Assembly (NCBI GenBank): GCA_021797915.1
Contig: JAJZYT010000005.1
Coordinates: forward strand, 10,043-74,042
DNA from: Thermoplasmata archaeon
GTDB taxonomy: Archaea; Thermoplasmatota; Thermoplasmata; Thermoplasmatales; GCA-001856825
Reading direction: 5' to 3'
Length of the DNA: 64,000 nt
Shown: positions 1 to 64,000 of the stretch, piece by piece
How positions within the stretch are numbered: position 1 is the first letter of the stretch
Layout: the number at the start of each line of letters is the position of its first letter
Translations under genes and position numbers: made by a program
The notes under the pieces: model-generated
The model's input: the letters and a program-made list of their open reading frames with translations, nothing else
Told to the model about the DNA's origin: nothing
The model's database searches: none

Positions 1-1
1 T

Positions 2-1081
2 ATCTTTTCTATCTCTCTCGCTGCTTACGACTTCGACAAGTACCGAAGTGAGAAGAATAAAGCCAAAGTGGACAAAATACTCATAAAAACTAAGTCCAAT
101 GAAATGGCAATAAGGGAAGCAATTGCGTTAGCAGATGCAGTGAATTTTACCAGAGACATCGCCAACCTACCTCCTTCCGTTGGAACTCCTTCCTTTTTTG
201 AGAAGACTGCACGGAAACTTGAAGGCGTAACTACCAAGTCTTTTGTAAGGGAGGACTTCATCAAGCTTGGCATGGGAGGATTGGAGGGTGTATCTAGAGC
301 TGCAAAGGAGGCAGCCAAACTACTAATCCTTGAGTATGGTCCAAAAGATAAGAAACCAACATTGATCGTGGGCAAGGGAATAACTTTCGACAGCGGTGGG
401 ATTTCAATCAAACCTTCAGAAGGAATGGACGAAATGAAATTTGACAAGTGCGGTGCTTCTGCCGTTATTGGGACAATGAAACTCATCTCCGAATTAGGAA
501 TCAAGAAACACGTCATCGGTATGACACCTCTGACGGAAAATCTCCCAGGTGGAAATGCGTACAAACCAGGCGACATACTCACCCATTACAATGGAGTGAC
601 TTCTGAAGTCTTAACGACTGATGCCGAAGGAAGATTGGTGCTTGCTGATGCTTTGAGTTATGGAACCAAGAATTTCAAACCATCGGAAGTGATAGATCTT
701 GCGACTCTCACCGGGGCTTGTGTCGTCGCACTGGGGAATAACTATGCAGGGCTCATGGGCAATAACGAACCTCTAAAGAACAGAATCAAGAAAGCATCAG
801 AGAATTCCTGGGAAAAAGTCTGGGAGTTGCCAATAGATTCTGATTTCCAGGACCAGATAAAGAGCAAGGTCGCAGACATAAAGAATACTGGCGGAAGGGA
901 GGGAGGGGCTGAGACAGCTGGTGCGTTCCTAAGCAGATTTGTGGGAGATACTCCTTGGGTACATCTGGACATAGCTGGAACTGCCTGGACACAGAAGAAC
1001 AATTCTCACAGATCCTATCTACCTGCGGGAGCGACAGGCTATGGAGTTAGATTGCTCTACGAATTCTTGAAATTGGAGTAA
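2..1081 (+). CDS. pepA: M17 leucyl aminopeptidase; the 5' end lies outside the window
   Basis: The frame is open from base 2 (..AAYDFDKYRSEKNKAKVDKIL..), so the listed GTG at 68 is internal. It carries the M17 catalytic-domain motifs GKGITFDSGG and TTDAEGRLVLADAL. Confidence 0.85.
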   Translation: MFSISLAAYDFDKYRSEKNKAKVDKILIKTKSNEMAIREAIALADAVNFTRDIANLPPSVGTPSFFEKTARKLEGVTTKSFVREDFIKLGMGGLEGVSRAAKEAAKLLILEYGPKDKKPTLIVGKGITFDSGGISIKPSEGMDEMKFDKCGASAVIGTMKLISELGIKKHVIGMTPLTENLPGGNAYKPGDILTHYNGVTSEVLTTDAEGRLVLADALSYGTKNFKPSEVIDLATLTGACVVALGNNYAGLMGNNEPLKNRIKKASENSWEKVWELPIDSDFQDQIKSKVADIKNTGGREGGAETAGAFLSRFVGDTPWVHLDIAGTAWTQKNNSHRSYLPAGATGYGVRLLYEFLKLE

Positions 1082-1286
1082 ACTACCCATAGGGACTCTC
1101 TATAATAAACCTAAATATCCTGTACGATGCAGGACAAGAAAAGAGTATGGTAGGAAATAATTTTAAACAAATTAGTACACGTCTGTTGTCAACATTGCAT
1201 TGAGCATGCTATGCGTTTCATTGCCATTTTTCGGGAACAAAAATTCTGGATACTCGATTTCTAAAAGGAGTCAAGAACAGGTTTCC

Positions 1287-2564
1287 TCAAGAACTTTGTA
1301 CCTTATGTTCCCTGACCTGGAAAGAGTATACTATTATTCCAGTAAGAATCATCAAACTGCCGAGATATAGAGCCTGGGTTCCAAGAGCAAACATTATCAC
1401 CGCTGAAAGGAAAACCGATAGTATAGGTAGATAAGGAAAGAGGGGACTGTTGAATTTACCCGGCAGGTTTCTCTTCCTGATGATAACCACGGCCACTCCT
1501 GTCAACGAATACGAAAATATCACACCGAAATTTGATGCCAGAGCGATATATTGCAGATTCCCAAGAAAGAGAGAGAGTATGGCAAGTGCTCCGATTATTA
1601 TTACAGCTCTCTTAGGTGAGTCACCTCCTTTTCCTTCTATCCATTTTGGAAAGAGACCATCCTCACTCATCTGCAGAAGTGTTCTTGAGCCTGCAACCAC
1701 CAGCGAAAGGGTTACGGTGACCGTTGCAATAAGCGCGACAACACTGACCGCCACCGATACAAAAAGTGGGGCCCCGGAGTAGCTAAGGGCACTTACAAGA
1801 GGATCCGCAGATACTCCATAGAGTCTCCAAGGCATCATCGCCAACATTCCGAGAACCACAAGAATGTAGAGAACGGTGCTAACAACGAGCGATATCATTA
1901 TTGCCTTCGGGACGTTCTTACTTCCGTTCTCCACCTCTGGTGTGAGTGTAGCAATTGTGTTGAATCCGGAATAAGCGAAGAATGCCAAAGAAGCAGCTTC
2001 CACTATACTCATCGGTCCGTGTGGAAGAATAGGAGTGAAGTGCGAGGGAGTCCATTTACCATAGAGGAAGGAAATTATTATGAACAAGACCAACCCTGCA
2101 GTAGTGACAAAGACCAGAATCTGTTCGATCTTGGCCACTAAACTTATGCCGGCGTAGTCAACTGCCATAATGGCTATCAGGAAAATTATAGAGATAGCGA
2201 GTATGAGAAACTCTGACTGTGAATGAAAGAATGACAACAAGTATGATGAAAAACCTAGCGTCACAGCAGCTCCAGCTATCGCGTACGATATTCCTCTGAG
2301 CCACCCCACGAGGAAACCTAGGGAATCGCCCATCGTAACCTTCGTGAAGGAGTAGAGCCCTCCATGCGAAATTATCTTCGAAGAGAGTTCAGCACTGTTG
2401 AACGCGACAGTCATTGCCAGGAAGGCAGTAAAGGCAAAGGCAATGATTGCTCCTGGCCCGGAATCTTTGATAACGACTCCAGCGAGTACAAATATACCAG
2501 CACCGATGATGTTACCTAGACCGATGGAAGCAGCCTGCAACATTGATATCCTGGGCTTACTCAC
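1287..2564 (-). CDS. APC-family amino acid permease
   Basis: 425 aa polytopic membrane protein with an N-terminus (SIGLGNIIGAGIFVLAG) typical of APC transporters. Confidence 0.8.
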   Translation of the reverse strand: MSKPRISMLQAASIGLGNIIGAGIFVLAGVVIKDSGPGAIIAFAFTAFLAMTVAFNSAELSSKIISHGGLYSFTKVTMGDSLGFLVGWLRGISYAIAGAAVTLGFSSYLLSFFHSQSEFLILAISIIFLIAIMAVDYAGISLVAKIEQILVFVTTAGLVLFIIISFLYGKWTPSHFTPILPHGPMSIVEAASLAFFAYSGFNTIATLTPEVENGSKNVPKAIMISLVVSTVLYILVVLGMLAMMPWRLYGVSADPLVSALSYSGAPLFVSVAVSVVALIATVTVTLSLVVAGSRTLLQMSEDGLFPKWIEGKGGDSPKRAVIIIGALAILSLFLGNLQYIALASNFGVIFSYSLTGVAVVIIRKRNLPGKFNSPLFPYLPILSVFLSAVIMFALGTQALYLGSLMILTGIIVYSFQVREHKVQSS

Positions 2565-2616
2565 ATCTCGTCATGAGATTAGCTATTAATACGTTGTTTG
2601 GGATTCTCGAACCCGT

Positions 2617-3012
2617 TCAGAAATATGCCCAAAAATTGTCCTGCCATAAATCATATTCCTCTTGCACTTCTTTGGCGTACTGTCTCCTGAATGTTTTCTT
2701 TTTCTCCTCTGCGTTATACAAGTTCAAAATTTCTTCCTTGCTGCTCCTAGAGAGTGCTTCAAATTTTTCTCTCACTTCTTTCTCCAAGATGGGGTGAAGT
2801 TTCGACATCTTCTGTCCAGTGAAACAAACCTTGTAGAATCTTTCATTCTCAAGTTTAACGTGAAATATCCTCCAATCTATTTCGATCCTGGTCAAGAACT
2901 CGTTACCCACTAGATTGGCAAGCGCTTCCGTAATCTGCTTTTCATTTTTGTCTGCTACTTTGAACGTTATCTCAAGTCCTCTTTCCACTCGACTTCCCTC
3001 GACATTTAACAT
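2617..3012 (-). CDS. Hypothetical soluble protein (131 aa)
   Basis: Clean ORF with charged, protein-like composition. I recognise no family. Confidence 0.45.
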   Translation of the reverse strand: MLNVEGSRVERGLEITFKVADKNEKQITEALANLVGNEFLTRIEIDWRIFHVKLENERFYKVCFTGQKMSKLHPILEKEVREKFEALSRSSKEEILNLYNAEEKKKTFRRQYAKEVQEEYDLWQDNFWAYF

Positions 3013-3200
3013 AATTCCATTTTTAAATCTATTCCCCTCAAGGCTACTGACTGCGAATCCTGCATGTGAAAGATTCGTGTGTTCTTACAATTCTCAGAGC
3101 TTAGTCAGTGGAAGACAACAATGACCGCCATCAGGCTTATCATCACAATTTGGAAAGGTAGTTGAAACAAAGCACCATTACTTATTCGTGAGAAAAGCTG

Positions 3201-3617
3201 TTAGAGCGTTATATCATCAGTTTTCCCAGAAGGTGCTATAAGGAGTGAGTTTGGAAACACTGTAAGGAAGCATGTAACTACAAACAGAATTCCGACTATG
3301 AAAATCCATTTGAAAAGACCGCTAGTCGGATCCTGTACATTTTTACAGATAGCGAGATAGTAGCTTACCAGAGGCGTGAGTATTGATGTAGTAGACACGA
3401 AGAAGGGCGTGACCGGAGTTATCCGGATTGCGACAGAAGCTCTGATATCTGGGCTCAGTTCTCTAAATATTAGTCGGAAGATGACTCCAAAGAATACGTC
3501 CTCTCCAGTCCTTATTGCCCCAAGCAGAATGTGTACATAATCCAGGATGAACAGATTTCAGATTACCAGAGAAGCAACAACACTAATCAGAGGGGTTAAC
3601 ACGGAGATAATTCCCAT
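3201..3617 (-). pseudogene. Interrupted or truncated membrane-transporter remnant
   Basis: One minus-strand frame reads MGIISVLTPLISVVASLVI-TGA-NLFILDYVHILLGAIRTGEDVFFGV...STTSILTPLVSYYLAICK...; the in-frame TGA is at 3558-3560. The hydrophobic frame is open for 119 codons, but the only canonical start is a late GTG at 3398. Confidence 0.3.
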
Positions 3618-3770
3618 GTGGTTACGGCTCCATGCTGCAACTTTGTTGTCATAAAGGTACACCCGTTGCAAAGTGTGCCATGAAGAGGATGAGAAATATC
3701 TAAAGGATGAACTGCATCAACGATAGTCGTAGGTTCATCATGGTTAACCTAACTATTTTTCCGACATTTT

Positions 3771-4304
3771 TCACCCTTTCCAGAGCCCTATTGCGAGGCC
3801 TATGAGGAAGAGTATAATAGATAGAGTGAGTTGAACTGCCCCGAACTTCACCGTTGAGATGTACGTGAGAAAGAGGGAAGACCATTTGTGAAACTCATAA
3901 GTGAGAGATATCTTTGGAACGAATGCTATTCCAACGTATCCTGCTATCACAATTCCCACTATCCCAAGGATCAGTGCCGTAAACCCTTTCTTCAACCCAA
4001 GACCAATGAGCAACCCCGATGCAAATGTCAGTATGATCGTGATTATCTGGTTATAGGCAACTCCGTCGATTGAGCCGGAGACAGAGACGGACTGCGAGGT
4101 ATTCAGGGAATAGAGTGAGTAAGCAGGAAGATAGGCGAGCGGAGGTTGGGAGGAGGGACTAAAAGTGTTAGTCAATGAGTGGTAAAGGAAAACAGCTGCA
4201 ATGGAGGAGACTATCGAGACTGCGACAAGAACAGCAGCAAGATCCAGGCGGGACTTCTCACCAATGGAAGAGGGAATGGTAGGAGAGGATTCAGGCGCAG
4301 TCAC
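3771..4304 (-). CDS. Membrane protein; its C-terminal module is paralogous to 30910-31206
   Basis: The C-terminal ~95 aa align with ORF 30910-31206 (FVPKISLTYE...ILFLIGLAIGLWKG versus FVPKISFSYE...ILFLIGLAIGLWKG), and the nucleotide differences are synonymous. Confidence 0.65.
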   Translation of the reverse strand: MTAPESSPTIPSSIGEKSRLDLAAVLVAVSIVSSIAAVFLYHSLTNTFSPSSQPPLAYLPAYSLYSLNTSQSVSVSGSIDGVAYNQIITIILTFASGLLIGLGLKKGFTALILGIVGIVIAGYVGIAFVPKISLTYEFHKWSSLFLTYISTVKFGAVQLTLSIILFLIGLAIGLWKG

Positions 4305-5008
4305 TGCGGTCCACCTTTCAGTTTGGTAATAGCTCTCCCGGTTCTGGTGTACATGAGGATCGCTGCTATGAAGCTGAATAGGGAGAAGAATATTCCGACG
4401 ACGTAGAGAACCGCAGGTAGGGTAAAGCCGCCATATCTGGAGTTGAGACGGAACGTTCCAATTATCAGAGCGAGTATTGTGCCAATGAACGCCATGATGG
4501 CTCCAGCTAAGATAATTATCACACCCACTATGAGCGCAGCAAGTCCTACGACAGCGGTGGCAATAATGATCAGGGAGCCAAGGACTATGATCACCAGACC
4601 CACTATATAGAGCGTTGTGCCTGTATAGGCAGAGTTGAAATCTGTGGAGATTCCCTTCAGTATGCGGTAACCGGATCTTAGGGAAAGGAACGCCACGAAG
4701 AGTATTACGGCACTCACTATCGCCACACCGAATACCGCTGCAAGAACTGGGCTACCAGATAGCAGAAAGGGTGTAGCGCTGGTAGTAGGAGTGGTGACTG
4801 AGCGTAGGCTGGACAGCAGGATAATACCGGGGATAATCGATACAGTTGCAATGAGGAATCCAACGATGGAGAGAAGAGAAAATCGTCTTATCTTGGTCAG
4901 TGCATCCACTTCTAGGGAAGAGGAAGAAGGACTCGCCTTGTCTATCATGGCATACCAATATGAAAAGAAATATAAACGTTTGGTGAGCGAGACGTATGAA
5001 TAGCTCAC
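4301..5008 (-). CDS. Polytopic membrane protein (235 aa)
   Basis: Multiple hydrophobic spans, and a 4-nt overlap with the downstream gene 3771-4304 suggests an operon. Confidence 0.6.
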   Translation of the reverse strand: MSYSYVSLTKRLYFFSYWYAMIDKASPSSSSLEVDALTKIRRFSLLSIVGFLIATVSIIPGIILLSSLRSVTTPTTSATPFLLSGSPVLAAVFGVAIVSAVILFVAFLSLRSGYRILKGISTDFNSAYTGTTLYIVGLVIIVLGSLIIIATAVVGLAALIVGVIIILAGAIMAFIGTILALIIGTFRLNSRYGGFTLPAVLYVVGIFFSLFSFIAAILMYTRTGRAITKLKGGPQ

Positions 5009-5633
5009 CTCTCAATGTAAAACTGCTTATTTCTCTCACCTCAATTCTTCATAAATATATCCAAACAAGCATAATCTCTACTTTAAGGATCAATACTTCT
5101 AACACAATAGCGAACTACAAGAACTTACTAATTCACGTTTAAAGATGGCTGACAACCAAATTCCCCTAAGAGGCGTTCTTGACTCAATATTAATAGTCTC
5201 TGATTCATAAGAAATCAAGCAGCACTTCCTAATCTGATCGATTGTTCCGTTTAATGGAACTGTAATGGATTTCTTGTTCAATACTTGTAACCCAGAGACA
5301 TACCCCCTTAAAAAGGGGAAACGAGGAACTGACGAAAAACACCCACATGGAACTGGCCCTTGGATATTGAAGTACGAGAAGTCAAAAAAAAAATGAACTG
5401 CATATGGACATGAGATACGCCTGCTATCCAAGATACACAGGTCACTATCGGATTGAAGAACCTAGTATATGTACCGATATATTAGTCAGTGTTTCTTTAT
5501 TGCATAGTCATAATTCCATATAATTGAAACATCCTTGGTAATGGAGAGAATAATCCCATTGGGTATACCAACGTTGATGTAGCTATAACTGGCCCCCTGT
5601 AATTGAAAAAGAAATAAATGAAGTAAAATACTT

Positions 5634-6923
5634 TTAGGCAAAGAGTGGCGCTTTTGATTCCTTAGCTGGTTTTGGTAGGGCAAAAACTATCAGTACAGAT
5701 AGCAAACCTAGAACTAACATTGTCTCGAAAGCTATTGGAAGGTGAGAGTATCTTCCAGTAATGTAAATTCCAATTATTAGAGGGCCTATGGCTTGTCCAG
5801 CTGTTCCACCTAAGTTCCAGACCAATCCATTGCTCACAGTAGTCGAACCTCTAGGGACATAATCAGATATCATTGACATGAATATTGGGAATCCACTGAA
5901 GTTAAAGAATCCAAACAGAACAAGAGTTATGGTTGAAAGAGGACCGGTCGTCATTAGGTAAAGAAACATGAACAAGACGGAGAATACAGTAGTAACAACC
6001 AATATCATCCTTTTATTATATCTTTCTACAAGCAGACCCATCAAAAGCTGCCCCAGGATTCCGCCCGAGAACATCAGCGTCATCATAGTACTTAGTCCTA
6101 GGGAGGTCCCCAATCCTCTTACAAAAGTGAAGTACTCGGGTATCCACGATACTATACTGAAGAATGCTAGGTTCCTGACTAGTGACATGATTGTTAGAAG
6201 TATTATTCCCATTGGAATGGTAGATTTCAGCGTCGAGGTACTACTATTTCCCTTTGAAGATGGTAGATTCCTCGCTGACAAGGTACTTCTCGCAGTCCTT
6301 TCTCTGCTAACGTATTCCCTCATGAACATGTAAATGACAACCGCCAAAATTGTTCCGACTACTCCAAAGAAGACTGCGCTTGATATATCGGACAGTAGTA
6401 GGATGCTCACAAGAATCAGGAGAGAAGGATATAATGCCCTACCAAGGCTACCGGCAGACCCGTTTATTCCCAGATATCTACCAAGCCTATTTCCCTTGTA
6501 GTAGGACTGGAGAATTGCCGTACCTGTCGGATGATAGAACGAAGCTCCGAATCCAGAAACAACAGAAGAAATTATGACAAAAAATGAGACAAACATATTT
6601 CCTAGTGCTAGTGAAAAGAGAAGTAGTCCAGAAGAGAGAATCAATATACCGATAATCATCCCCCAAGACTGTAAATGTCTGCGATCTATCGTCCTACCAA
6701 ATATATTGGCGCTAATTGCAGTGGACACGTAGAAAAGAACCAAAGATGCCGTTATAAGAGCAGGGTCAATACCGTGTGCTGCTGCGATCAAATCTATTAT
6801 CACAGGAACCAGAAAAACCATACCGTCATTAAGGAAATGACCGATCGAAGTTGCTATAAGCGGATAGCTCCTGTGTGAAGTCATGTCAGAAACTGTAAAA
6901 TCCGACCTGTTGCTGGTTGTCAC
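5634..6923 (-). CDS. MFS transporter
   Basis: 429 aa with about 12 TM segments and an MFS loop motif (FGRTIDRR). Confidence 0.85.
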   Translation of the reverse strand: MTTSNRSDFTVSDMTSHRSYPLIATSIGHFLNDGMVFLVPVIIDLIAAAHGIDPALITASLVLFYVSTAISANIFGRTIDRRHLQSWGMIIGILILSSGLLLFSLALGNMFVSFFVIISSVVSGFGASFYHPTGTAILQSYYKGNRLGRYLGINGSAGSLGRALYPSLLILVSILLLSDISSAVFFGVVGTILAVVIYMFMREYVSRERTARSTLSARNLPSSKGNSSTSTLKSTIPMGIILLTIMSLVRNLAFFSIVSWIPEYFTFVRGLGTSLGLSTMMTLMFSGGILGQLLMGLLVERYNKRMILVVTTVFSVLFMFLYLMTTGPLSTITLVLFGFFNFSGFPIFMSMISDYVPRGSTTVSNGLVWNLGGTAGQAIGPLIIGIYITGRYSHLPIAFETMLVLGLLSVLIVFALPKPAKESKAPLFA

Positions 6924-7156
6924 TATGGATTCCTTCCCGTTTCATTCTCCTGCGAAGAGACTGACGGGCTGGAAGGATCACTCTTCAGGTCAGGCTTATC
7001 GTCCTGCGCTTGATCCTGTCTTCTGAACACTAGGCAGTAGTGGTATTTATCCGGACTGAAGTAATTAATCTCAGTAAATCCAGACCCACCGAAGAGTTCC
7101 CTGATCTCGTTAAAATCTATGTTGTAATTCTTCTCTTGTCTTTCTTGACTCGACAT
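6923..7156 (-). CDS. Small acidic ORF, possibly a remnant of a methyltransferase C-terminus
   Basis: 77 aa. The segment GSGFTEINYFSPDKYHYCLVFRR resembles the C-terminal strands of class I SAM methyltransferases. It abuts the MFS gene start. Confidence 0.3.
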   Translation of the reverse strand: MSSQERQEKNYNIDFNEIRELFGGSGFTEINYFSPDKYHYCLVFRRQDQAQDDKPDLKSDPSSPSVSSQENETGRNP

Positions 7157-7230
7157 TGAATATTCTCCTCTTGTCTATAAGAACTTTAATCTCTTTCCCT
7201 ATTAATATTTCTTTGCTTACAATTTCTAAA

Positions 7231-7305
7231 CGGGCCCGCGGGGATTTGAACCCCGGATCATTGGCTTAGAAGGCCAATGCCTTATCCAGACTAGGCCACG
7301 GGCCC
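7231..7305 (-). tRNA. tRNA-Arg (anticodon TCT)
   Basis: The reverse complement folds as a cloverleaf: GGGCCCG acceptor, anticodon stem TTGGC/GCCAA with loop CTTCTAA, and T-arm CGGGG-TTCAAAT-CCCCG. No CCA is encoded. Confidence 0.9.
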
Positions 7306-7428
7306 ATGTTTGGCTCCAATGGAAATGGCTAGCGTATTATTATTTTTTTGCAGACTCTCTTGAGAGGTATTCCCTTCAATTCCTTTCTGCATCGTTTGGT
7401 TTTATAAGGTTCGTATGATTTCGTTCAG

Positions 7429-8019
7429 ATGGAATCCGAAGTCACGATAGCGGTAGCAAGGCATGGACAGACTGATGCCAATGTCAGGGGGCTGTGGGTT
7501 GGAAGCGGGGACGATCCCCTCAATGAGAAGGGAAGAGAACAAGCAAGAGAATTGGCTAAATCTTTGTCAGTTTTTCACTTTGACTTTATAATATCCAGCG
7601 ATAAGAAGAGGGCCATAGAAACTGCTGAAGTTATATCGGAAATACTCGGTGTTCCAATTTTCGGCCACAAAATGGAACTCAGGGACAGGCATTATGGTGT
7701 ACTAGAGGGCCTGACAACCGAACGGATCAAAGAAAAGTACAACGTAGATATGAAATCACTTTCGAGAGAGATTGACGACCTGGGAGAGATCGAGCCTGTA
7801 AGTTCCGTTATAAAAAGGGTGAGTGAGTTCGTAGCATCAGCCACAACTAATTTTGGAGGTAAGAAGATTGTAGTCATAACACACGGAGCATTCATCAGAT
7901 CTTTTTATGAAATGTATGTGAACGATTCCAACGGAGTGCGTTTTACCAACTGCTCGCACTTCATTGTAAAGTTCAAGAATGGGAAGTCTGAGGTCGTGCG
8001 AGATCTAACTGTCATCTGA
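7429..8019 (+). CDS. Histidine phosphatase (phosphoglycerate mutase-like) family protein
   Basis: N-terminal RHGQTDAN (RHG) motif. 196 aa. Confidence 0.8.
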   Translation: MESEVTIAVARHGQTDANVRGLWVGSGDDPLNEKGREQARELAKSLSVFHFDFIISSDKKRAIETAEVISEILGVPIFGHKMELRDRHYGVLEGLTTERIKEKYNVDMKSLSREIDDLGEIEPVSSVIKRVSEFVASATTNFGGKKIVVITHGAFIRSFYEMYVNDSNGVRFTNCSHFIVKFKNGKSEVVRDLTVI

Positions 8020-8390
8020 TCTCTAATTCCGAAACATCGGTGAATGATATATACTGAGAGTAAATTTAGAGATGGTAGTCCCAGGATGGCCATCGCCAGA
8101 AATGGTGAGGAAAGTCCTCCCTCCAGGTAGCAATCTGGATAAAACCCTGGTCGAGAGACCTGCTTCGCCTCAAAAGAAATGACACAGCTTCGGTTAAGGA
8201 TGAACCTCTCGGAGGGGACGTTCCCGAAAAATATGATGAGACAGAGGAGGAGAGATAGGAGCAAGCTCAAGCAGTTCCGAAGACAGCTATCACAGGAACA
8301 GGTAGAGCGCACGAGTCAAATGCCATCAACCCGGAAGGGGTAACAGAAGGAGGCTTACTCGGGACAACCTCTACTTTCCAGACCGGAGCT

Positions 8391-8972
8391 ATGAGTGCTA
8401 GTAGTAGCAAGTTTTATAATTGCTCATATCATAATTGGACAATGGAAGACGAAGTCTCTAACAGAATGGAAGCTCTCCTGATTGCGACTGTTACTCCTCT
8501 CGCAAAGAATGAAATCTCAACCGCACTGTCTCTGGACTTGAAAACGGTTGAGAAATCACTAAGATTGTTAAAGAAGAGATATGATAATACTTCCCTCGAA
8601 CTCAAAATCATAGGAAGGAAATACAAGATAGGGGTGCGGGACAAATATAGTGAAGTTGCTTTCAAATACTCGGAGAGTGAGATAGACAGGGGAGAACTCG
8701 AAATCATTGGTCTGCTCTTCAGGAAAGGTAGAACGTACATATCGCACGTTGAGAGACTTCGTGGGAGGAAGGCAGAAGAGGAGTTGGACCATCTCAGCAA
8801 ATTGGGATTAGTGGAGGTTGTTCCCAAAGGAAGGAGAAGATTGGTAAAACTCACGAGAACGTTCTTCTCTAAATACGGAAAGCAGCTCAAAGAGAGGATT
8901 AAGGCGGAGGGAGTCCCAATTGTACCCGAACCCCAGGAAGACCTTAATCAGGAAGATAAGGTGACAGGTTGA
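8391..8972 (+). CDS. scpB: ScpB-like segregation/condensation protein; the true start is probably internal
   Basis: Tandem winged-helix pattern: EALLIATVTPL.., LEIIGLLFRKGRTYISHVERLRG.., LSKLGLVEVVPKGRR. Confidence 0.5.
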   Translation: MSASSSKFYNCSYHNWTMEDEVSNRMEALLIATVTPLAKNEISTALSLDLKTVEKSLRLLKKRYDNTSLELKIIGRKYKIGVRDKYSEVAFKYSESEIDRGELEIIGLLFRKGRTYISHVERLRGRKAEEELDHLSKLGLVEVVPKGRRRLVKLTRTFFSKYGKQLKERIKAEGVPIVPEPQEDLNQEDKVTG

Positions 8973-10282
8973 AGGCACTCCTCATAGGGGGAGGAGGAAG
9001 GGAGCACGCAATTGGTCTTTCGATACTGAAGTCCGGAACGGAACTGGTGGTGATTTCACCAAACAGGAATCCAGGTCTTATGAGGATAGCGAAGGAAGTA
9101 ATTATTGGCAATGAAAACGACAAGGAGTTGGTTCTGGAAAATGCATTGAGAGTCGAGCCCGATTATGTTTTTATTGGCCCGGAGGCACCGCTTGCTAGTG
9201 GTGTATCAGACATCCTCTTTGAAAATAATTTAAAGGTTTTTGCACCATCATCCTCTGCTGCCAGACTTGAAACGTCCAAAGCCTTCTGCAGACGTTTCAT
9301 GACGGAAAATAGACTGGAGGGCAATATAGAGAGCACTTCGTTCTCGGACCCTGTGAAGGCGAAGGATTTCATCGAACAGATCGACTACGATTTTGTGATC
9401 AAACCTGATGGACTTACTGGGGGGAAGGGAGTCATGGTTCAAGGAGTACATTTCCTGACAAAGAAGGAAGGGATTGAGATCGCGCAAGATTACTTACTTT
9501 CTGAAAACCAGACTCTTTTGATAGAAAAGAAAGTGAAGGGAGAAGAATTTAGCCTGCAGGGATTTGTCCACGACACAGAAATCGTTTTCTTGCCCATTGT
9601 ACAAGACTACAAGAGAGCGTTCGAAGACGACAAGGGACCGAATACAGGAGGGATGGGTGCCATATGCTTTTCGGAAAGGGGACTGCCTTTTATAGATCCT
9701 AAAACAGTTCTGGAAGCTAAAGCAATTCTGAAACAACTCATAACTAGATTTTCTGAAAAGGTGGTTGACTACGTAGGTCCAATATTCGGAGGTTTCATAG
9801 CCACCGCGGAGGGACCAAAACTTCTTGAGATTAATGCAAGACTCGGTGATCCTGAGGCAATGAATGCCCTGTCTCTCACGAAGAATTCTATAATGGATAT
9901 CGCTGTTTCCATGTTACACAATAAAGTCCCTAAATTGGAATTTGAAAATAAGATAAATGTACTTAGATACCTAGTTCCTAAAGGATATGGCACTAAGTCA
10001 GTTCCATCCACAATCCAGCTCGATGAAGAAGCGCTCATGTTAAAGGGTATCAAGACATTTTATGCTTCGGTGAACCTAAAAGGAAAAATGTTGGAGCAAA
10101 CGTCATCGAGGTCGCTGGCATTGCTTTCTGAGGGAGAAGACCTCGAGGAGGTAAATGGAAGGTTTGATGACCTCTCTTCCATGATTAAAGGTGAATACTC
10201 GATGAGAAATGACATTGGAACGGAAATGATGATAGAGAAAAAGAAGAATTTTATGAACTCTCTTACTGGCGGAAGAGCCTGA
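8969..10282 (+). CDS. purD: Phosphoribosylamine-glycine ligase
   Basis: MKALLIGGGGREHAIG N-terminus, ATP-grasp core, 437 aa. Confidence 0.9.
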   Translation: MKALLIGGGGREHAIGLSILKSGTELVVISPNRNPGLMRIAKEVIIGNENDKELVLENALRVEPDYVFIGPEAPLASGVSDILFENNLKVFAPSSSAARLETSKAFCRRFMTENRLEGNIESTSFSDPVKAKDFIEQIDYDFVIKPDGLTGGKGVMVQGVHFLTKKEGIEIAQDYLLSENQTLLIEKKVKGEEFSLQGFVHDTEIVFLPIVQDYKRAFEDDKGPNTGGMGAICFSERGLPFIDPKTVLEAKAILKQLITRFSEKVVDYVGPIFGGFIATAEGPKLLEINARLGDPEAMNALSLTKNSIMDIAVSMLHNKVPKLEFENKINVLRYLVPKGYGTKSVPSTIQLDEEALMLKGIKTFYASVNLKGKMLEQTSSRSLALLSEGEDLEEVNGRFDDLSSMIKGEYSMRNDIGTEMMIEKKKNFMNSLTGGRA

Positions 10283-10865
10283 AGTGTAGCAGTTCCAAAA
10301 TGGCTGGAACAGTCACTTCGTGTTCATAAATGGTGAACTTCCTCATATTTCCAAGGTTGGATTTAAAATCCCCTTCTGGAAACCCCCCTATAACATAATT
10401 GAGTTCACAGTTCATCACGAGCCCAGTTGACCCTTTCGGATGCAAGACTGCAGTATTCCCAAGGATACCATTTCCTTCAAGGTACTCCAGTAGTGTCATG
10501 CTCTTGGTAGGACTTGATAGTATTTCTTCCACCTTATCGGTAAAATCAGAGTATCCGGGTCCAACATTTCTAAAATCATCTTGTTCTATGATCACATTTT
10601 GCTTTGTGTGAATGGCATATTGTACTTTCAATGAGTCATTGATGATGGATTCCTCGTTTAACCGTACAAATGTATAAGCAATGTGGGGAAAACCAATTCT
10701 CCCTGCCTCATTGGGGAGCTTTTTCCTGATCGAGTTTCCCATTAGGTAATTATCTAGCAGTATGTTGTCTTTGCCTACCCTCTTAAGTACCTTCCTGACC
10801 TCCTCTTCCTCCTTTAATAGTTCGGGAACTAGCTCTAGTTCAGCATCCGCTAGTACAATGAGCAT
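10263..10865 (-). CDS. nep1: Nep1/Emg1-like SPOUT rRNA methyltransferase
   Basis: Collinear with archaeal Nep1 at IVLADAELELVPE, LLDNY, and a YVIGGFPEGDF C-terminal block. Confidence 0.65.
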   Translation of the reverse strand: MLIVLADAELELVPELLKEEEEVRKVLKRVGKDNILLDNYLMGNSIRKKLPNEAGRIGFPHIAYTFVRLNEESIINDSLKVQYAIHTKQNVIIEQDDFRNVGPGYSDFTDKVEEILSSPTKSMTLLEYLEGNGILGNTAVLHPKGSTGLVMNCELNYVIGGFPEGDFKSNLGNMRKFTIYEHEVTVPAILELLHFRLFRQ

Positions 10866-11153
10866 CTAACCGAAAATAGAACCAAAGCTGTCATTCACGT
10901 TCTGTCTTTCCTTCTCTATCATTTCTTCTATTTTCTTGGACTTAGCTCCGTCCACTTTCTCCGATATTTTTGAAAGCTCTCCTCTCGCGACTTTCAGGCG
11001 ATCTTCTGTTCCCTCTAGAATCAGATACTGGTATCCTTCTTCCCCCAGTATCGATGAATCCTTTATTGTGATCGAGAGTCTGAACACTTGATCTATTGCA
11101 AGAATCTTCTCCATGTCTGGCTTCTTCGCAAGAGGAACCTTGTATATATCCAT
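10866..11153 (-). CDS. Hypothetical small protein (95 aa from the internal ATG)
   Basis: Starting at MDIYKVPL (ATG 11151-11153) avoids overlap with the upstream gene. It abuts nep1. Confidence 0.45.
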   Translation of the reverse strand: MDIYKVPLAKKPDMEKILAIDQVFRLSITIKDSSILGEEGYQYLILEGTEDRLKVARGELSKISEKVDGAKSKKIEEMIEKERQNVNDSFGSIFG

Positions 11154-11176
11154 GATACCCCAAGAATAATTCCTAA

Positions 11177-12646
11177 TTATTCTTTTTCGAGTTTTTCGAT
11201 CCATCTCTTCCTTGAATAAATTATCAATGACCCGACAACTATCACTAATGCGGACGTCGAAACCATCAGACCGATTAGTGGTATTTTGCTAAAGGTTCCT
11301 ACAAAAGGAACAACGGATAAGGAAAGGGTGCCTTGACCTGTTCCATTGGTGGTAAAAGAGATTATCGTCTCGTTCGCAGTTCGAGTCACTGTGAAATTTC
11401 CCCCGTTGGATCCCACTCCCTTTAGTGAGAAGCTCGAAACTGAATAGTTGCCCTGAATGACAATTACGAACTTCTGTGAACTGTTCTGTATGAATTGGAA
11501 ATCCAGTACACCGCGTTCGAAAGATAGGTTCTGAGACGTCACATTCGGCGAAAACGGAACGAAATAAGCCTGGTTATTTATGAAAATTTCCGTCGATGCG
11601 TTACCAAGATGGCCATTGCTGTTGTTGGGCTGACCGTTTGTAGAATGGAATGAGGGGAGGAATCTTATCAACACAAAACTGATTGGAGAATTCACTTCAA
11701 GGGTTGAGTTTACGATTGACACTCTGCCATATATGTCCACGTACCCCAGTGTTTCGGCCCCTCTATTGATCTTGAGGATGTGTTCTTCGTAAAATGGGAT
11801 GATGGAGTGCGGGGATGGATCGTAGTTAGAATTAACCACCTGCAACGATTCACGATCCGAATTGCCGAAACTGAATCCGTCCGAGAGAGTTATGTTAATA
11901 GAACTATCATATCCCTGGAGGTACATTGTGGGGAATAGTCCATCTGAAGCCAGAATGCATGTACTACCGGGTACCGAAAAATCTTTGGTGCTGAAGGATA
12001 AGAGAGTACTTTCAGAACTGGAAATGTTTGAAATTATCGCAACAGATGAGTCTTGATTTATTAAGGAGTAGTCCTTGATTTCACCATTTGCATAGCCAAA
12101 GCTGGAGTAGTTACCGATGAAAGAGTAACCGTTGAATTGCATGCTGTTTTGGCTAAAATTGAAGTTGGATATTGGCGCGCTCATGTACGAGATGGCAAAG
12201 TGTTGGAGGAAACTCGAACCACTTATTGATAGTTGATTCGCGCTTTCCGATATTTTACCAGTCGTGAATAGTGTTCCAAGATAGTTTGATTGGTAAAAAT
12301 ACACATATTCTAAGACTGACGACGAGTATGAAAAATTGCCTACCGACGAAAAAGAAATCGCAGGTGTGATAGTGACATTACTCAACCCCTGCCAAAAGAG
12401 GGAAATCACGCTTTCGTCGTTGACATAAGGTTGGGTTAAGCTAGAAGATGTTCCGGTGACATTGACATACTTGAACACATCAACCGTCTGACTGTTGACA
12501 TGGACGGTAAAGTTTGAAATACCGTTCGTTGTGCTGTTGTAATCGTCGAAAGAAGTTACAGAGCTAATCCCAGATGCACTAGTCAGAGATAACCCAGAAA
12601 GCAGCATCAGGGAAGCCACTATTAACGCAACGACGAGGTACCTCAT
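11177..12646 (-). CDS. Secreted, C-terminally anchored, sequon-rich surface glycoprotein candidate
   Basis: N-terminal signal-like helix (MRYLVVALIVASLMLLSGLSL), C-terminal TM followed by a basic tail (..LVIVVGSLIIYSRKRW), and many N-x-S/T sequons. Confidence 0.7.
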   Translation of the reverse strand: MRYLVVALIVASLMLLSGLSLTSASGISSVTSFDDYNSTTNGISNFTVHVNSQTVDVFKYVNVTGTSSSLTQPYVNDESVISLFWQGLSNVTITPAISFSSVGNFSYSSSVLEYVYFYQSNYLGTLFTTGKISESANQLSISGSSFLQHFAISYMSAPISNFNFSQNSMQFNGYSFIGNYSSFGYANGEIKDYSLINQDSSVAIISNISSSESTLLSFSTKDFSVPGSTCILASDGLFPTMYLQGYDSSINITLSDGFSFGNSDRESLQVVNSNYDPSPHSIIPFYEEHILKINRGAETLGYVDIYGRVSIVNSTLEVNSPISFVLIRFLPSFHSTNGQPNNSNGHLGNASTEIFINNQAYFVPFSPNVTSQNLSFERGVLDFQFIQNSSQKFVIVIQGNYSVSSFSLKGVGSNGGNFTVTRTANETIISFTTNGTGQGTLSLSVVPFVGTFSKIPLIGLMVSTSALVIVVGSLIIYSRKRWIEKLEKE

Positions 12647-12748
12647 TTATTTTGAATATCAAATCTATATTAAAGCTATCTGATACAAAATTCGAAATGG
12701 TAAAGAAGAGTTATTATTCGTTGCGTCGATAAAGGTACAGGTGAAATT

Positions 12749-13618
12749 ATGCCTGGATCTATAAAAGTTAATCAACCTCCTCCAAAAGCTCCAGTAGATT
12801 TCAAGATCAGCACGGAGAACGAGAACATCAAGAACATCAGCAATGTGCTGGTGGTAATGAGTGGGAAAGGTGGAGTGGGAAAATCCACTGTTTCAGCGAA
12901 TCTGGCAGTAGAATTGTCTGAAAGAGGTTTTCAGGTTGGGCTCGTGGACGCGGATATGCATGGGCCAGATATTCCACAGATGCTTGGCTTGGTGGATGAT
13001 AAACCGGTCATGAACGATGACAAGAAAATCGTCCCTGTCAATTATAGCAACAACCTGAGGGTCATCTCAATAGAATACTTCCTTCCATCCAGAGACACCC
13101 CTGTCATATGGAGGGGTGCCCTGAAACACAAAATGATAGAACAGTTCGTGAAGGACATTGCCTGGGAGAAACTTGATTTTCTTATATTTGATCTTCCACC
13201 CGGGACGGGAGATGAGGCTCTTTCTATCGTTCAGTTAATTCCCAAGGTGACTGGATTTGTGATCGTAGGGACTCCTCAGGAAGTAGCCATGATAGATGTC
13301 AGGAAAGCAATCAATTTCGCCAAACAGCTAAACGCCCCTGTGATCGGGCTCGTCGAAAATATGAGCGGATTCGTGTGCCCACACTGTGGAAAGACGACAT
13401 ATATCTTCAAGAAGGGGTCCGGGGAAAACATTGCAAGAGAGTTCGGCATAAACTTCCTTGGTTCCATGCCGTTGGAACCATCCGTGGTCGAAGACGGCGA
13501 TGACGGCACTCCTATGGTGCTATCTCACCCTGAGAGCAGCAGTTCAAAGAGTTTCAGGTCGATCGTGGACGAAGTCCTGAAATACCCGGGGATTGTAAGA
13601 AAGTCTGAATCATCATAG
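12749..13618 (+). CDS. apbC: Mrp/NBP35/ApbC Fe-S cluster carrier ATPase
   Basis: Deviant Walker A GKGGVGKST, and the CPHCG motif. Confidence 0.9.
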   Translation: MPGSIKVNQPPPKAPVDFKISTENENIKNISNVLVVMSGKGGVGKSTVSANLAVELSERGFQVGLVDADMHGPDIPQMLGLVDDKPVMNDDKKIVPVNYSNNLRVISIEYFLPSRDTPVIWRGALKHKMIEQFVKDIAWEKLDFLIFDLPPGTGDEALSIVQLIPKVTGFVIVGTPQEVAMIDVRKAINFAKQLNAPVIGLVENMSGFVCPHCGKTTYIFKKGSGENIAREFGINFLGSMPLEPSVVEDGDDGTPMVLSHPESSSSKSFRSIVDEVLKYPGIVRKSESS

Positions 13619-13647
13619 AGTGAGGCATCGCGACAAGAAGGTAGACG

Positions 13648-14562
13648 ATGAGAATTCAAACTTCTGATCTCTCGAAGACATACGATAAGAAGTACACCGC
13701 TCTGGAGAACCTGACTCTGGACCTGAATCTTAACGGCATCTTTTCCATAATTGGGAGGAATGGGGCAGGGAAAACTACCTTTGTCAGGATCATGTCTACC
13801 GAGTTAATGCCGACTTCTGGAAGCGGGTTCATCAACGAAATGGACGTGGTGAGTCAGGCAATAGAGGTGAGACAACAAATAGCGGTGGTCCCCCAGGAAG
13901 CACGCCCACTTCCGTGGCTGACACCCTTGCAAACAGTCAGCTCCTACTTGATGTGGAGAGGCTATTCTTACAGGGAAGCCAACGAGAAAGGGAAGGAAGC
14001 ACTCAGAGAACTCGGCCTAGAAGGAAAGGAGCGGGAGAAGAGCAGAAAACTCTCCGGAGGTCAGAAGAGGAAGTTGATGGTAGCTACTGTCATATCCAGC
14101 GAGGCTCCTGTAGTTTTTCTTGATGAACCCACGACCGGGCTTGATTATCTTTCCAGAAAAGAGCTCTGGCAGCTGCTTTCCAAGATGAAGAAGGATAGAC
14201 TGATAATCCTCACGACTCACTACTTGGAAGAGGCTGAAATACTCGGGGACCAGATAATGATTCTCGACAGCGGAAAGCTAGTCGACATTGGGAAGATCGA
14301 TGACTTGAGGGCCAAAGTGAAACTTCCCTATGTTCTAAAAGTCTATTCGGATAATTTCAAGATAGAAGACAATGAACTACAGGTCCACCCCGTTTCAGAA
14401 AAGGAGACGTTCGTTTACGGTTCTGCGACGAAGATCTACGGGCTTATGCCGTATCTGGTGACGAACAAGATGAAGTTCACAGTCGAGGAGGCATCTCTCA
14501 GCAGCATTTTCGAACAGTACGTTGGTGGGGAGGAAGGGGAGAATGAAAAGGAAGATTGGTAG
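13648..14562 (+). CDS. ABC transporter ATP-binding protein
   Basis: Walker A GRNGAGKTT, signature LSGGQKRKL, Walker B VVFLDEPTTGLD. Confidence 0.9.
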   Translation: MRIQTSDLSKTYDKKYTALENLTLDLNLNGIFSIIGRNGAGKTTFVRIMSTELMPTSGSGFINEMDVVSQAIEVRQQIAVVPQEARPLPWLTPLQTVSSYLMWRGYSYREANEKGKEALRELGLEGKEREKSRKLSGGQKRKLMVATVISSEAPVVFLDEPTTGLDYLSRKELWQLLSKMKKDRLIILTTHYLEEAEILGDQIMILDSGKLVDIGKIDDLRAKVKLPYVLKVYSDNFKIEDNELQVHPVSEKETFVYGSATKIYGLMPYLVTNKMKFTVEEASLSSIFEQYVGGEEGENEKEDW

Positions 14563-15286
14563 CCAAATACTCGCCTCGATACTGGTCAATTCTGTGTATG
14601 CAATGATAAACTACCCGGTTGTACTGATAAATACGCTTCTGGCACCGCTAGCCATTCTGGCAGTGGTCACGTTTGCGAGCAAGGGGGCACTTCTACCTGT
14701 CGCTGCTGTGGGTGCACTTATCATGAACATGGTTTCTAGCGGGACTTCACTCCAGCAGGACTTATCCCACCTGAAGAATGACATGAGATTACAAGACATG
14801 ATAGTTAGTTCCCCCACTACCTCTCTGGTTTACATAGTGGGAATGGCGATATCGGAGATTGTTTATTCTATTCCAACTCTCGCGTTTCTGGTTATTTTGA
14901 ACGTGATTTTTGTAAAGATAACACTGCTAGGAGGGCTCATCATCTTCCTAGATATGGCGACGATTTTCACTTTCTCGATTTCACTTGGATTCTACTTGTC
15001 CACATTCACTTCTGACATCATACAGTCCTGGGGATTTTCCGGTATCTTATCCCCCCTGTTGACCACCATTCCACCAGTCTACTACCCCATAACTTACATC
15101 CCATATCCATACCGGTATCTGGCATACCTTTCGCCAACTACTTATGCATCCGAAATCGCACAAAGCCAGACCGGTTTCTTTAACCCGGGAGTTGTGGGAT
15201 TTTCAATAGCTTGGATAGTGTTACTCGCCATAACGGGTGCGCTCACTTATTTAGCTCTCAAGAGATCAAGGTGGAGAGAGAATTAA
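14543..15286 (+). CDS. ABC-2 type permease
   Basis: Six hydrophobic spans. It overlaps the end of the ATPase gene. I chose the ATG at 14543 (MKRKIGSQ) over the listed GTG at 14522. Confidence 0.75.
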   Translation: MKRKIGSQILASILVNSVYAMINYPVVLINTLLAPLAILAVVTFASKGALLPVAAVGALIMNMVSSGTSLQQDLSHLKNDMRLQDMIVSSPTTSLVYIVGMAISEIVYSIPTLAFLVILNVIFVKITLLGGLIIFLDMATIFTFSISLGFYLSTFTSDIIQSWGFSGILSPLLTTIPPVYYPITYIPYPYRYLAYLSPTTYASEIAQSQTGFFNPGVVGFSIAWIVLLAITGALTYLALKRSRWREN

Positions 15287-15350
15287 GACCAAAAAGGTCA
15301 CAGGCTGGATTCAACCTTATATATTACAGATAATTGAGTCAATAGCATCG

Positions 15351-15737
15351 ATGAAAGAGGAGAAGAGAGGAAGAACCTTCAAAGGATTCATTTCACTTAT
15401 AGTGTTGAGGGCACTCTGGAATGAACCTGGTTATGGATATAACCTGGAAAAAGAAATCAATCGGGGACTGGGGGTGAAACTCTCAAACGGTGAAATCTAC
15501 TCAGTTTTGAGGAACATGGAGATAAGGGGACTGATAAAGTACAAGGGAAAACGTCAGGAAGGGAAAAACAGGAAGTATTACGAAATAAGCAGCGAGGGCA
15601 AGCAGTATCTCCAGGAACAGGCAAAGAATATGGAAGTAGCATTGCCCACAATAGAAGAGATCATAGGATTTGTAAATTCAAATTCAGACAGAGGAAAAGA
15701 AGGATCTGAATTGGCACCCTCTTGCAAAAACGAATGA
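15351..15737 (+). CDS. PadR-family transcriptional regulator
   Basis: LIVLRALWNEPGYGYNLEKEI...GEIYSVLRNMEIRGLI winged-helix typical of PadR. Confidence 0.85.
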   Translation: MKEEKRGRTFKGFISLIVLRALWNEPGYGYNLEKEINRGLGVKLSNGEIYSVLRNMEIRGLIKYKGKRQEGKNRKYYEISSEGKQYLQEQAKNMEVALPTIEEIIGFVNSNSDRGKEGSELAPSCKNE

Positions 15738-16681
15738 AATATATAAAAGCAGTGAATTCTAAACTTGTGAATCAAACAGTTTTGTTCTACGGTGATGAAG
15801 ACATCCTTAAGTCTCTCGCGAAAAAGGGATCTGAGACGGATATAAGATTCTACAATACCAAGATATCCGGTAACGAAATTACGTTTCTCTATCCATTCAA
15901 ATTCCCAGAGAGAATACAGACGCTACTTAATGCTGCGTCTGTTTCAAATAAGGCAATTCTGGCGGTGAATGAACTAGACAAGAGTGTAGGGGAATTCCTT
16001 CTCACGCTTGATTATCAAGGGATAAAGAATCTTGGTGTAATAGCGGCACCGCAGGTGTTGGAACACATACAAAAGATAGCAGGCGCGATGGGAATCTCTG
16101 TTGACGCCATGAGCCAAAAGTACGAAGATGTCGAAAGATTTTCACTTCTCCCAGTGACTCCACCAAAGCAGGAAAACCTAGTCGTGTTGGACCAGAGCTT
16201 CCAAGTGAAAGGAGTTGGCACTGTCAGCCTTGGCTTCTTATTGGGAGGTCAAATCAAGAAACACATGGTCATGAGAGCATACCCTTCCGGCAAGACGGTA
16301 GATATAAAAAGCATACAAATAATGGACGTCGACATGGAAACGGCAGAACCATTCTCAAGGGTAGGACTTGCCTACAGGAACGTCGAGGTGGATGATGTGC
16401 CAAAGGGTACCATTCTCTACTCCAGAGAAGGGGTAGAATTCACTGAGAGTATACAGCTTGAAGTCAGGACAAATCCAACGGTGAAAGTAGTGCCCTCCGT
16501 TGGGGAAAAGATCCAACTGAACTTCCTTTTCAACAACATCAATGCTGAAATATCTGACATCTCAGAAGGAAAATATCTGATAGATGTCGACAAAAAGGTA
16601 CCTATAATAGACGAAATATTCTCGATAACTTCTCTCAACTCTAGTCCGAGAGTAATAGGAGCTGGGAAACCTGGAAATTGA
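15734..16681 (+). CDS. EF-Tu/SelB-like translation-factor paralog with a degenerate G domain
   Basis: Its ATG overlaps the PadR stop (ATGA at 15734-15737). It has an EF-Tu domain II-like block (VLDQSFQVKGVGTVSLGFLLGGQIKK), but YGDEDILKS sits where the GxxxxGK(S/T) P-loop is expected. Confidence 0.6.
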   Translation: MKYIKAVNSKLVNQTVLFYGDEDILKSLAKKGSETDIRFYNTKISGNEITFLYPFKFPERIQTLLNAASVSNKAILAVNELDKSVGEFLLTLDYQGIKNLGVIAAPQVLEHIQKIAGAMGISVDAMSQKYEDVERFSLLPVTPPKQENLVVLDQSFQVKGVGTVSLGFLLGGQIKKHMVMRAYPSGKTVDIKSIQIMDVDMETAEPFSRVGLAYRNVEVDDVPKGTILYSREGVEFTESIQLEVRTNPTVKVVPSVGEKIQLNFLFNNINAEISDISEGKYLIDVDKKVPIIDEIFSITSLNSSPRVIGAGKPGN

Positions 16682-16898
16682 AGTCAGGTTAAAGCTGAAA
16701 GGAACCGAGGTAGACAACATCATAAGGGCAATAAATGCGGATCACTCGAGATACATAAAGTGTAAGAAGACGAAAGATGGGTATTCATGTTCCGTGACAG
16801 GTCAAACGAACGACGTGAGGAAGACCATCAACGAGTTCTTGGAATCTATCTTATACCTAGAAAAGGTATCCGAAAGCCTTGATGCCCGAGTGGGGTAG
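16671..16898 (+). CDS. Pcc1-like (KEOPS subunit-like) small ORF, not in the ORF track; the start codon is unresolved
   Basis: The frame is open from 16659 to the TAG at 16896-16898: LEIEVRLKLKGTEVDNIIRAINADHSRYIKCKKTKDGYSCSVTGQTNDVRKTINEFLESILYLEKV. This beta-alpha-beta-beta-alpha pattern resembles archaeal Pcc1. There is no in-frame ATG/GTG/TTG near the 5' end. Confidence 0.35.
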   Translation: MEIEVRLKLKGTEVDNIIRAINADHSRYIKCKKTKDGYSCSVTGQTNDVRKTINEFLESILYLEKVSESLDARVG

Positions 16899-16958
16899 TT
16901 TGGATTATCCTAGAGGCCTGCGGAGCCTCAGACCTGGGTTCGAATCCCAGCTCGGGCG
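16884..16958 (+). tRNA. tRNA-Arg (anticodon GCG)
   Basis: Acceptor GCCCGAG/CTCGGGC, anticodon stem GAGGC/GCCTC with loop CTGCGGA, and T-arm CTGGG-TTCGAAT-CCCAG. No CCA is encoded. Confidence 0.85.
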
Positions 16959-17181
16959 TCCCACCTTGATCCTGATCTTCCGGAAAACCAAACCAGAACC
17001 GGTAGAAGAGAGTAACCTTATTTTGAAGAACCTCAACAGTCAGAATTATTTGCTTTCAATTGGTGCGCTCTGTAAACAAGAATTGGGACCGTCATTGAAG
17101 GAGCATATCCACGAATGAATAAATGGAATGCATTGCGAATGAAGGTTCCAGAAAACTCCAGAATTCAAGGTCTCTCAACAA

Positions 17182-18144
17182 CTACCTTCCGACAGATATC
17201 ACAATTGTGTCTCCCCTTGAGACTTTTTCAAAAACTGCAGATACTGTGACCGTGCCTGACTCGGACCCTGTCCTCTTAACAATCAACGGATCAATGACTT
17301 TAAATCCATCCATCATCCTTTTCTTGACTTCAGCGTCAGTTCCTCTTTGAACCACACAGTATATCTTCAGGAAGTCCACGTTAGAAGAAATGAGCAGCTT
17401 AATTGGATCTTTATCAAATTGATAACGGTAATTCAAGAAGAGATTCTTTTCGTCCATTTTATGCAGCGGTTTATTCAAAGTAATTGTGAGTCCTGTCTGT
17501 CCTGCAAAGGAGTATACAATGTTTTCCTTCGACAAAGGGATACTTCCAGTCTCATCGAAGGCAATCAAATTTATCTGATCAGGAGAATCAACGACTCCAA
17601 CTGGAAGTGGCAGAGGCATCCCAGTTACAATTTTAAGCCCTGAATTTACAACGTGGGCGAATACTGCAACAGAAGGTACCTCTTTAGTGAAATCGAAAGC
17701 TACGGACATCGTGCTCACCTTCGTGTCTTGTGCGGATGGGTCTTCTGTTTTCCTACTATAGTAGTATGAACTTCCTTCTGTCCTTCGGTTGATGAGATCG
17801 AGTTTCAATAGCTTCTTGATGTTCCTGTGGATTGTAGTAGGACCTATCGGTCTGCCATAGACATTTTCGAGCATTGACTTTATATCTTTGAACCTAAATT
17901 CCTTCCCATTCATTCTCTTGTAAACGATCTCCTGAAGAGAATCTGCGATGGAATTGTTTGAGATTGAATTAAGTCGACTGTCATATCCAATGACAACATC
18001 TTTTCTAAAAAAGTGCGACGTGCCGTCTGAATGAATGAATCGAGCATAATGGTAAGTTTTTCCCTTGGACTTTGTGACATAATTTATCTTTCTCGCCTGC
18101 CCGCCGCACACTTGGCACTCGCTTTGAATGGATTTTCGGCCCAT
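17182..18144 (-). CDS. Cassette 1, protein B: CCHH zinc-knuckle + winged-helix-like + beta-rich C-terminal domain; family unknown
   Basis: CQVCGG..x..FIHSDGTSHFF, then FRFKDIKSMLE..TIHRNIKKLLKLDLINRR. It aligns end to end with 29726-30658. Confidence 0.75.
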   Translation of the reverse strand: MGRKSIQSECQVCGGQARKINYVTKSKGKTYHYARFIHSDGTSHFFRKDVVIGYDSRLNSISNNSIADSLQEIVYKRMNGKEFRFKDIKSMLENVYGRPIGPTTIHRNIKKLLKLDLINRRTEGSSYYYSRKTEDPSAQDTKVSTMSVAFDFTKEVPSVAVFAHVVNSGLKIVTGMPLPLPVGVVDSPDQINLIAFDETGSIPLSKENIVYSFAGQTGLTITLNKPLHKMDEKNLFLNYRYQFDKDPIKLLISSNVDFLKIYCVVQRGTDAEVKKRMMDGFKVIDPLIVKRTGSESGTVTVSAVFEKVSRGDTIVISVGR

Positions 18145-18189
18145 CTGACTGTCAATTATTTCCTCAGATATTCAACTTTCTATTTCAAA

Positions 18190-19161
18190 TCATACGACTG
18201 ACTTATCGAGAGTCCACTTGAGCTGCAGGACCGAAAATGCCTCTACGTCTCTTAATGAAATGCTGTGAATATACTTCCATTTTGGGGATTCACTCTCCGC
18301 CAAGCGATTCGTAAGGTCTTGGGTTTCATTTCTGGAGGAAGAGGTTAAGGACGCAATCAAATTGATCGGGTTGTTACCAGAAATGGTAAAATCAAGTCTC
18401 GTCATGTTAGTGGCCGACCAAATTGCGAAGTTCTGTTTCGTTTCTGGGACATAATATTCAATTCTCATTTTTCTTCTCTCTCCTGGCAAGAGGGGAATTG
18501 GGAATCTCATAAGCACCCTCTTCTCCAGAGGAGTATCTTCAAGAAGAGTTACTTTTAGATCCTTCGAATTAGAAAAGTCGAATGCCTTGTATTTCAATTC
18601 TGTGAAAGTTATACCAGTATCCGCAGTAATTCTGAATGGCATAAAGGAAATAGACCATGCGTGATCATTCCTAATCTCATACGAAAACGAGTGCTTTCTG
18701 AACATGCCGTCATTTAGTACATCTCCTAGGAAAATTTCAATTGTATCGAATACGAAGCTAAGTCTTTTCTTATCCATAGTATTGATATAAAAAAGACTCC
18801 TCCCTCTCTTTTGCTTCTCTACTATTCCTGCTTTTTCTAATTTGTCTAGCGCATACTGTATTGAAGTGAATCCTAAGTTTGAATATTTTTGAGCAAGATA
18901 TTTTCTAACGTCGATTATTTGAAAGTCTCCGGAATTAAAGGTCTGAGAGTTTAGTAAACCTATTAACGCATCTTCAAGTTCTCCCTTTTTTATCATCCGA
19001 GAACCTGCTGAGTTTATGTTTAAATAATGAACTTTTCCTTCATGATGGTACACTAAGTATTCATAACGATTTCCTTTTCGATTCGTCGTCCAGGAATGAG
19101 TGACCCTCGCTTTGAAACCGCATATGGGACAAACTCCCTCTTCAAAAGAACGCACCATCAA
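18190..19161 (-). CDS. Cassette 1, protein A: CCHH zinc-knuckle + winged-helix-like + beta-rich C-terminal domain; family unknown
   Basis: EEGVCPICG..YHHEGKVHY, then ..IQYALDKLEKAGIVEKQKRGRSLFY. It aligns end to end with 28712-29668. Confidence 0.75.
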   Translation of the reverse strand: MMVRSFEEGVCPICGFKARVTHSWTTNRKGNRYEYLVYHHEGKVHYLNINSAGSRMIKKGELEDALIGLLNSQTFNSGDFQIIDVRKYLAQKYSNLGFTSIQYALDKLEKAGIVEKQKRGRSLFYINTMDKKRLSFVFDTIEIFLGDVLNDGMFRKHSFSYEIRNDHAWSISFMPFRITADTGITFTELKYKAFDFSNSKDLKVTLLEDTPLEKRVLMRFPIPLLPGERRKMRIEYYVPETKQNFAIWSATNMTRLDFTISGNNPINLIASLTSSSRNETQDLTNRLAESESPKWKYIHSISLRDVEAFSVLQLKWTLDKSVV

Positions 19162-19224
19162 ACGATATTAACATATAGTATAAAAATTAGAAAAAATGTA
19201 GGATAGTTAGAAAGAATGATTGGT

Positions 19225-19320
19225 CTATCCGCCACCAAAGCTTGCCCCGCTCAAAGCATGGGCAATTGCGAAGTAAGCGACGCTTCCAAAAGCAATCACC
19301 AAAGATATCAGTTCAAACAT
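19225..19320 (-). CDS. Cassette 1 micropeptide: 31 aa, single TM helix, C-terminal GGG (not in the ORF track as such)
   Basis: MFELISLVIAFGSVAYFAIAHALSGASFGGG*. A G-rich SD-like GGGGG lies ~9 nt upstream of the ATG. A positional and compositional counterpart is at 28555-28656. Confidence 0.5.
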   Translation of the reverse strand: MFELISLVIAFGSVAYFAIAHALSGASFGGG

Positions 19321-19371
19321 TTTTATTCCCCCTATATGACAATTCTCATTACCTATTTCGACACTTCTACA

Positions 19372-19393
19372 GAGTTCGAAAGTTTTCGAACTC
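19372..19393. promoter_or_regulatory. Cassette 1 palindromic operator candidate
   Basis: GAGTTCGAAA-gt-TTTCGAACTC, with 10-bp perfect arms, lies 52 nt upstream of the micropeptide ATG. It matches the cassette 2 site with compensatory arm changes. Confidence 0.55.
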
Positions 19394-19477
19394 TCTAATA
19401 ATGTTGAATTACCCCCCACGAATATTGAAAAGAAATGGAATCTGACCCCTCAAGTACGATAGCTGGACTACGAGGGA

Positions 19478-19675
19478 CCGCGCAGCAAGAGTATGAGGTA
19501 TCAAGGAATGGTAATATAGCTGCATTAGCGGTAGGAGAGGATCTAGGGCTTGGGAAAGGCATCTGTCGCGGGAACTTATCCCCCTCCCACGACGGAATGC
19601 CTACCCATAACTTGTGGTCTAATAGCAATAGTCTCAAGAAGCTAAGTTGGACTATGGTTTTAGACTTAAGGGTAG
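19478..19675 (+). ncRNA. Candidate structured RNA segment inside the cassette 1 spacer (strand uncertain)
   Basis: Nested helices by eye: 19601-06/19670-75 (CTACCC/GGGTAG), 19617-22/19660-65 (GTCTAA/TTAGAC) and 19628-33/19650-55 (ATAGTC/GACTAT). Also 19478-86 pairs with 19519-31, and 19558-68 with 19590-601. Long ORFs on both strands suggest the lack of stops is compositional. Confidence 0.2.
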
Positions 19676-19852
19676 CTTGGGAAATGTCAAACCCTACCGG
19701 TTTAGCGGATAAAACGAGAATAAAATCAAAACCGTTTATCGTCAAGCCCATGAAAGGTGTAGAAAGAAGCGATTTGATATACCAAAATTTTAAGACTGGG
19801 GAGGTTGGGTCAAGGGACCTGGAATTGCGGAATACAAAGGAGGAAAGAGAAC

Positions 19853-20287
19853 TTGGCAATTGACGAAGTAGTGTTTGCAAATCGTAAACTGCTGAGAGTA
19901 CTGGGAGAGGATAACGAAAGATATAAAGATGACACGAAACTCATGGTTTCGCTGCACAGCATCGAGTTCAGTCATAGAAAAGAAGGCTATCTAGAAGTTG
20001 CAAATGACGTGTTCTTTTCAAACCTCATTTATTTACTGTACATTAAGAAAATAGTTGCTGGAGCGGACCTTGAGACCGCTAAAGAAAAGAACAAGTCTGT
20101 CTTGATCAAAGAACTAGAAAGGAAGAAATCCTTGGTTCTGAAAAGGTCCTCTGTTCGTTCTACAGATGCTCTTGACTGCGGGAAAACTGACAGAAAACTG
20201 GTACTGTTAAATAAGGCGATTTTCATCCTGAAGCGAGATGAGAAAGAAACTGCATTTGGCGGCTTTGATTTTTCCAGGATAGTTTAG
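19853..20287 (+). CDS. Cassette 1, protein X: helical ~144 aa protein of unknown family
   Basis: A TTG start at 19853 is preceded by AGGAGG at 19839-19844. It is paralogous to 27633-28040 (VANDVFFSNLIYLLYIKK versus VARNIFISGLPYMLYFKN; ETAKEKNKSVLIKELE versus EKAKEIAKKVLIKHIE). Confidence 0.6.
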   Translation: MAIDEVVFANRKLLRVLGEDNERYKDDTKLMVSLHSIEFSHRKEGYLEVANDVFFSNLIYLLYIKKIVAGADLETAKEKNKSVLIKELERKKSLVLKRSSVRSTDALDCGKTDRKLVLLNKAIFILKRDEKETAFGGFDFSRIV

Positions 20288-20442
20288 ATTTGACTCAATA
20301 GAACTGTATTTTCTGTGCTTATGCATTGTACTCAATCGGCTTTTCTCTAACTCAATGCAGTCCAGGGGGGTCAATCATTTATTTAGATTCAAATCTATGA
20401 GCTGAGCTGGCTTTCAGTAGCTTAAATTGTGGTCAATATCAG

Positions 20443-21210
20443 CTAGCCTTGACCAATCTTCAGTGCAGCTGTCTTGATCTCCATTATTACTTCTTTGACA
20501 AGCTTCCTTGATTTCTCAAGTTGTACAGATTTGGCTGATACCTCCACCTCAAGGCAAGATTCCCCTTTTTTGCTCAACATCGGATGTGATTTGATGTATA
20601 CTCCCCCATCGTACTTTTTCATAATAGCTGTGATATAAGGAGCTAGAGTTGCCTCAAATACTCCCTTTAATAATACGGACTCCTCAAAATGGAAACTGTC
20701 TTTCAGTTTGATTTCTTCCTCTATGAGTTTTAGCATTGACCGCATTTCCGCAGGCACACCTGGCAGAATGTATATTTTAGTATTTCCAACAACATGGAAG
20801 ATGCCCGGTGCAGAACCTAACTCGTTTTTAACTATCCTCGAGCCTTTGGGTATCAAAGCCATTTTTTCCCTTTCTTTGGACATTTCATGACTCCTACTAT
20901 CAGCTCTGCTCTTTATGATATTATATACTCCTTCATCCAATACCAAAGAAATTTTGAACTCTTCAGCAAACGATGAAACTGTCATGTCGTCAAATGTGGG
21001 CCCAAGTCCACCTGAAGAAACAATGACATCGCACTTCCCTATCAGGGATCTGAACCCTTCTCCAATTTCTTCTTTCACGTCCGGGACAGTCAAAACTCTG
21101 TAGACCTCATAACCCGAAAAGTAGAGAAAACGGCCTATTTCAGCCGCATTCGTGTTCACCGTTTTTCCTTTCAGAATCTCATTTCCTATAGTAAGTATAC
21201 AAGCCCTCAT
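20443..21210 (-). CDS. CinA-like / MoCF-biosynthesis (MoaB/MogA-fold) domain protein
   Basis: MRACILTIGNEILKGKTVNTNAAEIG...SSGGLGPTFDD. Confidence 0.8.
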   Translation of the reverse strand: MRACILTIGNEILKGKTVNTNAAEIGRFLYFSGYEVYRVLTVPDVKEEIGEGFRSLIGKCDVIVSSGGLGPTFDDMTVSSFAEEFKISLVLDEGVYNIIKSRADSRSHEMSKEREKMALIPKGSRIVKNELGSAPGIFHVVGNTKIYILPGVPAEMRSMLKLIEEEIKLKDSFHFEESVLLKGVFEATLAPYITAIMKKYDGGVYIKSHPMLSKKGESCLEVEVSAKSVQLEKSRKLVKEVIMEIKTAALKIGQG

Positions 21211-21397
21211 TATCTCGATATATTTAGCAGAAAGATATTGGTTTCTGTATTTCGAAACTGCACAGAAGCACGAATCTTGCTAATTTTGTTTATAGGGTTC
21301 CTTTTCCAGTCCACAGCTCGTTTTTCAATACGTCTATTTTGGATTGTTTAAATACTTTTGAAGTAAAAGTTTTATAACTAAAATAATTCTCTGAGAG

Positions 21398-23119
21398 ATG
21401 GAATACAAATGGACAGTTTTGGTTAACACAACTCTAGGCGGTTTGATGGGGGCCATAAACATGACTATCGTTCTTATTTCCCTGCCCACAATTTTCAGGG
21501 GTTTGAATATAGATCCTACCGCACCCGGAGAGTTCATAATGCTGCTCTGGGTGATGATGGGGTATAGCATCGTTCTTGCGACCTTGCTTGTGACCTTCGG
21601 GAGGCTCTCTGACTTATACGGTAGAACAAGATTGTACACACTAGGCTTTGTGATCTTCACCTTTGGATCTATCCTGCTATCAATAATCCCGGACGGATCT
21701 GGTAACAACGGTGCAAAAATGTTGATAGGTTTCAGAATGGTGCAGGGTGTTGGCGGTGGACTACTCATGGTCAACAGTACTGCGCTCATCACCGATTCAT
21801 TTGGTCCGAACGAAAGAGGCCGCGCACTAGGAATAAATCAAATATCATTCATTGCAGGTTCACTGATTGGTCTTATAGCTGGAGGGCTGCTAGCTTCAAG
21901 CAACTGGCATTTGGTTTTCATTGTCAACATTCCATTTGCAGTAGCAGGGTCATTATGGTCTGTGTTCAAACTCAAAGCGATCCCGAAGAAAGTGAAGGTA
22001 CCAATGGACATAGCAGGTAACGTTGCCCTTGGCGGTGGACTGGTGCTTATTAGTCTTGGCTTCACCTATGCACTGGTTCCATATGGAAATTCATCTATGG
22101 GTTGGGGAAGCCCCTGGGTCCTCGCATCGTTTGTTGTGGGAGTCGTTCTGCTTGTTACCTTCGTCTTTCTAGAATTAAAAGTCAAGCAGCCGTTATTCGA
22201 TCTGCGTTTATTCGAGATTCGCGCGTTCAGTTACGGAAATTTTGCAAATTTCGTTTCATCTCTAGGAAGGGGAGCTATCATGTTTCTTGTAATTATTTGG
22301 CTCCAAGGAATTTATCTTCCACTTCACGGTTTTTCATACTCCTCCACTCCATTCTGGGCTGGAATCTACATGCTCCCGTTGATGGTTGGTTTCATAGTCC
22401 TGGGACCTATCGGGGGAATTCTCACGGACAAATATGGAGCTCGAGTCTTTGCCACCACAGGTATGATTATTACAGCCATTTCGCTGTATCTCTTGACCCT
22501 TCTCCCGTACAACTTCAATTTGTGGCAGTTTGAGGGAATTCTTTTGATGAATGGGATTGGAAGTGGGCTATTCGCAGCCCCGAATACTACAGCAGTCATG
22601 AACTCTCTGCCGGAAGAAAGCAGGGGAGCTGGAAGCGGTATGAGAACTACATTCAACAATATAGGTCAGACTATAAGCATGGCAATATTCTTTTCAGTCG
22701 CCATTTCGATTTTCTCACTGAAACTACCGTCATCCCTGCTTAATACCTCTGTATCAATAGGACTCCCATTACAGATTGCGGTAGCAATCTCGAAAATTCC
22801 TCCATCCGGAGCACTCTTTGCGGCATTCCTGGGAATAAATCCAGCTGCCAGCTTTCCATCTGCAATGTTGAATCTGATACCCCCAACTGCATTGAAGTCT
22901 CTGATGTCACTGTCATTCTTCCCCAATGCTATTGGCCCATCATTCATGGTAGGTTTGAAGGATTCTCTATACATTGCAATTTTGATGACCATAGCTGGCG
23001 CAGTACTGTCTGCCCTCAGTGGTGGAAGATATGTACATGGTGAGGGTTACACTAACGGGAAGAAAGTTACAAAGATCTCCTCTGGAAATCCTGACTCCGG
23101 TCAAAGAGGGCAGAAATGA
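21398..23119 (+). CDS. MFS drug:H+ antiporter, DHA2/EmrB-like (14 TMS)
   Basis: 573 aa. It has the GRLSDLYGRTR motif and 14 hydrophobic spans. Confidence 0.85.
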   Translation: MEYKWTVLVNTTLGGLMGAINMTIVLISLPTIFRGLNIDPTAPGEFIMLLWVMMGYSIVLATLLVTFGRLSDLYGRTRLYTLGFVIFTFGSILLSIIPDGSGNNGAKMLIGFRMVQGVGGGLLMVNSTALITDSFGPNERGRALGINQISFIAGSLIGLIAGGLLASSNWHLVFIVNIPFAVAGSLWSVFKLKAIPKKVKVPMDIAGNVALGGGLVLISLGFTYALVPYGNSSMGWGSPWVLASFVVGVVLLVTFVFLELKVKQPLFDLRLFEIRAFSYGNFANFVSSLGRGAIMFLVIIWLQGIYLPLHGFSYSSTPFWAGIYMLPLMVGFIVLGPIGGILTDKYGARVFATTGMIITAISLYLLTLLPYNFNLWQFEGILLMNGIGSGLFAAPNTTAVMNSLPEESRGAGSGMRTTFNNIGQTISMAIFFSVAISIFSLKLPSSLLNTSVSIGLPLQIAVAISKIPPSGALFAAFLGINPAASFPSAMLNLIPPTALKSLMSLSFFPNAIGPSFMVGLKDSLYIAILMTIAGAVLSALSGGRYVHGEGYTNGKKVTKISSGNPDSGQRGQK

Positions 23120-23550
23120 AGAATGAATATGCTCTCATCCTTGACCAGCTTACTTCAATGAGAAAACTGAGAAAAAAGATATTGGACGACATAAATGCGA
23201 ATCTGAAAGAAATGAACTCTAGAGATTTCATAGTGTTACACAACATATGCAAGAGCATAAAGGAGCCAACAATGAGTGACCTCTCCGAGTCTTCTGGTCT
23301 TTCTAATGCACTCATAACTTCGTCCATCGATAGTCTTGAGGGCCTCAAGCTCGTGAAGAGGAAAAGGGGACCAGACCGGAGAAGCTATGTCTTGAAACTC
23401 ACAGCTGATGGGATCGCTAAGTGCAAGGAAATGGAGAAATTGAAGTACAGCAGCATCAACTCCATCTTCAGCAGCATGACTGGTGAAGACATTGCAACCC
23501 TCAAAGAGATTCTAAAAAAGTTGAATGAATTGATGGAGAAGTATACTTGA
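23116..23550 (+). CDS. MarR-family transcriptional regulator
   Basis: ATGA overlap with the MFS gene. Winged helix: ..MSDLSESSGLSNALITSSIDSLEGLKLVKRKRGPDRRSY. Confidence 0.85.
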   Translation: MKNEYALILDQLTSMRKLRKKILDDINANLKEMNSRDFIVLHNICKSIKEPTMSDLSESSGLSNALITSSIDSLEGLKLVKRKRGPDRRSYVLKLTADGIAKCKEMEKLKYSSINSIFSSMTGEDIATLKEILKKLNELMEKYT

Positions 23551-23570
23551 CCTCTGGAGAACTCCTTTCA

Positions 23571-24551
23571 TCAAGATAAAGCGTTTATGAGTGAAGGGAT
23601 TGACTCCTCGTAGAGATATTCCAGCCCGAAGTGTCCTTCGTCAAATTCTTTGTAATCGTGTTTTACTTTGTGCTTATTCATTAGTTCACTCATTCCCTTC
23701 ATTCCAATGTTTATCGAGAATTCGTCTCTGTTACCTACCTGCAGGATCACTTTCTGTTGCCGAAGACTGTCTAAACGATTTTCAAGATTTCGTAGTGGGT
23801 CAAGGAGAAGCCATCTGTTCCAAACGTCCTGTCTGAAGGTATGATATTTTAAGTCGAAAGGCAGGTCGAATCCAATCTTTGACTTATGGTTCGGGGAATA
23901 GAAAGCTGCCATCGCAAGGACATTCATCACACCGAAGTCCAGGTTATCGGGATGAGGCTTTTTATTAAAATATTTCAGAAATTCTTGCGGGTTCATTTTT
24001 TCGAGTTTTGTGATTCCTGAAGCAAAGTCTCTCACGTAACAATACTCGAATCCTGAATCTCCAGAAACATCCACAAATCCACCAAAAACATCAGGATGCT
24101 TTGTTGCAAGATTATAAGAACCAAACCCGCCCGATGATTTTCCAAAAAGACCTATCTTCCTGTTTCCATACTTGCGTTTTATAAGACCCACAACATCATT
24201 CACTATGAAGTCCTCATAATTCCCCACGGCAGAGGAATTGACAAACTGATTGCCGTAGTAAGAGGTCATTGTATCCGGTAAGAGTATAATGAATGAGCTT
24301 GACTTCTTCTCTGAAATAGTTTCGAGAGCTCTGAAGAAATCGTGCCCTGTATATGACCGATTTAAGAAGCTATTTGAGCTCCCAAAAAATCCCGCAAGAC
24401 CGATCAATGCAGGAGTAGATTCTTTAACATTTCTTTCGAGCACGATTATCTCCCGCCTTACTGGGTCTTTTAGGATATTGTCTTTAAGGCTTTTCCCCAC
24501 AATTTCTAACTTCTTTACTTCAAAACGTTTTCTCCCTAAAGTAACGGGCAT
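23571..24551 (-). CDS. Alpha/beta-hydrolase esterase (putative esterase family)
   Basis: GxSxG-type nucleophile elbow GKSSGGFGS. 326 aa. Confidence 0.7.
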   Translation of the reverse strand: MPVTLGRKRFEVKKLEIVGKSLKDNILKDPVRREIIVLERNVKESTPALIGLAGFFGSSNSFLNRSYTGHDFFRALETISEKKSSSFIILLPDTMTSYYGNQFVNSSAVGNYEDFIVNDVVGLIKRKYGNRKIGLFGKSSGGFGSYNLATKHPDVFGGFVDVSGDSGFEYCYVRDFASGITKLEKMNPQEFLKYFNKKPHPDNLDFGVMNVLAMAAFYSPNHKSKIGFDLPFDLKYHTFRQDVWNRWLLLDPLRNLENRLDSLRQQKVILQVGNRDEFSINIGMKGMSELMNKHKVKHDYKEFDEGHFGLEYLYEESIPSLINALS

Positions 24552-24621
24552 GATCCACTATCATTCTGGCGTGAATATCCTTTTCTCACATCGCGTAGGA
24601 GGTGAGAGAGATATTCGGCTG

Positions 24622-25884
24622 CTAGATTATTAATTCTTCCTGATCTACGTTCCTATTCGCGACCCCTAGGTCTGCAACATCGATTTCCACATTCCCGTAA
24701 AGTTTCGCCTTTTCTCTTCCGGAGAATAACGCAGAAGCCAATCTACCTGCTGAATCCGCCTTCATTATGCCACTTCCACTGCTTCCATTTACAACCGAGA
24801 GATTCATGTATTTTTCCAGCACGTATGTTCCATCCATATTGTTCATGGAATAGAAGCCTGCCCAGCTTGCCAGCATGCGTGCGTCGTGAAAGGCTGGTAT
24901 GTATTCTCTTAGGACTGTGTGAAGGTTATTAGAATAATATTCTGCATCAGCGATTGGATCCTCTTCAAGACCGAAAGCTCTTCCTACACCCTCACTGTAC
25001 GATACCCAGAAAGTCTTTGATTTGGGATCAGGTCTAAGGTCAATGGCGGGACCGGGAAGAATAGTGAATGGAAAAATGTCTTCGATTCCGGTAACCCTTC
25101 TTGAAATCATCTTTGAAATCCCGTCACTTTGCAGTTGAAAGACCTGAACTTTTTTAGGTTGTGTGAAGGCATCAATTCCCAGCGGGCTAAGAAGATCACT
25201 GGTCCAGACATCTGTCGCCAGGAGGAACTGATCCGCCGAGATGTCTCCAGCAGACGTGTACAGTGACTCGACCACCTTGTCTTGCCATATGAAAGGCTCA
25301 CCTGGAAAGTTCAACCTGGATCGTGGGGCTAGATTCAACTTTTCCACCTTCGTGTTGAATTTAAACTCTGCTCCCAGTTTATTTAACTGCTGGAAGTAAT
25401 ATGAGGCCAAAAGGTCGGGTTCAAGGATCCCACAATTTTCACCCACTAGACCACCAGAAATATTTCTGAGATTCATTATCTTGCTCGCCTCAGGGTCTGG
25501 TTCAACTTGGATACCAAGATCTGCGATTTCTTCTCTAGTGATTATCTTTGACCTTACTCTCTTTAGAATTTTTTTGACTGCTACCGAATTCAACCTCTCC
25601 TCGTCCATCAAGAACAGGTATCCGTTAGAATGCATTCCGAGATTGAACCCTTTGTCTTGTATATCTTTGTAAAACGAGATCGAAGATGAAGCAAGCTTAT
25701 AATTTGTATCTGAAGTGAAGACGTCCCTGAATGCAGCATCACTCTTCGCAGTATTCCCCTGGGCGTAGGTACTCCATTTGTCAAGAATACAGATTCTCAA
25801 GTCGGGGTTGTCCAACTTGATGTGATAAGCAGATGAGAGCCCTGAAATTCCTGCTCCAACAACGACTAGGTCATACTTCTCCAT
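24622..25884 (-). CDS. FAD-dependent oxidoreductase (DAO family)
   Basis: N-terminal dinucleotide fold YDLVVVGAGISGLSSAY. 420 aa. Confidence 0.8.
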   Translation of the reverse strand: MEKYDLVVVGAGISGLSSAYHIKLDNPDLRICILDKWSTYAQGNTAKSDAAFRDVFTSDTNYKLASSSISFYKDIQDKGFNLGMHSNGYLFLMDEERLNSVAVKKILKRVRSKIITREEIADLGIQVEPDPEASKIMNLRNISGGLVGENCGILEPDLLASYYFQQLNKLGAEFKFNTKVEKLNLAPRSRLNFPGEPFIWQDKVVESLYTSAGDISADQFLLATDVWTSDLLSPLGIDAFTQPKKVQVFQLQSDGISKMISRRVTGIEDIFPFTILPGPAIDLRPDPKSKTFWVSYSEGVGRAFGLEEDPIADAEYYSNNLHTVLREYIPAFHDARMLASWAGFYSMNNMDGTYVLEKYMNLSVVNGSSGSGIMKADSAGRLASALFSGREKAKLYGNVEIDVADLGVANRNVDQEELII

Positions 25885-25950
25885 TTACGAAATGAATTGC
25901 AAACGTTTATTTAACTCTCAGGCAATTGCTGGACTTCTTGGTTTGTTCCA

Positions 25951-26856
25951 TCATAACAGATCCATATTCTTAAGAAGGTGATAGGCAGAAGCGATATCTT
26001 CCAAGCCAATCCCCATTGTCTTGAATATTGTCTTTTTATTTCCTTTATACTTTTGACTTTCTCCAACTACGTCTTTGAACTCAACTGTCTTTCCTCCTTC
26101 GTTTACAAAGTCAGAAATTTCCGAAGATTCCTTGAACGCCTGTTCAAGATGTTCTACTACCACAATATCCGAGCTTCTCATCACAGTTTGTGAAACTTCC
26201 CTGTGAGATAGTACGTTTGCACCTCCAATGTTCAGGTGATAACTTTCAAGAAACGATAGGTCACTTATTAGTGGTTCCTTTGAGGAAGTGATACATGAAA
26301 TAACGTCGGCCCCCTCGAGGACTGATCTCATGTCTTCACTGAAGGAGATATCACAGTGGTACTTTTGTTCCATTTTCTTGACAAACTGTTTTCCATGCTC
26401 GGGAGTACGTGAATACACTCTTATTAGTGAGGGATCGCCTATCTCTAAGATCCCTTCCAGCTGTGTTTCTGCCTGAAATCCAGAGCCAATTAATGAAAAT
26501 ACGGAACATTTGCCATGCAAAATATTAGTTCCAAGTGCAGTGACTGCCCCAGTCCTGACTTGCCCAAGCTTATTGGCCTCTATTACGGCTATCATTTCGG
26601 ACGAAACTGAGTCAAATAACAACACCACAAACCTTGCACCCTCCTTTGTAACAACATAAGTCTTGAACCCCGTAATGTGATATTTGTTCATGTATGCGGG
26701 CATAGTACTTAGCACGCTGGATTCAGAAATAGTGCGATTACGAGAGTCAACTCCCGCAGTATTATTGAAGTATTCCTTAAAGGCATCATTCACTGCATCT
26801 ATTGCCATTTTCATACCAAAGTTTGCTTCAACCTCGTGTTCAGTAATATAATACAT
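25951..26856 (-). CDS. Ornithine cyclodeaminase / mu-crystallin family protein
   Basis: The start is taken at MYYITEHEVE (ATG 26854-26856). Rossmann segment FSLIGSGFQAETQLE. Confidence 0.8.
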   Translation of the reverse strand: MYYITEHEVEANFGMKMAIDAVNDAFKEYFNNTAGVDSRNRTISESSVLSTMPAYMNKYHITGFKTYVVTKEGARFVVLLFDSVSSEMIAVIEANKLGQVRTGAVTALGTNILHGKCSVFSLIGSGFQAETQLEGILEIGDPSLIRVYSRTPEHGKQFVKKMEQKYHCDISFSEDMRSVLEGADVISCITSSKEPLISDLSFLESYHLNIGGANVLSHREVSQTVMRSSDIVVVEHLEQAFKESSEISDFVNEGGKTVEFKDVVGESQKYKGNKKTIFKTMGIGLEDIASAYHLLKNMDLL

Positions 26857-26966
26857 CCAGAGCGTAATTCGTATTCTCTTGATACAATTTACCATAAAGG
26901 CATTTGCAACTTATAGTCGGTGCTATTGGTAATTTGTACTTATTATAAAGACTAAAAATAAGCCAA

Positions 26967-27524
26967 TCAACTTAAAGTGCCGGTTATGGAGCCAATATAT
27001 CCATTGTAAGTAATGTCAATCTGCAGACCTGAAAGTTTCACTGGGGCTCCAGTGGAGTGAAAAACTATGTAAATTATTGCCTGAGATTGGATGTTCGTTG
27101 CACCGTTTGCGGGAATCGCTCCGTTAGAAGACCAAGTGTCTCCGCTGCTCGTGAAAGTGTTCATATAAAGGACTGTCCCATCTGGATTTGTAATTGTAAC
27201 ATTTTCAACTGTCCACCCAACACCGGTGGGTTTGTCACTTCCATTTATCATTTGCATGTGAAATTTTGATGGGTCACTCAGCTTAGAAGGAGTTGCTAAG
27301 TTCAACATTAGCGTTGTCGTATTTGTTCCAAAGGATTCTTCTGTTATGCTTCCAATTAATGGTGAGGGAGTCGTATAGTGTGAGACGAGAATATAAACGG
27401 TTGTTGCCAGTATAACTGTGACTGCAACCATGAGTATAGTGGCGATGACTGGAGATACAGCTTCATCTTCCGCGATTTGAAGTGGCCAAATTTTCTTATG
27501 TGTTTTCCTAACGACATCCTTCAT
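26967..27524 (-). CDS. Archaeal type IV pilin-like protein (class III signal peptide, DUF1628-like N-terminus)
   Basis: ..EDEAVSPVIATILMVAVTVILATTVYILV.., followed by a Thr/Asn-rich beta-type domain. Confidence 0.65.
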   Translation of the reverse strand: MKDVVRKTHKKIWPLQIAEDEAVSPVIATILMVAVTVILATTVYILVSHYTTPSPLIGSITEESFGTNTTTLMLNLATPSKLSDPSKFHMQMINGSDKPTGVGWTVENVTITNPDGTVLYMNTFTSSGDTWSSNGAIPANGATNIQSQAIIYIVFHSTGAPVKLSGLQIDITYNGYIGSITGTLS

Positions 27525-27632
27525 TTCTTTTCATCTGGTACTCCAGAAGTGTAAAGAAATGCCTAAATGCAATATATATTTTGAGGTCTTCAAGGACTTC
27601 GAAAAGTGCGCGAAACATTGATTTTCTAGCAT

Positions 27633-28040
27633 TTATGCGCCCCTGAGTATAGTGAGAGCACGTTCGAGTAATTCCAGTCTGATTTCAATACATCTTAATT
27701 CAGTAGGCCCATCGCAGATCAATTCCAAATCTTTGATTCTTTCCCTTCTGTCTTCGATATGCTTTATGAGTACTTTTTTGGCAATCTCTTTGGCCTTTTC
27801 AAAATCATCACTGACACGTCCAATGCTTAGATTCTTGAAGTAAAGCATATATGGAAGCCCTGAAATGAAAATGTTTCGGGCTACTCTATAATAACCCACC
27901 GAGGAATGATCAAATTTCACTTTACTGAAGGAGATTAACAGTTTGAGGTTCTCCCTTTTCCTCCCAGCAGCTCTATTGACTTCAAGGTCATCAAAAAATT
28001 TCGCACTTTCAATGATTTTATTTCTGCACTGCTCTTCCAC
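27633..28040 (-). CDS. Cassette 2, protein X': helical 135 aa paralog of 19853-20287
   Basis: GTG start with an AGAAGG SD-like element upstream. The alignment to X is described under that feature. Confidence 0.6.
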   Translation of the reverse strand: MEEQCRNKIIESAKFFDDLEVNRAAGRKRENLKLLISFSKVKFDHSSVGYYRVARNIFISGLPYMLYFKNLSIGRVSDDFEKAKEIAKKVLIKHIEDRRERIKDLELICDGPTELRCIEIRLELLERALTILRGA

Positions 28041-28331
28041 TTCGAAACCTTCTAATATTATGAATGTTAATATCTTCTAAAATATCAATAATGGATAATC
28101 TCATAAAACCTGATTTACTGAGACTTTCCAGACACGTGTTCTTATTGAAAGATTTTTTGGGTAAGAACATAATAATGAAACGAATTCTGTTAGGCATAGA
28201 TTCTGAAAGTTCTCCTGATTTTCCTGACAATGATATAAAGGCTTGAACTCGTAATTGTCTTTTACCGTGAACATTTGATCATTTGCAGTTTTATTTTCAT
28301 TGTATACGTCATGAGTTCCATCATTAAAGGC

Positions 28332-28358
28332 AGAGAGAGCCCAAATCGGGCTCTCTCT
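28332..28358. other. Perfect 11-bp stem / 5-nt loop hairpin in the cassette 2 spacer
   Basis: AGAGAGAGCCC-aaatc-GGGCTCTCTCT. No T-tract follows on either strand. Confidence 0.6.
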
Positions 28359-28482
28359 TCGATGGCCCCTCCGCTTGAGTGATGAATCAACAGTTCTGCA
28401 TAGACTGCTGAAAGTATTTGCTGTCTTCCCAATCATTACTCTACTATACGTCATACTCTGGTTGGTCTTTAATACCACCAGA

Positions 28483-28503
28483 GAGTTAGAATAACTTTCT
28501 AAC
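28483..28503. promoter_or_regulatory. Cassette 2 palindromic operator candidate
   Basis: AGTTAGAA-taact-TTCTAACT, 10 bp upstream of a TATA box and ~51 nt upstream of the micropeptide ATG. Confidence 0.55.
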
Positions 28504-28513
28504 TTCCCGTTAG

Positions 28514-28521
28514 TATAAAAA
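28514..28521 (+). promoter_or_regulatory. TATA box candidate for the cassette 2 micropeptide/A'/B' transcript
   Basis: TATAAAAA lies 34 nt upstream of the ATG at 28555. A GAGGGAG SD-like element follows. Confidence 0.5.
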
Positions 28522-28554
28522 TATCAGACTGTATTTGTAATTCGAGGGAGAGTA

Positions 28555-28656
28555 ATGATTGAAATATTTACTCTGGCAATCGGACTCGCTTTGAGCGTCT
28601 ATTTTACGTTGATAAACCCCATTATCGAGGGAGGAGTTGCTGCAGGTGGAGGATAA
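28555..28656 (+). CDS. Cassette 2 micropeptide: 33 aa, single TM helix, C-terminal GGG (below the ORF-track cutoff)
   Basis: MIEIFTLAIGLALSVYFTLINPIIEGGVAAGGG*. The SD-like GAGGGAG is 5-11 nt upstream. Confidence 0.5.
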   Translation: MIEIFTLAIGLALSVYFTLINPIIEGGVAAGGG

Positions 28657-28711
28657 GTTCTTCTCTCTTTTTCATTTTCTAACTTTTAATATGCGTTGGG
28701 ATTGTTTGTAG

Positions 28712-29668
28712 ATGACTTATTCTAAAGAAGAGGGGATCTGTCCATTCTGCAAGAGAAAGTCATTCATAACCAGGAAGTGGGTTCTGAACAACTATAAGAC
28801 TAGGTATAGTTACACCATTTATCATCACGATGGGTCCGTCCACTATTCCAATACAACCCCGAATAATGCCAGAACATTCAAGAAGGGGATTATAGAAAAG
28901 GTTTTGATAGAAACCATAAACTCAGAAAATTTCAAAGATGGATTGTTTCTGACGCGGGACATCAAGAAGAGACTCCAAAAGGAGTATCAGGAAATAAGCT
29001 CAGACACTCTTAGAGATAATCTCCACAGGCTAGTTGAGATTGGCATGCTGGAGAAAGTCAGAAAAGGGAGGCAGATCTACTTCCTCAATGCCATATTTAA
29101 GGACAGACTCAGCTATGTTTTCGACTCAGTTAAGTTCTCCCTCGGCGATACAAATGAAGATTCACTATTCAGGAGCCATGTTTCTGTCTATAACATTAGA
29201 AATGACAAAACCTGGCCACTGTATTTTCTGCCGTACCGAATTTTTGGTGATACAGACATTATCTATGATAAAATGAGATTTAAGGCAATTGACTTGACAA
29301 ATAATGAGGACCTAAAGGTTCTACTTATTGAAGACAATCCAAGGGAAAAGAGAATTTTGATAAGACTGAATAGACCTCTCTTCCCGAATGAAAACATGAA
29401 AGTAAGGTTTGATTATGATTGGCAAGAACCTAGGCAGAATTTTGTTTTTACAGCTGCAACTCATATGAACGCATTTGAGATCGTTCTCTCCAGCAACTAT
29501 CCCCTCAAGATTCAGGCATCCCGAACTATTTCTACTATGAACGAGCTCAAGGATCTGTCAAACGAAGTTGTAGGAACCAGGACCAAAAAGTGGAGATTTG
29601 TATATTCCGTGAAGTTGAAATCAATAAGACCATTTTCTGTTCTCCAGTTTAGGTGGAAAAGGACTTGA
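28712..29668 (+). CDS. Cassette 2, protein A': paralog of 18190-19161
   Basis: Matched blocks: EEGICPFCK..YHHDGSVHY; KAIDLTNNEDLKVLLIEDNPREKRILIR versus KAFDFSNSKDLKVTLLEDTPLEKRVLMR; FSVLQFRW versus FSVLQLKW. Confidence 0.75.
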   Translation: MTYSKEEGICPFCKRKSFITRKWVLNNYKTRYSYTIYHHDGSVHYSNTTPNNARTFKKGIIEKVLIETINSENFKDGLFLTRDIKKRLQKEYQEISSDTLRDNLHRLVEIGMLEKVRKGRQIYFLNAIFKDRLSYVFDSVKFSLGDTNEDSLFRSHVSVYNIRNDKTWPLYFLPYRIFGDTDIIYDKMRFKAIDLTNNEDLKVLLIEDNPREKRILIRLNRPLFPNENMKVRFDYDWQEPRQNFVFTAATHMNAFEIVLSSNYPLKIQASRTISTMNELKDLSNEVVGTRTKKWRFVYSVKLKSIRPFSVLQFRWKRT

Positions 29669-29725
29669 AAGTTTTCGAGATATTGTCGGCAACATTCAAT
29701 ATTGTTGGCAAAATGTGTGATTCAG

Positions 29726-30658
29726 ATGCCTAGAAAACCAGCAGAGTCTTTGTGCAAAATTTGTGGGGCAAATGCAACAGTGAAGATCAACTACGCAACG
29801 GGGAGTGGAGGAACAGTTTACTTGTACGAGATTTACACCCACAAGAACGGGACGGTTCATTACTTCAGGCCGGGAAAAGTTTTACAAAAACGGGATGCGT
29901 TCAGTGACTTTGAAGCGACGCTAAGAACCAAGATGAACGATGGAGAGTACAGGTTCAAAGATATAAAGAAGCTTTTTGAATCATTTCGCGGCTCATCAGC
30001 AAGCAACACCATGGTGCAGAGATACATTGAGAAAGGGATGAGGGCAAAACTTATCAGGAAGTCAGTCGAAGACGGGATGATACTTTACTTTAAGGGGAAC
30101 CAGAGAGATTCGCCCAAAGTCGTTAAGATTCAAGAAACATCTGTATCTTATCATATTTCAGACTCAGCAGTGGCAATGTCAATTCTTCTCAAGTTCTTAA
30201 ACGAAGGTGAAAGCCCACTCAACAGGATCCCAATAACTATACCTACGGGGATCATAGACACTATCAGTGAACTTAATATTGAATCGTTCGACAAATTTGG
30301 CAAGATATCGGAGGGAAACATGGAGATAGCATTTTCTTTTACCGGACAGACCGGGATTGGAGTAGGTTTGAGGAGATCCCTGGGTCCTTCTGAGAGTGAT
30401 TTCCTTTTCGTCACCAGTCGATTCACTTTTTCCGAGCATTCACTGAAGTTTGCACTACCACTTGACACAGGTTCACTCAGAATTCATATTACCAAGGAAT
30501 GGGAAAAACCTGTGCACGTCAGAAAACGTTTATTGGATGGTATAAAGGAAACCAACCCCGATAGTGTAAGGAAGGGGTTCTTAAGCGACGGCCTGAGTTT
30601 TGCCGAAGTCGAATTTGGCAAGTCTAGCAAGGGAGAGGCAGTTGTAGTCTCTTGGTAA
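29726..30658 (+). CDS. Cassette 2, protein B': paralog of 17182-18144
   Basis: The start is taken at MPRKPAESLCKICG (compare MGRKSIQSECQVCG). Matched blocks: YRFKDIKKLFE versus FRFKDIKSMLE; FTGQTGIGVGL versus FAGQTGLTITL; VRKRLLDGIK versus VKKRMMDGFK. Confidence 0.75.
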   Translation: MPRKPAESLCKICGANATVKINYATGSGGTVYLYEIYTHKNGTVHYFRPGKVLQKRDAFSDFEATLRTKMNDGEYRFKDIKKLFESFRGSSASNTMVQRYIEKGMRAKLIRKSVEDGMILYFKGNQRDSPKVVKIQETSVSYHISDSAVAMSILLKFLNEGESPLNRIPITIPTGIIDTISELNIESFDKFGKISEGNMEIAFSFTGQTGIGVGLRRSLGPSESDFLFVTSRFTFSEHSLKFALPLDTGSLRIHITKEWEKPVHVRKRLLDGIKETNPDSVRKGFLSDGLSFAEVEFGKSSKGEAVVVSW

Positions 30659-30909
30659 GTGTGGCTCTTATTGCCTCGTCTAATCAACTCTGTATATTTA
30701 TCAATGAATGAGAATATATAACTCTCAGTATTTCTAATGGAGAGTTTAATTGAATTCGACATTCAGTTGAAGGTCCTCGAGAAAAACACTTTCATTCTTT
30801 CCACTCAATTTCTTTTTTTATTAACTACTTTCAAAAGTGTACCAAATAGTTAATGTACGAGTTTAAGAAGTGATTTTAAGATGTATCGTAATAAAAAGGA
30901 TGATGACGA

Positions 30910-31206
30910 ATGATCTTGGATTGGACAACCATACTGAATTTTGCCCTGACTTTCGTCGTAGGACTGCTGTTCGGGCTGGCCATTAAGAAGGGACTGGTGG
31001 CGTTCGTGCTTGCACTCGTTGGCTTCGTCATTGCTGGTTATGTCGGGTTGACTTTCGTTCCTAAGATTTCGTTCAGTTATGAAGTAACTAAGTTTATCAC
31101 TTATGTTGTAACTTATATCCACGACGTTAAGCTAGGGGCAATTGCAGTATCTCTGACAGTTATACTGTTTCTGATAGGCCTTGCAATTGGGCTCTGGAAG
31201 GGATAA
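30910..31206 (+). CDS. Small 3-TM membrane protein, paralog of the C-terminal module of 3771-4304
   Basis: 98 aa with an identical C-terminal ILFLIGLAIGLWKG. Confidence 0.65.
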   Translation: MILDWTTILNFALTFVVGLLFGLAIKKGLVAFVLALVGFVIAGYVGLTFVPKISFSYEVTKFITYVVTYIHDVKLGAIAVSLTVILFLIGLAIGLWKG

Positions 31207-31321
31207 GTCAATTTTTGTTTTTAATTTAGTTTCTATGTTTTACGGTAAGAGCTGATTCTTTGCATTTCAGGAGGGTGAGTTGGAATAAAGGTTGATTAAG
31301 TCGTAAATAATTCATTCTGGA

Positions 31322-32080
31322 TTGAAGAAGGTAATAGAAGAGGAAGCAGTTTCCGAAGTCGTGGGGACCATATTGGTTCTTGCAATAACAGTTGTTTTGT
31401 TCTCTGCAGTTTTTGTTTACGCCCAACAGTTTCCCCTCGCAACTACCTCAAAACAGATCACCGTAGTTCAGCAGCTGTCCTACAATATAGATACACACAC
31501 ACTATTCGAGAATCTTACGGAGAAAACGGGAAGCATCCTATTGAGAAGCGATACGTATTTTGTGGTCCTCATCGACAACCACGAATACTCGACAAACCTT
31601 GCAAACATGCGAGTTAAAAGTCCCTATGAAAATTCCTCTTCGTTATTCGAGCCCGGAGATACAATAACCTGGAACAGTTCGTATGTCGGTGCGACTGTAA
31701 GAGAAAATTCCTCGATCAACTCTATGCTTCTTTATAGACCCTCAAACCAAGTCCTGTGGCAATCCGTGAATAATGTCTCTAGCGGGTTATCCATTTCAGT
31801 CTTCTATGTGACTCCTTCCCCGATAAAAGCAAATGAAACTTTCACTATTTTTGTTCAGGTAAACACTTTTGACCCTAATGGGACAACAGCATATCTGAAT
31901 CTCACTTCACTCTATGAGACGGCTTACAACAAGTCGATGAACATCTATAGTCTGTCAGAAAATAAATTAAATTTCTACTTTGAGGGAATTTCACCTTCCT
32001 CCCTTCCAAGCTCCTCAATGGCAAAGTTGAATGTAACCTGTGATGGCATTTCTGTGAATTCTGAGATTAACCTATCTTGA
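31322..32080 (+). CDS. Archaeal type IV pilin-like protein (class III signal peptide)
   Basis: TTG start. The N-terminus reads ..EEEAVSEVVGTILVLAITVVLFSAVFVYA, and a sequon-rich beta domain follows. Confidence 0.6.
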   Translation: MKKVIEEEAVSEVVGTILVLAITVVLFSAVFVYAQQFPLATTSKQITVVQQLSYNIDTHTLFENLTEKTGSILLRSDTYFVVLIDNHEYSTNLANMRVKSPYENSSSLFEPGDTITWNSSYVGATVRENSSINSMLLYRPSNQVLWQSVNNVSSGLSISVFYVTPSPIKANETFTIFVQVNTFDPNGTTAYLNLTSLYETAYNKSMNIYSLSENKLNFYFEGISPSSLPSSSMAKLNVTCDGISVNSEINLS

Positions 32081-32241
32081 ACCTTGATGCCGATCATCCG
32101 CTGTATCTCTCCATTTAGTCTCCCAATTATTAGACATCTGAAATCAGCGAAGTTAGAAAATATCGTGTAGAAGCCACCGCAGAACCTACATATGTTGACT
32201 TCTCTGACAAACATCTATATATTTCGAAGAGATTGTAAATT

Positions 32242-32823
32242 GTGCTAGCCGAGCTTGAGGTTCTTGGAGGAATTGGAACTGTTTACGTTCTCGGAGTATT
32301 TGCCTGGACTTTCTTGAAATTCTCAAAAATGAGAAGGCAACTTCTGAAGGCGCCGGTACTCTTTTTTGTGTTTTCTTTGATTTCGATGCTATTCGTTGCA
32401 CTCCTTGGGTCCGATGAATTTTATTTCCTCCCTCTCGTCGCCACCGAGTTTCTGCTGATGTTAACAATCTTCTACAGCTACCTCAAAACGAATGCAATCT
32501 TTCTAAGTGCCCTGGTACTTTCTGCTGGCTCCACAACAGGGAACTGGTTCGTTCCGTACTTCGAAGACATCCTTATGATTCTCTCGATCTACTTCTCACT
32601 GTACATCACGGGGTCATTCTTACAGGCTAAATCTCAGGAAAGTAAAGGCAGTACCATTGTGATGGGGTCGTTCATACTCATGGACTTGTCCCTGGTCCTG
32701 GAAGCATTCTATATTCTGAAGTTCAACAGTTCGTTTATGGAGATCGGTGTTTCGTTATTCGTCGTCTCGGTAATTCTATTCTTGCTTCCTTTTCTTTTGG
32801 GAGGATCATCAAGGAATGCGTGA
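32242..32823 (+). CDS. Polytopic membrane protein (193 aa)
   Basis: Five to six hydrophobic spans. It overlaps the downstream wHTH gene by 8 nt. Confidence 0.55.
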   Translation: MLAELEVLGGIGTVYVLGVFAWTFLKFSKMRRQLLKAPVLFFVFSLISMLFVALLGSDEFYFLPLVATEFLLMLTIFYSYLKTNAIFLSALVLSAGSTTGNWFVPYFEDILMILSIYFSLYITGSFLQAKSQESKGSTIVMGSFILMDLSLVLEAFYILKFNSSFMEIGVSLFVVSVILFLLPFLLGGSSRNA

Positions 32824-33115
32824 TAGCCAACTCCAACGGATGAAGAAGAACAGGAACGAGGTTCAGATTATCTTCGAGTTACTTGGAGAACTGAATGACG
32901 GAAACTCGCAGACTTCGTCTCTGCTTAGGAGGGTTAACATTCCATTTAGCAAGTATCAAGAGCTACTTGACAGGCTGAAGGAGAGAGGGCTTGTGGATAT
33001 CACAATGGAGGGGAACAAGAATTCCATAAATTTGACAGATAAGGGAAGAGAATTCATAGAACAATACAGGAAATTCAGCAAATTGATGGAGAGAAGTTAC
33101 GGCCTGACTCTTTGA
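32816..33115 (+). CDS. Small winged-helix DNA-binding protein
   Basis: ..IIFELLGELNDGNSQTSSLLRRVNIPFSKYQELLDRLKERGLVDI.. 99 aa. Confidence 0.6.
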   Translation: MRDSQLQRMKKNRNEVQIIFELLGELNDGNSQTSSLLRRVNIPFSKYQELLDRLKERGLVDITMEGNKNSINLTDKGREFIEQYRKFSKLMERSYGLTL

Positions 33116-33195
33116 ATCTAACAGTTTTCACTTTTACAGCGTTGTTTTGATACAAAAAGTATTTCATGATTCCAGTTATATAGTTCTCGGTTATT

Positions 33196-33498
33196 ATGGT
33201 GAGCGAAGGGAGAATTATGGAGAGCGCGACAGGACCTGTTGTGACTGCGATGGTACATCTAAAAGCAGATACGAGCAAGATCGAGACTATCAGCGCTAGC
33301 CTTTCAGAACTAAACTTCATCGAGGACATATACTTAGTTACAGGAAATTGGGATATGATCCTGAAAGTCAGGTTTCCCGACGTCAACCAGATGAGAAATT
33401 TTTTAGTGAAAGATCTGAGGAAAGTGGATGGTATAAAGGATTCCTACACGTCGATGGTTATAAGTATATTCAAAGATAGGGGGGTCAAATTCCAGTGA
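33196..33498 (+). CDS. Stand-alone Lrp/AsnC ligand-binding (RAM) domain protein
   Basis: ..VVTAMVHLKADTSKIETISASLSELNFIEDIYLVTGNWDMILKVRF.. The start is probably the internal MESATG. Confidence 0.65.
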   Translation: MVSEGRIMESATGPVVTAMVHLKADTSKIETISASLSELNFIEDIYLVTGNWDMILKVRFPDVNQMRNFLVKDLRKVDGIKDSYTSMVISIFKDRGVKFQ

Positions 33499-33786
33499 GT
33501 GATTTATATGGACGAAATGTCGCAAATTTTGTTGGATACCATAAGAATGCTTGATGAATTGATTTCGGACTATTCGATACCCAGAAATATTAGGAAGAAC
33601 ATTCAGGCCGCAAAGTCGAGGTTGTCGCAGGATAAAGGCAACCTAGACGTGAGGGCTGCTACTTCCATTTCGACGCTAGATGAAATAGTAAATGACCCAA
33701 ACACCCCAGGTCACGCAAGGACCCTGATCTATACGATAATGGGCAAGCTTGAGATACTTCAGAAGAAAGCTTCCTCAATTCACTGA
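33499..33786 (+). CDS. UPF0147-family archaeal protein
   Basis: IPRNIRKNIQAAKSRL...VRAATSISTLDEIVNDPNTPGHARTLIYTIMGKLE matches the UPF0147 pattern. Confidence 0.7.
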   Translation: MIYMDEMSQILLDTIRMLDELISDYSIPRNIRKNIQAAKSRLSQDKGNLDVRAATSISTLDEIVNDPNTPGHARTLIYTIMGKLEILQKKASSIH

Positions 33787-34214
33787 TCTTTTACCCATTT
33801 TTTCTTGGCCACTTTTCTGACGTGTTCTATTACCTGGTTTAGGGGGGTTCCGGGACCAAAATTCCCCGTTATACCAAGTTTTTCCAATTTCTTTCTGTCT
33901 GCCGGGGGGATTATTCCACCCCCGACTATCTGAATATCACCCGCACCTAGTTTCTTCAACCATTTCTTTACCGCAGGGAACGCACTTAGATGAGCACTGT
34001 TGTGTAGGCTAAGTGCAACTACGTCTACGTCTTCATCGACTGCAATCCTTGCCACGCTCTCTGGCGTAGGCAAAAGGCCTGCATACAAGACTTCCATTCC
34101 CGCGTCCCTGAATGCCTTTGCGAGCACAAGCACACCCCTATCATGGCCATCTAGAGCTGGCTTGGCAACCAGAATTCTTATCCTTCTCTTCATATTATTG
34201 TTGGTTCCTTCCAT
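33780..34214 (-). CDS. Methylmalonyl-CoA mutase, B12-binding small subunit
   Basis: DxHxxG motif (LDGHDRGVLVLAKAF). 144 aa. Confidence 0.9.
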   Translation of the reverse strand: MEGTNNNMKRRIRILVAKPALDGHDRGVLVLAKAFRDAGMEVLYAGLLPTPESVARIAVDEDVDVVALSLHNSAHLSAFPAVKKWLKKLGAGDIQIVGGGIIPPADRKKLEKLGITGNFGPGTPLNQVIEHVRKVAKKKWVKDQ

Positions 34215-35827
34215 CCACCGAACACCTCCCTTCCCACATCGGATATTTCCTGCAGAGTCGCATAAGCCTTCACGGCTTGTATTATACTCTCCATAGAGTT
34301 TTCATCTCTACTATATATATCTCTCAGCCTATCCAGACTCCTCTGCACATTTCCCTCGTTCCTCTTCAGCTTGACTTCTCTTAGTCTCTTCCTCTGGATC
34401 CTCTCGGCGTTGAAGTCAATCTTTAGAACGTTTATGGGCTGTTCATTTTCCTTTGAGAACGCGTTGACTCCGACAATCTTCAACTCACCGCTTTCGACCT
34501 TCCTCTGATGCGCGTATGCTGTTGCTGCTATCTCTTTTTGAAGGTAACCGTTCTTGATGGCGCTCACAACACCTCCCATTGCGTTGATTGTCTTGAAATA
34601 CTTGTACGCTTCCTCTTCCATCTTATCAGTCAGGCTTTCAAGGTAGTACGATCCGCCCAGGGGATCTACGACATCTGGGATACCAGTTTCGTGAGCTATT
34701 ACCTGCTGTGTTCTCAGTGCCACTTCCACCGCCTGTTCGGAAGGCAAAGCCCAGGCCTCATCGTAGGAATTAGTATGGAGACTCTGTGTGCCTCCGAGAA
34801 TTGCGGCCATGGCTTCAACAGAAGTTCTGATGATGTTGTTAAGAGGTTGTTGCCAGGTAAGCGAATATCCGGATGTCTGGCTGTGAAACCTCAGTTTCAT
34901 CGAACGTTCACTCTTTGCACCATATGTCTCTTTCATTTCCTTTGCCCAGATTCTCCTTGCCGCCCTGAACTTCGCAATTTCTTCGAAGAAATTCGTAGAA
35001 CTGTTGAAAAAGAAACTGAGCCTTGGTGCGAAGGAGTCAACGTCCAATCCATTCTCGATACCTAACTTTACATATTCGAAGCCGTCTGCCAAAGTAAAGG
35101 CGAGTTCCTGTACCGCGGAGGCACCAGCTTCCCGAATGTGGTAACCGGAAATAGAGATATAATTCCATTTCGGCATGTTATTTGTGCAATAAATCATCAT
35201 GTCGCGAATTATTCTCATGTGCGCTTCTGGAGGGTACATCCATTCCTTTTGCGCAATGTACTCCTTTAGAATGTCGGCCTGAACTGTTCCCGCAAGATTC
35301 TTTTTGGGGACCCCTCCTTTTTCGCCAACGACAGCATACATCGCAGTCAGTATATTTGCTGGAGCATTGATCGTCATTGATGTCGAAACCTTGTCCAAGG
35401 GAATGCCCTTGAAAATTACTTCCATATCCTTTAGAGAAGACACATTTACACCACATTTGCCGACTTCCCCGTGAGCCCTATCGGAACTAGCGTCCAATCC
35501 ATATAGTGTTGGCATATCAAACGCAACGCTAAGTCCTGTTTCGCCGTGGGAGAGCAGGAGTTTCAATCTTCCATTCGTATCCTCAGGGGTACCGAATCCC
35601 GAGAACATCCTCATTGTCCAGAGCCTACCTCGGTACATGTCAGGGTGAATACCTCTGGTGTAAGGATATTCCCCAGGTGCGCCAAGCTTTGACTTGTAAC
35701 TTCCCTTGACGTCGTCGGGAGTGTAATAATCTTTTAACTCAAATCCGGAACTATTTGACCTAGGGTTGCCCTTAAGTACCTCAGTATCCGATTTATATGC
35801 CTTTTTGGTTCTATTTGTTGCAGGCAT
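34190..35827 (-). CDS. Methylmalonyl-CoA mutase, catalytic large subunit
   Basis: 545 aa TIM-barrel mutase domain (..YPYTRGIHPDMYRGRLWTMRMFSGFGT..). It overlaps the small-subunit gene. Confidence 0.9.
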   Translation of the reverse strand: MPATNRTKKAYKSDTEVLKGNPRSNSSGFELKDYYTPDDVKGSYKSKLGAPGEYPYTRGIHPDMYRGRLWTMRMFSGFGTPEDTNGRLKLLLSHGETGLSVAFDMPTLYGLDASSDRAHGEVGKCGVNVSSLKDMEVIFKGIPLDKVSTSMTINAPANILTAMYAVVGEKGGVPKKNLAGTVQADILKEYIAQKEWMYPPEAHMRIIRDMMIYCTNNMPKWNYISISGYHIREAGASAVQELAFTLADGFEYVKLGIENGLDVDSFAPRLSFFFNSSTNFFEEIAKFRAARRIWAKEMKETYGAKSERSMKLRFHSQTSGYSLTWQQPLNNIIRTSVEAMAAILGGTQSLHTNSYDEAWALPSEQAVEVALRTQQVIAHETGIPDVVDPLGGSYYLESLTDKMEEEAYKYFKTINAMGGVVSAIKNGYLQKEIAATAYAHQRKVESGELKIVGVNAFSKENEQPINVLKIDFNAERIQRKRLREVKLKRNEGNVQRSLDRLRDIYSRDENSMESIIQAVKAYATLQEISDVGREVFGGWKEPTII

Positions 35828-35936
35828 CTTATACTACATCATTATTCGTTAAAAAGTTCTTTCGCCTTCAACGGTCATTGAATAAACGTTTCTTGTGCTC
35901 CATAACGATTAATTATTCTCATTCAATTAGTGTTAC

Positions 35937-38591
35937 ATGAGTTCGAAGATTACCATTGAAGGCAAAGACTACAACTTTTTTCCATTAAAAGAGCTGGAAT
36001 CCAAGGGATATAAAGTAGAAAACTTGCCCTATTCAACCAAAATTCTTCTCGAGAATCTATTGAGGAAAATGGACGGAAAAGTGGTGAAGGAGGAGCACCT
36101 GATCAAGGTCCTAGAAAGAAAGAGAGAGGAAATACCCTTCTTTCCTTCGAGGGTGATACTTCAGGACTACACTGGAGTACCTCTGATAGTTGATCTTATA
36201 GCTATGAGGAGTGCTGCCCTTAAAATGGGTAAAGACCCGCAGAAAATCAATCCGGTAATCCCGGTTCAGTTAGTAGCGGACCATTCGGTACAAGTTGACA
36301 AGTTCGGAACCAATTATGCAATTTTTCAAAACAGGTCTCTGGAATACAGCAGAAATAGTGAGAGATATGCGGCCCTGAAGTGGGCGCAGAATAACTTCAG
36401 GAACCTCAAGATCGTTCCTCCAGGTAATGGAATAGTGCATCAGGTAAATTTAGAATTCCTTTCAGAAGTGGTTGCGAACCGTGACGGTACGCTTCTTCCA
36501 GACACTGTTATAGGGACGGATTCGCACACAACCATGGTTAATGGGATCTCTGTCCTGGGATGGGGAGTGGGCGGACTCGAAGCAGAGGCCGTCATGGTTG
36601 GTGAACCTTCCTACATTATAGTACCGGAAGTCGTAGGAGTAAAACTCAGAGGACAACCAAAAGAAGGGGTTACGGCGACCGATATAGTCCTGTCGATAAC
36701 AGAGTTCTTGAGAAAGGCCAATGTAGTTGGGAAGTTCGTGGAATATTATGGAGACGGAATTAAGTACCTCAGCACACAGGACAAGACTACAATTTCAAAC
36801 ATGTCACCCGAATACGGCGCCACAGTCGGCTACTTCCCTTACTCCAGGAACACTTCGAAATATCTTTCGCTGACAGGAAGAAGTGCAGAACACATCAAGA
36901 TCGTAGAAACGTACTTGAAGGAACAGGGTCTATTTTATGATGGAAAGAAGAAGCAATATGACCAGTTTTTAGAATTCGATCTTTCCACTGTTGTTCCTAC
37001 AATAGCAGGACCTTCTAATCCAGAAGACAAAATATCTCTGTCCGATGTGCAATCTATAAAGAAAATAGTAGAAGATAGTCTCTCCAAGAATTTGAATTTG
37101 ACACAACAAAGATCATTCGCTTTAAAGATAGGTGGAGAAGATACTCATTTGAAAGATGGGAGCGTTGTAATCGCTGCTATAACTAGCTGCACAAACACCT
37201 CTAATCCCGATGTTCTGATTGGTGCTGGTCTGATTGCAAAGAAAGCGGTTGAGTTGGGTTTGACGAGGAAACCGTACGTCAAGACTAGTTTCGCTCCAGG
37301 CAGTCCGGTCGTTGAAGAGTACCTCAAGAAAGCAAACCTTCAACCATATCTGGATGGCCTTGGATTCCACATAGTCGGATATGGCTGTACGACTTGCATA
37401 GGAAATTCCGGCCCGCTTATAACAGAGGTGGAGGAAGCGATCAAGAATGACAAGATCTACACAGCGGCTGTGCTCAGCGGAAATAGAAACTTTGAAGGTA
37501 GAATAAATCCCATGGTTCAGGGATCTTTCTTGGCATCACCAATGCTCGTGGTTGCTTATTCCTTAGCCGGGAGGATAGACATCGATTTCGTGAAGGAGCC
37601 CATATCTATGGACCCCAACGGAAACCCCGTATTCCTGAAGGATCTATGGCCAGAAAAGAAACTAATCAAAGATTACGAGGATAAGTTCCTGAGTAAGAGA
37701 CATTATACGGAGAGGAAGGAGAAGATCTTTGAGGGTGTGGAAGAGTGGAAGAATTTGGAAATCCCTGCGGGAACTCTGTACTCGTTCCAGCCAAAATCTA
37801 CATACGTTAGAGAGCCTCCTTGGTTTGAAGTATCATCCACCCTTATCCCGATTGAAAACGCGAGGATACTGGCAATATTCGGTGACAGAGTGACCACCGA
37901 TCACATCTCTCCCGCAGGGAGCATTGTGCAAGATATGCAGAAGTACAGAAGGATATGGGAGGAGCTAAAGAGTGGGGATAGTACATCGATGAGCCAGGTA
38001 GAATCTCCGGCTGCCAAGTATCTAATGGAAAATGGAGTAGAACCAAAAGACTTCAACTCATTCGGTGCGAGAAGGGGAAACCACGAAGTCATGATGAGAG
38101 GGGGATTCTCGAACCCGAAAATCAAGAACAAGATGATAGATACCGCAGGGGGATTCACTGCCCACTACCCGGGAGGAGAGAAGATGTCTTTCTTCGATGC
38201 TGCGGAACTGTACAAAAAGGAGAACACTCCTTTGGTCATTTTTGCGGGTAAGATGTACGGGGCGGGCAGCAGCAGAGATTGGGCAGCAAAGGCGACCTAC
38301 CTCCTGAATGTGAAGGCCGTGATAGCCGAGAGTTTCGAGAGAATCCATCGTTCTAATCTCACGAACATGGGAGTGATCCCGATTGAAGCCGACATTTCTC
38401 AGCTTTTCCTCAAAGGAGACGAACTGGTTTCTATTGAACTCAGGGACGTTAAGGAGGGCCAGAGTGTGAGTATACGGATAAAAGGAGAGGTGGAAAAGAC
38501 TATTACTGGGAAGGTGCGGCTAGATACTGAGGCAGAAATAGAATATTGCAAGAGCGGGAATATCCTGAACTACACTCTCTCAAAGATGTGA
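35937..38591 (+). CDS. acnA: Aconitate hydratase
   Basis: 884 aa with the Fe-S ligand regions ..IGTDSHTTM.. and ..ITSCTNTSNP.. / ..GCTTCIGNSG.. Confidence 0.92.
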   Translation: MSSKITIEGKDYNFFPLKELESKGYKVENLPYSTKILLENLLRKMDGKVVKEEHLIKVLERKREEIPFFPSRVILQDYTGVPLIVDLIAMRSAALKMGKDPQKINPVIPVQLVADHSVQVDKFGTNYAIFQNRSLEYSRNSERYAALKWAQNNFRNLKIVPPGNGIVHQVNLEFLSEVVANRDGTLLPDTVIGTDSHTTMVNGISVLGWGVGGLEAEAVMVGEPSYIIVPEVVGVKLRGQPKEGVTATDIVLSITEFLRKANVVGKFVEYYGDGIKYLSTQDKTTISNMSPEYGATVGYFPYSRNTSKYLSLTGRSAEHIKIVETYLKEQGLFYDGKKKQYDQFLEFDLSTVVPTIAGPSNPEDKISLSDVQSIKKIVEDSLSKNLNLTQQRSFALKIGGEDTHLKDGSVVIAAITSCTNTSNPDVLIGAGLIAKKAVELGLTRKPYVKTSFAPGSPVVEEYLKKANLQPYLDGLGFHIVGYGCTTCIGNSGPLITEVEEAIKNDKIYTAAVLSGNRNFEGRINPMVQGSFLASPMLVVAYSLAGRIDIDFVKEPISMDPNGNPVFLKDLWPEKKLIKDYEDKFLSKRHYTERKEKIFEGVEEWKNLEIPAGTLYSFQPKSTYVREPPWFEVSSTLIPIENARILAIFGDRVTTDHISPAGSIVQDMQKYRRIWEELKSGDSTSMSQVESPAAKYLMENGVEPKDFNSFGARRGNHEVMMRGGFSNPKIKNKMIDTAGGFTAHYPGGEKMSFFDAAELYKKENTPLVIFAGKMYGAGSSRDWAAKATYLLNVKAVIAESFERIHRSNLTNMGVIPIEADISQLFLKGDELVSIELRDVKEGQSVSIRIKGEVEKTITGKVRLDTEAEIEYCKSGNILNYTLSKM

Positions 38592-38645
38592 TGGAAACGG
38601 GTCAAAATGGATGTTTCAAAAGGTTTATTTGAGAACTAACTATCG

Positions 38646-39185
38646 ATGGTTCGGGTCGATCTAACTTTGCCTACAATTCCAATAACATCATTTTCACCAC
38701 AAACATTCACAGCCGGGTACTATTTTGAAATATTCATAGGCATAATGGTCATAGTGGGAATAGTCCGAGGTCTTGTTGGAAGAAGGTACAGTGCAGGTAG
38801 GGTGCTGAGAACCCCAGCCGTCTATATCCTGTTCACCGCTTTCGCTATATACTTCACCAAACAGCCGAACATTTATGCAGAGGCGGTGATCGTCCTCATA
38901 CCCGTTGGAATACCCTTCGGAATCAAATTCGGGAAGGATGTAAAGATCTTTAAGAAAGAAAACGTGTTCTACTACAGGAGATCCCCTTATATATTGATTA
39001 TTTGGGCACTGGCACTGATAGCAAGGGTATATCTGGAATTGTCCTCTTTCAACTCTATTTACGCAATAATGGTAATTAATTCACTTCTCTCATTAATCAC
39101 TGGATTGTTGCTCGGCGAGGCTATTAACATTCTCAGAACCCATAGAAGGACTACTAAGGAAATGAAAAACAACACTTCGAACTAG
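38646..39185 (+). CDS. Four-TM membrane protein of unknown function
   Basis: 179 aa with hydrophobic spans and a basic C-terminal tail. Confidence 0.5.
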   Translation: MVRVDLTLPTIPITSFSPQTFTAGYYFEIFIGIMVIVGIVRGLVGRRYSAGRVLRTPAVYILFTAFAIYFTKQPNIYAEAVIVLIPVGIPFGIKFGKDVKIFKKENVFYYRRSPYILIIWALALIARVYLELSSFNSIYAIMVINSLLSLITGLLLGEAINILRTHRRTTKEMKNNTSN

Positions 39186-39238
39186 GACATCAACAGGACT
39201 ACTCTTAGTCTGTTTTCTTTTACGATCCTTCAATCATT

Positions 39239-40036
39239 TTAGTCCAGCCTGTAAAATTCCCTATAGAAATTCATCGACACTTCTATACTGTCATGGTCAA
39301 CTCCCTCTTGGATGAGCATGTTAACCCTTTTAGGAACTGAGTCAGCGGGCAAAACAAAGTTTGGATTGTTTTCATCTCCTGCGAAATCCGTTTCAAGGAA
39401 AAATCGGGTCTTCCCCCAAGGGGCGGCTCGCGCATTACTCCGTCCCGCAGGAACCGAAGGTACTATCTCGCAGTTTTCAGAGAAAATTGGTAAACTGAAG
39501 TGTTTCACAACGAGTGAATTTTTTCCGTTCCTTCTTGCCTTTTTCATCAATTCGCACATTCCACTTGAATCCAATGACTCGGTATGCAAAATTAAGGGTA
39601 TGTCCTTGTCTGCAGTCATCTGGAATATGTAATCCATTATGCTGTTGCTTTCTTCCATGTTTTCCGCTGACGTCTCGAAATGGGGTCTTCCTACCTCACC
39701 GATTGCGTTGGCAGAACCTTCCTCGACGAGTTTGATGGCCAAATCCAACGCTTTCCTATAAATATCCACGGTCTTTTCAATGCCTATTTTTTCTTTCATT
39801 TCTATGTAATTTACCGGGTAAGGGCCGATACTGACCACAACTTCTAATCCCTTATCCCTCAATCTCTTTCCAAGTGAAATTGTCTCGTCGTACTTTTTTG
39901 AAAATTCATCGAGTGAAAAACAACTCTCAGTTAGGTTTACTAAGTTGATTGAAGTTCCTCCTTCCTTTGTGAATGTTTTCACAAAGAAATCTAGTGACGA
40001 ACTTGTCAAGTGGACGTGATTATCGAAAATCCTCAC
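39239..40036 (-). CDS. TatD-family metal-dependent hydrolase
   Basis: MRIFDNHVHL N-terminus. 265 aa. Confidence 0.75.
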   Translation of the reverse strand: MRIFDNHVHLTSSSLDFFVKTFTKEGGTSINLVNLTESCFSLDEFSKKYDETISLGKRLRDKGLEVVVSIGPYPVNYIEMKEKIGIEKTVDIYRKALDLAIKLVEEGSANAIGEVGRPHFETSAENMEESNSIMDYIFQMTADKDIPLILHTESLDSSGMCELMKKARRNGKNSLVVKHFSLPIFSENCEIVPSVPAGRSNARAAPWGKTRFFLETDFAGDENNPNFVLPADSVPKRVNMLIQEGVDHDSIEVSMNFYREFYRLD

Positions 40037-40316
40037 ATGAGTTTATGAAATGACCGTTTAAAACTATATCTTGCCAAATAGAAGCTCTAAGGGAATTGCT
40101 TTTTATTCTCTTTACAAACCCATTGAAGAGTTGTTTCCTTCAATTATTTGAATAATTCACAGCCATCTTCTCCAGGACAAGATACTCGTGCAAAAGGTTT
40201 GATTTTCTTTACAGGATGCGAAACGATCACTAGGTGACAGTTGTGATTCCGAAGAGACAAGTAAGGGGACTGAGTACAGCACCAAGTTTGAAATAATCTT
40301 TTGACATCTGGGATAA

Positions 40317-43300
40317 ATGTTAGAGGGACAGTTTGGTTCTCTCGGAAATTTCATAAAGAAGAGGTACAAGATCATAATCATCGTTTGGCTCGTAGCCCTA
40401 TTGGTGCTCCTCCCTTTTGCTGCTGAGTCCACTAGTCTGGTTAATTACAACATAGAGAATGTTGAGTTTGCAGGGAGTAACCAAACAATGTCGGCCGAAG
40501 CCAAGACTCTTCTTAATAACCAGTTCAATAGTTCGAATTCTTCTTCTAACGGAACTGCAGTCGTACTCTACATTGCCTCTCCGCTTGAAAATGTGACCTC
40601 TTACAAACTGTGGGAAAGGTTAAACTCGACTTACAAGAGTGATCTCAACAGTTTGGCTCCTTCAGGAATAATATCTCCTTATGATATAGGGAACGGTGTT
40701 GTAAATTCCATATCAAATTCAACGTATACCGTTTATACTGATGTTTCGAAAGCGGCCAATGGTTCAATTTCGGGATACAATACTTTCAACAGTTCCGTAA
40801 ATAGCGTTGAAAATTTCACTATTGAACTGATATCCATTGACTCTTACTTTAACTCGACTCACTACAACATTTCACTCGCGGTGCAGAGTTATTCGACACT
40901 GTTCAAGTCTTACGAGGACACGATCAATAACACATCCCAGCTGTTGTATGGGATACCACTAGCATATTACACGATATACAACAACAAATCGTTGGCTGCG
41001 TATCCGACCCCCCAAAGGGACTACTTTGCTTCAGAAACACTGTTGAATGAAACTAAGAATTTTGGTAACAGTTCATTGTCAGTTGGATATTACCAAGCCT
41101 TCTATAATACCTGGAACAATACTTCGAACCCGTATTACAATGGATCAGATTATAGCAGGCTCAATTTTTCTATTCAACAGGCTTATACCGTGCTCAATAA
41201 TTCTCTAAACCAAACAGAAAGTGAAATTTTCTACCCAATTCATTCTTCATTCAACATCACTTCATATTCTAACAATGCAACGAGAGAAAATATCACACTA
41301 AACCTCGTTTATTCCCTCACTTCCAGTTATGGGGCAGGAGATGTGTATATCTTTGAGGCTACATACAATAACTTCAGGTCGAGAGGGAATGAAACGCTCC
41401 TTTCTCAGAATCTGACAGGCCAAATTCTTAACTCCAGCGATCCTCAGATAGCTATATTCACTAATCAAACGTTCAACATGTCTCCGGTACAATTCGCCGG
41501 ATATTTTAATGCGGTCAATTCTTTGAACAATTCATTTTTCGAAATGCAGCTAAACCAATCTCTCCTATCGGCTTCATTGAAGCAACTTTATCAGTCTGTC
41601 GATATTCCAAGTAATGTATTCTATTCGAGTTTGATTGAAAACAAACTGGCAACGTACACGCCTTATTTCATTAATTACACTGCATCTGAATTGAACGCTC
41701 TCTCATCTTCTCTCGGAGTGAGTTCTCAAACTGTCGTTTCTGATTTTCTTGCAGAAGGGTCCAAAAATTCATCACTAAACCTCACGGAACAGTTCCTAAA
41801 GAACCAATTCGAGGGGTACCCATATTTCACTTTCAACAACCCGGCCAAATTTGTTTCAGAATCCGTCTCAACTGGTGGAACCCTGGCGGACTCTCTGAGT
41901 GGTAACTACACAAAGGCTGGAATTTCATTATCAGCACCCCTGTTCCATTCCTTGGTTCCAAACAATTTCTCTGGATACATGGTCGTTCTCGAATTCAATC
42001 AATCTAATTTGAACAATTCTCAACTTAATACCCTCACCAATTACCTTTCAGGAATTCAACAAGAGTTCGATCCGGTGAAGATTTACTCGACTAGCAGTGC
42101 TCAAATTTCAAGCGGCATAGAGAGCACCGCATATTCTGGATTGATATTTTCCCTTGTGGCAGGGATCATTGCTTCGGTGATTATTGTTGGTATCTACTTC
42201 AGATCTCCTCTACTTGCGTTTGTACCCTTGATGTTCTTCGGGGTCAGCATGATCATCATCCTGGGTCTATCATATCTCATATTTGGCATCCTGCTCAAGA
42301 CACCACTCTCCTTCATTGTTACAACTCTGAGTGCGATGTTGATTCTGGGACTGAGTACCGATTACTCTGTCTATATGTTGAACAGGTATTCAAAGGAGAA
42401 ATCGGACGATAAACTCGGAACTACAGTGAAGTGGGCTGGACATGCCGTCTTCACTTCAGGTCTTACCGTCATCTTGTCCTACATCGTCCTCGGAATATTC
42501 AAGGTTCCAATCATAGGTTCTGGTGGTTTTGTGAACGCCCTTGGTATAACGGTCTCACTTGCTGTCGCGCTTACTTTACTTCCCGCTTTTATGATCGTGT
42601 TCAAGAAGCGGATAAAACCCAGAAAGATTATTGTCAATTTTGAGAAGGTCGCAAGAGTTAGTAGAAAACACAAGAAGGTTCTCGTCGCAGTTCTCATAGT
42701 CATTTTCATTTCGACTCTGGTCGTATACGAAGCTACTCCCACGTCATTCTCGCTGTTCTCCTTAATCCCCAACAATACGGGCAAAACAGGCTACTATGAA
42801 ATGACTTCTGCCTTTGGAGGGGATACTCTTTCCCCCAGCTATGCACTGTTAACATTCCCAAGTCAGATATATCTCAACGGCCATTTCAACGAGACTGACA
42901 TAGGAATCTTGAACAACGTTACGACTGCACTTTTGAAAGATTCAGGTATTTCTGATCTTACAACACTCACATACCCCTTCGGCACTTTCGTTAACGTTTC
43001 AAATATTGTGGGCAGCACACTGTCAAAGAATACTATCCTGAACCAGTCACTGACATTCGTAGGAAAGGACGGTAAAACAGTCCTTCTTAATTTCACTACT
43101 AAATCAGTCTCCTACATTTCTAGCGGGATAGACTCTATTGCGAGAGTCGATGCGGTTATGAAACAGGTTGTTCCAGCCGGTGTCAGTTACAAGGTTGGGG
43201 GGACTGCCCAATCTCTTCTTGACAGTTCAAATGCTATAAACATTTCAACATACGAAATAGTTCTCATTCTCTCTGTCATGATTTTTGCCGTTCTTGCATT

Positions 43301-43772
43301 CCAGCTTTCATCTATATTCACCCCGCTTCGCCTTCTGTTCAACGTCGGGACTTCCGCTCTGCTAGCAGTTTCGCTCTTCTACCTGGTATACCACTACCTG
43401 TTAAAGTTGCCGCTCATAGTTTTCGGACCTCTGTTTGTCATTGTGACGCTGTTCGGAGTCGGGCTTGATTACGATATTTTCCTTGTCACCAAAGCAAGGG
43501 AAGCGGTAATTAGTGGCAAGAGCGATGAGGCAGCCATTTCAGAAGCGATAGATGAAAATGGAAGCGTAGTTCTGGTACTGGGATTCATTCTTGCAGGGGT
43601 ATTCGGATCTCTCATATTCAGCTCCATCGGAATAATTAGTGAAATTGGCTTCGCTGTGACTGCGGGGGTTCTTATAGACACTCTGATTTCTTGGTTGTTC
43701 CTGATACCTGCGCTAATGCTGGTCCTTAAGAAGTACAACTGGTGGCCATCTCACATTAGACCGGATCATTAG
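40317..43772 (+). CDS. MMPL/RND-superfamily transporter with a hugely expanded, sequon-rich first extracytoplasmic loop
   Basis: RND topology: TM1, a ~570 aa loop, TM2-6, TM7, a ~210 aa loop, then TM8-12. MMPL-like segments include ..STDYSVYMLNRY.. and ..GVGLDYDIFLVTKARE.. Confidence 0.8.
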   Translation: MLEGQFGSLGNFIKKRYKIIIIVWLVALLVLLPFAAESTSLVNYNIENVEFAGSNQTMSAEAKTLLNNQFNSSNSSSNGTAVVLYIASPLENVTSYKLWERLNSTYKSDLNSLAPSGIISPYDIGNGVVNSISNSTYTVYTDVSKAANGSISGYNTFNSSVNSVENFTIELISIDSYFNSTHYNISLAVQSYSTLFKSYEDTINNTSQLLYGIPLAYYTIYNNKSLAAYPTPQRDYFASETLLNETKNFGNSSLSVGYYQAFYNTWNNTSNPYYNGSDYSRLNFSIQQAYTVLNNSLNQTESEIFYPIHSSFNITSYSNNATRENITLNLVYSLTSSYGAGDVYIFEATYNNFRSRGNETLLSQNLTGQILNSSDPQIAIFTNQTFNMSPVQFAGYFNAVNSLNNSFFEMQLNQSLLSASLKQLYQSVDIPSNVFYSSLIENKLATYTPYFINYTASELNALSSSLGVSSQTVVSDFLAEGSKNSSLNLTEQFLKNQFEGYPYFTFNNPAKFVSESVSTGGTLADSLSGNYTKAGISLSAPLFHSLVPNNFSGYMVVLEFNQSNLNNSQLNTLTNYLSGIQQEFDPVKIYSTSSAQISSGIESTAYSGLIFSLVAGIIASVIIVGIYFRSPLLAFVPLMFFGVSMIIILGLSYLIFGILLKTPLSFIVTTLSAMLILGLSTDYSVYMLNRYSKEKSDDKLGTTVKWAGHAVFTSGLTVILSYIVLGIFKVPIIGSGGFVNALGITVSLAVALTLLPAFMIVFKKRIKPRKIIVNFEKVARVSRKHKKVLVAVLIVIFISTLVVYEATPTSFSLFSLIPNNTGKTGYYEMTSAFGGDTLSPSYALLTFPSQIYLNGHFNETDIGILNNVTTALLKDSGISDLTTLTYPFGTFVNVSNIVGSTLSKNTILNQSLTFVGKDGKTVLLNFTTKSVSYISSGIDSIARVDAVMKQVVPAGVSYKVGGTAQSLLDSSNAINISTYEIVLILSVMIFAVLAFQLSSIFTPLRLLFNVGTSALLAVSLFYLVYHYLLKLPLIVFGPLFVIVTLFGVGLDYDIFLVTKAREAVISGKSDEAAISEAIDENGSVVLVLGFILAGVFGSLIFSSIGIISEIGFAVTAGVLIDTLISWLFLIPALMLVLKKYNWWPSHIRPDH

Positions 43773-44043
43773 CCTCCTGATTTGAAAAAGCTTGACAATT
43801 CAAAAAGCAGTAATTTTACTTAAAACTGATGCACTCACTTTAGTCCAAACAAGATTCTAAGGTGGATTAGTCTTACTGAAATCTTTTTAATTAACCCCTT
43901 TATGATTACTTCCTAAAAGCTAGAATCTAGAAATTCGCTAGAGTAGTACAAGAAATTAAAGTGCATCAAAATAATTGAATGACGAGAAGAATTTCAAGGG
44001 TAAATAGCCAAAAGTTTTTTAGCCAAAGTAACATAATTCCTGC

Positions 44044-44379
44044 ATGAGTTCTATAGAAATATTAAAAAATTTAGTGAAATCGCTTGATGCACTCCCTGAT
44101 TTAAAGAAGGAGATCGTATCTATAAACAAAACATTTCAATTCAACGTCTCAGATGGTGCCCCGTTCTGCGTTCACGCAGGGGATGGAGAGGTTAGTGTCA
44201 CTGAAGGTTCAAAACAACCAGCCTCCGCAACAATCACCGCATCCGAGCAGGTACTCACTGACCTGTTTGATGGCAAACTAGACGGAGTACAGGCCTTCAT
44301 GCAGGGCAAACTCAAGATAAGTGGAGATATTTTCTCGGTGCAAAAGTTGTCATCGAGCATTCTCAAAGCAAGGAAGTGA
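44044..44379 (+). CDS. SCP2 (sterol carrier protein 2-like) lipid-binding domain protein
   Basis: ..LTDLFDGKLDGVQAFMQGKLKISGDIFSVQKL.. is typical of the SCP2 C-terminus. Confidence 0.75.
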   Translation: MSSIEILKNLVKSLDALPDLKKEIVSINKTFQFNVSDGAPFCVHAGDGEVSVTEGSKQPASATITASEQVLTDLFDGKLDGVQAFMQGKLKISGDIFSVQKLSSSILKARK

Positions 44380-44383
44380 GAAC

Positions 44384-46375
44384 TTGAGAGTGACTGTTAT
44401 TGGTTCGGGCGAAATGGGTAGAGGAATTGCACTCGTTTTTGCCCAATATGGAAATGAGGTGATACTTGAAGATTCCATTCCCGCAGCACTCGAACGAGGA
44501 TCCAAATATATTGGCGACAACCTAGCCAAAATGCTTGAAAAGGGAATCATCAAACCTGGAGAAAAGGAAAACATCCAGAGCAGGATAAAATATTCATCAA
44601 ATTTTGAAGACAGCGTAAAAGAAGCGGACATAGTTGTGGAAGCAGTACCGGAAATTGTGGAGTTGAAGCAGGAGATTTTTTCCAAACTTGATAAGACCTG
44701 TAAGAGGGACACTATCCTGGCAACCAACACGTCCAACATCAAGATCTCCGAGATATCGAAGAATGTAGCAAACAAGGAGAGAGTAGTGGGGATGCATTTC
44801 TTCAATCCAGCCAACAGAATGAAACTAGTAGAGATCATAAAGTCCGAATTCACAGGTAAAGAATACTTTGAACGAGCATTCGAAATTGGAAAACAAATCG
44901 GAAAAACACCCGTCAAAGTACTAAAGGACTCTCCCGGATTTATCGTTAACAGAATAAACGCTCCAGACATGCTCTTCTTCTGTAATGTGCTGGATAGGGG
45001 TGTAGAAAAACCAGAAGAACTTGACCTTTACGCAAGGGGGCAGGGACTTCCGATGGGACCCTACGAACTGATGGACTTTGTAGGCCTAGACACGGTTGCC
45101 CATATGCTTGATTATCTTGCAGTAGTGCTGTCAGACGAATACAACAAGTGCAACACGTTCAGGAACCTGGTAAAGGATGGCAAACTGGGAAGGAAGACTG
45201 GAATGGGTTTCTACGACTGGTCGACCGGGAAGGCTGCTATACCCAATGCTCAGCCTTCTGAAAAAGTTACAATAATGGACATTTTTGCGATAGAGATCAA
45301 TGAGGCAGTGAAACTAATAGAGGAACATGTTGCCCTGCCGGATGAAATAGAAACTGCTGTCAAACTGGGACTCAATAGACCATTCGGACCAATATCAGTT
45401 GCTAATAGTATGACAAACGCAGAGGTAAAGAAGAAGCTTGAAGGACTAAGCAGCTTCTACGGGCTCAAAGTGTTTGAACCTGCAGAATCTATAAAGAAGG
45501 GAAAATTGAAGGATATCATTTCAATCAAGACATTCGCGGAACCTGAGAAAGGAACATCCTCAAAGAAAGTTGAGACAACAAAGGGGACGGAAGAAAAGAA
45601 GTATTCAACTCTGATCGTCGAAAAGAGAGAGAATCACGTTACGAGGATACTGCTAAATCGCCCCAAACACAATCTCATAAATTCTGATCTCCTAACGGAT
45701 CTTGACAGTGCAATTAAGGAAATTTGGACAGACAACGAAACTCGAGTACTCGTGATTACAGGTAAAGGGGAGACCTTTTCAGCGGGTGCAGAACTTTCTC
45801 AGTTCATACCGGGTGCATTTGACTTCGTGGAATATTCCAGAAAGGGAGAAAGAATATTCAAGCAACTGCAAGAAATTCCAAAAGTGGTAATTGTGGAGAT
45901 CAAGGGGTATGCCCTAGGTGGTGGTTTCGAACTATCTCTCTCCGGAGATATAAGAGTCTCAACCCCGGACGCACAGGTTGGGCTACCAGAAGTCACTCTT
46001 GGGCTGATTCCTGCGTGGTCAGGTAGTCAGAGACTAGCCAAGCTCGTTGGAAATTCGAGGGCCATGTACTTAATACTGACCGGAAAGAGAATAACTGGTG
46101 AGGAAGCGAAAAACTTTGGAATAGTTTCTGAACTGTTCCCCAAGGAGTCGGTTGATGAAAGCACATTGAAATTGGCAGAAACCATCTCGATGGGTACCTC
46201 TCCAATTGCAGCGAGCCTTGCAAAAAGACTGGTAAACAGGGGTTCAGACGTGACCTATGATTCTGGTCTGGAGATGGAGTCAATGGCTGCTGGCATACTT
46301 TACGGAACCGAAGACATGAAAGAAGGAATCTCGGCCCTTCTGCAGAAGAGGAAGCCAAGCTATCAAGGAAAGTAG
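44384..46375 (+). CDS. Bifunctional 3-hydroxyacyl-CoA dehydrogenase (N-terminal) / enoyl-CoA hydratase (C-terminal)
   Basis: A TTG start 5 nt after the SCP2 stop, with a GGAAGTGA SD-like element. It has VTVIGSGEMGRGIA (a Rossmann fold) and a crotonase-fold C-terminal half (..GYALGGGFELSLSGD..). Confidence 0.88.
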   Translation: MRVTVIGSGEMGRGIALVFAQYGNEVILEDSIPAALERGSKYIGDNLAKMLEKGIIKPGEKENIQSRIKYSSNFEDSVKEADIVVEAVPEIVELKQEIFSKLDKTCKRDTILATNTSNIKISEISKNVANKERVVGMHFFNPANRMKLVEIIKSEFTGKEYFERAFEIGKQIGKTPVKVLKDSPGFIVNRINAPDMLFFCNVLDRGVEKPEELDLYARGQGLPMGPYELMDFVGLDTVAHMLDYLAVVLSDEYNKCNTFRNLVKDGKLGRKTGMGFYDWSTGKAAIPNAQPSEKVTIMDIFAIEINEAVKLIEEHVALPDEIETAVKLGLNRPFGPISVANSMTNAEVKKKLEGLSSFYGLKVFEPAESIKKGKLKDIISIKTFAEPEKGTSSKKVETTKGTEEKKYSTLIVEKRENHVTRILLNRPKHNLINSDLLTDLDSAIKEIWTDNETRVLVITGKGETFSAGAELSQFIPGAFDFVEYSRKGERIFKQLQEIPKVVIVEIKGYALGGGFELSLSGDIRVSTPDAQVGLPEVTLGLIPAWSGSQRLAKLVGNSRAMYLILTGKRITGEEAKNFGIVSELFPKESVDESTLKLAETISMGTSPIAASLAKRLVNRGSDVTYDSGLEMESMAAGILYGTEDMKEGISALLQKRKPSYQGK

Positions 46376-46621
46376 GAAATATCCAAACTGGAAACATCGA
46401 CAGACCCATTTTGCCTTACTGGTTGCTATGGAAATGGTAAGCTTGGAGTGCGATCTCCAAAATCCTTCGAAAGCAGAGACTAGATTCAAAAGAAGAAGAG
46501 GTCAGATATCTAATATTCTGGAAGAGTTTGGGAACAACCCATTCAATTTAGGACGTTCCAGGAATAGTGCCCCATGCCGCTTAAAAGGAAAGACAATTTA
46601 TATTCAGTTTGGATGTAGAAA

Positions 46622-48640
46622 TTGATTATGTACCTATTCTCTTCCCTGCTTTTGATTGGCATGCTTATTTCTGGAGCTCTTTTCCTACTTCAGATATACC
46701 GATTGCTGTGGAACATGTTTAAGGTTTCTACAAAGAAAACTACCATCGGCAAGTCCATTTTACGCAGGATCTATCTTGGGTTCAGGAACGTAATTTTTCA
46801 GGGAAAACTCTTCAAGGACTTGGGTGGAGGGATCATGCACGCACTGATGTTCTGGGGGTTCCTTGCATTTGCCTTCTATTCTGTAGATGTCTTCCTCACA
46901 GGACTGAATCCATCTTCCAGATTCTTCCTCACGGGATTGCCAGAATACGTGGTCTTCTTTTCTGTTGATATTTTCGCATTAATCGTTATAGCTGATGTGA
47001 TCTATGCAGTGGTTAGGAGATGGGTGATAAAGATCAAGAGGTATCAGGGTTACAACGGTTTCGAGGCTTCTTTCATCCTCTTCCTAGTGGCCAGTCTGAT
47101 GGTTAGTTATCTGTTTCTATCTGGACTCAGGATCGATGGCTACACTAGTGGAATACCTGGGGGAGTGATGGAAAATCTTCCTGCTTCGGTTACCCCTATT
47201 AGTGCACTCGTTGCCTCAATCATCCCGTCCATCTCGACGACTACTGCAACGAACCTATATTGGTCTGTCTGGTCATTCCACGTAATCATATTCCTTGTAT
47301 TTCTAGCATACATTCCTTCCTCCAAACACCTTCATCTCGTAGCTGCTCCCTTTAATGTCCTCCTTACTGACGAAAAGCCGAGAGGTCAGCTTTCAGACAT
47401 AGATTTTGAAAAGACAACAAAGTTCGGGGCAACAGATATCAGGGATTTCAGTTGGAAGGACTACCTGGATCTTTACTCCTGTACTGAGTGTGGCAGATGC
47501 ACCGCTGCCTGCCCTGCAAATCTTACTGGAAAGTCCCTCTCTCCAAGAGATATTATATGGGATCTAAGGACAGCGCTTCTGGAAGAAGGAACCGCCTTCA
47601 GGAGCGGAGACAGAAGCAAACCGGATGAAGCATTCCCAACGGTGCTAAATAGCGTGATCAAGGAAGAAGATTTGTGGTCTTGCACCACCTGCAATGCATG
47701 CGTTGAAGAGTGTCCTGTGATGATCAATCACGTAGACAAGATCGTAGAAATGAGAAGATCTCTTGTTCTGAACCAAGGAAGTGCCCCTAAGGGAATCACA
47801 GACATGTATGCCAACATGGAATCTTACCAGAATCCGTGGACAAATGATCCCGCAACCAGAGCGGACTGGACAAAGGGATTGAACGTGCCCGATCTTTCGA
47901 AGAACCCGGACCAGAAATTTGATTATCTTTTCTGGGTGGGATGCTCAGGTAGTTACGATCCAAGAAACCAGGAAATTTCGAAGGCACTTGTTAAGGTCCT
48001 GGAAAAAGCTGGAGTGTCTTATGCTATTCTAGGTACGGAAGAAAAGTGCACTGGTGATCCTGCTAGGAGATCTGGAAACGAATACCAGTTCCAGACTCTG
48101 CAAACTCAAAACGTTGAAACATTCAAAAAGTATGGAGTTAAGAAGATCGTAACGATCTGCCCGCACTGTTTCAACACGTTCAAGAACGAATATAACATCA
48201 AAATGGACTTGGAGGTGGTGCATCATACGGAATTCATCGATTCCCTGCTAAGAGAGGGGAAGATATCAATGAAGGAGAAGAATGACACGGAGAAATTCAC
48301 CTACCACGATTCTTGCTATCTCGGAAGATACAACAGGGTTTTTGATGCTCCCAGAAACATCATCAGCCTGGTGACCACCAACTACCAGGAGATGGAGATG
48401 AACAAGACCAAGGGCCTCTGCTGCGGAGCCGGAGGAGCAAGAATGTGGATGGAGGAGAATGTTGGAACGAAGATATCGCACAAGAGGATTGACCAAGCAG
48501 ATCAAATAAATGCTTCAGTGGTTGTGACAGCGTGTCCATATTGCATGTCGATGCTAGACGACGCAAGGAAGGTTACAAATAAAGAAGAAAAAATGAAGGT
48601 CAAAGACATAGCGGAGCTAGTAGCTGAGAACCTCTCATAG
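46622..48640 (+). CDS. Membrane-anchored Fe-S oxidoreductase (HdrD/GlpC-like, EtfD-like)
   Basis: N-terminal ~5-6 TM domain, two ferredoxin motifs (CTECGRCTAACP and CTTCNACVEECP), and C-terminal CCG-type cysteine-rich domains (..GLCCGAGG..). It is convergent with etfAB. Confidence 0.85.
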   Translation: MIMYLFSSLLLIGMLISGALFLLQIYRLLWNMFKVSTKKTTIGKSILRRIYLGFRNVIFQGKLFKDLGGGIMHALMFWGFLAFAFYSVDVFLTGLNPSSRFFLTGLPEYVVFFSVDIFALIVIADVIYAVVRRWVIKIKRYQGYNGFEASFILFLVASLMVSYLFLSGLRIDGYTSGIPGGVMENLPASVTPISALVASIIPSISTTTATNLYWSVWSFHVIIFLVFLAYIPSSKHLHLVAAPFNVLLTDEKPRGQLSDIDFEKTTKFGATDIRDFSWKDYLDLYSCTECGRCTAACPANLTGKSLSPRDIIWDLRTALLEEGTAFRSGDRSKPDEAFPTVLNSVIKEEDLWSCTTCNACVEECPVMINHVDKIVEMRRSLVLNQGSAPKGITDMYANMESYQNPWTNDPATRADWTKGLNVPDLSKNPDQKFDYLFWVGCSGSYDPRNQEISKALVKVLEKAGVSYAILGTEEKCTGDPARRSGNEYQFQTLQTQNVETFKKYGVKKIVTICPHCFNTFKNEYNIKMDLEVVHHTEFIDSLLREGKISMKEKNDTEKFTYHDSCYLGRYNRVFDAPRNIISLVTTNYQEMEMNKTKGLCCGAGGARMWMEENVGTKISHKRIDQADQINASVVVTACPYCMSMLDDARKVTNKEEKMKVKDIAELVAENLS

Positions 48641-49519
48641 GTAGGATACTATTTTTGGCACGATCTGGTAAAGGTCTCCTACGATTCCGTAGTCTGCTTC
48701 CTGGAAAATAGGCGCATTCTTGTCCTTATTGACTGCAACCACTACCTTGGATCCCCTCATTCCGGCGATATGCTGAATCTGTCCTGAGATGCCCAGAGCC
48801 ACATATGCCTTCGGCTTGACAGTTCTCCCAGAGTACCCAACCTGCCTGTCCTCCGACAGCCAGTGGTAATCCAGGCAGACGGGTCTTGAACCTGCCAGTT
48901 CTCCCCTCACTGCTTTAACCAGCGGCTCTATCTGTTGAATTCCTTCAATCTTTCCTAGACCTCTCCCCACCGCGACAATTATGTTTGCCTTCTCCAGATT
49001 CACTTCTTTCGCTTTCTTCTGTTCAATTGCTAGTATCTTGACGACCCCTTCTGGAATGTTCTTTGTTTCAATGGGAGAACTTCCATCACCAGGAACATCA
49101 TCCGACAAGCCAGAAAGGAAAGTGAATAACTTTGACTTGGACTCCTCCTCAATTACCGCCTTTCCTCCAAGTCCATATCGTTTCGTAGTTACCGTTCCAC
49201 TGTTGAATTTGATATCAAAAATTTCAGGGATAACTTCAATGGACTTTTGTCCAGAAAACAGGGAAGCAATGTCTCTTCCCAATACTGTGGAAGCTATCAT
49301 CACTAGGTCATATCCTCCACTTGAAAATTCATCCGAAAGCAGAGAGGAGATTCCCTTCACATCCGGTTTCCCTGTCAGAAGAACGATTTTCTGAGCTCCA
49401 TATTTTGTAAGCGACTCACCCTTTTCTGTGGTGTAAAGTACAAAATCTCCCTTCCCCTTCAGGAAACTCATAACCTGTTTAGCACTGTCTTCGATATCAG
49501 AAAATATCAAAAATTTCAT
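48635..49519 (-). CDS. etfA: Electron transfer flavoprotein, alpha subunit
   Basis: C-terminal FAD-binding block ..PKAYVALGISGQIQHIAGM..VAVNKDKNAPIF.. Confidence 0.9.
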   Translation of the reverse strand: MKFLIFSDIEDSAKQVMSFLKGKGDFVLYTTEKGESLTKYGAQKIVLLTGKPDVKGISSLLSDEFSSGGYDLVMIASTVLGRDIASLFSGQKSIEVIPEIFDIKFNSGTVTTKRYGLGGKAVIEEESKSKLFTFLSGLSDDVPGDGSSPIETKNIPEGVVKILAIEQKKAKEVNLEKANIIVAVGRGLGKIEGIQQIEPLVKAVRGELAGSRPVCLDYHWLSEDRQVGYSGRTVKPKAYVALGISGQIQHIAGMRGSKVVVAVNKDKNAPIFQEADYGIVGDLYQIVPKIVSYL

Positions 49520-50262
49520 TTCATCGCCTCCTTTAAAACTTTGGCGACCTCTTGCGCACCTTTGTCTACATCCTCGAATATCAATCTCTTTCTTTCGCTT
49601 TTAGGAGCTTTCTTGGAGATAATCTTGGACGTATTCTCTATCTTAACAGTCGACTGTTCAGTGCTTATGCTCTTTTTTCCTGCTTTGATGATCTGTAGTA
49701 CCGGTGGAAATCTTGGTTCATTTGTCTCCTGCGTTACGGAGATTACTGCTGGCATCGTGGCTTCCAATTTGATAACGTCTTTCTCTGTCGCAGTGCTCAC
49801 CTTCACGATCTTATCTGTCACTTCTATTGAGACGGCATTGGATAACAGAGGAAGATTCAGTTCGGTGGCTACGAGCCCCGCCACCATGCCACTCATTGAA
49901 TCTGCAGACTGATTTCCGAGTATCACAAGATCGTAGTGGAGTTGTTTTATTTTTTGGGCCAGCACTTTAGCAGTAAGAACAGGATTGTTCTCGCTGTATC
50001 CGGTTATGAGGATTCCTTCATCGACTCCCATTGCATAAGCCTCTTTCATTACCTGTGTTCCCTTTTCATTCCCAAAGAGAACTGCAGTGATCTTGCCACC
50101 GTTCTTCTCCTTGATTCTAACGGCGGCTTCCACCGAGTTCTTGCTCAGATTTTCAAATTTGAAAGGCACTCCGTCGGTTATGGGTTCTTCAGTCGATTGG
50201 TTTACTTTTATTAATTCTAGATCCGGTATTTGTTTAATAAGTACAACGATGTCATATGGCAT
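49516..50262 (-). CDS. etfB: Electron transfer flavoprotein, beta subunit
   Basis: ETF beta fold (VLIKQIPD.., ..DLVILGNQSADS..). It overlaps etfA by 4 nt. Confidence 0.9.
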   Translation of the reverse strand: MPYDIVVLIKQIPDLELIKVNQSTEEPITDGVPFKFENLSKNSVEAAVRIKEKNGGKITAVLFGNEKGTQVMKEAYAMGVDEGILITGYSENNPVLTAKVLAQKIKQLHYDLVILGNQSADSMSGMVAGLVATELNLPLLSNAVSIEVTDKIVKVSTATEKDVIKLEATMPAVISVTQETNEPRFPPVLQIIKAGKKSISTEQSTVKIENTSKIISKKAPKSERKRLIFEDVDKGAQEVAKVLKEAMK

Positions 50263-50570
50263 TACAAACCACTAATTCGTAAATGCACTCTTCAGATATT
50301 ATCCTTGCTTTTCAATGTCAATTTCAAAATTTCAGTTTTAGAGTGTACTCCTGTTTCCTCTATTTGGAACTCTAAAGAGAAGGCCACTTCACCATTAGGG
50401 ATAACTAGCTCAGTTCTAATCGGAAATTCTGTGCTTTTCTATTAATAAAAAGTCACTAGAAATAAATGAATAACCATACAGATTACTAAACAAATTTAAG
50501 TGTCGCACAATGGCACCGCCGAACCGTAAAAGAGTTATATATCCGTCATTAATCTAAAACTGTAATATCT

Positions 50571-51761
50571 ATGGAAAATAAAGAAGTGTTTTTGGTTTAT
50601 TACAAAAGGACCCCATTCTCAAAGTCAAAACCCAGCGATCCCACAAAGGATGTGTTCAACAGCATAAGAATGGACGAAGCTCTTGCAGCGCTTATGAAAG
50701 ATTCGGTGAAAGAGACAGGTGTGAAGCCAACCGAAATAAACGACACCATTTTAGGATCTGCTTTACAGGTTGGAGAGAATTGGATGTATGGAGGCAGGCA
50801 ACCTGTTTTGTTGGCAGGTTTTCCGGTCGAAGTTCCTGCGATGGCAATAGATAGAGCATGTTCGTCTTCACTGAACGCAATTAGTATAGGCGCTATGGAG
50901 ATAATGACGGGCAATTCGGAAATAGTCTTGGCAGGAGGGATGGAGCACATGACACACGTCCCCCTTGGTGACAATCCGATGGTCAGCCCCAACCTTAAGC
51001 TACTGCTCAGACCGGAGTACATGAAATATGACATGAAGACCGGCTTTTATATGGGGCTTACCGCTGAGAAACTTGCGAAGCTGAAGGGTATCCCGAGAGA
51101 CGAAATGGATACGTTCGCCTATGAGAGCCATAAGTACGCATCTCAAGCACAGGATAGCGGTTTCTTCAAGGACGAAATACTCCCGATTGAAGTAGAATCG
51201 GAGGGCGAGACCAAGATTATCGATAAAGACCAAAGCGTTAGAAAGGATAGCTCGGTTGAACAAATGAAAAAACTGCCTGCTGCGTTTAAAGAAGGAGGAG
51301 TCATAACTGCAGGAAATTCATCTCCACTAAATGCAGGTGCCTCGCTTGTCATGTTGGCGTCTGGAAAAAAAGTGAAAGAATACGGATTGAAACCCCTCTC
51401 AAAGGTGAGTGCTTTTGGGTGGGCTGGAGTCGACCCATCATTAATGGGTGAGGGACCCGTACCCGCATCAAAGAAGCTACTTGCAGGAGCTAAATTGACT
51501 TCTGAAGACATCGATCTATGGGAAATCAACGAGGCGTTCGCCGTAGTAGTTCTTAACGCGATGCGAGAGCTCAACATTCCGAGGAACAAGGTCAATGTCA
51601 AGGGAGGCGCGATAGCAATAGGACACCCTCTCGGAGCCTCGGGTGCGAGACTCGCGGGAACTCTATCTCGTCAACTGAAAGCAAGCGGGAAGGAGAGGGG
51701 TATAGCCTCGCTTTGTGTTGGTGGAGGACAAGGATATTCTGTACTAATGGAGAAGGTGTAA
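50571..51761 (+). CDS. Acetyl-CoA C-acyltransferase (thiolase)
   Basis: 396 aa. Active-site regions ..IDRACSSSLNAI.., ..NEAFAVVVL.. and ..GGAIAIGHPLGASGARL..CVGGGQG. Confidence 0.9.
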   Translation: MENKEVFLVYYKRTPFSKSKPSDPTKDVFNSIRMDEALAALMKDSVKETGVKPTEINDTILGSALQVGENWMYGGRQPVLLAGFPVEVPAMAIDRACSSSLNAISIGAMEIMTGNSEIVLAGGMEHMTHVPLGDNPMVSPNLKLLLRPEYMKYDMKTGFYMGLTAEKLAKLKGIPRDEMDTFAYESHKYASQAQDSGFFKDEILPIEVESEGETKIIDKDQSVRKDSSVEQMKKLPAAFKEGGVITAGNSSPLNAGASLVMLASGKKVKEYGLKPLSKVSAFGWAGVDPSLMGEGPVPASKKLLAGAKLTSEDIDLWEINEAFAVVVLNAMRELNIPRNKVNVKGGAIAIGHPLGASGARLAGTLSRQLKASGKERGIASLCVGGGQGYSVLMEKV

Positions 51762-51763
51762 TA

Positions 51764-52891
51764 ATGGATTTCGAATTGAGTGACGATATAAAAGAGGCCG
51801 TTGTAAGGGCCAAGGAATTTGCTAACAAGTATTTCACGGAAGAAGTTGCTGAAAAATCCGATTTCAATGAAGAGTTTCCTACAGACATAGTAGCTATCTC
51901 GAAAAAAGAGAAGGTATTGGATTTCTCAAATCCCTGGAAAGTTCTGGTTACCATCGAAGAGCTCGTAAGAAGGGACCCGGGTTTAGGTATATCCGTTACC
52001 ATTTCTGCATTTGGAGCAGAGATTTTTATGTTCTTTGGTAACGATGCCCAGAAGGAGAAGTACATGAACCCGGTCTTTGCAGGGAAGAGGACCCTAGGTC
52101 TTGGCGTAACTGAGGCAGGAGGAGGGTCAGACGTTGCAGGCATTAAGTGCGAGGCCAGACTTGATGGAGACTCCTATGTCCTGAACGGCGGAAAGATGTT
52201 CATAAGCAATGGACAGATTGCCGACCACTTCCTAGTACTTGCTAGAACTTCCCCACCTCCGTCCCCGGAAAAGAAGCACAAGGGTTTGAGCGTGTTCGTT
52301 GTCGATTCAAAGAGTCCAGGATTTGCCATAAATAAGTTGCACGGAAAGCTTGGAGTAAGAGCCACCAACACTGCAGAACTCATATTCGACAACGTTAGGG
52401 TACCCAAGGAAGACATGGTAGGAGAAGAAGGGAAGGGATTCTACTATATCATGACCTTCTTCAACATCAGCAGGATATACGTTGCTGCACAGGGGTTGGG
52501 AATAGCCCACGGTGCACTGGATCGACTGATAGAATACTCAAAGAAGTATGCTCCAGTTTCGGAAACTGGGGAGTTGAATGAGAATTTGCAGCTCGCGATT
52601 GCGGAAATTGCTACTAGAGTTGAAGCAACTCGGAACATCACCTATAAGGCGGCTTCCTACTTATTCAAATTCACACCAAATCCGATCGTGACCAGCATGG
52701 CAAAGTTCTATGCTGCAGAGACTGCGGTATTCGCCACTAAAAGGGCTATTGAACTCATGTCACTTCATGGACTGACTTCTGACCTTGAAAGATTCTTCAG
52801 AGACGCAAAGATCCTAGACATTTGGGAAGGAACAACAGAGGTAGAGAAGCTTATAATCACGAGGATGATGCTGAAGGAAGGAGGAGCGTGA
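51764..52891 (+). CDS. Acyl-CoA dehydrogenase (canonical catalytic motif present)
   Basis: The ATG at 51764 lies 2 nt after the thiolase stop. It has ..GLGVTEAGGGSD.. and the C-terminal ..DIWEGTTEVEK.. (YEGT-type catalytic Glu). Confidence 0.88.
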   Translation: MDFELSDDIKEAVVRAKEFANKYFTEEVAEKSDFNEEFPTDIVAISKKEKVLDFSNPWKVLVTIEELVRRDPGLGISVTISAFGAEIFMFFGNDAQKEKYMNPVFAGKRTLGLGVTEAGGGSDVAGIKCEARLDGDSYVLNGGKMFISNGQIADHFLVLARTSPPPSPEKKHKGLSVFVVDSKSPGFAINKLHGKLGVRATNTAELIFDNVRVPKEDMVGEEGKGFYYIMTFFNISRIYVAAQGLGIAHGALDRLIEYSKKYAPVSETGELNENLQLAIAEIATRVEATRNITYKAASYLFKFTPNPIVTSMAKFYAAETAVFATKRAIELMSLHGLTSDLERFFRDAKILDIWEGTTEVEKLIITRMMLKEGGA

Positions 52892-52896
52892 CCTAG

Positions 52897-53931
52897 ATGG
52901 AAGAGGAATATGAAATTCTTGAAAATACAGTTAAAGATTTTAATGCGAAATATGTGGAAAACAACTCAATAAAATTTGAAAATGAGAGCATGGGGAAGGA
53001 ATTCGTTAAGTTGCTCGCAGATCAGGGATTCTTTTCCATGATGGGACAGTCTGGAGAAGAAGTTGCAGATGTCAAGACGCTATCAGTAGTTCTTGAGAAT
53101 CTTGCAAAGTCTGTTCCCGCGGTCGCCGTTAAGACACTTCTCGCAAACTCCTTTTTGAGCCTCGTAAAGGATCCTGAAGTTACCGAAGCTGTTGCTAACG
53201 GTTCCAAATCTGGGACAGTGACCTTTTCTGATCTACTAGTCGGTCCAGGGCAGAATGGCAGCCTTCTTTTGAGTGACGGTAAGATCAAGGGTGAGAAACA
53301 GTTCGTGGTTGGAAGCGATTCTGATTTTATTGTAACGCTTCTGGATACGGGAGAGCTTGTACTTCTAAAGTCTGGATTCACAGCAGGGAAGAAACTCAAG
53401 AGACTAGGGTTTAGGAGCATAGGCTTTTCTGCAGTAAATGTGAATTCATCTGACTATGAGGTGCTGAGCAAGGAAGGAAGAAAAGAGCTTGAAAAGTTGT
53501 ACTATCAACTGTCAATCCCAGTCGCGGCAATTTCGCTTGGAATGAGTAAGGCAGTTTCACAAAAGGGTCTGGATTATGCCAAGGTGAGAACTGCATTTGG
53601 ACACTATTTGAAGGATTTCCAACCGCTCGCATTCGAGCTGACTTCACTCATAGCAGAGACGGAGATTCTGCAACGCTATTTCGAGGTACTGATATCTACC
53701 TCTCCGAGCAGGAAAGAAGCCATGTTCCTAAAGCACAAGGCACTCGCGCTCGCCAAAGACATCAGCAAGACTTCTTTGCAGATACACGGTGGATACGGAT
53801 ATCTGGAAGACTTTGGAATTGAGAAATTCTACAGGGATTCGATGGCCCTGTCTGTGCTTTTCCACAACGAAGAACACGAGATGGAAGTTCTGTCCACATT
53901 GGTTTTTGAGACCAAGGCGGGGTTTGTTTAG
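52897..53931 (+). CDS. Acyl-CoA dehydrogenase-like protein, shorter and lacking the canonical catalytic motif
   Basis: 344 aa, starting 5 nt after the previous ACAD. ACAD-like C-terminal helices are present (..LQIHGGYGYLEDFGIEKFYRDS..), but LFHNEEHEM sits where (Y/W)EG(T/S) is expected. Confidence 0.7.
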   Translation: MEEEYEILENTVKDFNAKYVENNSIKFENESMGKEFVKLLADQGFFSMMGQSGEEVADVKTLSVVLENLAKSVPAVAVKTLLANSFLSLVKDPEVTEAVANGSKSGTVTFSDLLVGPGQNGSLLLSDGKIKGEKQFVVGSDSDFIVTLLDTGELVLLKSGFTAGKKLKRLGFRSIGFSAVNVNSSDYEVLSKEGRKELEKLYYQLSIPVAAISLGMSKAVSQKGLDYAKVRTAFGHYLKDFQPLAFELTSLIAETEILQRYFEVLISTSPSRKEAMFLKHKALALAKDISKTSLQIHGGYGYLEDFGIEKFYRDSMALSVLFHNEEHEMEVLSTLVFETKAGFV

Positions 53932-54700
53932 AACTACACGAGAATACTCTCTTAAGTGGAATGCTTGTGGGAATATCACCTGAACGGCAATGGGTAAGAG
54001 TTACTTATGATTAACAATATGACACTCTAAACCGCGTTCCTCTCAAACTTTTGTTTTCAATTAGAAACTCCTATTGAAATTGACTGTCCGGTAGATTATT
54101 TCTTCTTGAGTAGCTCCGTAGTGGGAAGCTATCTTGAGAGCTGCCTCCCTCGGAGTGAGAATAGAAGTATCGATGCTCAGGGATCTATCTCCAGTCACCT
54201 TTCCAAACAGGTAGTATTTTCCTCAACAAATCTTCCAATTCATTTCCTGAATTCAGTTTACCCCATTCTCTCCTTGATCTAATTTTCACTCTTCTTAGTA
54301 TCTCTTCTTTATTACAATGAAATGGACAGAACAGACCATGCCCCTTTTTGATTCGATAAGGTTCCTTATATTTCCTCCATATTTGTCATTGAGACCCTTG
54401 TAGCAGAGCATGGTGAAAATGGTGTTTGTGTCTTCCTCCACAGCTGCCTATATCATTTCGTTTCTGAATTTCCCTACTAATTGCCAGAAGAATGGAGTTC
54501 CAAAATCAAAGATAAATCTAACCTCCTGAATAGAGATATGGTTGTGGAACAATTTGAATCATGTATACTTCTAGAGTTCTATTGCTACCATCAGTTTCCC
54601 CACAGGTGGTGGACCGTGCATGAATATTAACTCAACTTCTATCCCCTTCCTTCACGCGTCTCAAATAGTGGTGGATGACCAGATCAAATATGGATTATCG

Positions 54701-56377
54701 TTATTTTGACTCTCTGAGCTCCCTTCTCAATATCTTTCCAACCAATGTTTTTGGAAGGTCCTTCCTGAATTCTACCGACCTAGGAACTTTGAACTTCGCA
54801 ATCTTGTTATGGAAAAAGTCAATGATTTCCTGTTCTGTCGCACTTTGTCCATCCTTCAGGACTACGAAGGCTTTGACAACCTCACCGTGGGCTGCATCCT
54901 TCACGCCAATTGCTGCCGCTTCCTTGACCTTTGGATTCTGATAGAGAACCTCTTCAACTTCCCTCGGATAGACATTGAACCCCCCGACTATGATTACATC
55001 CTTCTTTCTGTCTACGATATAGAAATATCCCTCTTCGTCCATCTTCGCAATATCCCCGGTGTGAAGCCAGCCATCTTTCAAGACTCCGTTTGTCTCGTCA
55101 GGATTCTTGTAGTATCCCTGCATGACCTGTGGACCCTTTACCAGCAGTTCGCCCTCTGCACCAACAGGCATATTTTTAGTACCGTTTTCCAGATCAACGA
55201 TCTTCGCGTAAGTGGATGGAACTGGTAGACCGATCGAACCTGACTTTATCTTCCCAAACAGAGGATTCACGTGAGTGACTGGTGAAGCTTCAGTGAGCCC
55301 GTAACCTTCAACAAGATGCCCCCCTGTGACTTTATTCCATTTCTCTATTATCTCCACTGGCAACGGCGCAGAGCCTGATATACAATACTGGATGGATTTC
55401 ATATCGACATTTTGGAGCTCTTTGTGAAGGAGAATACCTCCATATAGGGTTGGCACACCGGGGAAGAAGGTTGGGTGATATTTCTTAATCAGTTTGAAAA
55501 TGCCATCTATGTCTGGCTTTGGTTGGAGGACAATTGATGCACCAATCTTTATCGGGAAGTTCATGGCTACGGTCATTCCAAAAACGTGGAAGAAGGGAAT
55601 AACACTGAGCATTACGTCTTTGCCGAACCCTTGACCTGGAAGACATGCTACCGACTGGATGGTGTTACACACCAGGTTCCTGTTCGAAAGCATAGCTCCC
55701 TTTGGTACTCCGGTCGTACCTCCAGTGTATTGCAAAACCGCAAGTGAATTTGTATCGTTGTTCTCCTCTGAACTGGGCTGGAAAGATCGATGTTCTTCAA
55801 ACTTCCTGTATTTCTCTGGGATATCGACAAATTTCTTGTTCTTCTTTCTCTGTAATGTGTAGAGAGAATTGAGTGGAAAGCGCAGATAGTCCTCTATTCT
55901 CGTAGCCACTACAACGAGATTTGGGTATTTCTTGGTCACTCCATCTATTCTTGGAAGAAGATCATCGAATATGATGAGGACCTTTGACTCCGAGTCTCCG
56001 ATTATCCGATCTATCTCTATCTCAAAATAAGTTGGGGAAATTTGAGCTACAACGGCACCAATCTTGTTGATGGCCTGAAACGCAATGATATATTGAGGAC
56101 AGTTAGGAAGATCGACGGCTACCTTGTCGCCTGCATTAACACCCAGCGATTTCAGAAACGATGCAAAAGAATCTGTTCTTTCCTTCAGCTCCCTGTAGCT
56201 CAACTTATAGTTGAAAAAAGCAACAGCGAGATGTTCAGGTATTCTGGCTGCACTCTGTTTTAGGAAATCGTAGGGTTTCACTTCTTTGCATTCAATATCT
56301 GCTGGAACTCCTTTGTCATATAACTTTAACCAAGGTCGGTCACTTTCTGATGTCGGTTGCACAATAATAAAAGGCAT
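54701..56377 (-). CDS. Long-chain fatty acid-CoA ligase (AMP-dependent synthetase)
   Basis: AMP-binding motif YTGGTTGVPKGA, and ..GWLHTGDIA.. 558 aa. Confidence 0.9.
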   Translation of the reverse strand: MPFIIVQPTSESDRPWLKLYDKGVPADIECKEVKPYDFLKQSAARIPEHLAVAFFNYKLSYRELKERTDSFASFLKSLGVNAGDKVAVDLPNCPQYIIAFQAINKIGAVVAQISPTYFEIEIDRIIGDSESKVLIIFDDLLPRIDGVTKKYPNLVVVATRIEDYLRFPLNSLYTLQRKKNKKFVDIPEKYRKFEEHRSFQPSSEENNDTNSLAVLQYTGGTTGVPKGAMLSNRNLVCNTIQSVACLPGQGFGKDVMLSVIPFFHVFGMTVAMNFPIKIGASIVLQPKPDIDGIFKLIKKYHPTFFPGVPTLYGGILLHKELQNVDMKSIQYCISGSAPLPVEIIEKWNKVTGGHLVEGYGLTEASPVTHVNPLFGKIKSGSIGLPVPSTYAKIVDLENGTKNMPVGAEGELLVKGPQVMQGYYKNPDETNGVLKDGWLHTGDIAKMDEEGYFYIVDRKKDVIIVGGFNVYPREVEEVLYQNPKVKEAAAIGVKDAAHGEVVKAFVVLKDGQSATEQEIIDFFHNKIAKFKVPRSVEFRKDLPKTLVGKILRRELRESK

Positions 56378-56550
56378 CCTATAAATAAACGTATCGATTA
56401 CTAAGATTTTTCAAACTAAAAATATTTAACTGAGCCGAAGCAATTCAAATAAATAGAATTCATAGAAAGAAATTATTGCTTGTCAGGTAAATTCATATTG
56501 TTTTTATTTTACTAGATTATAGCAGCTAGACAATAGCCTATGATTAGAGG

Positions 56551-57822
56551 ATGAATAAAATGGAAGATTTTCTGCTGAGCGACGAAGAAAGAAAGACAAA
56601 ATACGAGGTTAGGCGAGTAGTTAAGGCGGTACCTCACGAATTGATCAGAAAGATTGAAAGCGAAGAAATTGTATTTCCAAGAGAGTTTATAGATTTAGCT
56701 ACCAATGAAAGGACCGTAGGACTGAGATTTCCTGAAGAATATGGAGGTAGAGGCAGTTCCTGGGTTGGTGAAGCTTCTGCCGTTGAGGAGATGGGATACC
56801 TTGGTTTCACCCTGAGTTGTATGTATTCACTCGGAACTATCGTGGGCGAGCCGATCCACAGATTTGGAACGAGAGATCAGAAGGATAAGTACCTCAGGGG
56901 AATAACGAGCGGTAAAAAGTACGGCGCTGAAGCGATAACAGAGCCTTCTGGTGGTTCAGATTTGTTCGGTATGATGAAAACCAGTGCAGAGAAAAAGGGA
57001 AACAAATATTTGCTGAATGGACAAAAAAGATTCATCGTAGGTGGGAAGGGAGCGGACTTCTTTGTCACATATGCAATTACAGACAAGAACGCAAAGTCGA
57101 GGACGAGAGGCGTTAGTGCCTTCATTCTTGACAGGGATTCCCCTGGATTGAAAGTCGAAACCATGTATGGCCTCATGGGGAACAAGGGAGGGGGAACTGC
57201 AAGGTTAGTTTTCAAGGATGCTGAGATTCCAGAAGAAAACCTGATTGGCGAACTGAACGGAGGCTACGAAATATTTAACAGGATGATGGTCCCAGAGAGG
57301 CTGACCACTGCAGCGGGGTCTATCGGCGTTGGCACAGCTGCGATCGAGGTAGCTACTTCTTACGCACTGAAGAGAGAATCGTTCGGGAAAAAACTCATCG
57401 AACACGAAGGAATAAGTTTCAAACTTGCAGAAAGCGTTGCGTTGCTACAGAACGCTTCATCAATGGTCTACGTTGCCAGCAAGGCGGCCGATCAAATGGA
57501 GGTTGGTAAGACTGACCTCGCTTACGTCAGGAAACTCGTCTCTGTTGCGAAGCTTCAGTCCACGGAGGCCATGTGGAAAATCGTAAACGATTCTATGCAG
57601 ATGTTGGGCGGTATTGGATACACAACCGTCTATCCTGTCGAGAGGCTACTGAGGGATTCAAGACTAGGACTCATATGGACTGGAAGCAGCGAGGTGATGA
57701 AGCTGATAATACAACACGAATTCATCAAAGAATTTACCGATAGGAATTACGGCAGCACCAAACGTGAGATAGAGAAGGACGCACTGGATTTCAAACTTGA
57801 GGAGGAGAAAGTTTTCAACTGA
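56551..57822 (+). CDS. Acyl-CoA dehydrogenase
   Basis: 423 aa. It has ..AITEPSGGSD.. The C-terminal ..LIWTGSSEV.. has Thr at the usual catalytic Glu position, so the base may sit elsewhere, as in IVD-type enzymes. Confidence 0.85.
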   Translation: MNKMEDFLLSDEERKTKYEVRRVVKAVPHELIRKIESEEIVFPREFIDLATNERTVGLRFPEEYGGRGSSWVGEASAVEEMGYLGFTLSCMYSLGTIVGEPIHRFGTRDQKDKYLRGITSGKKYGAEAITEPSGGSDLFGMMKTSAEKKGNKYLLNGQKRFIVGGKGADFFVTYAITDKNAKSRTRGVSAFILDRDSPGLKVETMYGLMGNKGGGTARLVFKDAEIPEENLIGELNGGYEIFNRMMVPERLTTAAGSIGVGTAAIEVATSYALKRESFGKKLIEHEGISFKLAESVALLQNASSMVYVASKAADQMEVGKTDLAYVRKLVSVAKLQSTEAMWKIVNDSMQMLGGIGYTTVYPVERLLRDSRLGLIWTGSSEVMKLIIQHEFIKEFTDRNYGSTKREIEKDALDFKLEEEKVFN

Positions 57823-57853
57823 TCCAATTGACAGCTACGTTGCTATGAAAACC

Positions 57854-58285
57854 TCAGATTGAAAAGAATTCATAGCTGTAGTATCCTTCCTTCCTCTTGA
57901 CTGCCTTCAATTTCATTTTCATCCCAATCTTGATGCTAGAACGGTCCTCTGTATTCAACCAGGAGAGAATTCTCACTCCCTCCTTCAGGAGTCCGACCGC
58001 AACAACGTAGCTTCCTTCATTCACAAAAGAAGTAGGAACTACCTCAACTGTGGTAAAAGTTTCAAGGGATGCATCTCCTTCAAAATCAAACCACTCTGTG
58101 TTCTTAGTCATGCAAGTTGAACACTCAGTCTGAGGCGGAAAATACTTTCTTCCACATTCTTTGCATCTGGTCCCTCTGACTTTACCCTCTTCAAGACCTT
58201 CAAAGAATTTAATAATCTGGGATATTGGCATTCTGTATCTCAGGTCAAGCACTCTTCTGTCTTCAAGTACGGTGTCAATTGGCAT
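57854..58285 (-). CDS. DUF35 OB-fold / zinc-ribbon acyl-CoA-associated protein
   Basis: Zn ribbon CKECGRKYFPPQTECSTC, then an OB fold. It abuts the thiolase-like gene with no gap. Confidence 0.85.
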   Translation of the reverse strand: MPIDTVLEDRRVLDLRYRMPISQIIKFFEGLEEGKVRGTRCKECGRKYFPPQTECSTCMTKNTEWFDFEGDASLETFTTVEVVPTSFVNEGSYVVAVGLLKEGVRILSWLNTEDRSSIKIGMKMKLKAVKRKEGYYSYEFFSI

Positions 58286-59467
58286 TCAATCACCTCTGGA
58301 ATAAACAGTAACATATGCATAGTGGCCAGTCCCGCCAACGTTATGTTGAAGCCCTCTTCCTTTTCTGATGTCAGCTTGTCTTCCCTTTTCTGCCTCTCCC
58401 CTCAACTGTTTCGTTATCTCAACTGCCTGGCTGATTCCCGTAGCCCCTATTGGGTGACCCTTTGATTTCAGGCCACCATCTAGATTAGCAGGATATTTTC
58501 CATCCCTGTAGGTCTGGTGATCTCTGAGCAACTGAATCCCTTCACCTTTCTTTACTAGGCCAAGATCCTCGTATGCCATGACTTCTGCAATTGTGAAACA
58601 GTCGTGGACTTCAAAGATGTCGAAGTTGTTGGCCGCTCCATCTAATCCTGCCTTTCTATATGCAGCTTCTGCGGCTCTTCTGCTAGCTTCAAGGCCGGTA
58701 TAGTCATCTCTTCTCCCCATGTAGGCTGTCCCGGAAGCGTACCCTTGGGCTTCTACGTACACGGGAGTATCTGAGAGTTTCTTGGCTACGTCCCCTCTAG
58801 CGAGAACAACTGCGGCCGCACCATCTGTGATGGGAGAGGAATCCATCAACTTCAGTGGTCTGGATACATATTTGGACTTCATGCATTCTTCGACAGATGT
58901 TTCTTTTTGAAATTGAGCGTATGGATTCAAACTACCATAGTGGTGTGCTTTCACTGCAGCTTCGCAAAGGTCTTCTTCCCTGGAATGGTACGCATCAAGA
59001 TACTTAGTAGCATAGAGGGCATAGTACCCCGGAAATGTCATCCCGAAGTTCTCGAATTCCCAAAAGTAATTCCCTGCCCTGCCTATCAACTCGATGATCG
59101 TTCCATTCGGGGAGTTGTACATCTTTTCAATACCCATCGCAATCGCAATCTCGCTGTTCCCAGACAATATGCTATCGACAGCAATCTTGAGGGACGCACT
59201 CCCTGACGCACAGGCTGCCTCGGTTTTCAAGCTTCCGCAGGAAAGACCCGCATACTCCCCTATTGTTACTGCCGGAAGTATTTCCTCGCTCCAATAACCA
59301 AAATTCCCAACGGAATAGAAATCCACATCTTTCTGCGTCACTCCTGCGTCTTGAAGGGCGGGCTTTATCGCCTCCCATCCGAGTTCGTTTATGCTTACAT
59401 CGAGTCTCTTCCCGAATTTGGAATGTCCTACCCCAACAATTGCAACCTTTTCATCGTTAGATTTCAT
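58286..59467 (-). CDS. Thiolase-like protein (archaeal / SCPx-type)
   Basis: 393 aa. It has ..EAACASGSASL.. (nucleophile Cys) and ..GGLKSKGHPIGATG.. This is the typical partner of DUF35. Confidence 0.85.
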   Translation of the reverse strand: MKSNDEKVAIVGVGHSKFGKRLDVSINELGWEAIKPALQDAGVTQKDVDFYSVGNFGYWSEEILPAVTIGEYAGLSCGSLKTEAACASGSASLKIAVDSILSGNSEIAIAMGIEKMYNSPNGTIIELIGRAGNYFWEFENFGMTFPGYYALYATKYLDAYHSREEDLCEAAVKAHHYGSLNPYAQFQKETSVEECMKSKYVSRPLKLMDSSPITDGAAAVVLARGDVAKKLSDTPVYVEAQGYASGTAYMGRRDDYTGLEASRRAAEAAYRKAGLDGAANNFDIFEVHDCFTIAEVMAYEDLGLVKKGEGIQLLRDHQTYRDGKYPANLDGGLKSKGHPIGATGISQAVEITKQLRGEAEKGRQADIRKGRGLQHNVGGTGHYAYVTVYSRGD

Positions 59468-59603
59468 TGAGTCACCCGGCTGATGTTTTTCTTAATTCTA
59501 GTACGATATTTAACGTTCTTGATTAGGAGCAACAAGAGACAACTTAATATCCTATTTCTGGTAATGAGTTGGAAAGGGCAAAGAAAAGAAGAGGCGTAAT
59601 ATC

Positions 59604-60110
59604 ATGGAAGAAAAGACACCGAAGGAAACTGAGTCGTCGATATCTAGGGTAATGCTCCCTCCAGATGCCAACGTTGCAGGAAATGTATTTGGGGGTACCA
59701 TTTTGAAGATGATAGACGAGATAGCAGGAATAGTCGCTACAAAACACAGCCGCCGAAATTGTGTCACCGCCAACATAGAGCACATTGACTTCATCTATCC
59801 GGTGCACATAGGAGACCTTCTTGAATTGAAGGGCAGAATGAATTTTGTTGGAAGGTCGTCTATGGAAGTCGGGGTTGAGGTGTTCGCTGAAAACCTAGAG
59901 AGAGGAGATATCAATTTTGCTGGTAGGGCGACCGTAACCATGGTCGCACTCGATGATAGTGGTAAGCCAGTGGATGCACCTCAACTCAAGGTAGAGTCGG
60001 AAGAAGACAAAAAGTTGTTTCAGGCAGCGTTGAAGCGGTACCAAGAGAGGAGCAAACGCGTGAGCCTCATGAAAAAACAGGAAAAGGAACAGCTGGAACT
60101 GGACAAATAA
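59604..60110 (+). CDS. Acyl-CoA thioesterase (hotdog fold)
   Basis: ..LPPDANVAGNVFGGTILKMIDEIAGIVA.. Confidence 0.8.
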   Translation: MEEKTPKETESSISRVMLPPDANVAGNVFGGTILKMIDEIAGIVATKHSRRNCVTANIEHIDFIYPVHIGDLLELKGRMNFVGRSSMEVGVEVFAENLERGDINFAGRATVTMVALDDSGKPVDAPQLKVESEEDKKLFQAALKRYQERSKRVSLMKKQEKEQLELDK

Positions 60111-60157
60111 TCTTGTAAACTAGCTGTTTTTTATATATGGGTAAACAATGAGCAAAC

Positions 60158-60625
60158 ATGAACATTGGAGAAAGAGCACCGGACTTCGAATTGGTTGACA
60201 CGGAATTAAAGGTGGTAAGACTATCCAGCTTCGTTGGCCATCCCACTGTGCTGGTATTCTTCCCTGGAGCATTCACATCAGTGTGTACGCACGAACTGTG
60301 TACATTCAGGGACTCGATAGCAAAATTCAACAAACTCAATGCTACGGTCCTGGGGATAAGCGTCGACCAGCCTTTCTCGCTGGCCCAGTTCAAGAAAGAG
60401 AACAACCTGAGTTTCCAGTTGCTGAGCGATTTCACTGAGAGAGTGAGCAGACAATACGGTGGAGTTCACGAGAGTTTCGTCAACGTAAAAGGACTCAACG
60501 TTTCAAAGAGAGCCGTTTTTGTAATTGACAAAGGTGGAGTGGTTGCATACAAGTGGATCTCAGAAGATGCTAAGAAGGAACCAAACTATTCGGAAGTTGA
60601 GGAAGCAGTTGCAAAATTAGGGTGA
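60158..60625 (+). CDS. Peroxiredoxin (AhpC/TSA, Bcp-like)
   Basis: ..VLVFFPGAFTSVCTHELC.. peroxidatic Cys context. Confidence 0.85.
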   Translation: MNIGERAPDFELVDTELKVVRLSSFVGHPTVLVFFPGAFTSVCTHELCTFRDSIAKFNKLNATVLGISVDQPFSLAQFKKENNLSFQLLSDFTERVSRQYGGVHESFVNVKGLNVSKRAVFVIDKGGVVAYKWISEDAKKEPNYSEVEEAVAKLG

Positions 60626-60629
60626 ATTC

Positions 60630-61274
60630 TTGCTCTTTTTTATTAACTTTAAAGCTTACGAAGAATCTACAGGATCTGAAGCACTTAGATTGATAAGAAC
60701 AATTGAGAGGGAGTTCGGGAACAACAAATCCATCATTCTAGTTCTCAACCCACTCGATTCCATGATTGAAACCAAACTAGCCAAGTTCGCCCAGACTGCG
60801 GAACCCCATGAAGCCGGGCCATACACGGGTCACATCCCCATCGGCCTTCTGAGAAAATACTCTTATTCGGGAGTAATGCTCAATCACTCTGAACACAGGA
60901 TTGGTTTTGACGAGATTGGAGAATCGATCAAGATTGCTTCAAAACTTGGTCTCACTACACTTGTCTGCGCTGCAGACCTAAATGAGGTAGCGAAATTGAT
61001 ATCGTTAAAACCAGACTACATAGCCTATGAACCGCCAGAGCTGATTGGAGGAGATATATCTGTTTCAACAGCAAAGCCAGAAGTAATAGGCAAGGCGGTA
61101 AAACTTCTTAAGGGAACTGGTTCCAAGCTTATAGTTGGTGCGGGAATTAAAAACAAGAACGACGTTCGCATCAGCAAGACTCTCGGGGCTGAGGGGATAT
61201 TGGTAGCTTCAGGAGTTGTTAAATCCCCGAAGCCAATCAAGGTAGTCATCGAAATGATGAAAGAGGTATCATAA
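60630..61274 (+). CDS. tpiA: Triosephosphate isomerase, short archaeal type
   Basis: ..INFKAYEESTG.., ..MLNHSEHR.., ..AYEPPELIG.. 214 aa. Confidence 0.85.
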   Translation: MLFFINFKAYEESTGSEALRLIRTIEREFGNNKSIILVLNPLDSMIETKLAKFAQTAEPHEAGPYTGHIPIGLLRKYSYSGVMLNHSEHRIGFDEIGESIKIASKLGLTTLVCAADLNEVAKLISLKPDYIAYEPPELIGGDISVSTAKPEVIGKAVKLLKGTGSKLIVGAGIKNKNDVRISKTLGAEGILVASGVVKSPKPIKVVIEMMKEVS

Positions 61275-61556
61275 ATGGAGACATTTGACCGAGGCAAATT
61301 CGTTGTTGCAGATTACACGAGGGGGAAAGTAATGATTGCATCATTCTTCTTGGCTGCTTTCACCGGATTTCTTGTAGGACTTCAGACATCAACCCTCATC
61401 GGGATGCTACTTCTGTTTGTGGTACTGATTATAGCAATAACACTGGTCTCCAGGGCTAAACACGACACGAAGAAGAACACGGACTACATAATAGCGTTCG
61501 TCATAACGATGCTCGCATTCCTTGGTTTCTGGATTATATCACTCAACATTCCTTAA
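61275..61556 (+). CDS. Small 2-3 TM membrane protein
   Basis: 93 aa. It starts directly after the tpiA stop. Confidence 0.45.
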   Translation: METFDRGKFVVADYTRGKVMIASFFLAAFTGFLVGLQTSTLIGMLLLFVVLIIAITLVSRAKHDTKKNTDYIIAFVITMLAFLGFWIISLNIP

Positions 61557-62852
61557 TTGGGGAACTGCCCACTTTCCCAAAGAAGGAAAGAGAAATCCTT
61601 TTCTTATTCTTGGCGGAACAGAGCTGAGTTCCTTGCCAGATATTACTAGTATCTTGTTTTTATCGAAATCCCTTGAGAGCTTTATATTGGGTATTGCGTT
61701 GGCAATAGCAGCGGCGATGTCCCTTTCCTCTCTTTCCCTGAGCACACAGACCCTGTCCCCCAGCATGAAAGGCATCCCATATCTCGTTCCTTGACCCCAT
61801 TTTTCCAAGAAATCGGCCACGTTTGGACTAGTAACTGGAGGACCGATATGCACCGCCGTCTCACCGATAGGGGTAGAATCTGGGACTATGACAATGTAAC
61901 CACCCTTCTCAACGAATACGGATGAGTAGACCACTCGAAAACCCTTGTCTTCAACTTCACCGCGAAGAACTGAACTTATCCTTCTCAGGTTAGGTATTAG
62001 AACTTCCTCGTTGCATTTCGTGCACGGAATGTAGACTACTACCGCGTCCTTAGGAAGCCCAAATTCTCCACTTTTTGGGAAAAGGAAATCATTCCAGTTC
62101 TCCCAAGAGAATAGTCCCGCCGCCAAGATGAATGTCGCAAGGTTTTCTAGTGAAACGTTCGCAGCTGCATTTCGACCTGAATCGACTGGATCAACGATGA
62201 CCAAGTTAGCGTCGCTGAAGACCTTCTCGCCCTTATCGAGAATGCACGGGATCGACCAATTCTTCGCTTCCAATATGGTATTTTCAAAAGTCTTGTAACG
62301 ATTGATAAGGAGTTCCGCAACATAGCCAGAAAACCCCTGAACAGATGACTCTGCACCATAGGTCTGTATTCCCTTCAGAAACTGTTTAAGGATCCTGACT
62401 TCGTCCTTCATTTCATTTGTGAAATTCTCCGTAACAAATTTCACGTGGAATGGTGTCCTATCTACGGCAGTCTTGAGATCCTTGCCTGAAGAAGCTTTGT
62501 AGCCTGGAACTATATCGATCGAAAAAGAATTCTGAGGCAGCATAATGTATGGGTGATCCGAATACTCTTCCCTTCCTTCAGGAAACTCTTTCCGAAGTAT
62601 ACCCAGAATTTCAAAGGCGTTGAACTCCTCTGGGAAAAGCAAGAATATGTCAGCATCCGATCCCTTGATATCCGTACCCTTGGCGTAAGAACCTCCAAGA
62701 AATATATCGAAATTTAGCTTCTCTCTCTTCTTGAGACCCCTGAGAATATTTTCGATTTCTGCAATCTTTTCCAGCCTCTTTTTCCGCACGGCCGGCTTCT
62801 CCAGTATGCTCTCCAGTATCTTTCTCTTATCGATTTTCAATTCGTTCTTCAT
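61539..62852 (-). CDS. cca: CCA-adding tRNA nucleotidyltransferase (archaeal class I)
   Basis: ..FLGGSYAKGTDIKGSDADIFLLF.. 437 aa. Confidence 0.88.
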   Translation of the reverse strand: MKNELKIDKRKILESILEKPAVRKKRLEKIAEIENILRGLKKREKLNFDIFLGGSYAKGTDIKGSDADIFLLFPEEFNAFEILGILRKEFPEGREEYSDHPYIMLPQNSFSIDIVPGYKASSGKDLKTAVDRTPFHVKFVTENFTNEMKDEVRILKQFLKGIQTYGAESSVQGFSGYVAELLINRYKTFENTILEAKNWSIPCILDKGEKVFSDANLVIVDPVDSGRNAAANVSLENLATFILAAGLFSWENWNDFLFPKSGEFGLPKDAVVVYIPCTKCNEEVLIPNLRRISSVLRGEVEDKGFRVVYSSVFVEKGGYIVIVPDSTPIGETAVHIGPPVTSPNVADFLEKWGQGTRYGMPFMLGDRVCVLREREERDIAAAIANAIPNIKLSRDFDKNKILVISGKELSSVPPRIRKGFLFPSLGKWAVPQLRNVE

Positions 62853-63217
62853 TTTCCGGTCATCAGAGCGATTATTGCTTCTGCGGGCTTGTACCCATTT
62901 TTCCTTAATGCCTCGGCAGCTTTTTCCCTATCCACACCGGTTTTTTGCATCACCAAATTGAGATCTTCTTCGTTTATGTCAGAATTTTGGGTCTTGGGAA
63001 CTTCTCCAGCTGCTCCCGTTACTTCTTCTCCACCTACCACCTGATAAGTCCTTGTACCTTGAATATCCAATATTGTGACTTGCGGATTCTTAACTGAAAT
63101 CTTCTTCTCAGGAAATATGAAGTCGACCTGAACAACCCCATCCATATCGCTGGATTTGATGCCAGCCTGCTGCATCATTCGCCTGATTTGCCTCTCATTC
63201 ATTCTTCCGTTCATCAT
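62849..63217 (-). CDS. nac: Nascent polypeptide-associated complex protein (NAC + UBA)
   Basis: ..MQQAGIKSSDMDGVVQV.., a NAC beta-barrel and a C-terminal UBA-like segment ..REKAAEALRKNGYKPAEAIIAL.. Confidence 0.85.
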   Translation of the reverse strand: MMNGRMNERQIRRMMQQAGIKSSDMDGVVQVDFIFPEKKISVKNPQVTILDIQGTRTYQVVGGEEVTGAAGEVPKTQNSDINEEDLNLVMQKTGVDREKAAEALRKNGYKPAEAIIALMTGK

Positions 63218-63368
63218 AGAAATTATAATAACATAAAGCGATAATAGTTTTGCTAAATTGAAAAGATAAAAAATCTTAATAAATAAATATTGAAATAACG
63301 ATTAATTAAAGTGTTAAATAACAGGAATGTGATATATGTCTGACAGATAGTCAGGATAAGGATGTTAA

Positions 63369-63710
63369 ATGTCTGATCTACCAGACCAGTCTCGAATTAC
63401 TGTACGTCTATCCCTCGGGGCAGTTAACAAGATTAACGAGCTGATAGAGGAAGGTAAGTTCAAGAACATCTCTGAATTCATCAGAGAAGCTATAGAATCG
63501 CATCTTGACGAGCTTACCAGCTCCGGACCGTCTAAGAAAATGACACTTAGGCTACCGAGGAACGAAGTGGAAAATATAGACGTAATCGTTAATAAGGGAA
63601 TGGCTGTGGATGGTGAAGACCTGATCAGGACCGCAGTCAGAGATTACATCAGAGACAAAATAAGAGATCTAGAAAAGGAACAGCTGAGCAAGGCTGCTAA
63701 TAATGGCTGA
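63369..63710 (+). CDS. Ribbon-helix-helix (CopG-like) protein
   Basis: ..RITVRLSLGAVNKINELIEEGKFKNISEFIREAIESHL.. A second RHH-like repeat follows. Confidence 0.65.
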   Translation: MSDLPDQSRITVRLSLGAVNKINELIEEGKFKNISEFIREAIESHLDELTSSGPSKKMTLRLPRNEVENIDVIVNKGMAVDGEDLIRTAVRDYIRDKIRDLEKEQLSKAANNG

Positions 63711-64000
63711 AGCTAACCTTGGCAATATAAGGGTTCTAGGAGTCGGACACTTGGGTGTAGCGATAGCTTCTTATTTCAACGGTGACACTCTTACTTCCGG
63801 CCTTGATTACGACCCGGAGAGCATTAGAGACTGCAAGGTCGACAACGTCCTTCAACTGAAGGAATTTGATGGAAGTTACGGCCCCAAGCTAGAAGAAGTT
63901 CTAAGGAACGAGAGGAGTACAATCCTCGACAATTATTCTGCCAACGTCATATTTCTGGTTGCACAAATCGAAGGAAGGTTCCAAGAAGCTATAATACCTC
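63703..64000 (+). CDS. Partial ORF with an FtsZ/tubulin-like N-terminal strand pattern but degenerate nucleotide-binding motifs; it runs off the window
   Basis: Its ATG overlaps the RHH stop region. It has NIRVLGVGHLGVAIASYF (compare FtsZ I-K-V-I-G-V-G-G-G-G) and, ~73 aa later, NVIFLVAQIEGRFQEAIIP (compare MVFITAGMGGGTGTGAAP). Confidence 0.3.
   Translation, partial: MAEANLGNIRVLGVGHLGVAIASYFNGDTLTSGLDYDPESIRDCKVDNVLQLKEFDGSYGPKLEEVLRNERSTILDNYSANVIFLVAQIEGRFQEAIIP

Follow-up and report, generated by a model that had tools for sequence, protein, structure and literature searches.

Functional micro-proteins are barely charted in archaea. The locus described here raises the question of whether two very short open reading frames (sORFs), each lying ahead of a pair of large genes termed A and B, encode peptides at all and, if they do, what these peptides could be doing beside such neighbours. 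Both sORFs are found in a 64-kb stretch of DNA, hereafter the window, which is the whole of the sequence analysed, and their hosts are uncultivated Thermoplasmata of acid mine drainage.

Two short open reading frames in the window

A first-pass annotation of this DNA had pointed to both sORFs, which were re-found in the window with the same coordinates, ATG start codons and SD-like elements. Each is preceded by a purine-rich SD-like element and by a TATA box (sORF1) or TATA-like box (sORF2):

28555..28656, plus strand: sORF1, 33 codons, predicted clade-1 micro-protein MIEIFTLAIGLALSVYFTLINPIIEGGVAAGGG
28544..28552, plus strand: SD-like element GAGGGAGAG of sORF1, ending 2 nt short of the ATG
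19225..19320, minus strand: sORF2, 31 codons, predicted clade-2 micro-protein MFELISLVIAFGSVAYFAIAHALSGASFGGG
19332-19325, minus strand: SD-like element GGGGGAAT of sORF2, ending 4 nt short of the ATG

The A gene of each cassette follows at a short distance, which is 55 nt from sORF1 to A2, and either 63 nt or 66 nt from sORF2 to A1, depending on whether the latter starts at the TTG at 19161 or at the ATG at 19158. The first two values agree with the spacing of 55-63 nt reported before, and the ATG of A1 is the better fit to the family consensus. The six frames of the window contain 222 ATG-initiated ORFs of 25-60 aa, and a GGG terminus is seen in sORF1 and sORF2 and in no other. Both peptides reach a Kyte-Doolittle maximum of ~2.0 over 18 residues, with net charges of -2 and -1, and their hydropathy fits what would be expected of one membrane-spanning helix. 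Pairwise BLASTP comparison of the two peptides detected no similarity, and their homology is visible only in the family alignment or with an HMM. The description of these peptides as unannotated did not hold, as public MAGs already carry them: gene callers have entered them under the label 'hypothetical protein', EQB66219.1 from I-plasma being one such entry, and the exact window peptides are present on 71 (sORF1) and 30 (sORF2) public contigs. In the literature, nothing was found on this locus.

A conserved peptide under selection

A scan of the GTDB species genomes with A yielded 23 loci, 22 of them with an intact A gene, and in 20 of these 22 a comparable short ORF is present upstream of A on the same strand, at 43-83 nt from it (41-84 nt once the distant loci below are included). 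A full HMM search combined with contig look-ups reached seven distant A loci (21-36% identity), six of which show a hydrophobic sORF of 30-36 codons directly upstream, encoding peptides such as MITMFSEIFGILLGIVAIGLAIYSMASSGGGVIFGR, MFELIATLAIAFATVAYAGYYAITQTVGGGSIGGGL and MWAIIGMVLVIAAGIYYTVVNSMGGSAFFGGH. The seventh (lineage L028/L029) has a 12-codon version made of the tail only, with no helix (MVNTTPGIWIGG). The sORF thus adjoins the regulator A in at least 26 loci. All these variants can be aligned as a single family, and an HMM built from them, run against 13,896 six-frame segments, matched the sORF position of each locus with E values from 1e-16 to 4e-4, with no match elsewhere in the window or in the loci.

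The length of the sORF is fixed within each clade (33 codons in clade 1 and 31 in clade 2), and no frame-breaking indels occur in the alignments. Synonymous change is saturated (pS 0.56-0.69; pN 0.24-0.29), with mean values of pS 0.69 against pN 0.29 in clade 1 and of pS 0.56 against pN 0.24 in clade 2, and the closest and least saturated pairs give an omega of 0.06-0.17. Variable columns are distributed over codon positions 1, 2 and 3 as 24/17/32 of 33 in clade 1 and as 20/14/27 of 31 in clade 2. Conservation, fixed length, codon-position pattern and a dN/dS well below 1 strongly support the earlier proposal of a translated peptide rather than noise, and both sORFs are very probably translated, functional micro-proteins. 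The peptide clades follow the two clades of A; genomes contain 2 or 3 paralogous cassettes, and the peptide clade differs from one cassette to the next. Judging from their sequences, these peptides form a novel family of 28-36-residue hydrophobic peptides of acid-loving Thermoplasmata archaea, for which the comparison of genomes gives unusually clear evidence of translation and selection.

Sequence features of the peptides

Clade-1 peptides, always of 33 codons, follow the consensus M[IFV]EIF..G.A.S.YYT.INP...GG[IV][AS]xGGG, and those of clade 2, always of 31 codons, the consensus MFE[IL]IA..LS...T[YF]FAIV[RKH][SP]LGGA[FY][MV]G[GSN][GA]. The near-invariant positions are M1 together with G27 and G31 (sORF1 numbering), which make up a G-x3-G tail motif. 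The N-terminus reads M-[FIV]-[ED], with a conserved acidic residue 3, and gives way to a hydrophobic stretch of ~18-20 residues, a membrane-spanning length, which carries a conserved aromatic pair at its C-terminal end. The helix is then broken by polar or basic residues, N-P in clade 1 and R/K/H followed by S/P in clade 2; the basic residue at position 21 (R/K/H) is absent from clade 1. Hydropathy in the family is ~2.0 over 18 residues, net charge ranges from -3 to 0 (-2 to 0 except in locus L035), and the C-terminal half is the best-conserved part of the peptide. Terminal triplets comprise GGG, GGA, GSG, GNG, GGR, FGR, GGL, GGH, GAE and LGN, and conservation of the GGG ending is limited to clade 1 and part of clade 2. 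Length, hydrophobic profile and a GGG terminus had all been described as conserved; a length fixed per clade, the hydrophobic helix and the aromatic pair are indeed so, whereas the constant feature of the C-terminus is G-x3-G and not GGG.

These peptides are a previously uncharacterised micro-protein family that matches no known family tested. The window peptides have no match in Pfam or NCBIfam, and sORF1 has none in PHROGs. When 23 family peptides were compared with Pfam only noise was obtained (best E 0.029), with matches to KdpF, the InaF-motif and the SoxE_N anchor in one or two members each (E 0.03-0.9), and a profile search of the PDB with the family gave E values of 3.2 or worse. A reading as archaeal type IV pilins was discarded, as the sORFs open directly with the hydrophobic stretch and show neither a class III signal peptide, in which a basic n-region and a cleavage site come before that stretch, nor a Pilin_N match, the Pilin_N / DUF1628-type signature being that of the true pilins that neighbour the cassettes. 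GlyGly-CTERM-like and signal-peptide readings were also rejected on the sequence features of the peptides.

The Gly-rich C-terminus had raised the idea of a tail that serves as a substrate, either for a C-terminal conjugation of the ubiquitin/SAMP type or as part of a RiPP or bacteriocin precursor to be modified or exported, and a sub-threshold CvpA-like match (E 0.005) of the 98-aa protein downstream of B2 could be read in the same direction. However, chemistry that needs a free C-terminal Gly-Gly is disfavoured by the variable last two or three residues (GSG, GGA, GGR, FGR, GGL, GGH, GAE, LGN). Ubiquitin-like proteins and SAMPs are beta-grasp domains of ~70-100 aa with an invariant GG that an E1-like enzyme activates, whereas the sORF peptides are hydrophobic and helical, with 28-36 residues in the family and 31-33 in the two main clades, and show no beta-grasp. 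A scan of 20 neighbouring genes revealed none for an E1-like protein, a modification enzyme, a C39 peptidase or a dedicated ABC transporter, and the nearest ABC transporter, ~4 kb off, is of the ABC-2 type without C39. Unlike class II bacteriocin and RiPP loci, where a leader-plus-core precursor adjoins a modification enzyme and/or a C39-peptidase ABC exporter and an immunity gene, the cassettes have A, B, X (see below), pilins, membrane proteins and metabolic enzymes as neighbours, and no C39-peptidase exporter. A role as a Gly-tail substrate is therefore extremely improbable.

The A and B proteins

Each sORF is followed by two large co-oriented genes:

28712..29668, plus strand: A2, with a predicted C2H2 Zn-ribbon (C10, C13, H39, H44), winged helix (~60-126) and beta-sandwich (~135-318)
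29726..30658, plus strand: B2, paralogous to A and built of the same domains; its ORF opens with a TTG at 29702
18190..19158, minus strand: A1, the clade-2 paralogue of A2 (40% identity), with an ATG at 19158 and an alternative TTG at 19161
17182..18144, minus strand: B1, a paralogue of B2

The product of the A gene has ~318 aa and that of B ~310-320 aa, and in the case of B2 it is the ATG at 29726 that gives the N-terminus typical of the family, MxRK...CKxCG. The two proteins of a pair are themselves paralogous (hhalign of A against B, probability 99%, E 3e-18, 255 columns). Residues C10, C13, H39 and H44 are invariant in the alignment of A, as corresponds to a C2H2 zinc ribbon, and an AF2 model of A (pLDDT 79) shows this Zn-ribbon followed by a winged helix (H60-69, H81-88, H97-109 and a beta wing) and an all-beta region at 135-318. 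Searches of A, a lineage-restricted protein, against Pfam and NCBIfam revealed no family and only sub-threshold wHTH matches, and a protein search retrieved 27 relatives, all of them from Thermoplasmata/Thermoplasmatales MAGs such as the acid-mine-drainage 'I-plasma'. A and B appear to be an uncharacterised DNA-binding pair, the binding itself being predicted.

In Foldseek searches, the nearest structures to the beta domain of A were the N-terminal beta-sandwich of M1 aminopeptidases/LTA4H and the luminal domain of Ost1/ribophorin I (E ~2e-5, TM ~0.35-0.40 on the query). An HMM search detected the same domain (motif YDWxEP) in other proteins, C-terminal to class III nucleotide-cyclase and caspase domains. 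Since it is fused elsewhere to these cyclase and caspase outputs, the beta-sandwich of A and B seems to behave as a sensor-type module with exchangeable outputs, and the analysis flags it as a new domain common to cyclase- and caspase-fused proteins. In the one cyclase-fused homologue inspected, no sORF was found beside the gene.

Promoters, candidate operator and transcript layout

The regions upstream of the sORFs and of the A genes contain the following elements:

28485..28503, plus strand: palindrome GTTAGAA-TAAC-TTTCTAAC (candidate operator), directly upstream of the sORF1 BRE/TATA
28514..28523, plus strand: TATA box TATAAAAATA of sORF1, conserved as GTATAAAAATA / GTATCGAAATA in all loci
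28668-28672, plus strand: T5 run after the sORF1 stop
28676-28683, plus strand: half-site TTTCTAAC upstream of A2, fused to the TATA
28684-28692, plus strand: TATA TTTTAATAT of A2, centred 24 nt before its ATG
19374..19391, minus strand: palindrome variant GTTCGAA-AACT-TTCGAAC (candidate operator) upstream of sORF2
19364-19354, minus strand: TATA-like box GTGTCGAAATA of sORF2, from the upstream-region alignment
19213-19206, minus strand: half-site TTTCTAAC between sORF2 and A1, followed by a T-run
19186-19178, minus strand: TATA TTTTTATAC of A1, centred 24 nt before its ATG

In the alignment of upstream regions, the conserved order is palindrome, ~10 nt, TATA, ~20 nt, SD, sORF, T-run, and half-site with a second TATA. 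The SD is conserved as GAGGGA / GGGGGAT in 20 loci and was lost together with the sORF in two others (L005, L009). The family palindrome is perfect and reads AGTTAGAA-N4-5-TTCTAACT, and a variant GTTCGAA-N4-TTCGAAC is found in cassette 1 of the window and in loci L019, L021 and L036. The GTTAGAA palindrome is unique in the 64-kb window, where shuffled sequences give 0 expected, and each related locus has a single copy, which invariably sits at the promoter of the sORF. A scan of metagenomes detected at least 120 stretches with the palindrome, and among those listed none encodes the peptide, A or B; these matches are due to chance, in unrelated metagenomes. No substitution in the recognition helix of A or B consistently tracks the switch from GTTAGAA to GTTCGAA.

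The TATA-to-start spacing at sORF1 is that of archaeal promoters, and its transcription is predicted to start near 28544. Other genes of the window show a TATA 25-35 nt before the ATG, which is a leaderless spacing. Given this spacing and the TATA at 24 nt from its ATG, A probably has a leaderless promoter of its own, and the sORF would be a separate, SD-led transcription unit of ~130 nt. The segment 28668..28692 would then probably combine a terminator of the sORF1 transcript with the leaderless promoter of A2.

This layout bears on a further role suggested previously, a regulatory leader peptide or uORF acting in cis, where the act of translation alone would tune A/B by attenuation or coupling. 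The constant strand and the short distance to A (41-84 nt) would suit such a leader, as would the A gene of the I-plasma lineage, whose TATA has been lost, so that its transcription must start at the promoter of the sORF. Attenuation leaders are co-transcribed with the gene they regulate, come with alternative RNA structures and have a peptide sequence free of constraint save for the regulatory codons. The sORF module differs in that A has a conserved TATA of its own at leaderless spacing, a T-run follows the sORF stop, and purifying selection acts on the amino-acid sequence over the whole length of the peptide. Moreover, the RNA of the two sORF mRNA regions folds no more stably than shuffled sequences (z +0.17 and -0.10). 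A leader acting through translation alone is thus very improbable. A search of Rfam over both cassettes returned nothing at gathering thresholds or with E up to 10.

Genomic context and patterns of loss

As annotated with Pfam, cassette 2 is surrounded by genes for DAO, OCD, a pilin and X2 and, divergently from these, contains the sORF, A2 and B2, followed by a 98-aa membrane protein, a pilin, a polytopic membrane protein and a wHTH protein. Cassette 1 is flanked by MFS, MoCF and X1 and, divergently, shows the sORF, A1 and B1, followed by tRNA-Arg and g15722 (a match to EF-Tu domain 2). The X genes are:

27633..28040, minus strand: X2, a 135-aa protein divergent from cassette 2 and conserved only in the close family
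19805..20287, plus strand: X1, the X2 homologue, divergent from cassette 1

Outside the close family no X was detected, which leaves sORF-A-B as the core module, with the sORF first. Long ORFs that span the X/sORF intergenic regions were tested as candidate genes and discarded, as they show no conservation. The 98-aa membrane protein downstream of B2 gives a sub-threshold CvpA-like match (E 0.005, 17 bits against a cut-off of 29).

Both cassettes lie in a chromosomal region whose synteny is kept throughout the lineage, and in at least 5 genomes they point away from each other on either side of a block of ~10 kb. An integrated mobile element had been considered on the basis of the tRNA-Arg beside B1 and of the low GC, and was rejected on account of this synteny, which extends over the entire neighbourhood. 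Losses are also seen: one locus (L023) shows a deletion of A/B and an in-frame stop within the sORF, while I-plasma and a relative (L005, L009) have lost sORF1 with its SD and the TATA next to A, with the palindrome/TATA and A2/B2 retained.

One reading of these data is that the micro-protein is simply an output regulated by A/B, which would send no signal back. It could take the form of a glycine-zipper pore or toxin, of a holin-like protein for dormancy or abortive infection, or of a membrane-stress protectant. G-x3-G together with a hydrophobic helix is typical of oligomerising membrane peptides, both are present in the family, and the candidate operator sits at the sORF promoter; likewise, the beta domain of A/B is common to caspase- and cyclase-fused proteins, an architecture frequent in conflict systems. 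Glycine-zipper/GxxxG proteins and KdpF share the hydrophobic helix and the packing motif with the sORF peptides, but the Pfam matches are far below threshold and the module encodes no partner membrane complex. Against a pure effector, inheritance is vertical with a fixed chromosomal synteny, neither patchy nor island-like, neither PADLOC nor PHROGs gave a meaningful defence-system or phage-family match, and no relatives of A were found in viral contigs. This reading also leaves unexplained the pairing of every A/B paralogue with a separate peptide clade, and it appears unlikely but far from negligible. Should the sORF peptide be just a regulated small membrane protein, it would be a useful entry in the catalogue of small proteins, with no conceptual advance.

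A more specific proposal, which may or may not hold, was a type-I-toxin-like membrane peptide. In type I systems, a small hydrophobic membrane peptide that is toxic when overexpressed is countered by an antisense sRNA, encoded in cis or in trans, that overlaps the toxin mRNA. Hok, TisB, Fst and GhoT are membrane peptides of type I / type V toxin-antitoxin systems, and the sORF peptides resemble this class as hydrophobic single-helix peptides (30-60 aa in the known systems) under tightly controlled expression. Rfam searches of the cassettes with E up to 10 detected no antisense or overlapping sRNA. The differences are that inheritance is vertical and syntenic and not patchy, and that the two large neighbours are predicted to bind DNA.

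A possible feedback between the peptide and A/B

Of the four roles originally considered, a membrane-inserted signal or anti-regulator for A/B would be the best fit. The preferred reading, to which we assign a probability of roughly 0.4 for the whole chain, is that the membrane micro-protein is both target and partner of A/B. It builds on a gene that is real and under purifying selection, on its linkage to A/B, and on the anatomy of its promoter and operator and the domain architecture of both partners. The pathway would start with the binding of A and B, probably as a heterodimer, to the palindrome that abuts the sORF BRE/TATA, through which they would control sORF transcription. The micro-protein would insert in the membrane, probably N-out/C-in, as suggested by the acidic residue 3 and the R/K/H at position 21, although this topology argument is weakened by clade 1, which has no such basic residue. 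Finally, the Gly-rich G-x3-G tail would contact the beta-sandwich sensor domain of A/B, and this contact would close a feedback loop, either as a membrane-tethered anti- or co-regulator or through a toxin-antitoxin-like neutralisation. DNA binding at the palindrome, insertion and its topology, and any contact of the peptide with A/B are the steps that we infer.

Several observations support such a feedback. The sORF lies upstream of A in 20/22 and 6/7 loci, the only positions where the HMM finds a match, its length is fixed, pS exceeds pN, and G27/G31 are near-invariant. The palindrome is present once per locus at the sORF promoter, with a separate TATA for A, and the paralogy of A/B and the fusion of their beta-sandwich to cyclase/caspase outputs elsewhere point in the same direction. 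So do the stop in the sORF of L023, which has lost A/B, the presence of a separate peptide clade in every paralogous cassette, and the hydropathy of ~2.0 and charge of -3 to 0 of the peptides. On the other hand, the partnership would not be obligatory, since L005 and L009 keep A2/B2 after losing sORF1, and the membrane anchor may be dispensable, given the 12-codon tail without helix of L028/L029. The feedback reading is further weakened by the cyclase homologue examined, which has no nearby sORF, and by the operator switch that the recognition helix does not track.

Likeness to known systems

By analogy, sORF-A-B would work most like known peptide-regulator or small-membrane-protein feedback modules. 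Among the latter, MgrB-PhoQ and PspB/C of the Psp response are examples of small membrane proteins that modulate regulators. They resemble the sORF peptide in being single-pass micro-proteins controlled by the regulator on which they would feed back, an interaction that for the sORF is inferred. However, these proteins act on membrane sensor kinases or via PspA and not on soluble Zn-ribbon/wHTH proteins, and there is no sequence relationship between them and the sORF peptides.

Among peptide-regulator modules, the closest comparison is with the SHP/Rgg (RRNPP) systems of streptococci. Rgg-type receptors combine an N-terminal HTH with a C-terminal TPR-like peptide-binding domain, and SHPs follow a route of export and processing (PptAB, Eep) and of re-import by an oligopeptide permease. 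In both cases a gene of ~20-35 codons for a hydrophobic peptide is the immediate neighbour of a cytoplasmic HTH regulator, whose presumed operator is found at the peptide promoter (the target status of the sORF being deduced from the palindrome), several paralogous cassettes occur per genome, and the conserved C-terminal part ends in Gly residues. Applied to the archaeal locus, this scheme would imply a secreted pheromone: the precursor would be exported and cleaved, and a Gly-rich C-terminal fragment would be re-imported, bind the beta-sandwich of A/B and autoinduce the sORF promoter, with the cassettes acting as orthogonal channels. The arrangement of a short hydrophobic peptide gene beside an HTH regulator, in several paralogous copies per genome and with an operator at the peptide promoter, would be in keeping with it. 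The C-terminal half is also the best conserved, and the 12-codon version retains only the tail PGIWIGG. Furthermore, the tails GGIIVGGR, GIWIGG and GGVAAGGG resemble mature SHPs such as DIIIIVGG, DILIIVGG and ETIIIIGGG (PMC3679016), but this resemblance may be convergent or trivial, both being hydrophobic with Gly. In SHP precursors, a basic N-terminus is present and the mature pheromone corresponds to the C-terminal 8-9 residues, which open with a conserved D/E (PMC3679016), whereas the sORF peptides start with M-[FIV]-[ED], with no K/R, and have no conserved acidic residue before the tail, at the putative cleavage point. The charge distribution, moreover, suggests a cytoplasmic C-terminus. 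The regulators also differ, as those of the sORF module are two tandem Zn-ribbon/winged-helix/beta-sandwich proteins unrelated to Rgg and, from the AF2 model and the Pfam/NCBIfam searches, without a TPR domain. The sORF and its regulator are co-oriented and not divergent or convergent, the host is an archaeon, and no exporter, protease or peptide importer (no equivalents of Eep, PptAB or Ami) is linked to the module. A secreted pheromone is thus improbable.

We know of no genetically encoded peptide-regulator pair described in archaea. The locus could represent the first archaeal peptide-based signalling circuit, an SHP/Rgg-like one, in which a pro-peptide would yield a Gly-rich C-terminal ligand for a heterodimeric Zn-ribbon/wHTH/beta-sandwich receptor of a new class, with autoinduction, and this we consider a long shot. 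If it were true, the paralogous cassettes would serve as orthogonal channels, and peptide sensing would be a general function of the beta-sandwich, also wired to cyclase/caspase outputs in other archaea. In any case, the micro-protein, its defined candidate operator of 18-20 bp and its two uncharacterised Zn-ribbon/wHTH/beta-sandwich partners make up a compact and testable system. Finally, the number of cassettes is itself variable, with a third cassette in one MAG (L035) and tandem cassettes on one ParB-bearing contig (L036).

Conserved islands in the cassette intergenic regions

The region between sORF1, the hydrophobic micro-protein gene heading cassette 2, and the divergent gene X2 contains a conserved island at a position equivalent to that in the related loci L002-L010, and a different one occurs upstream of sORF2, the micro-protein gene heading cassette 1, also found at the equivalent position in L012-L021:

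28332-28386, plus strand: GC-rich hairpin and motif island (X2/sORF1 intergenic region)
19571-19590, minus strand: island G(A/G)GGAGGGGGAT-N3-4-TTCC (cassette-1 intergenic region)

The arms of the cassette-2 hairpin (28332-28342 and 28348-28358) covary between species, and the island is kept even at loci where the sORF has been lost. On the 3′ side of the hairpin lies an invariant TGGCCCCTCC(G/T)C (28363-28374), followed by RTGA, and the island includes an anti-SD-like CCCCTCC. No Rfam match and no conserved ORF were found for the hairpin region. The cassette-1 island, about 250 nt upstream of sORF2, is likewise non-coding.

Loss and variation of the micro-protein gene

In the related loci L005 and L009 (YP5.bin4 and I-plasma), an unrelated 55-codon ORF (3846-4013 in each), which overlaps the start of A, takes the place of the clade-1 sORF; the A-proximal TATA is gone, and the TATA of the sORF promoter is retained together with its palindrome, a putative operator. 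The distant cassette of L028 (832-870) and L029 (419-457) has only a 12-codon ORF, MVNTTPGIWIGG, preceded by a recognisable palindrome and TATA, which carries the G-x3-G tail of the micro-proteins without the hydrophobic helix. In L023 (1-800), A and B are deleted, A being reduced to its first 48 codons, and the sORF bears an in-frame stop; the membrane-protein and pilin genes downstream of the deletion are still intact.

Another arrangement is seen in contig L036 (ENA ERZ27233560 k141_984052), which includes a ParB_N gene and where the end of one A/B-family gene is followed by a tandem sORF-A-B-A with the operator variant GTTCGAA. The array may sit on a plasmid or have arisen by duplication.

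Genomic surroundings of the cassettes

Cassette 2 is flanked by pilin and membrane-protein genes, surroundings that are conserved as far as the most distant Thermoplasmatales loci (L022 and L023), and two small proteins are encoded further along:

26967-27524, minus strand: archaeal type IV pilin gene (Pilin_N, class III signal peptide)
30910-31206: 98-aa protein with three to four TM
31322-32080, plus strand: archaeal type IV pilin gene (Pilin_N, class III signal peptide)
32242-32823: polytopic membrane protein
33196-33786, plus strand: two small proteins of 100 and 95 aa, very strongly conserved

These small proteins are 76-100% identical across loci in which A is only about 35-55% identical. 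The 100-aa protein has no match in PHROGs, and the sole match of the 95-aa protein there is a family of unknown function.

Three RNA genes lie on the cassette-1 side, the last two further upstream than the first:

16883-16961, plus strand: tRNA-Arg(GCG), 220 nt past the end of B1
7230-7306, minus strand: tRNA-Arg(TCT)
8074-8369, plus strand: archaeal RNase P RNA (151 bits)

Nothing suggests that tRNA-Arg(GCG) marks an integration site, since synteny is conserved.

The beta-sandwich domain

The paralogous A and B proteins share a beta-sandwich domain (motif YDWxEP) for which there is no Pfam model, also present in proteins P0076-P0099:

29114-29668, plus strand: beta-sandwich domain of A2, the A protein of cassette 2 (residues about 135-318)

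The same domain occurs in proteins 340-540 aa long from other metagenomes, where it lies on the C-terminal side of class III nucleotide-cyclase and caspase domains. The A/B beta-sandwich is a candidate new sensor domain.
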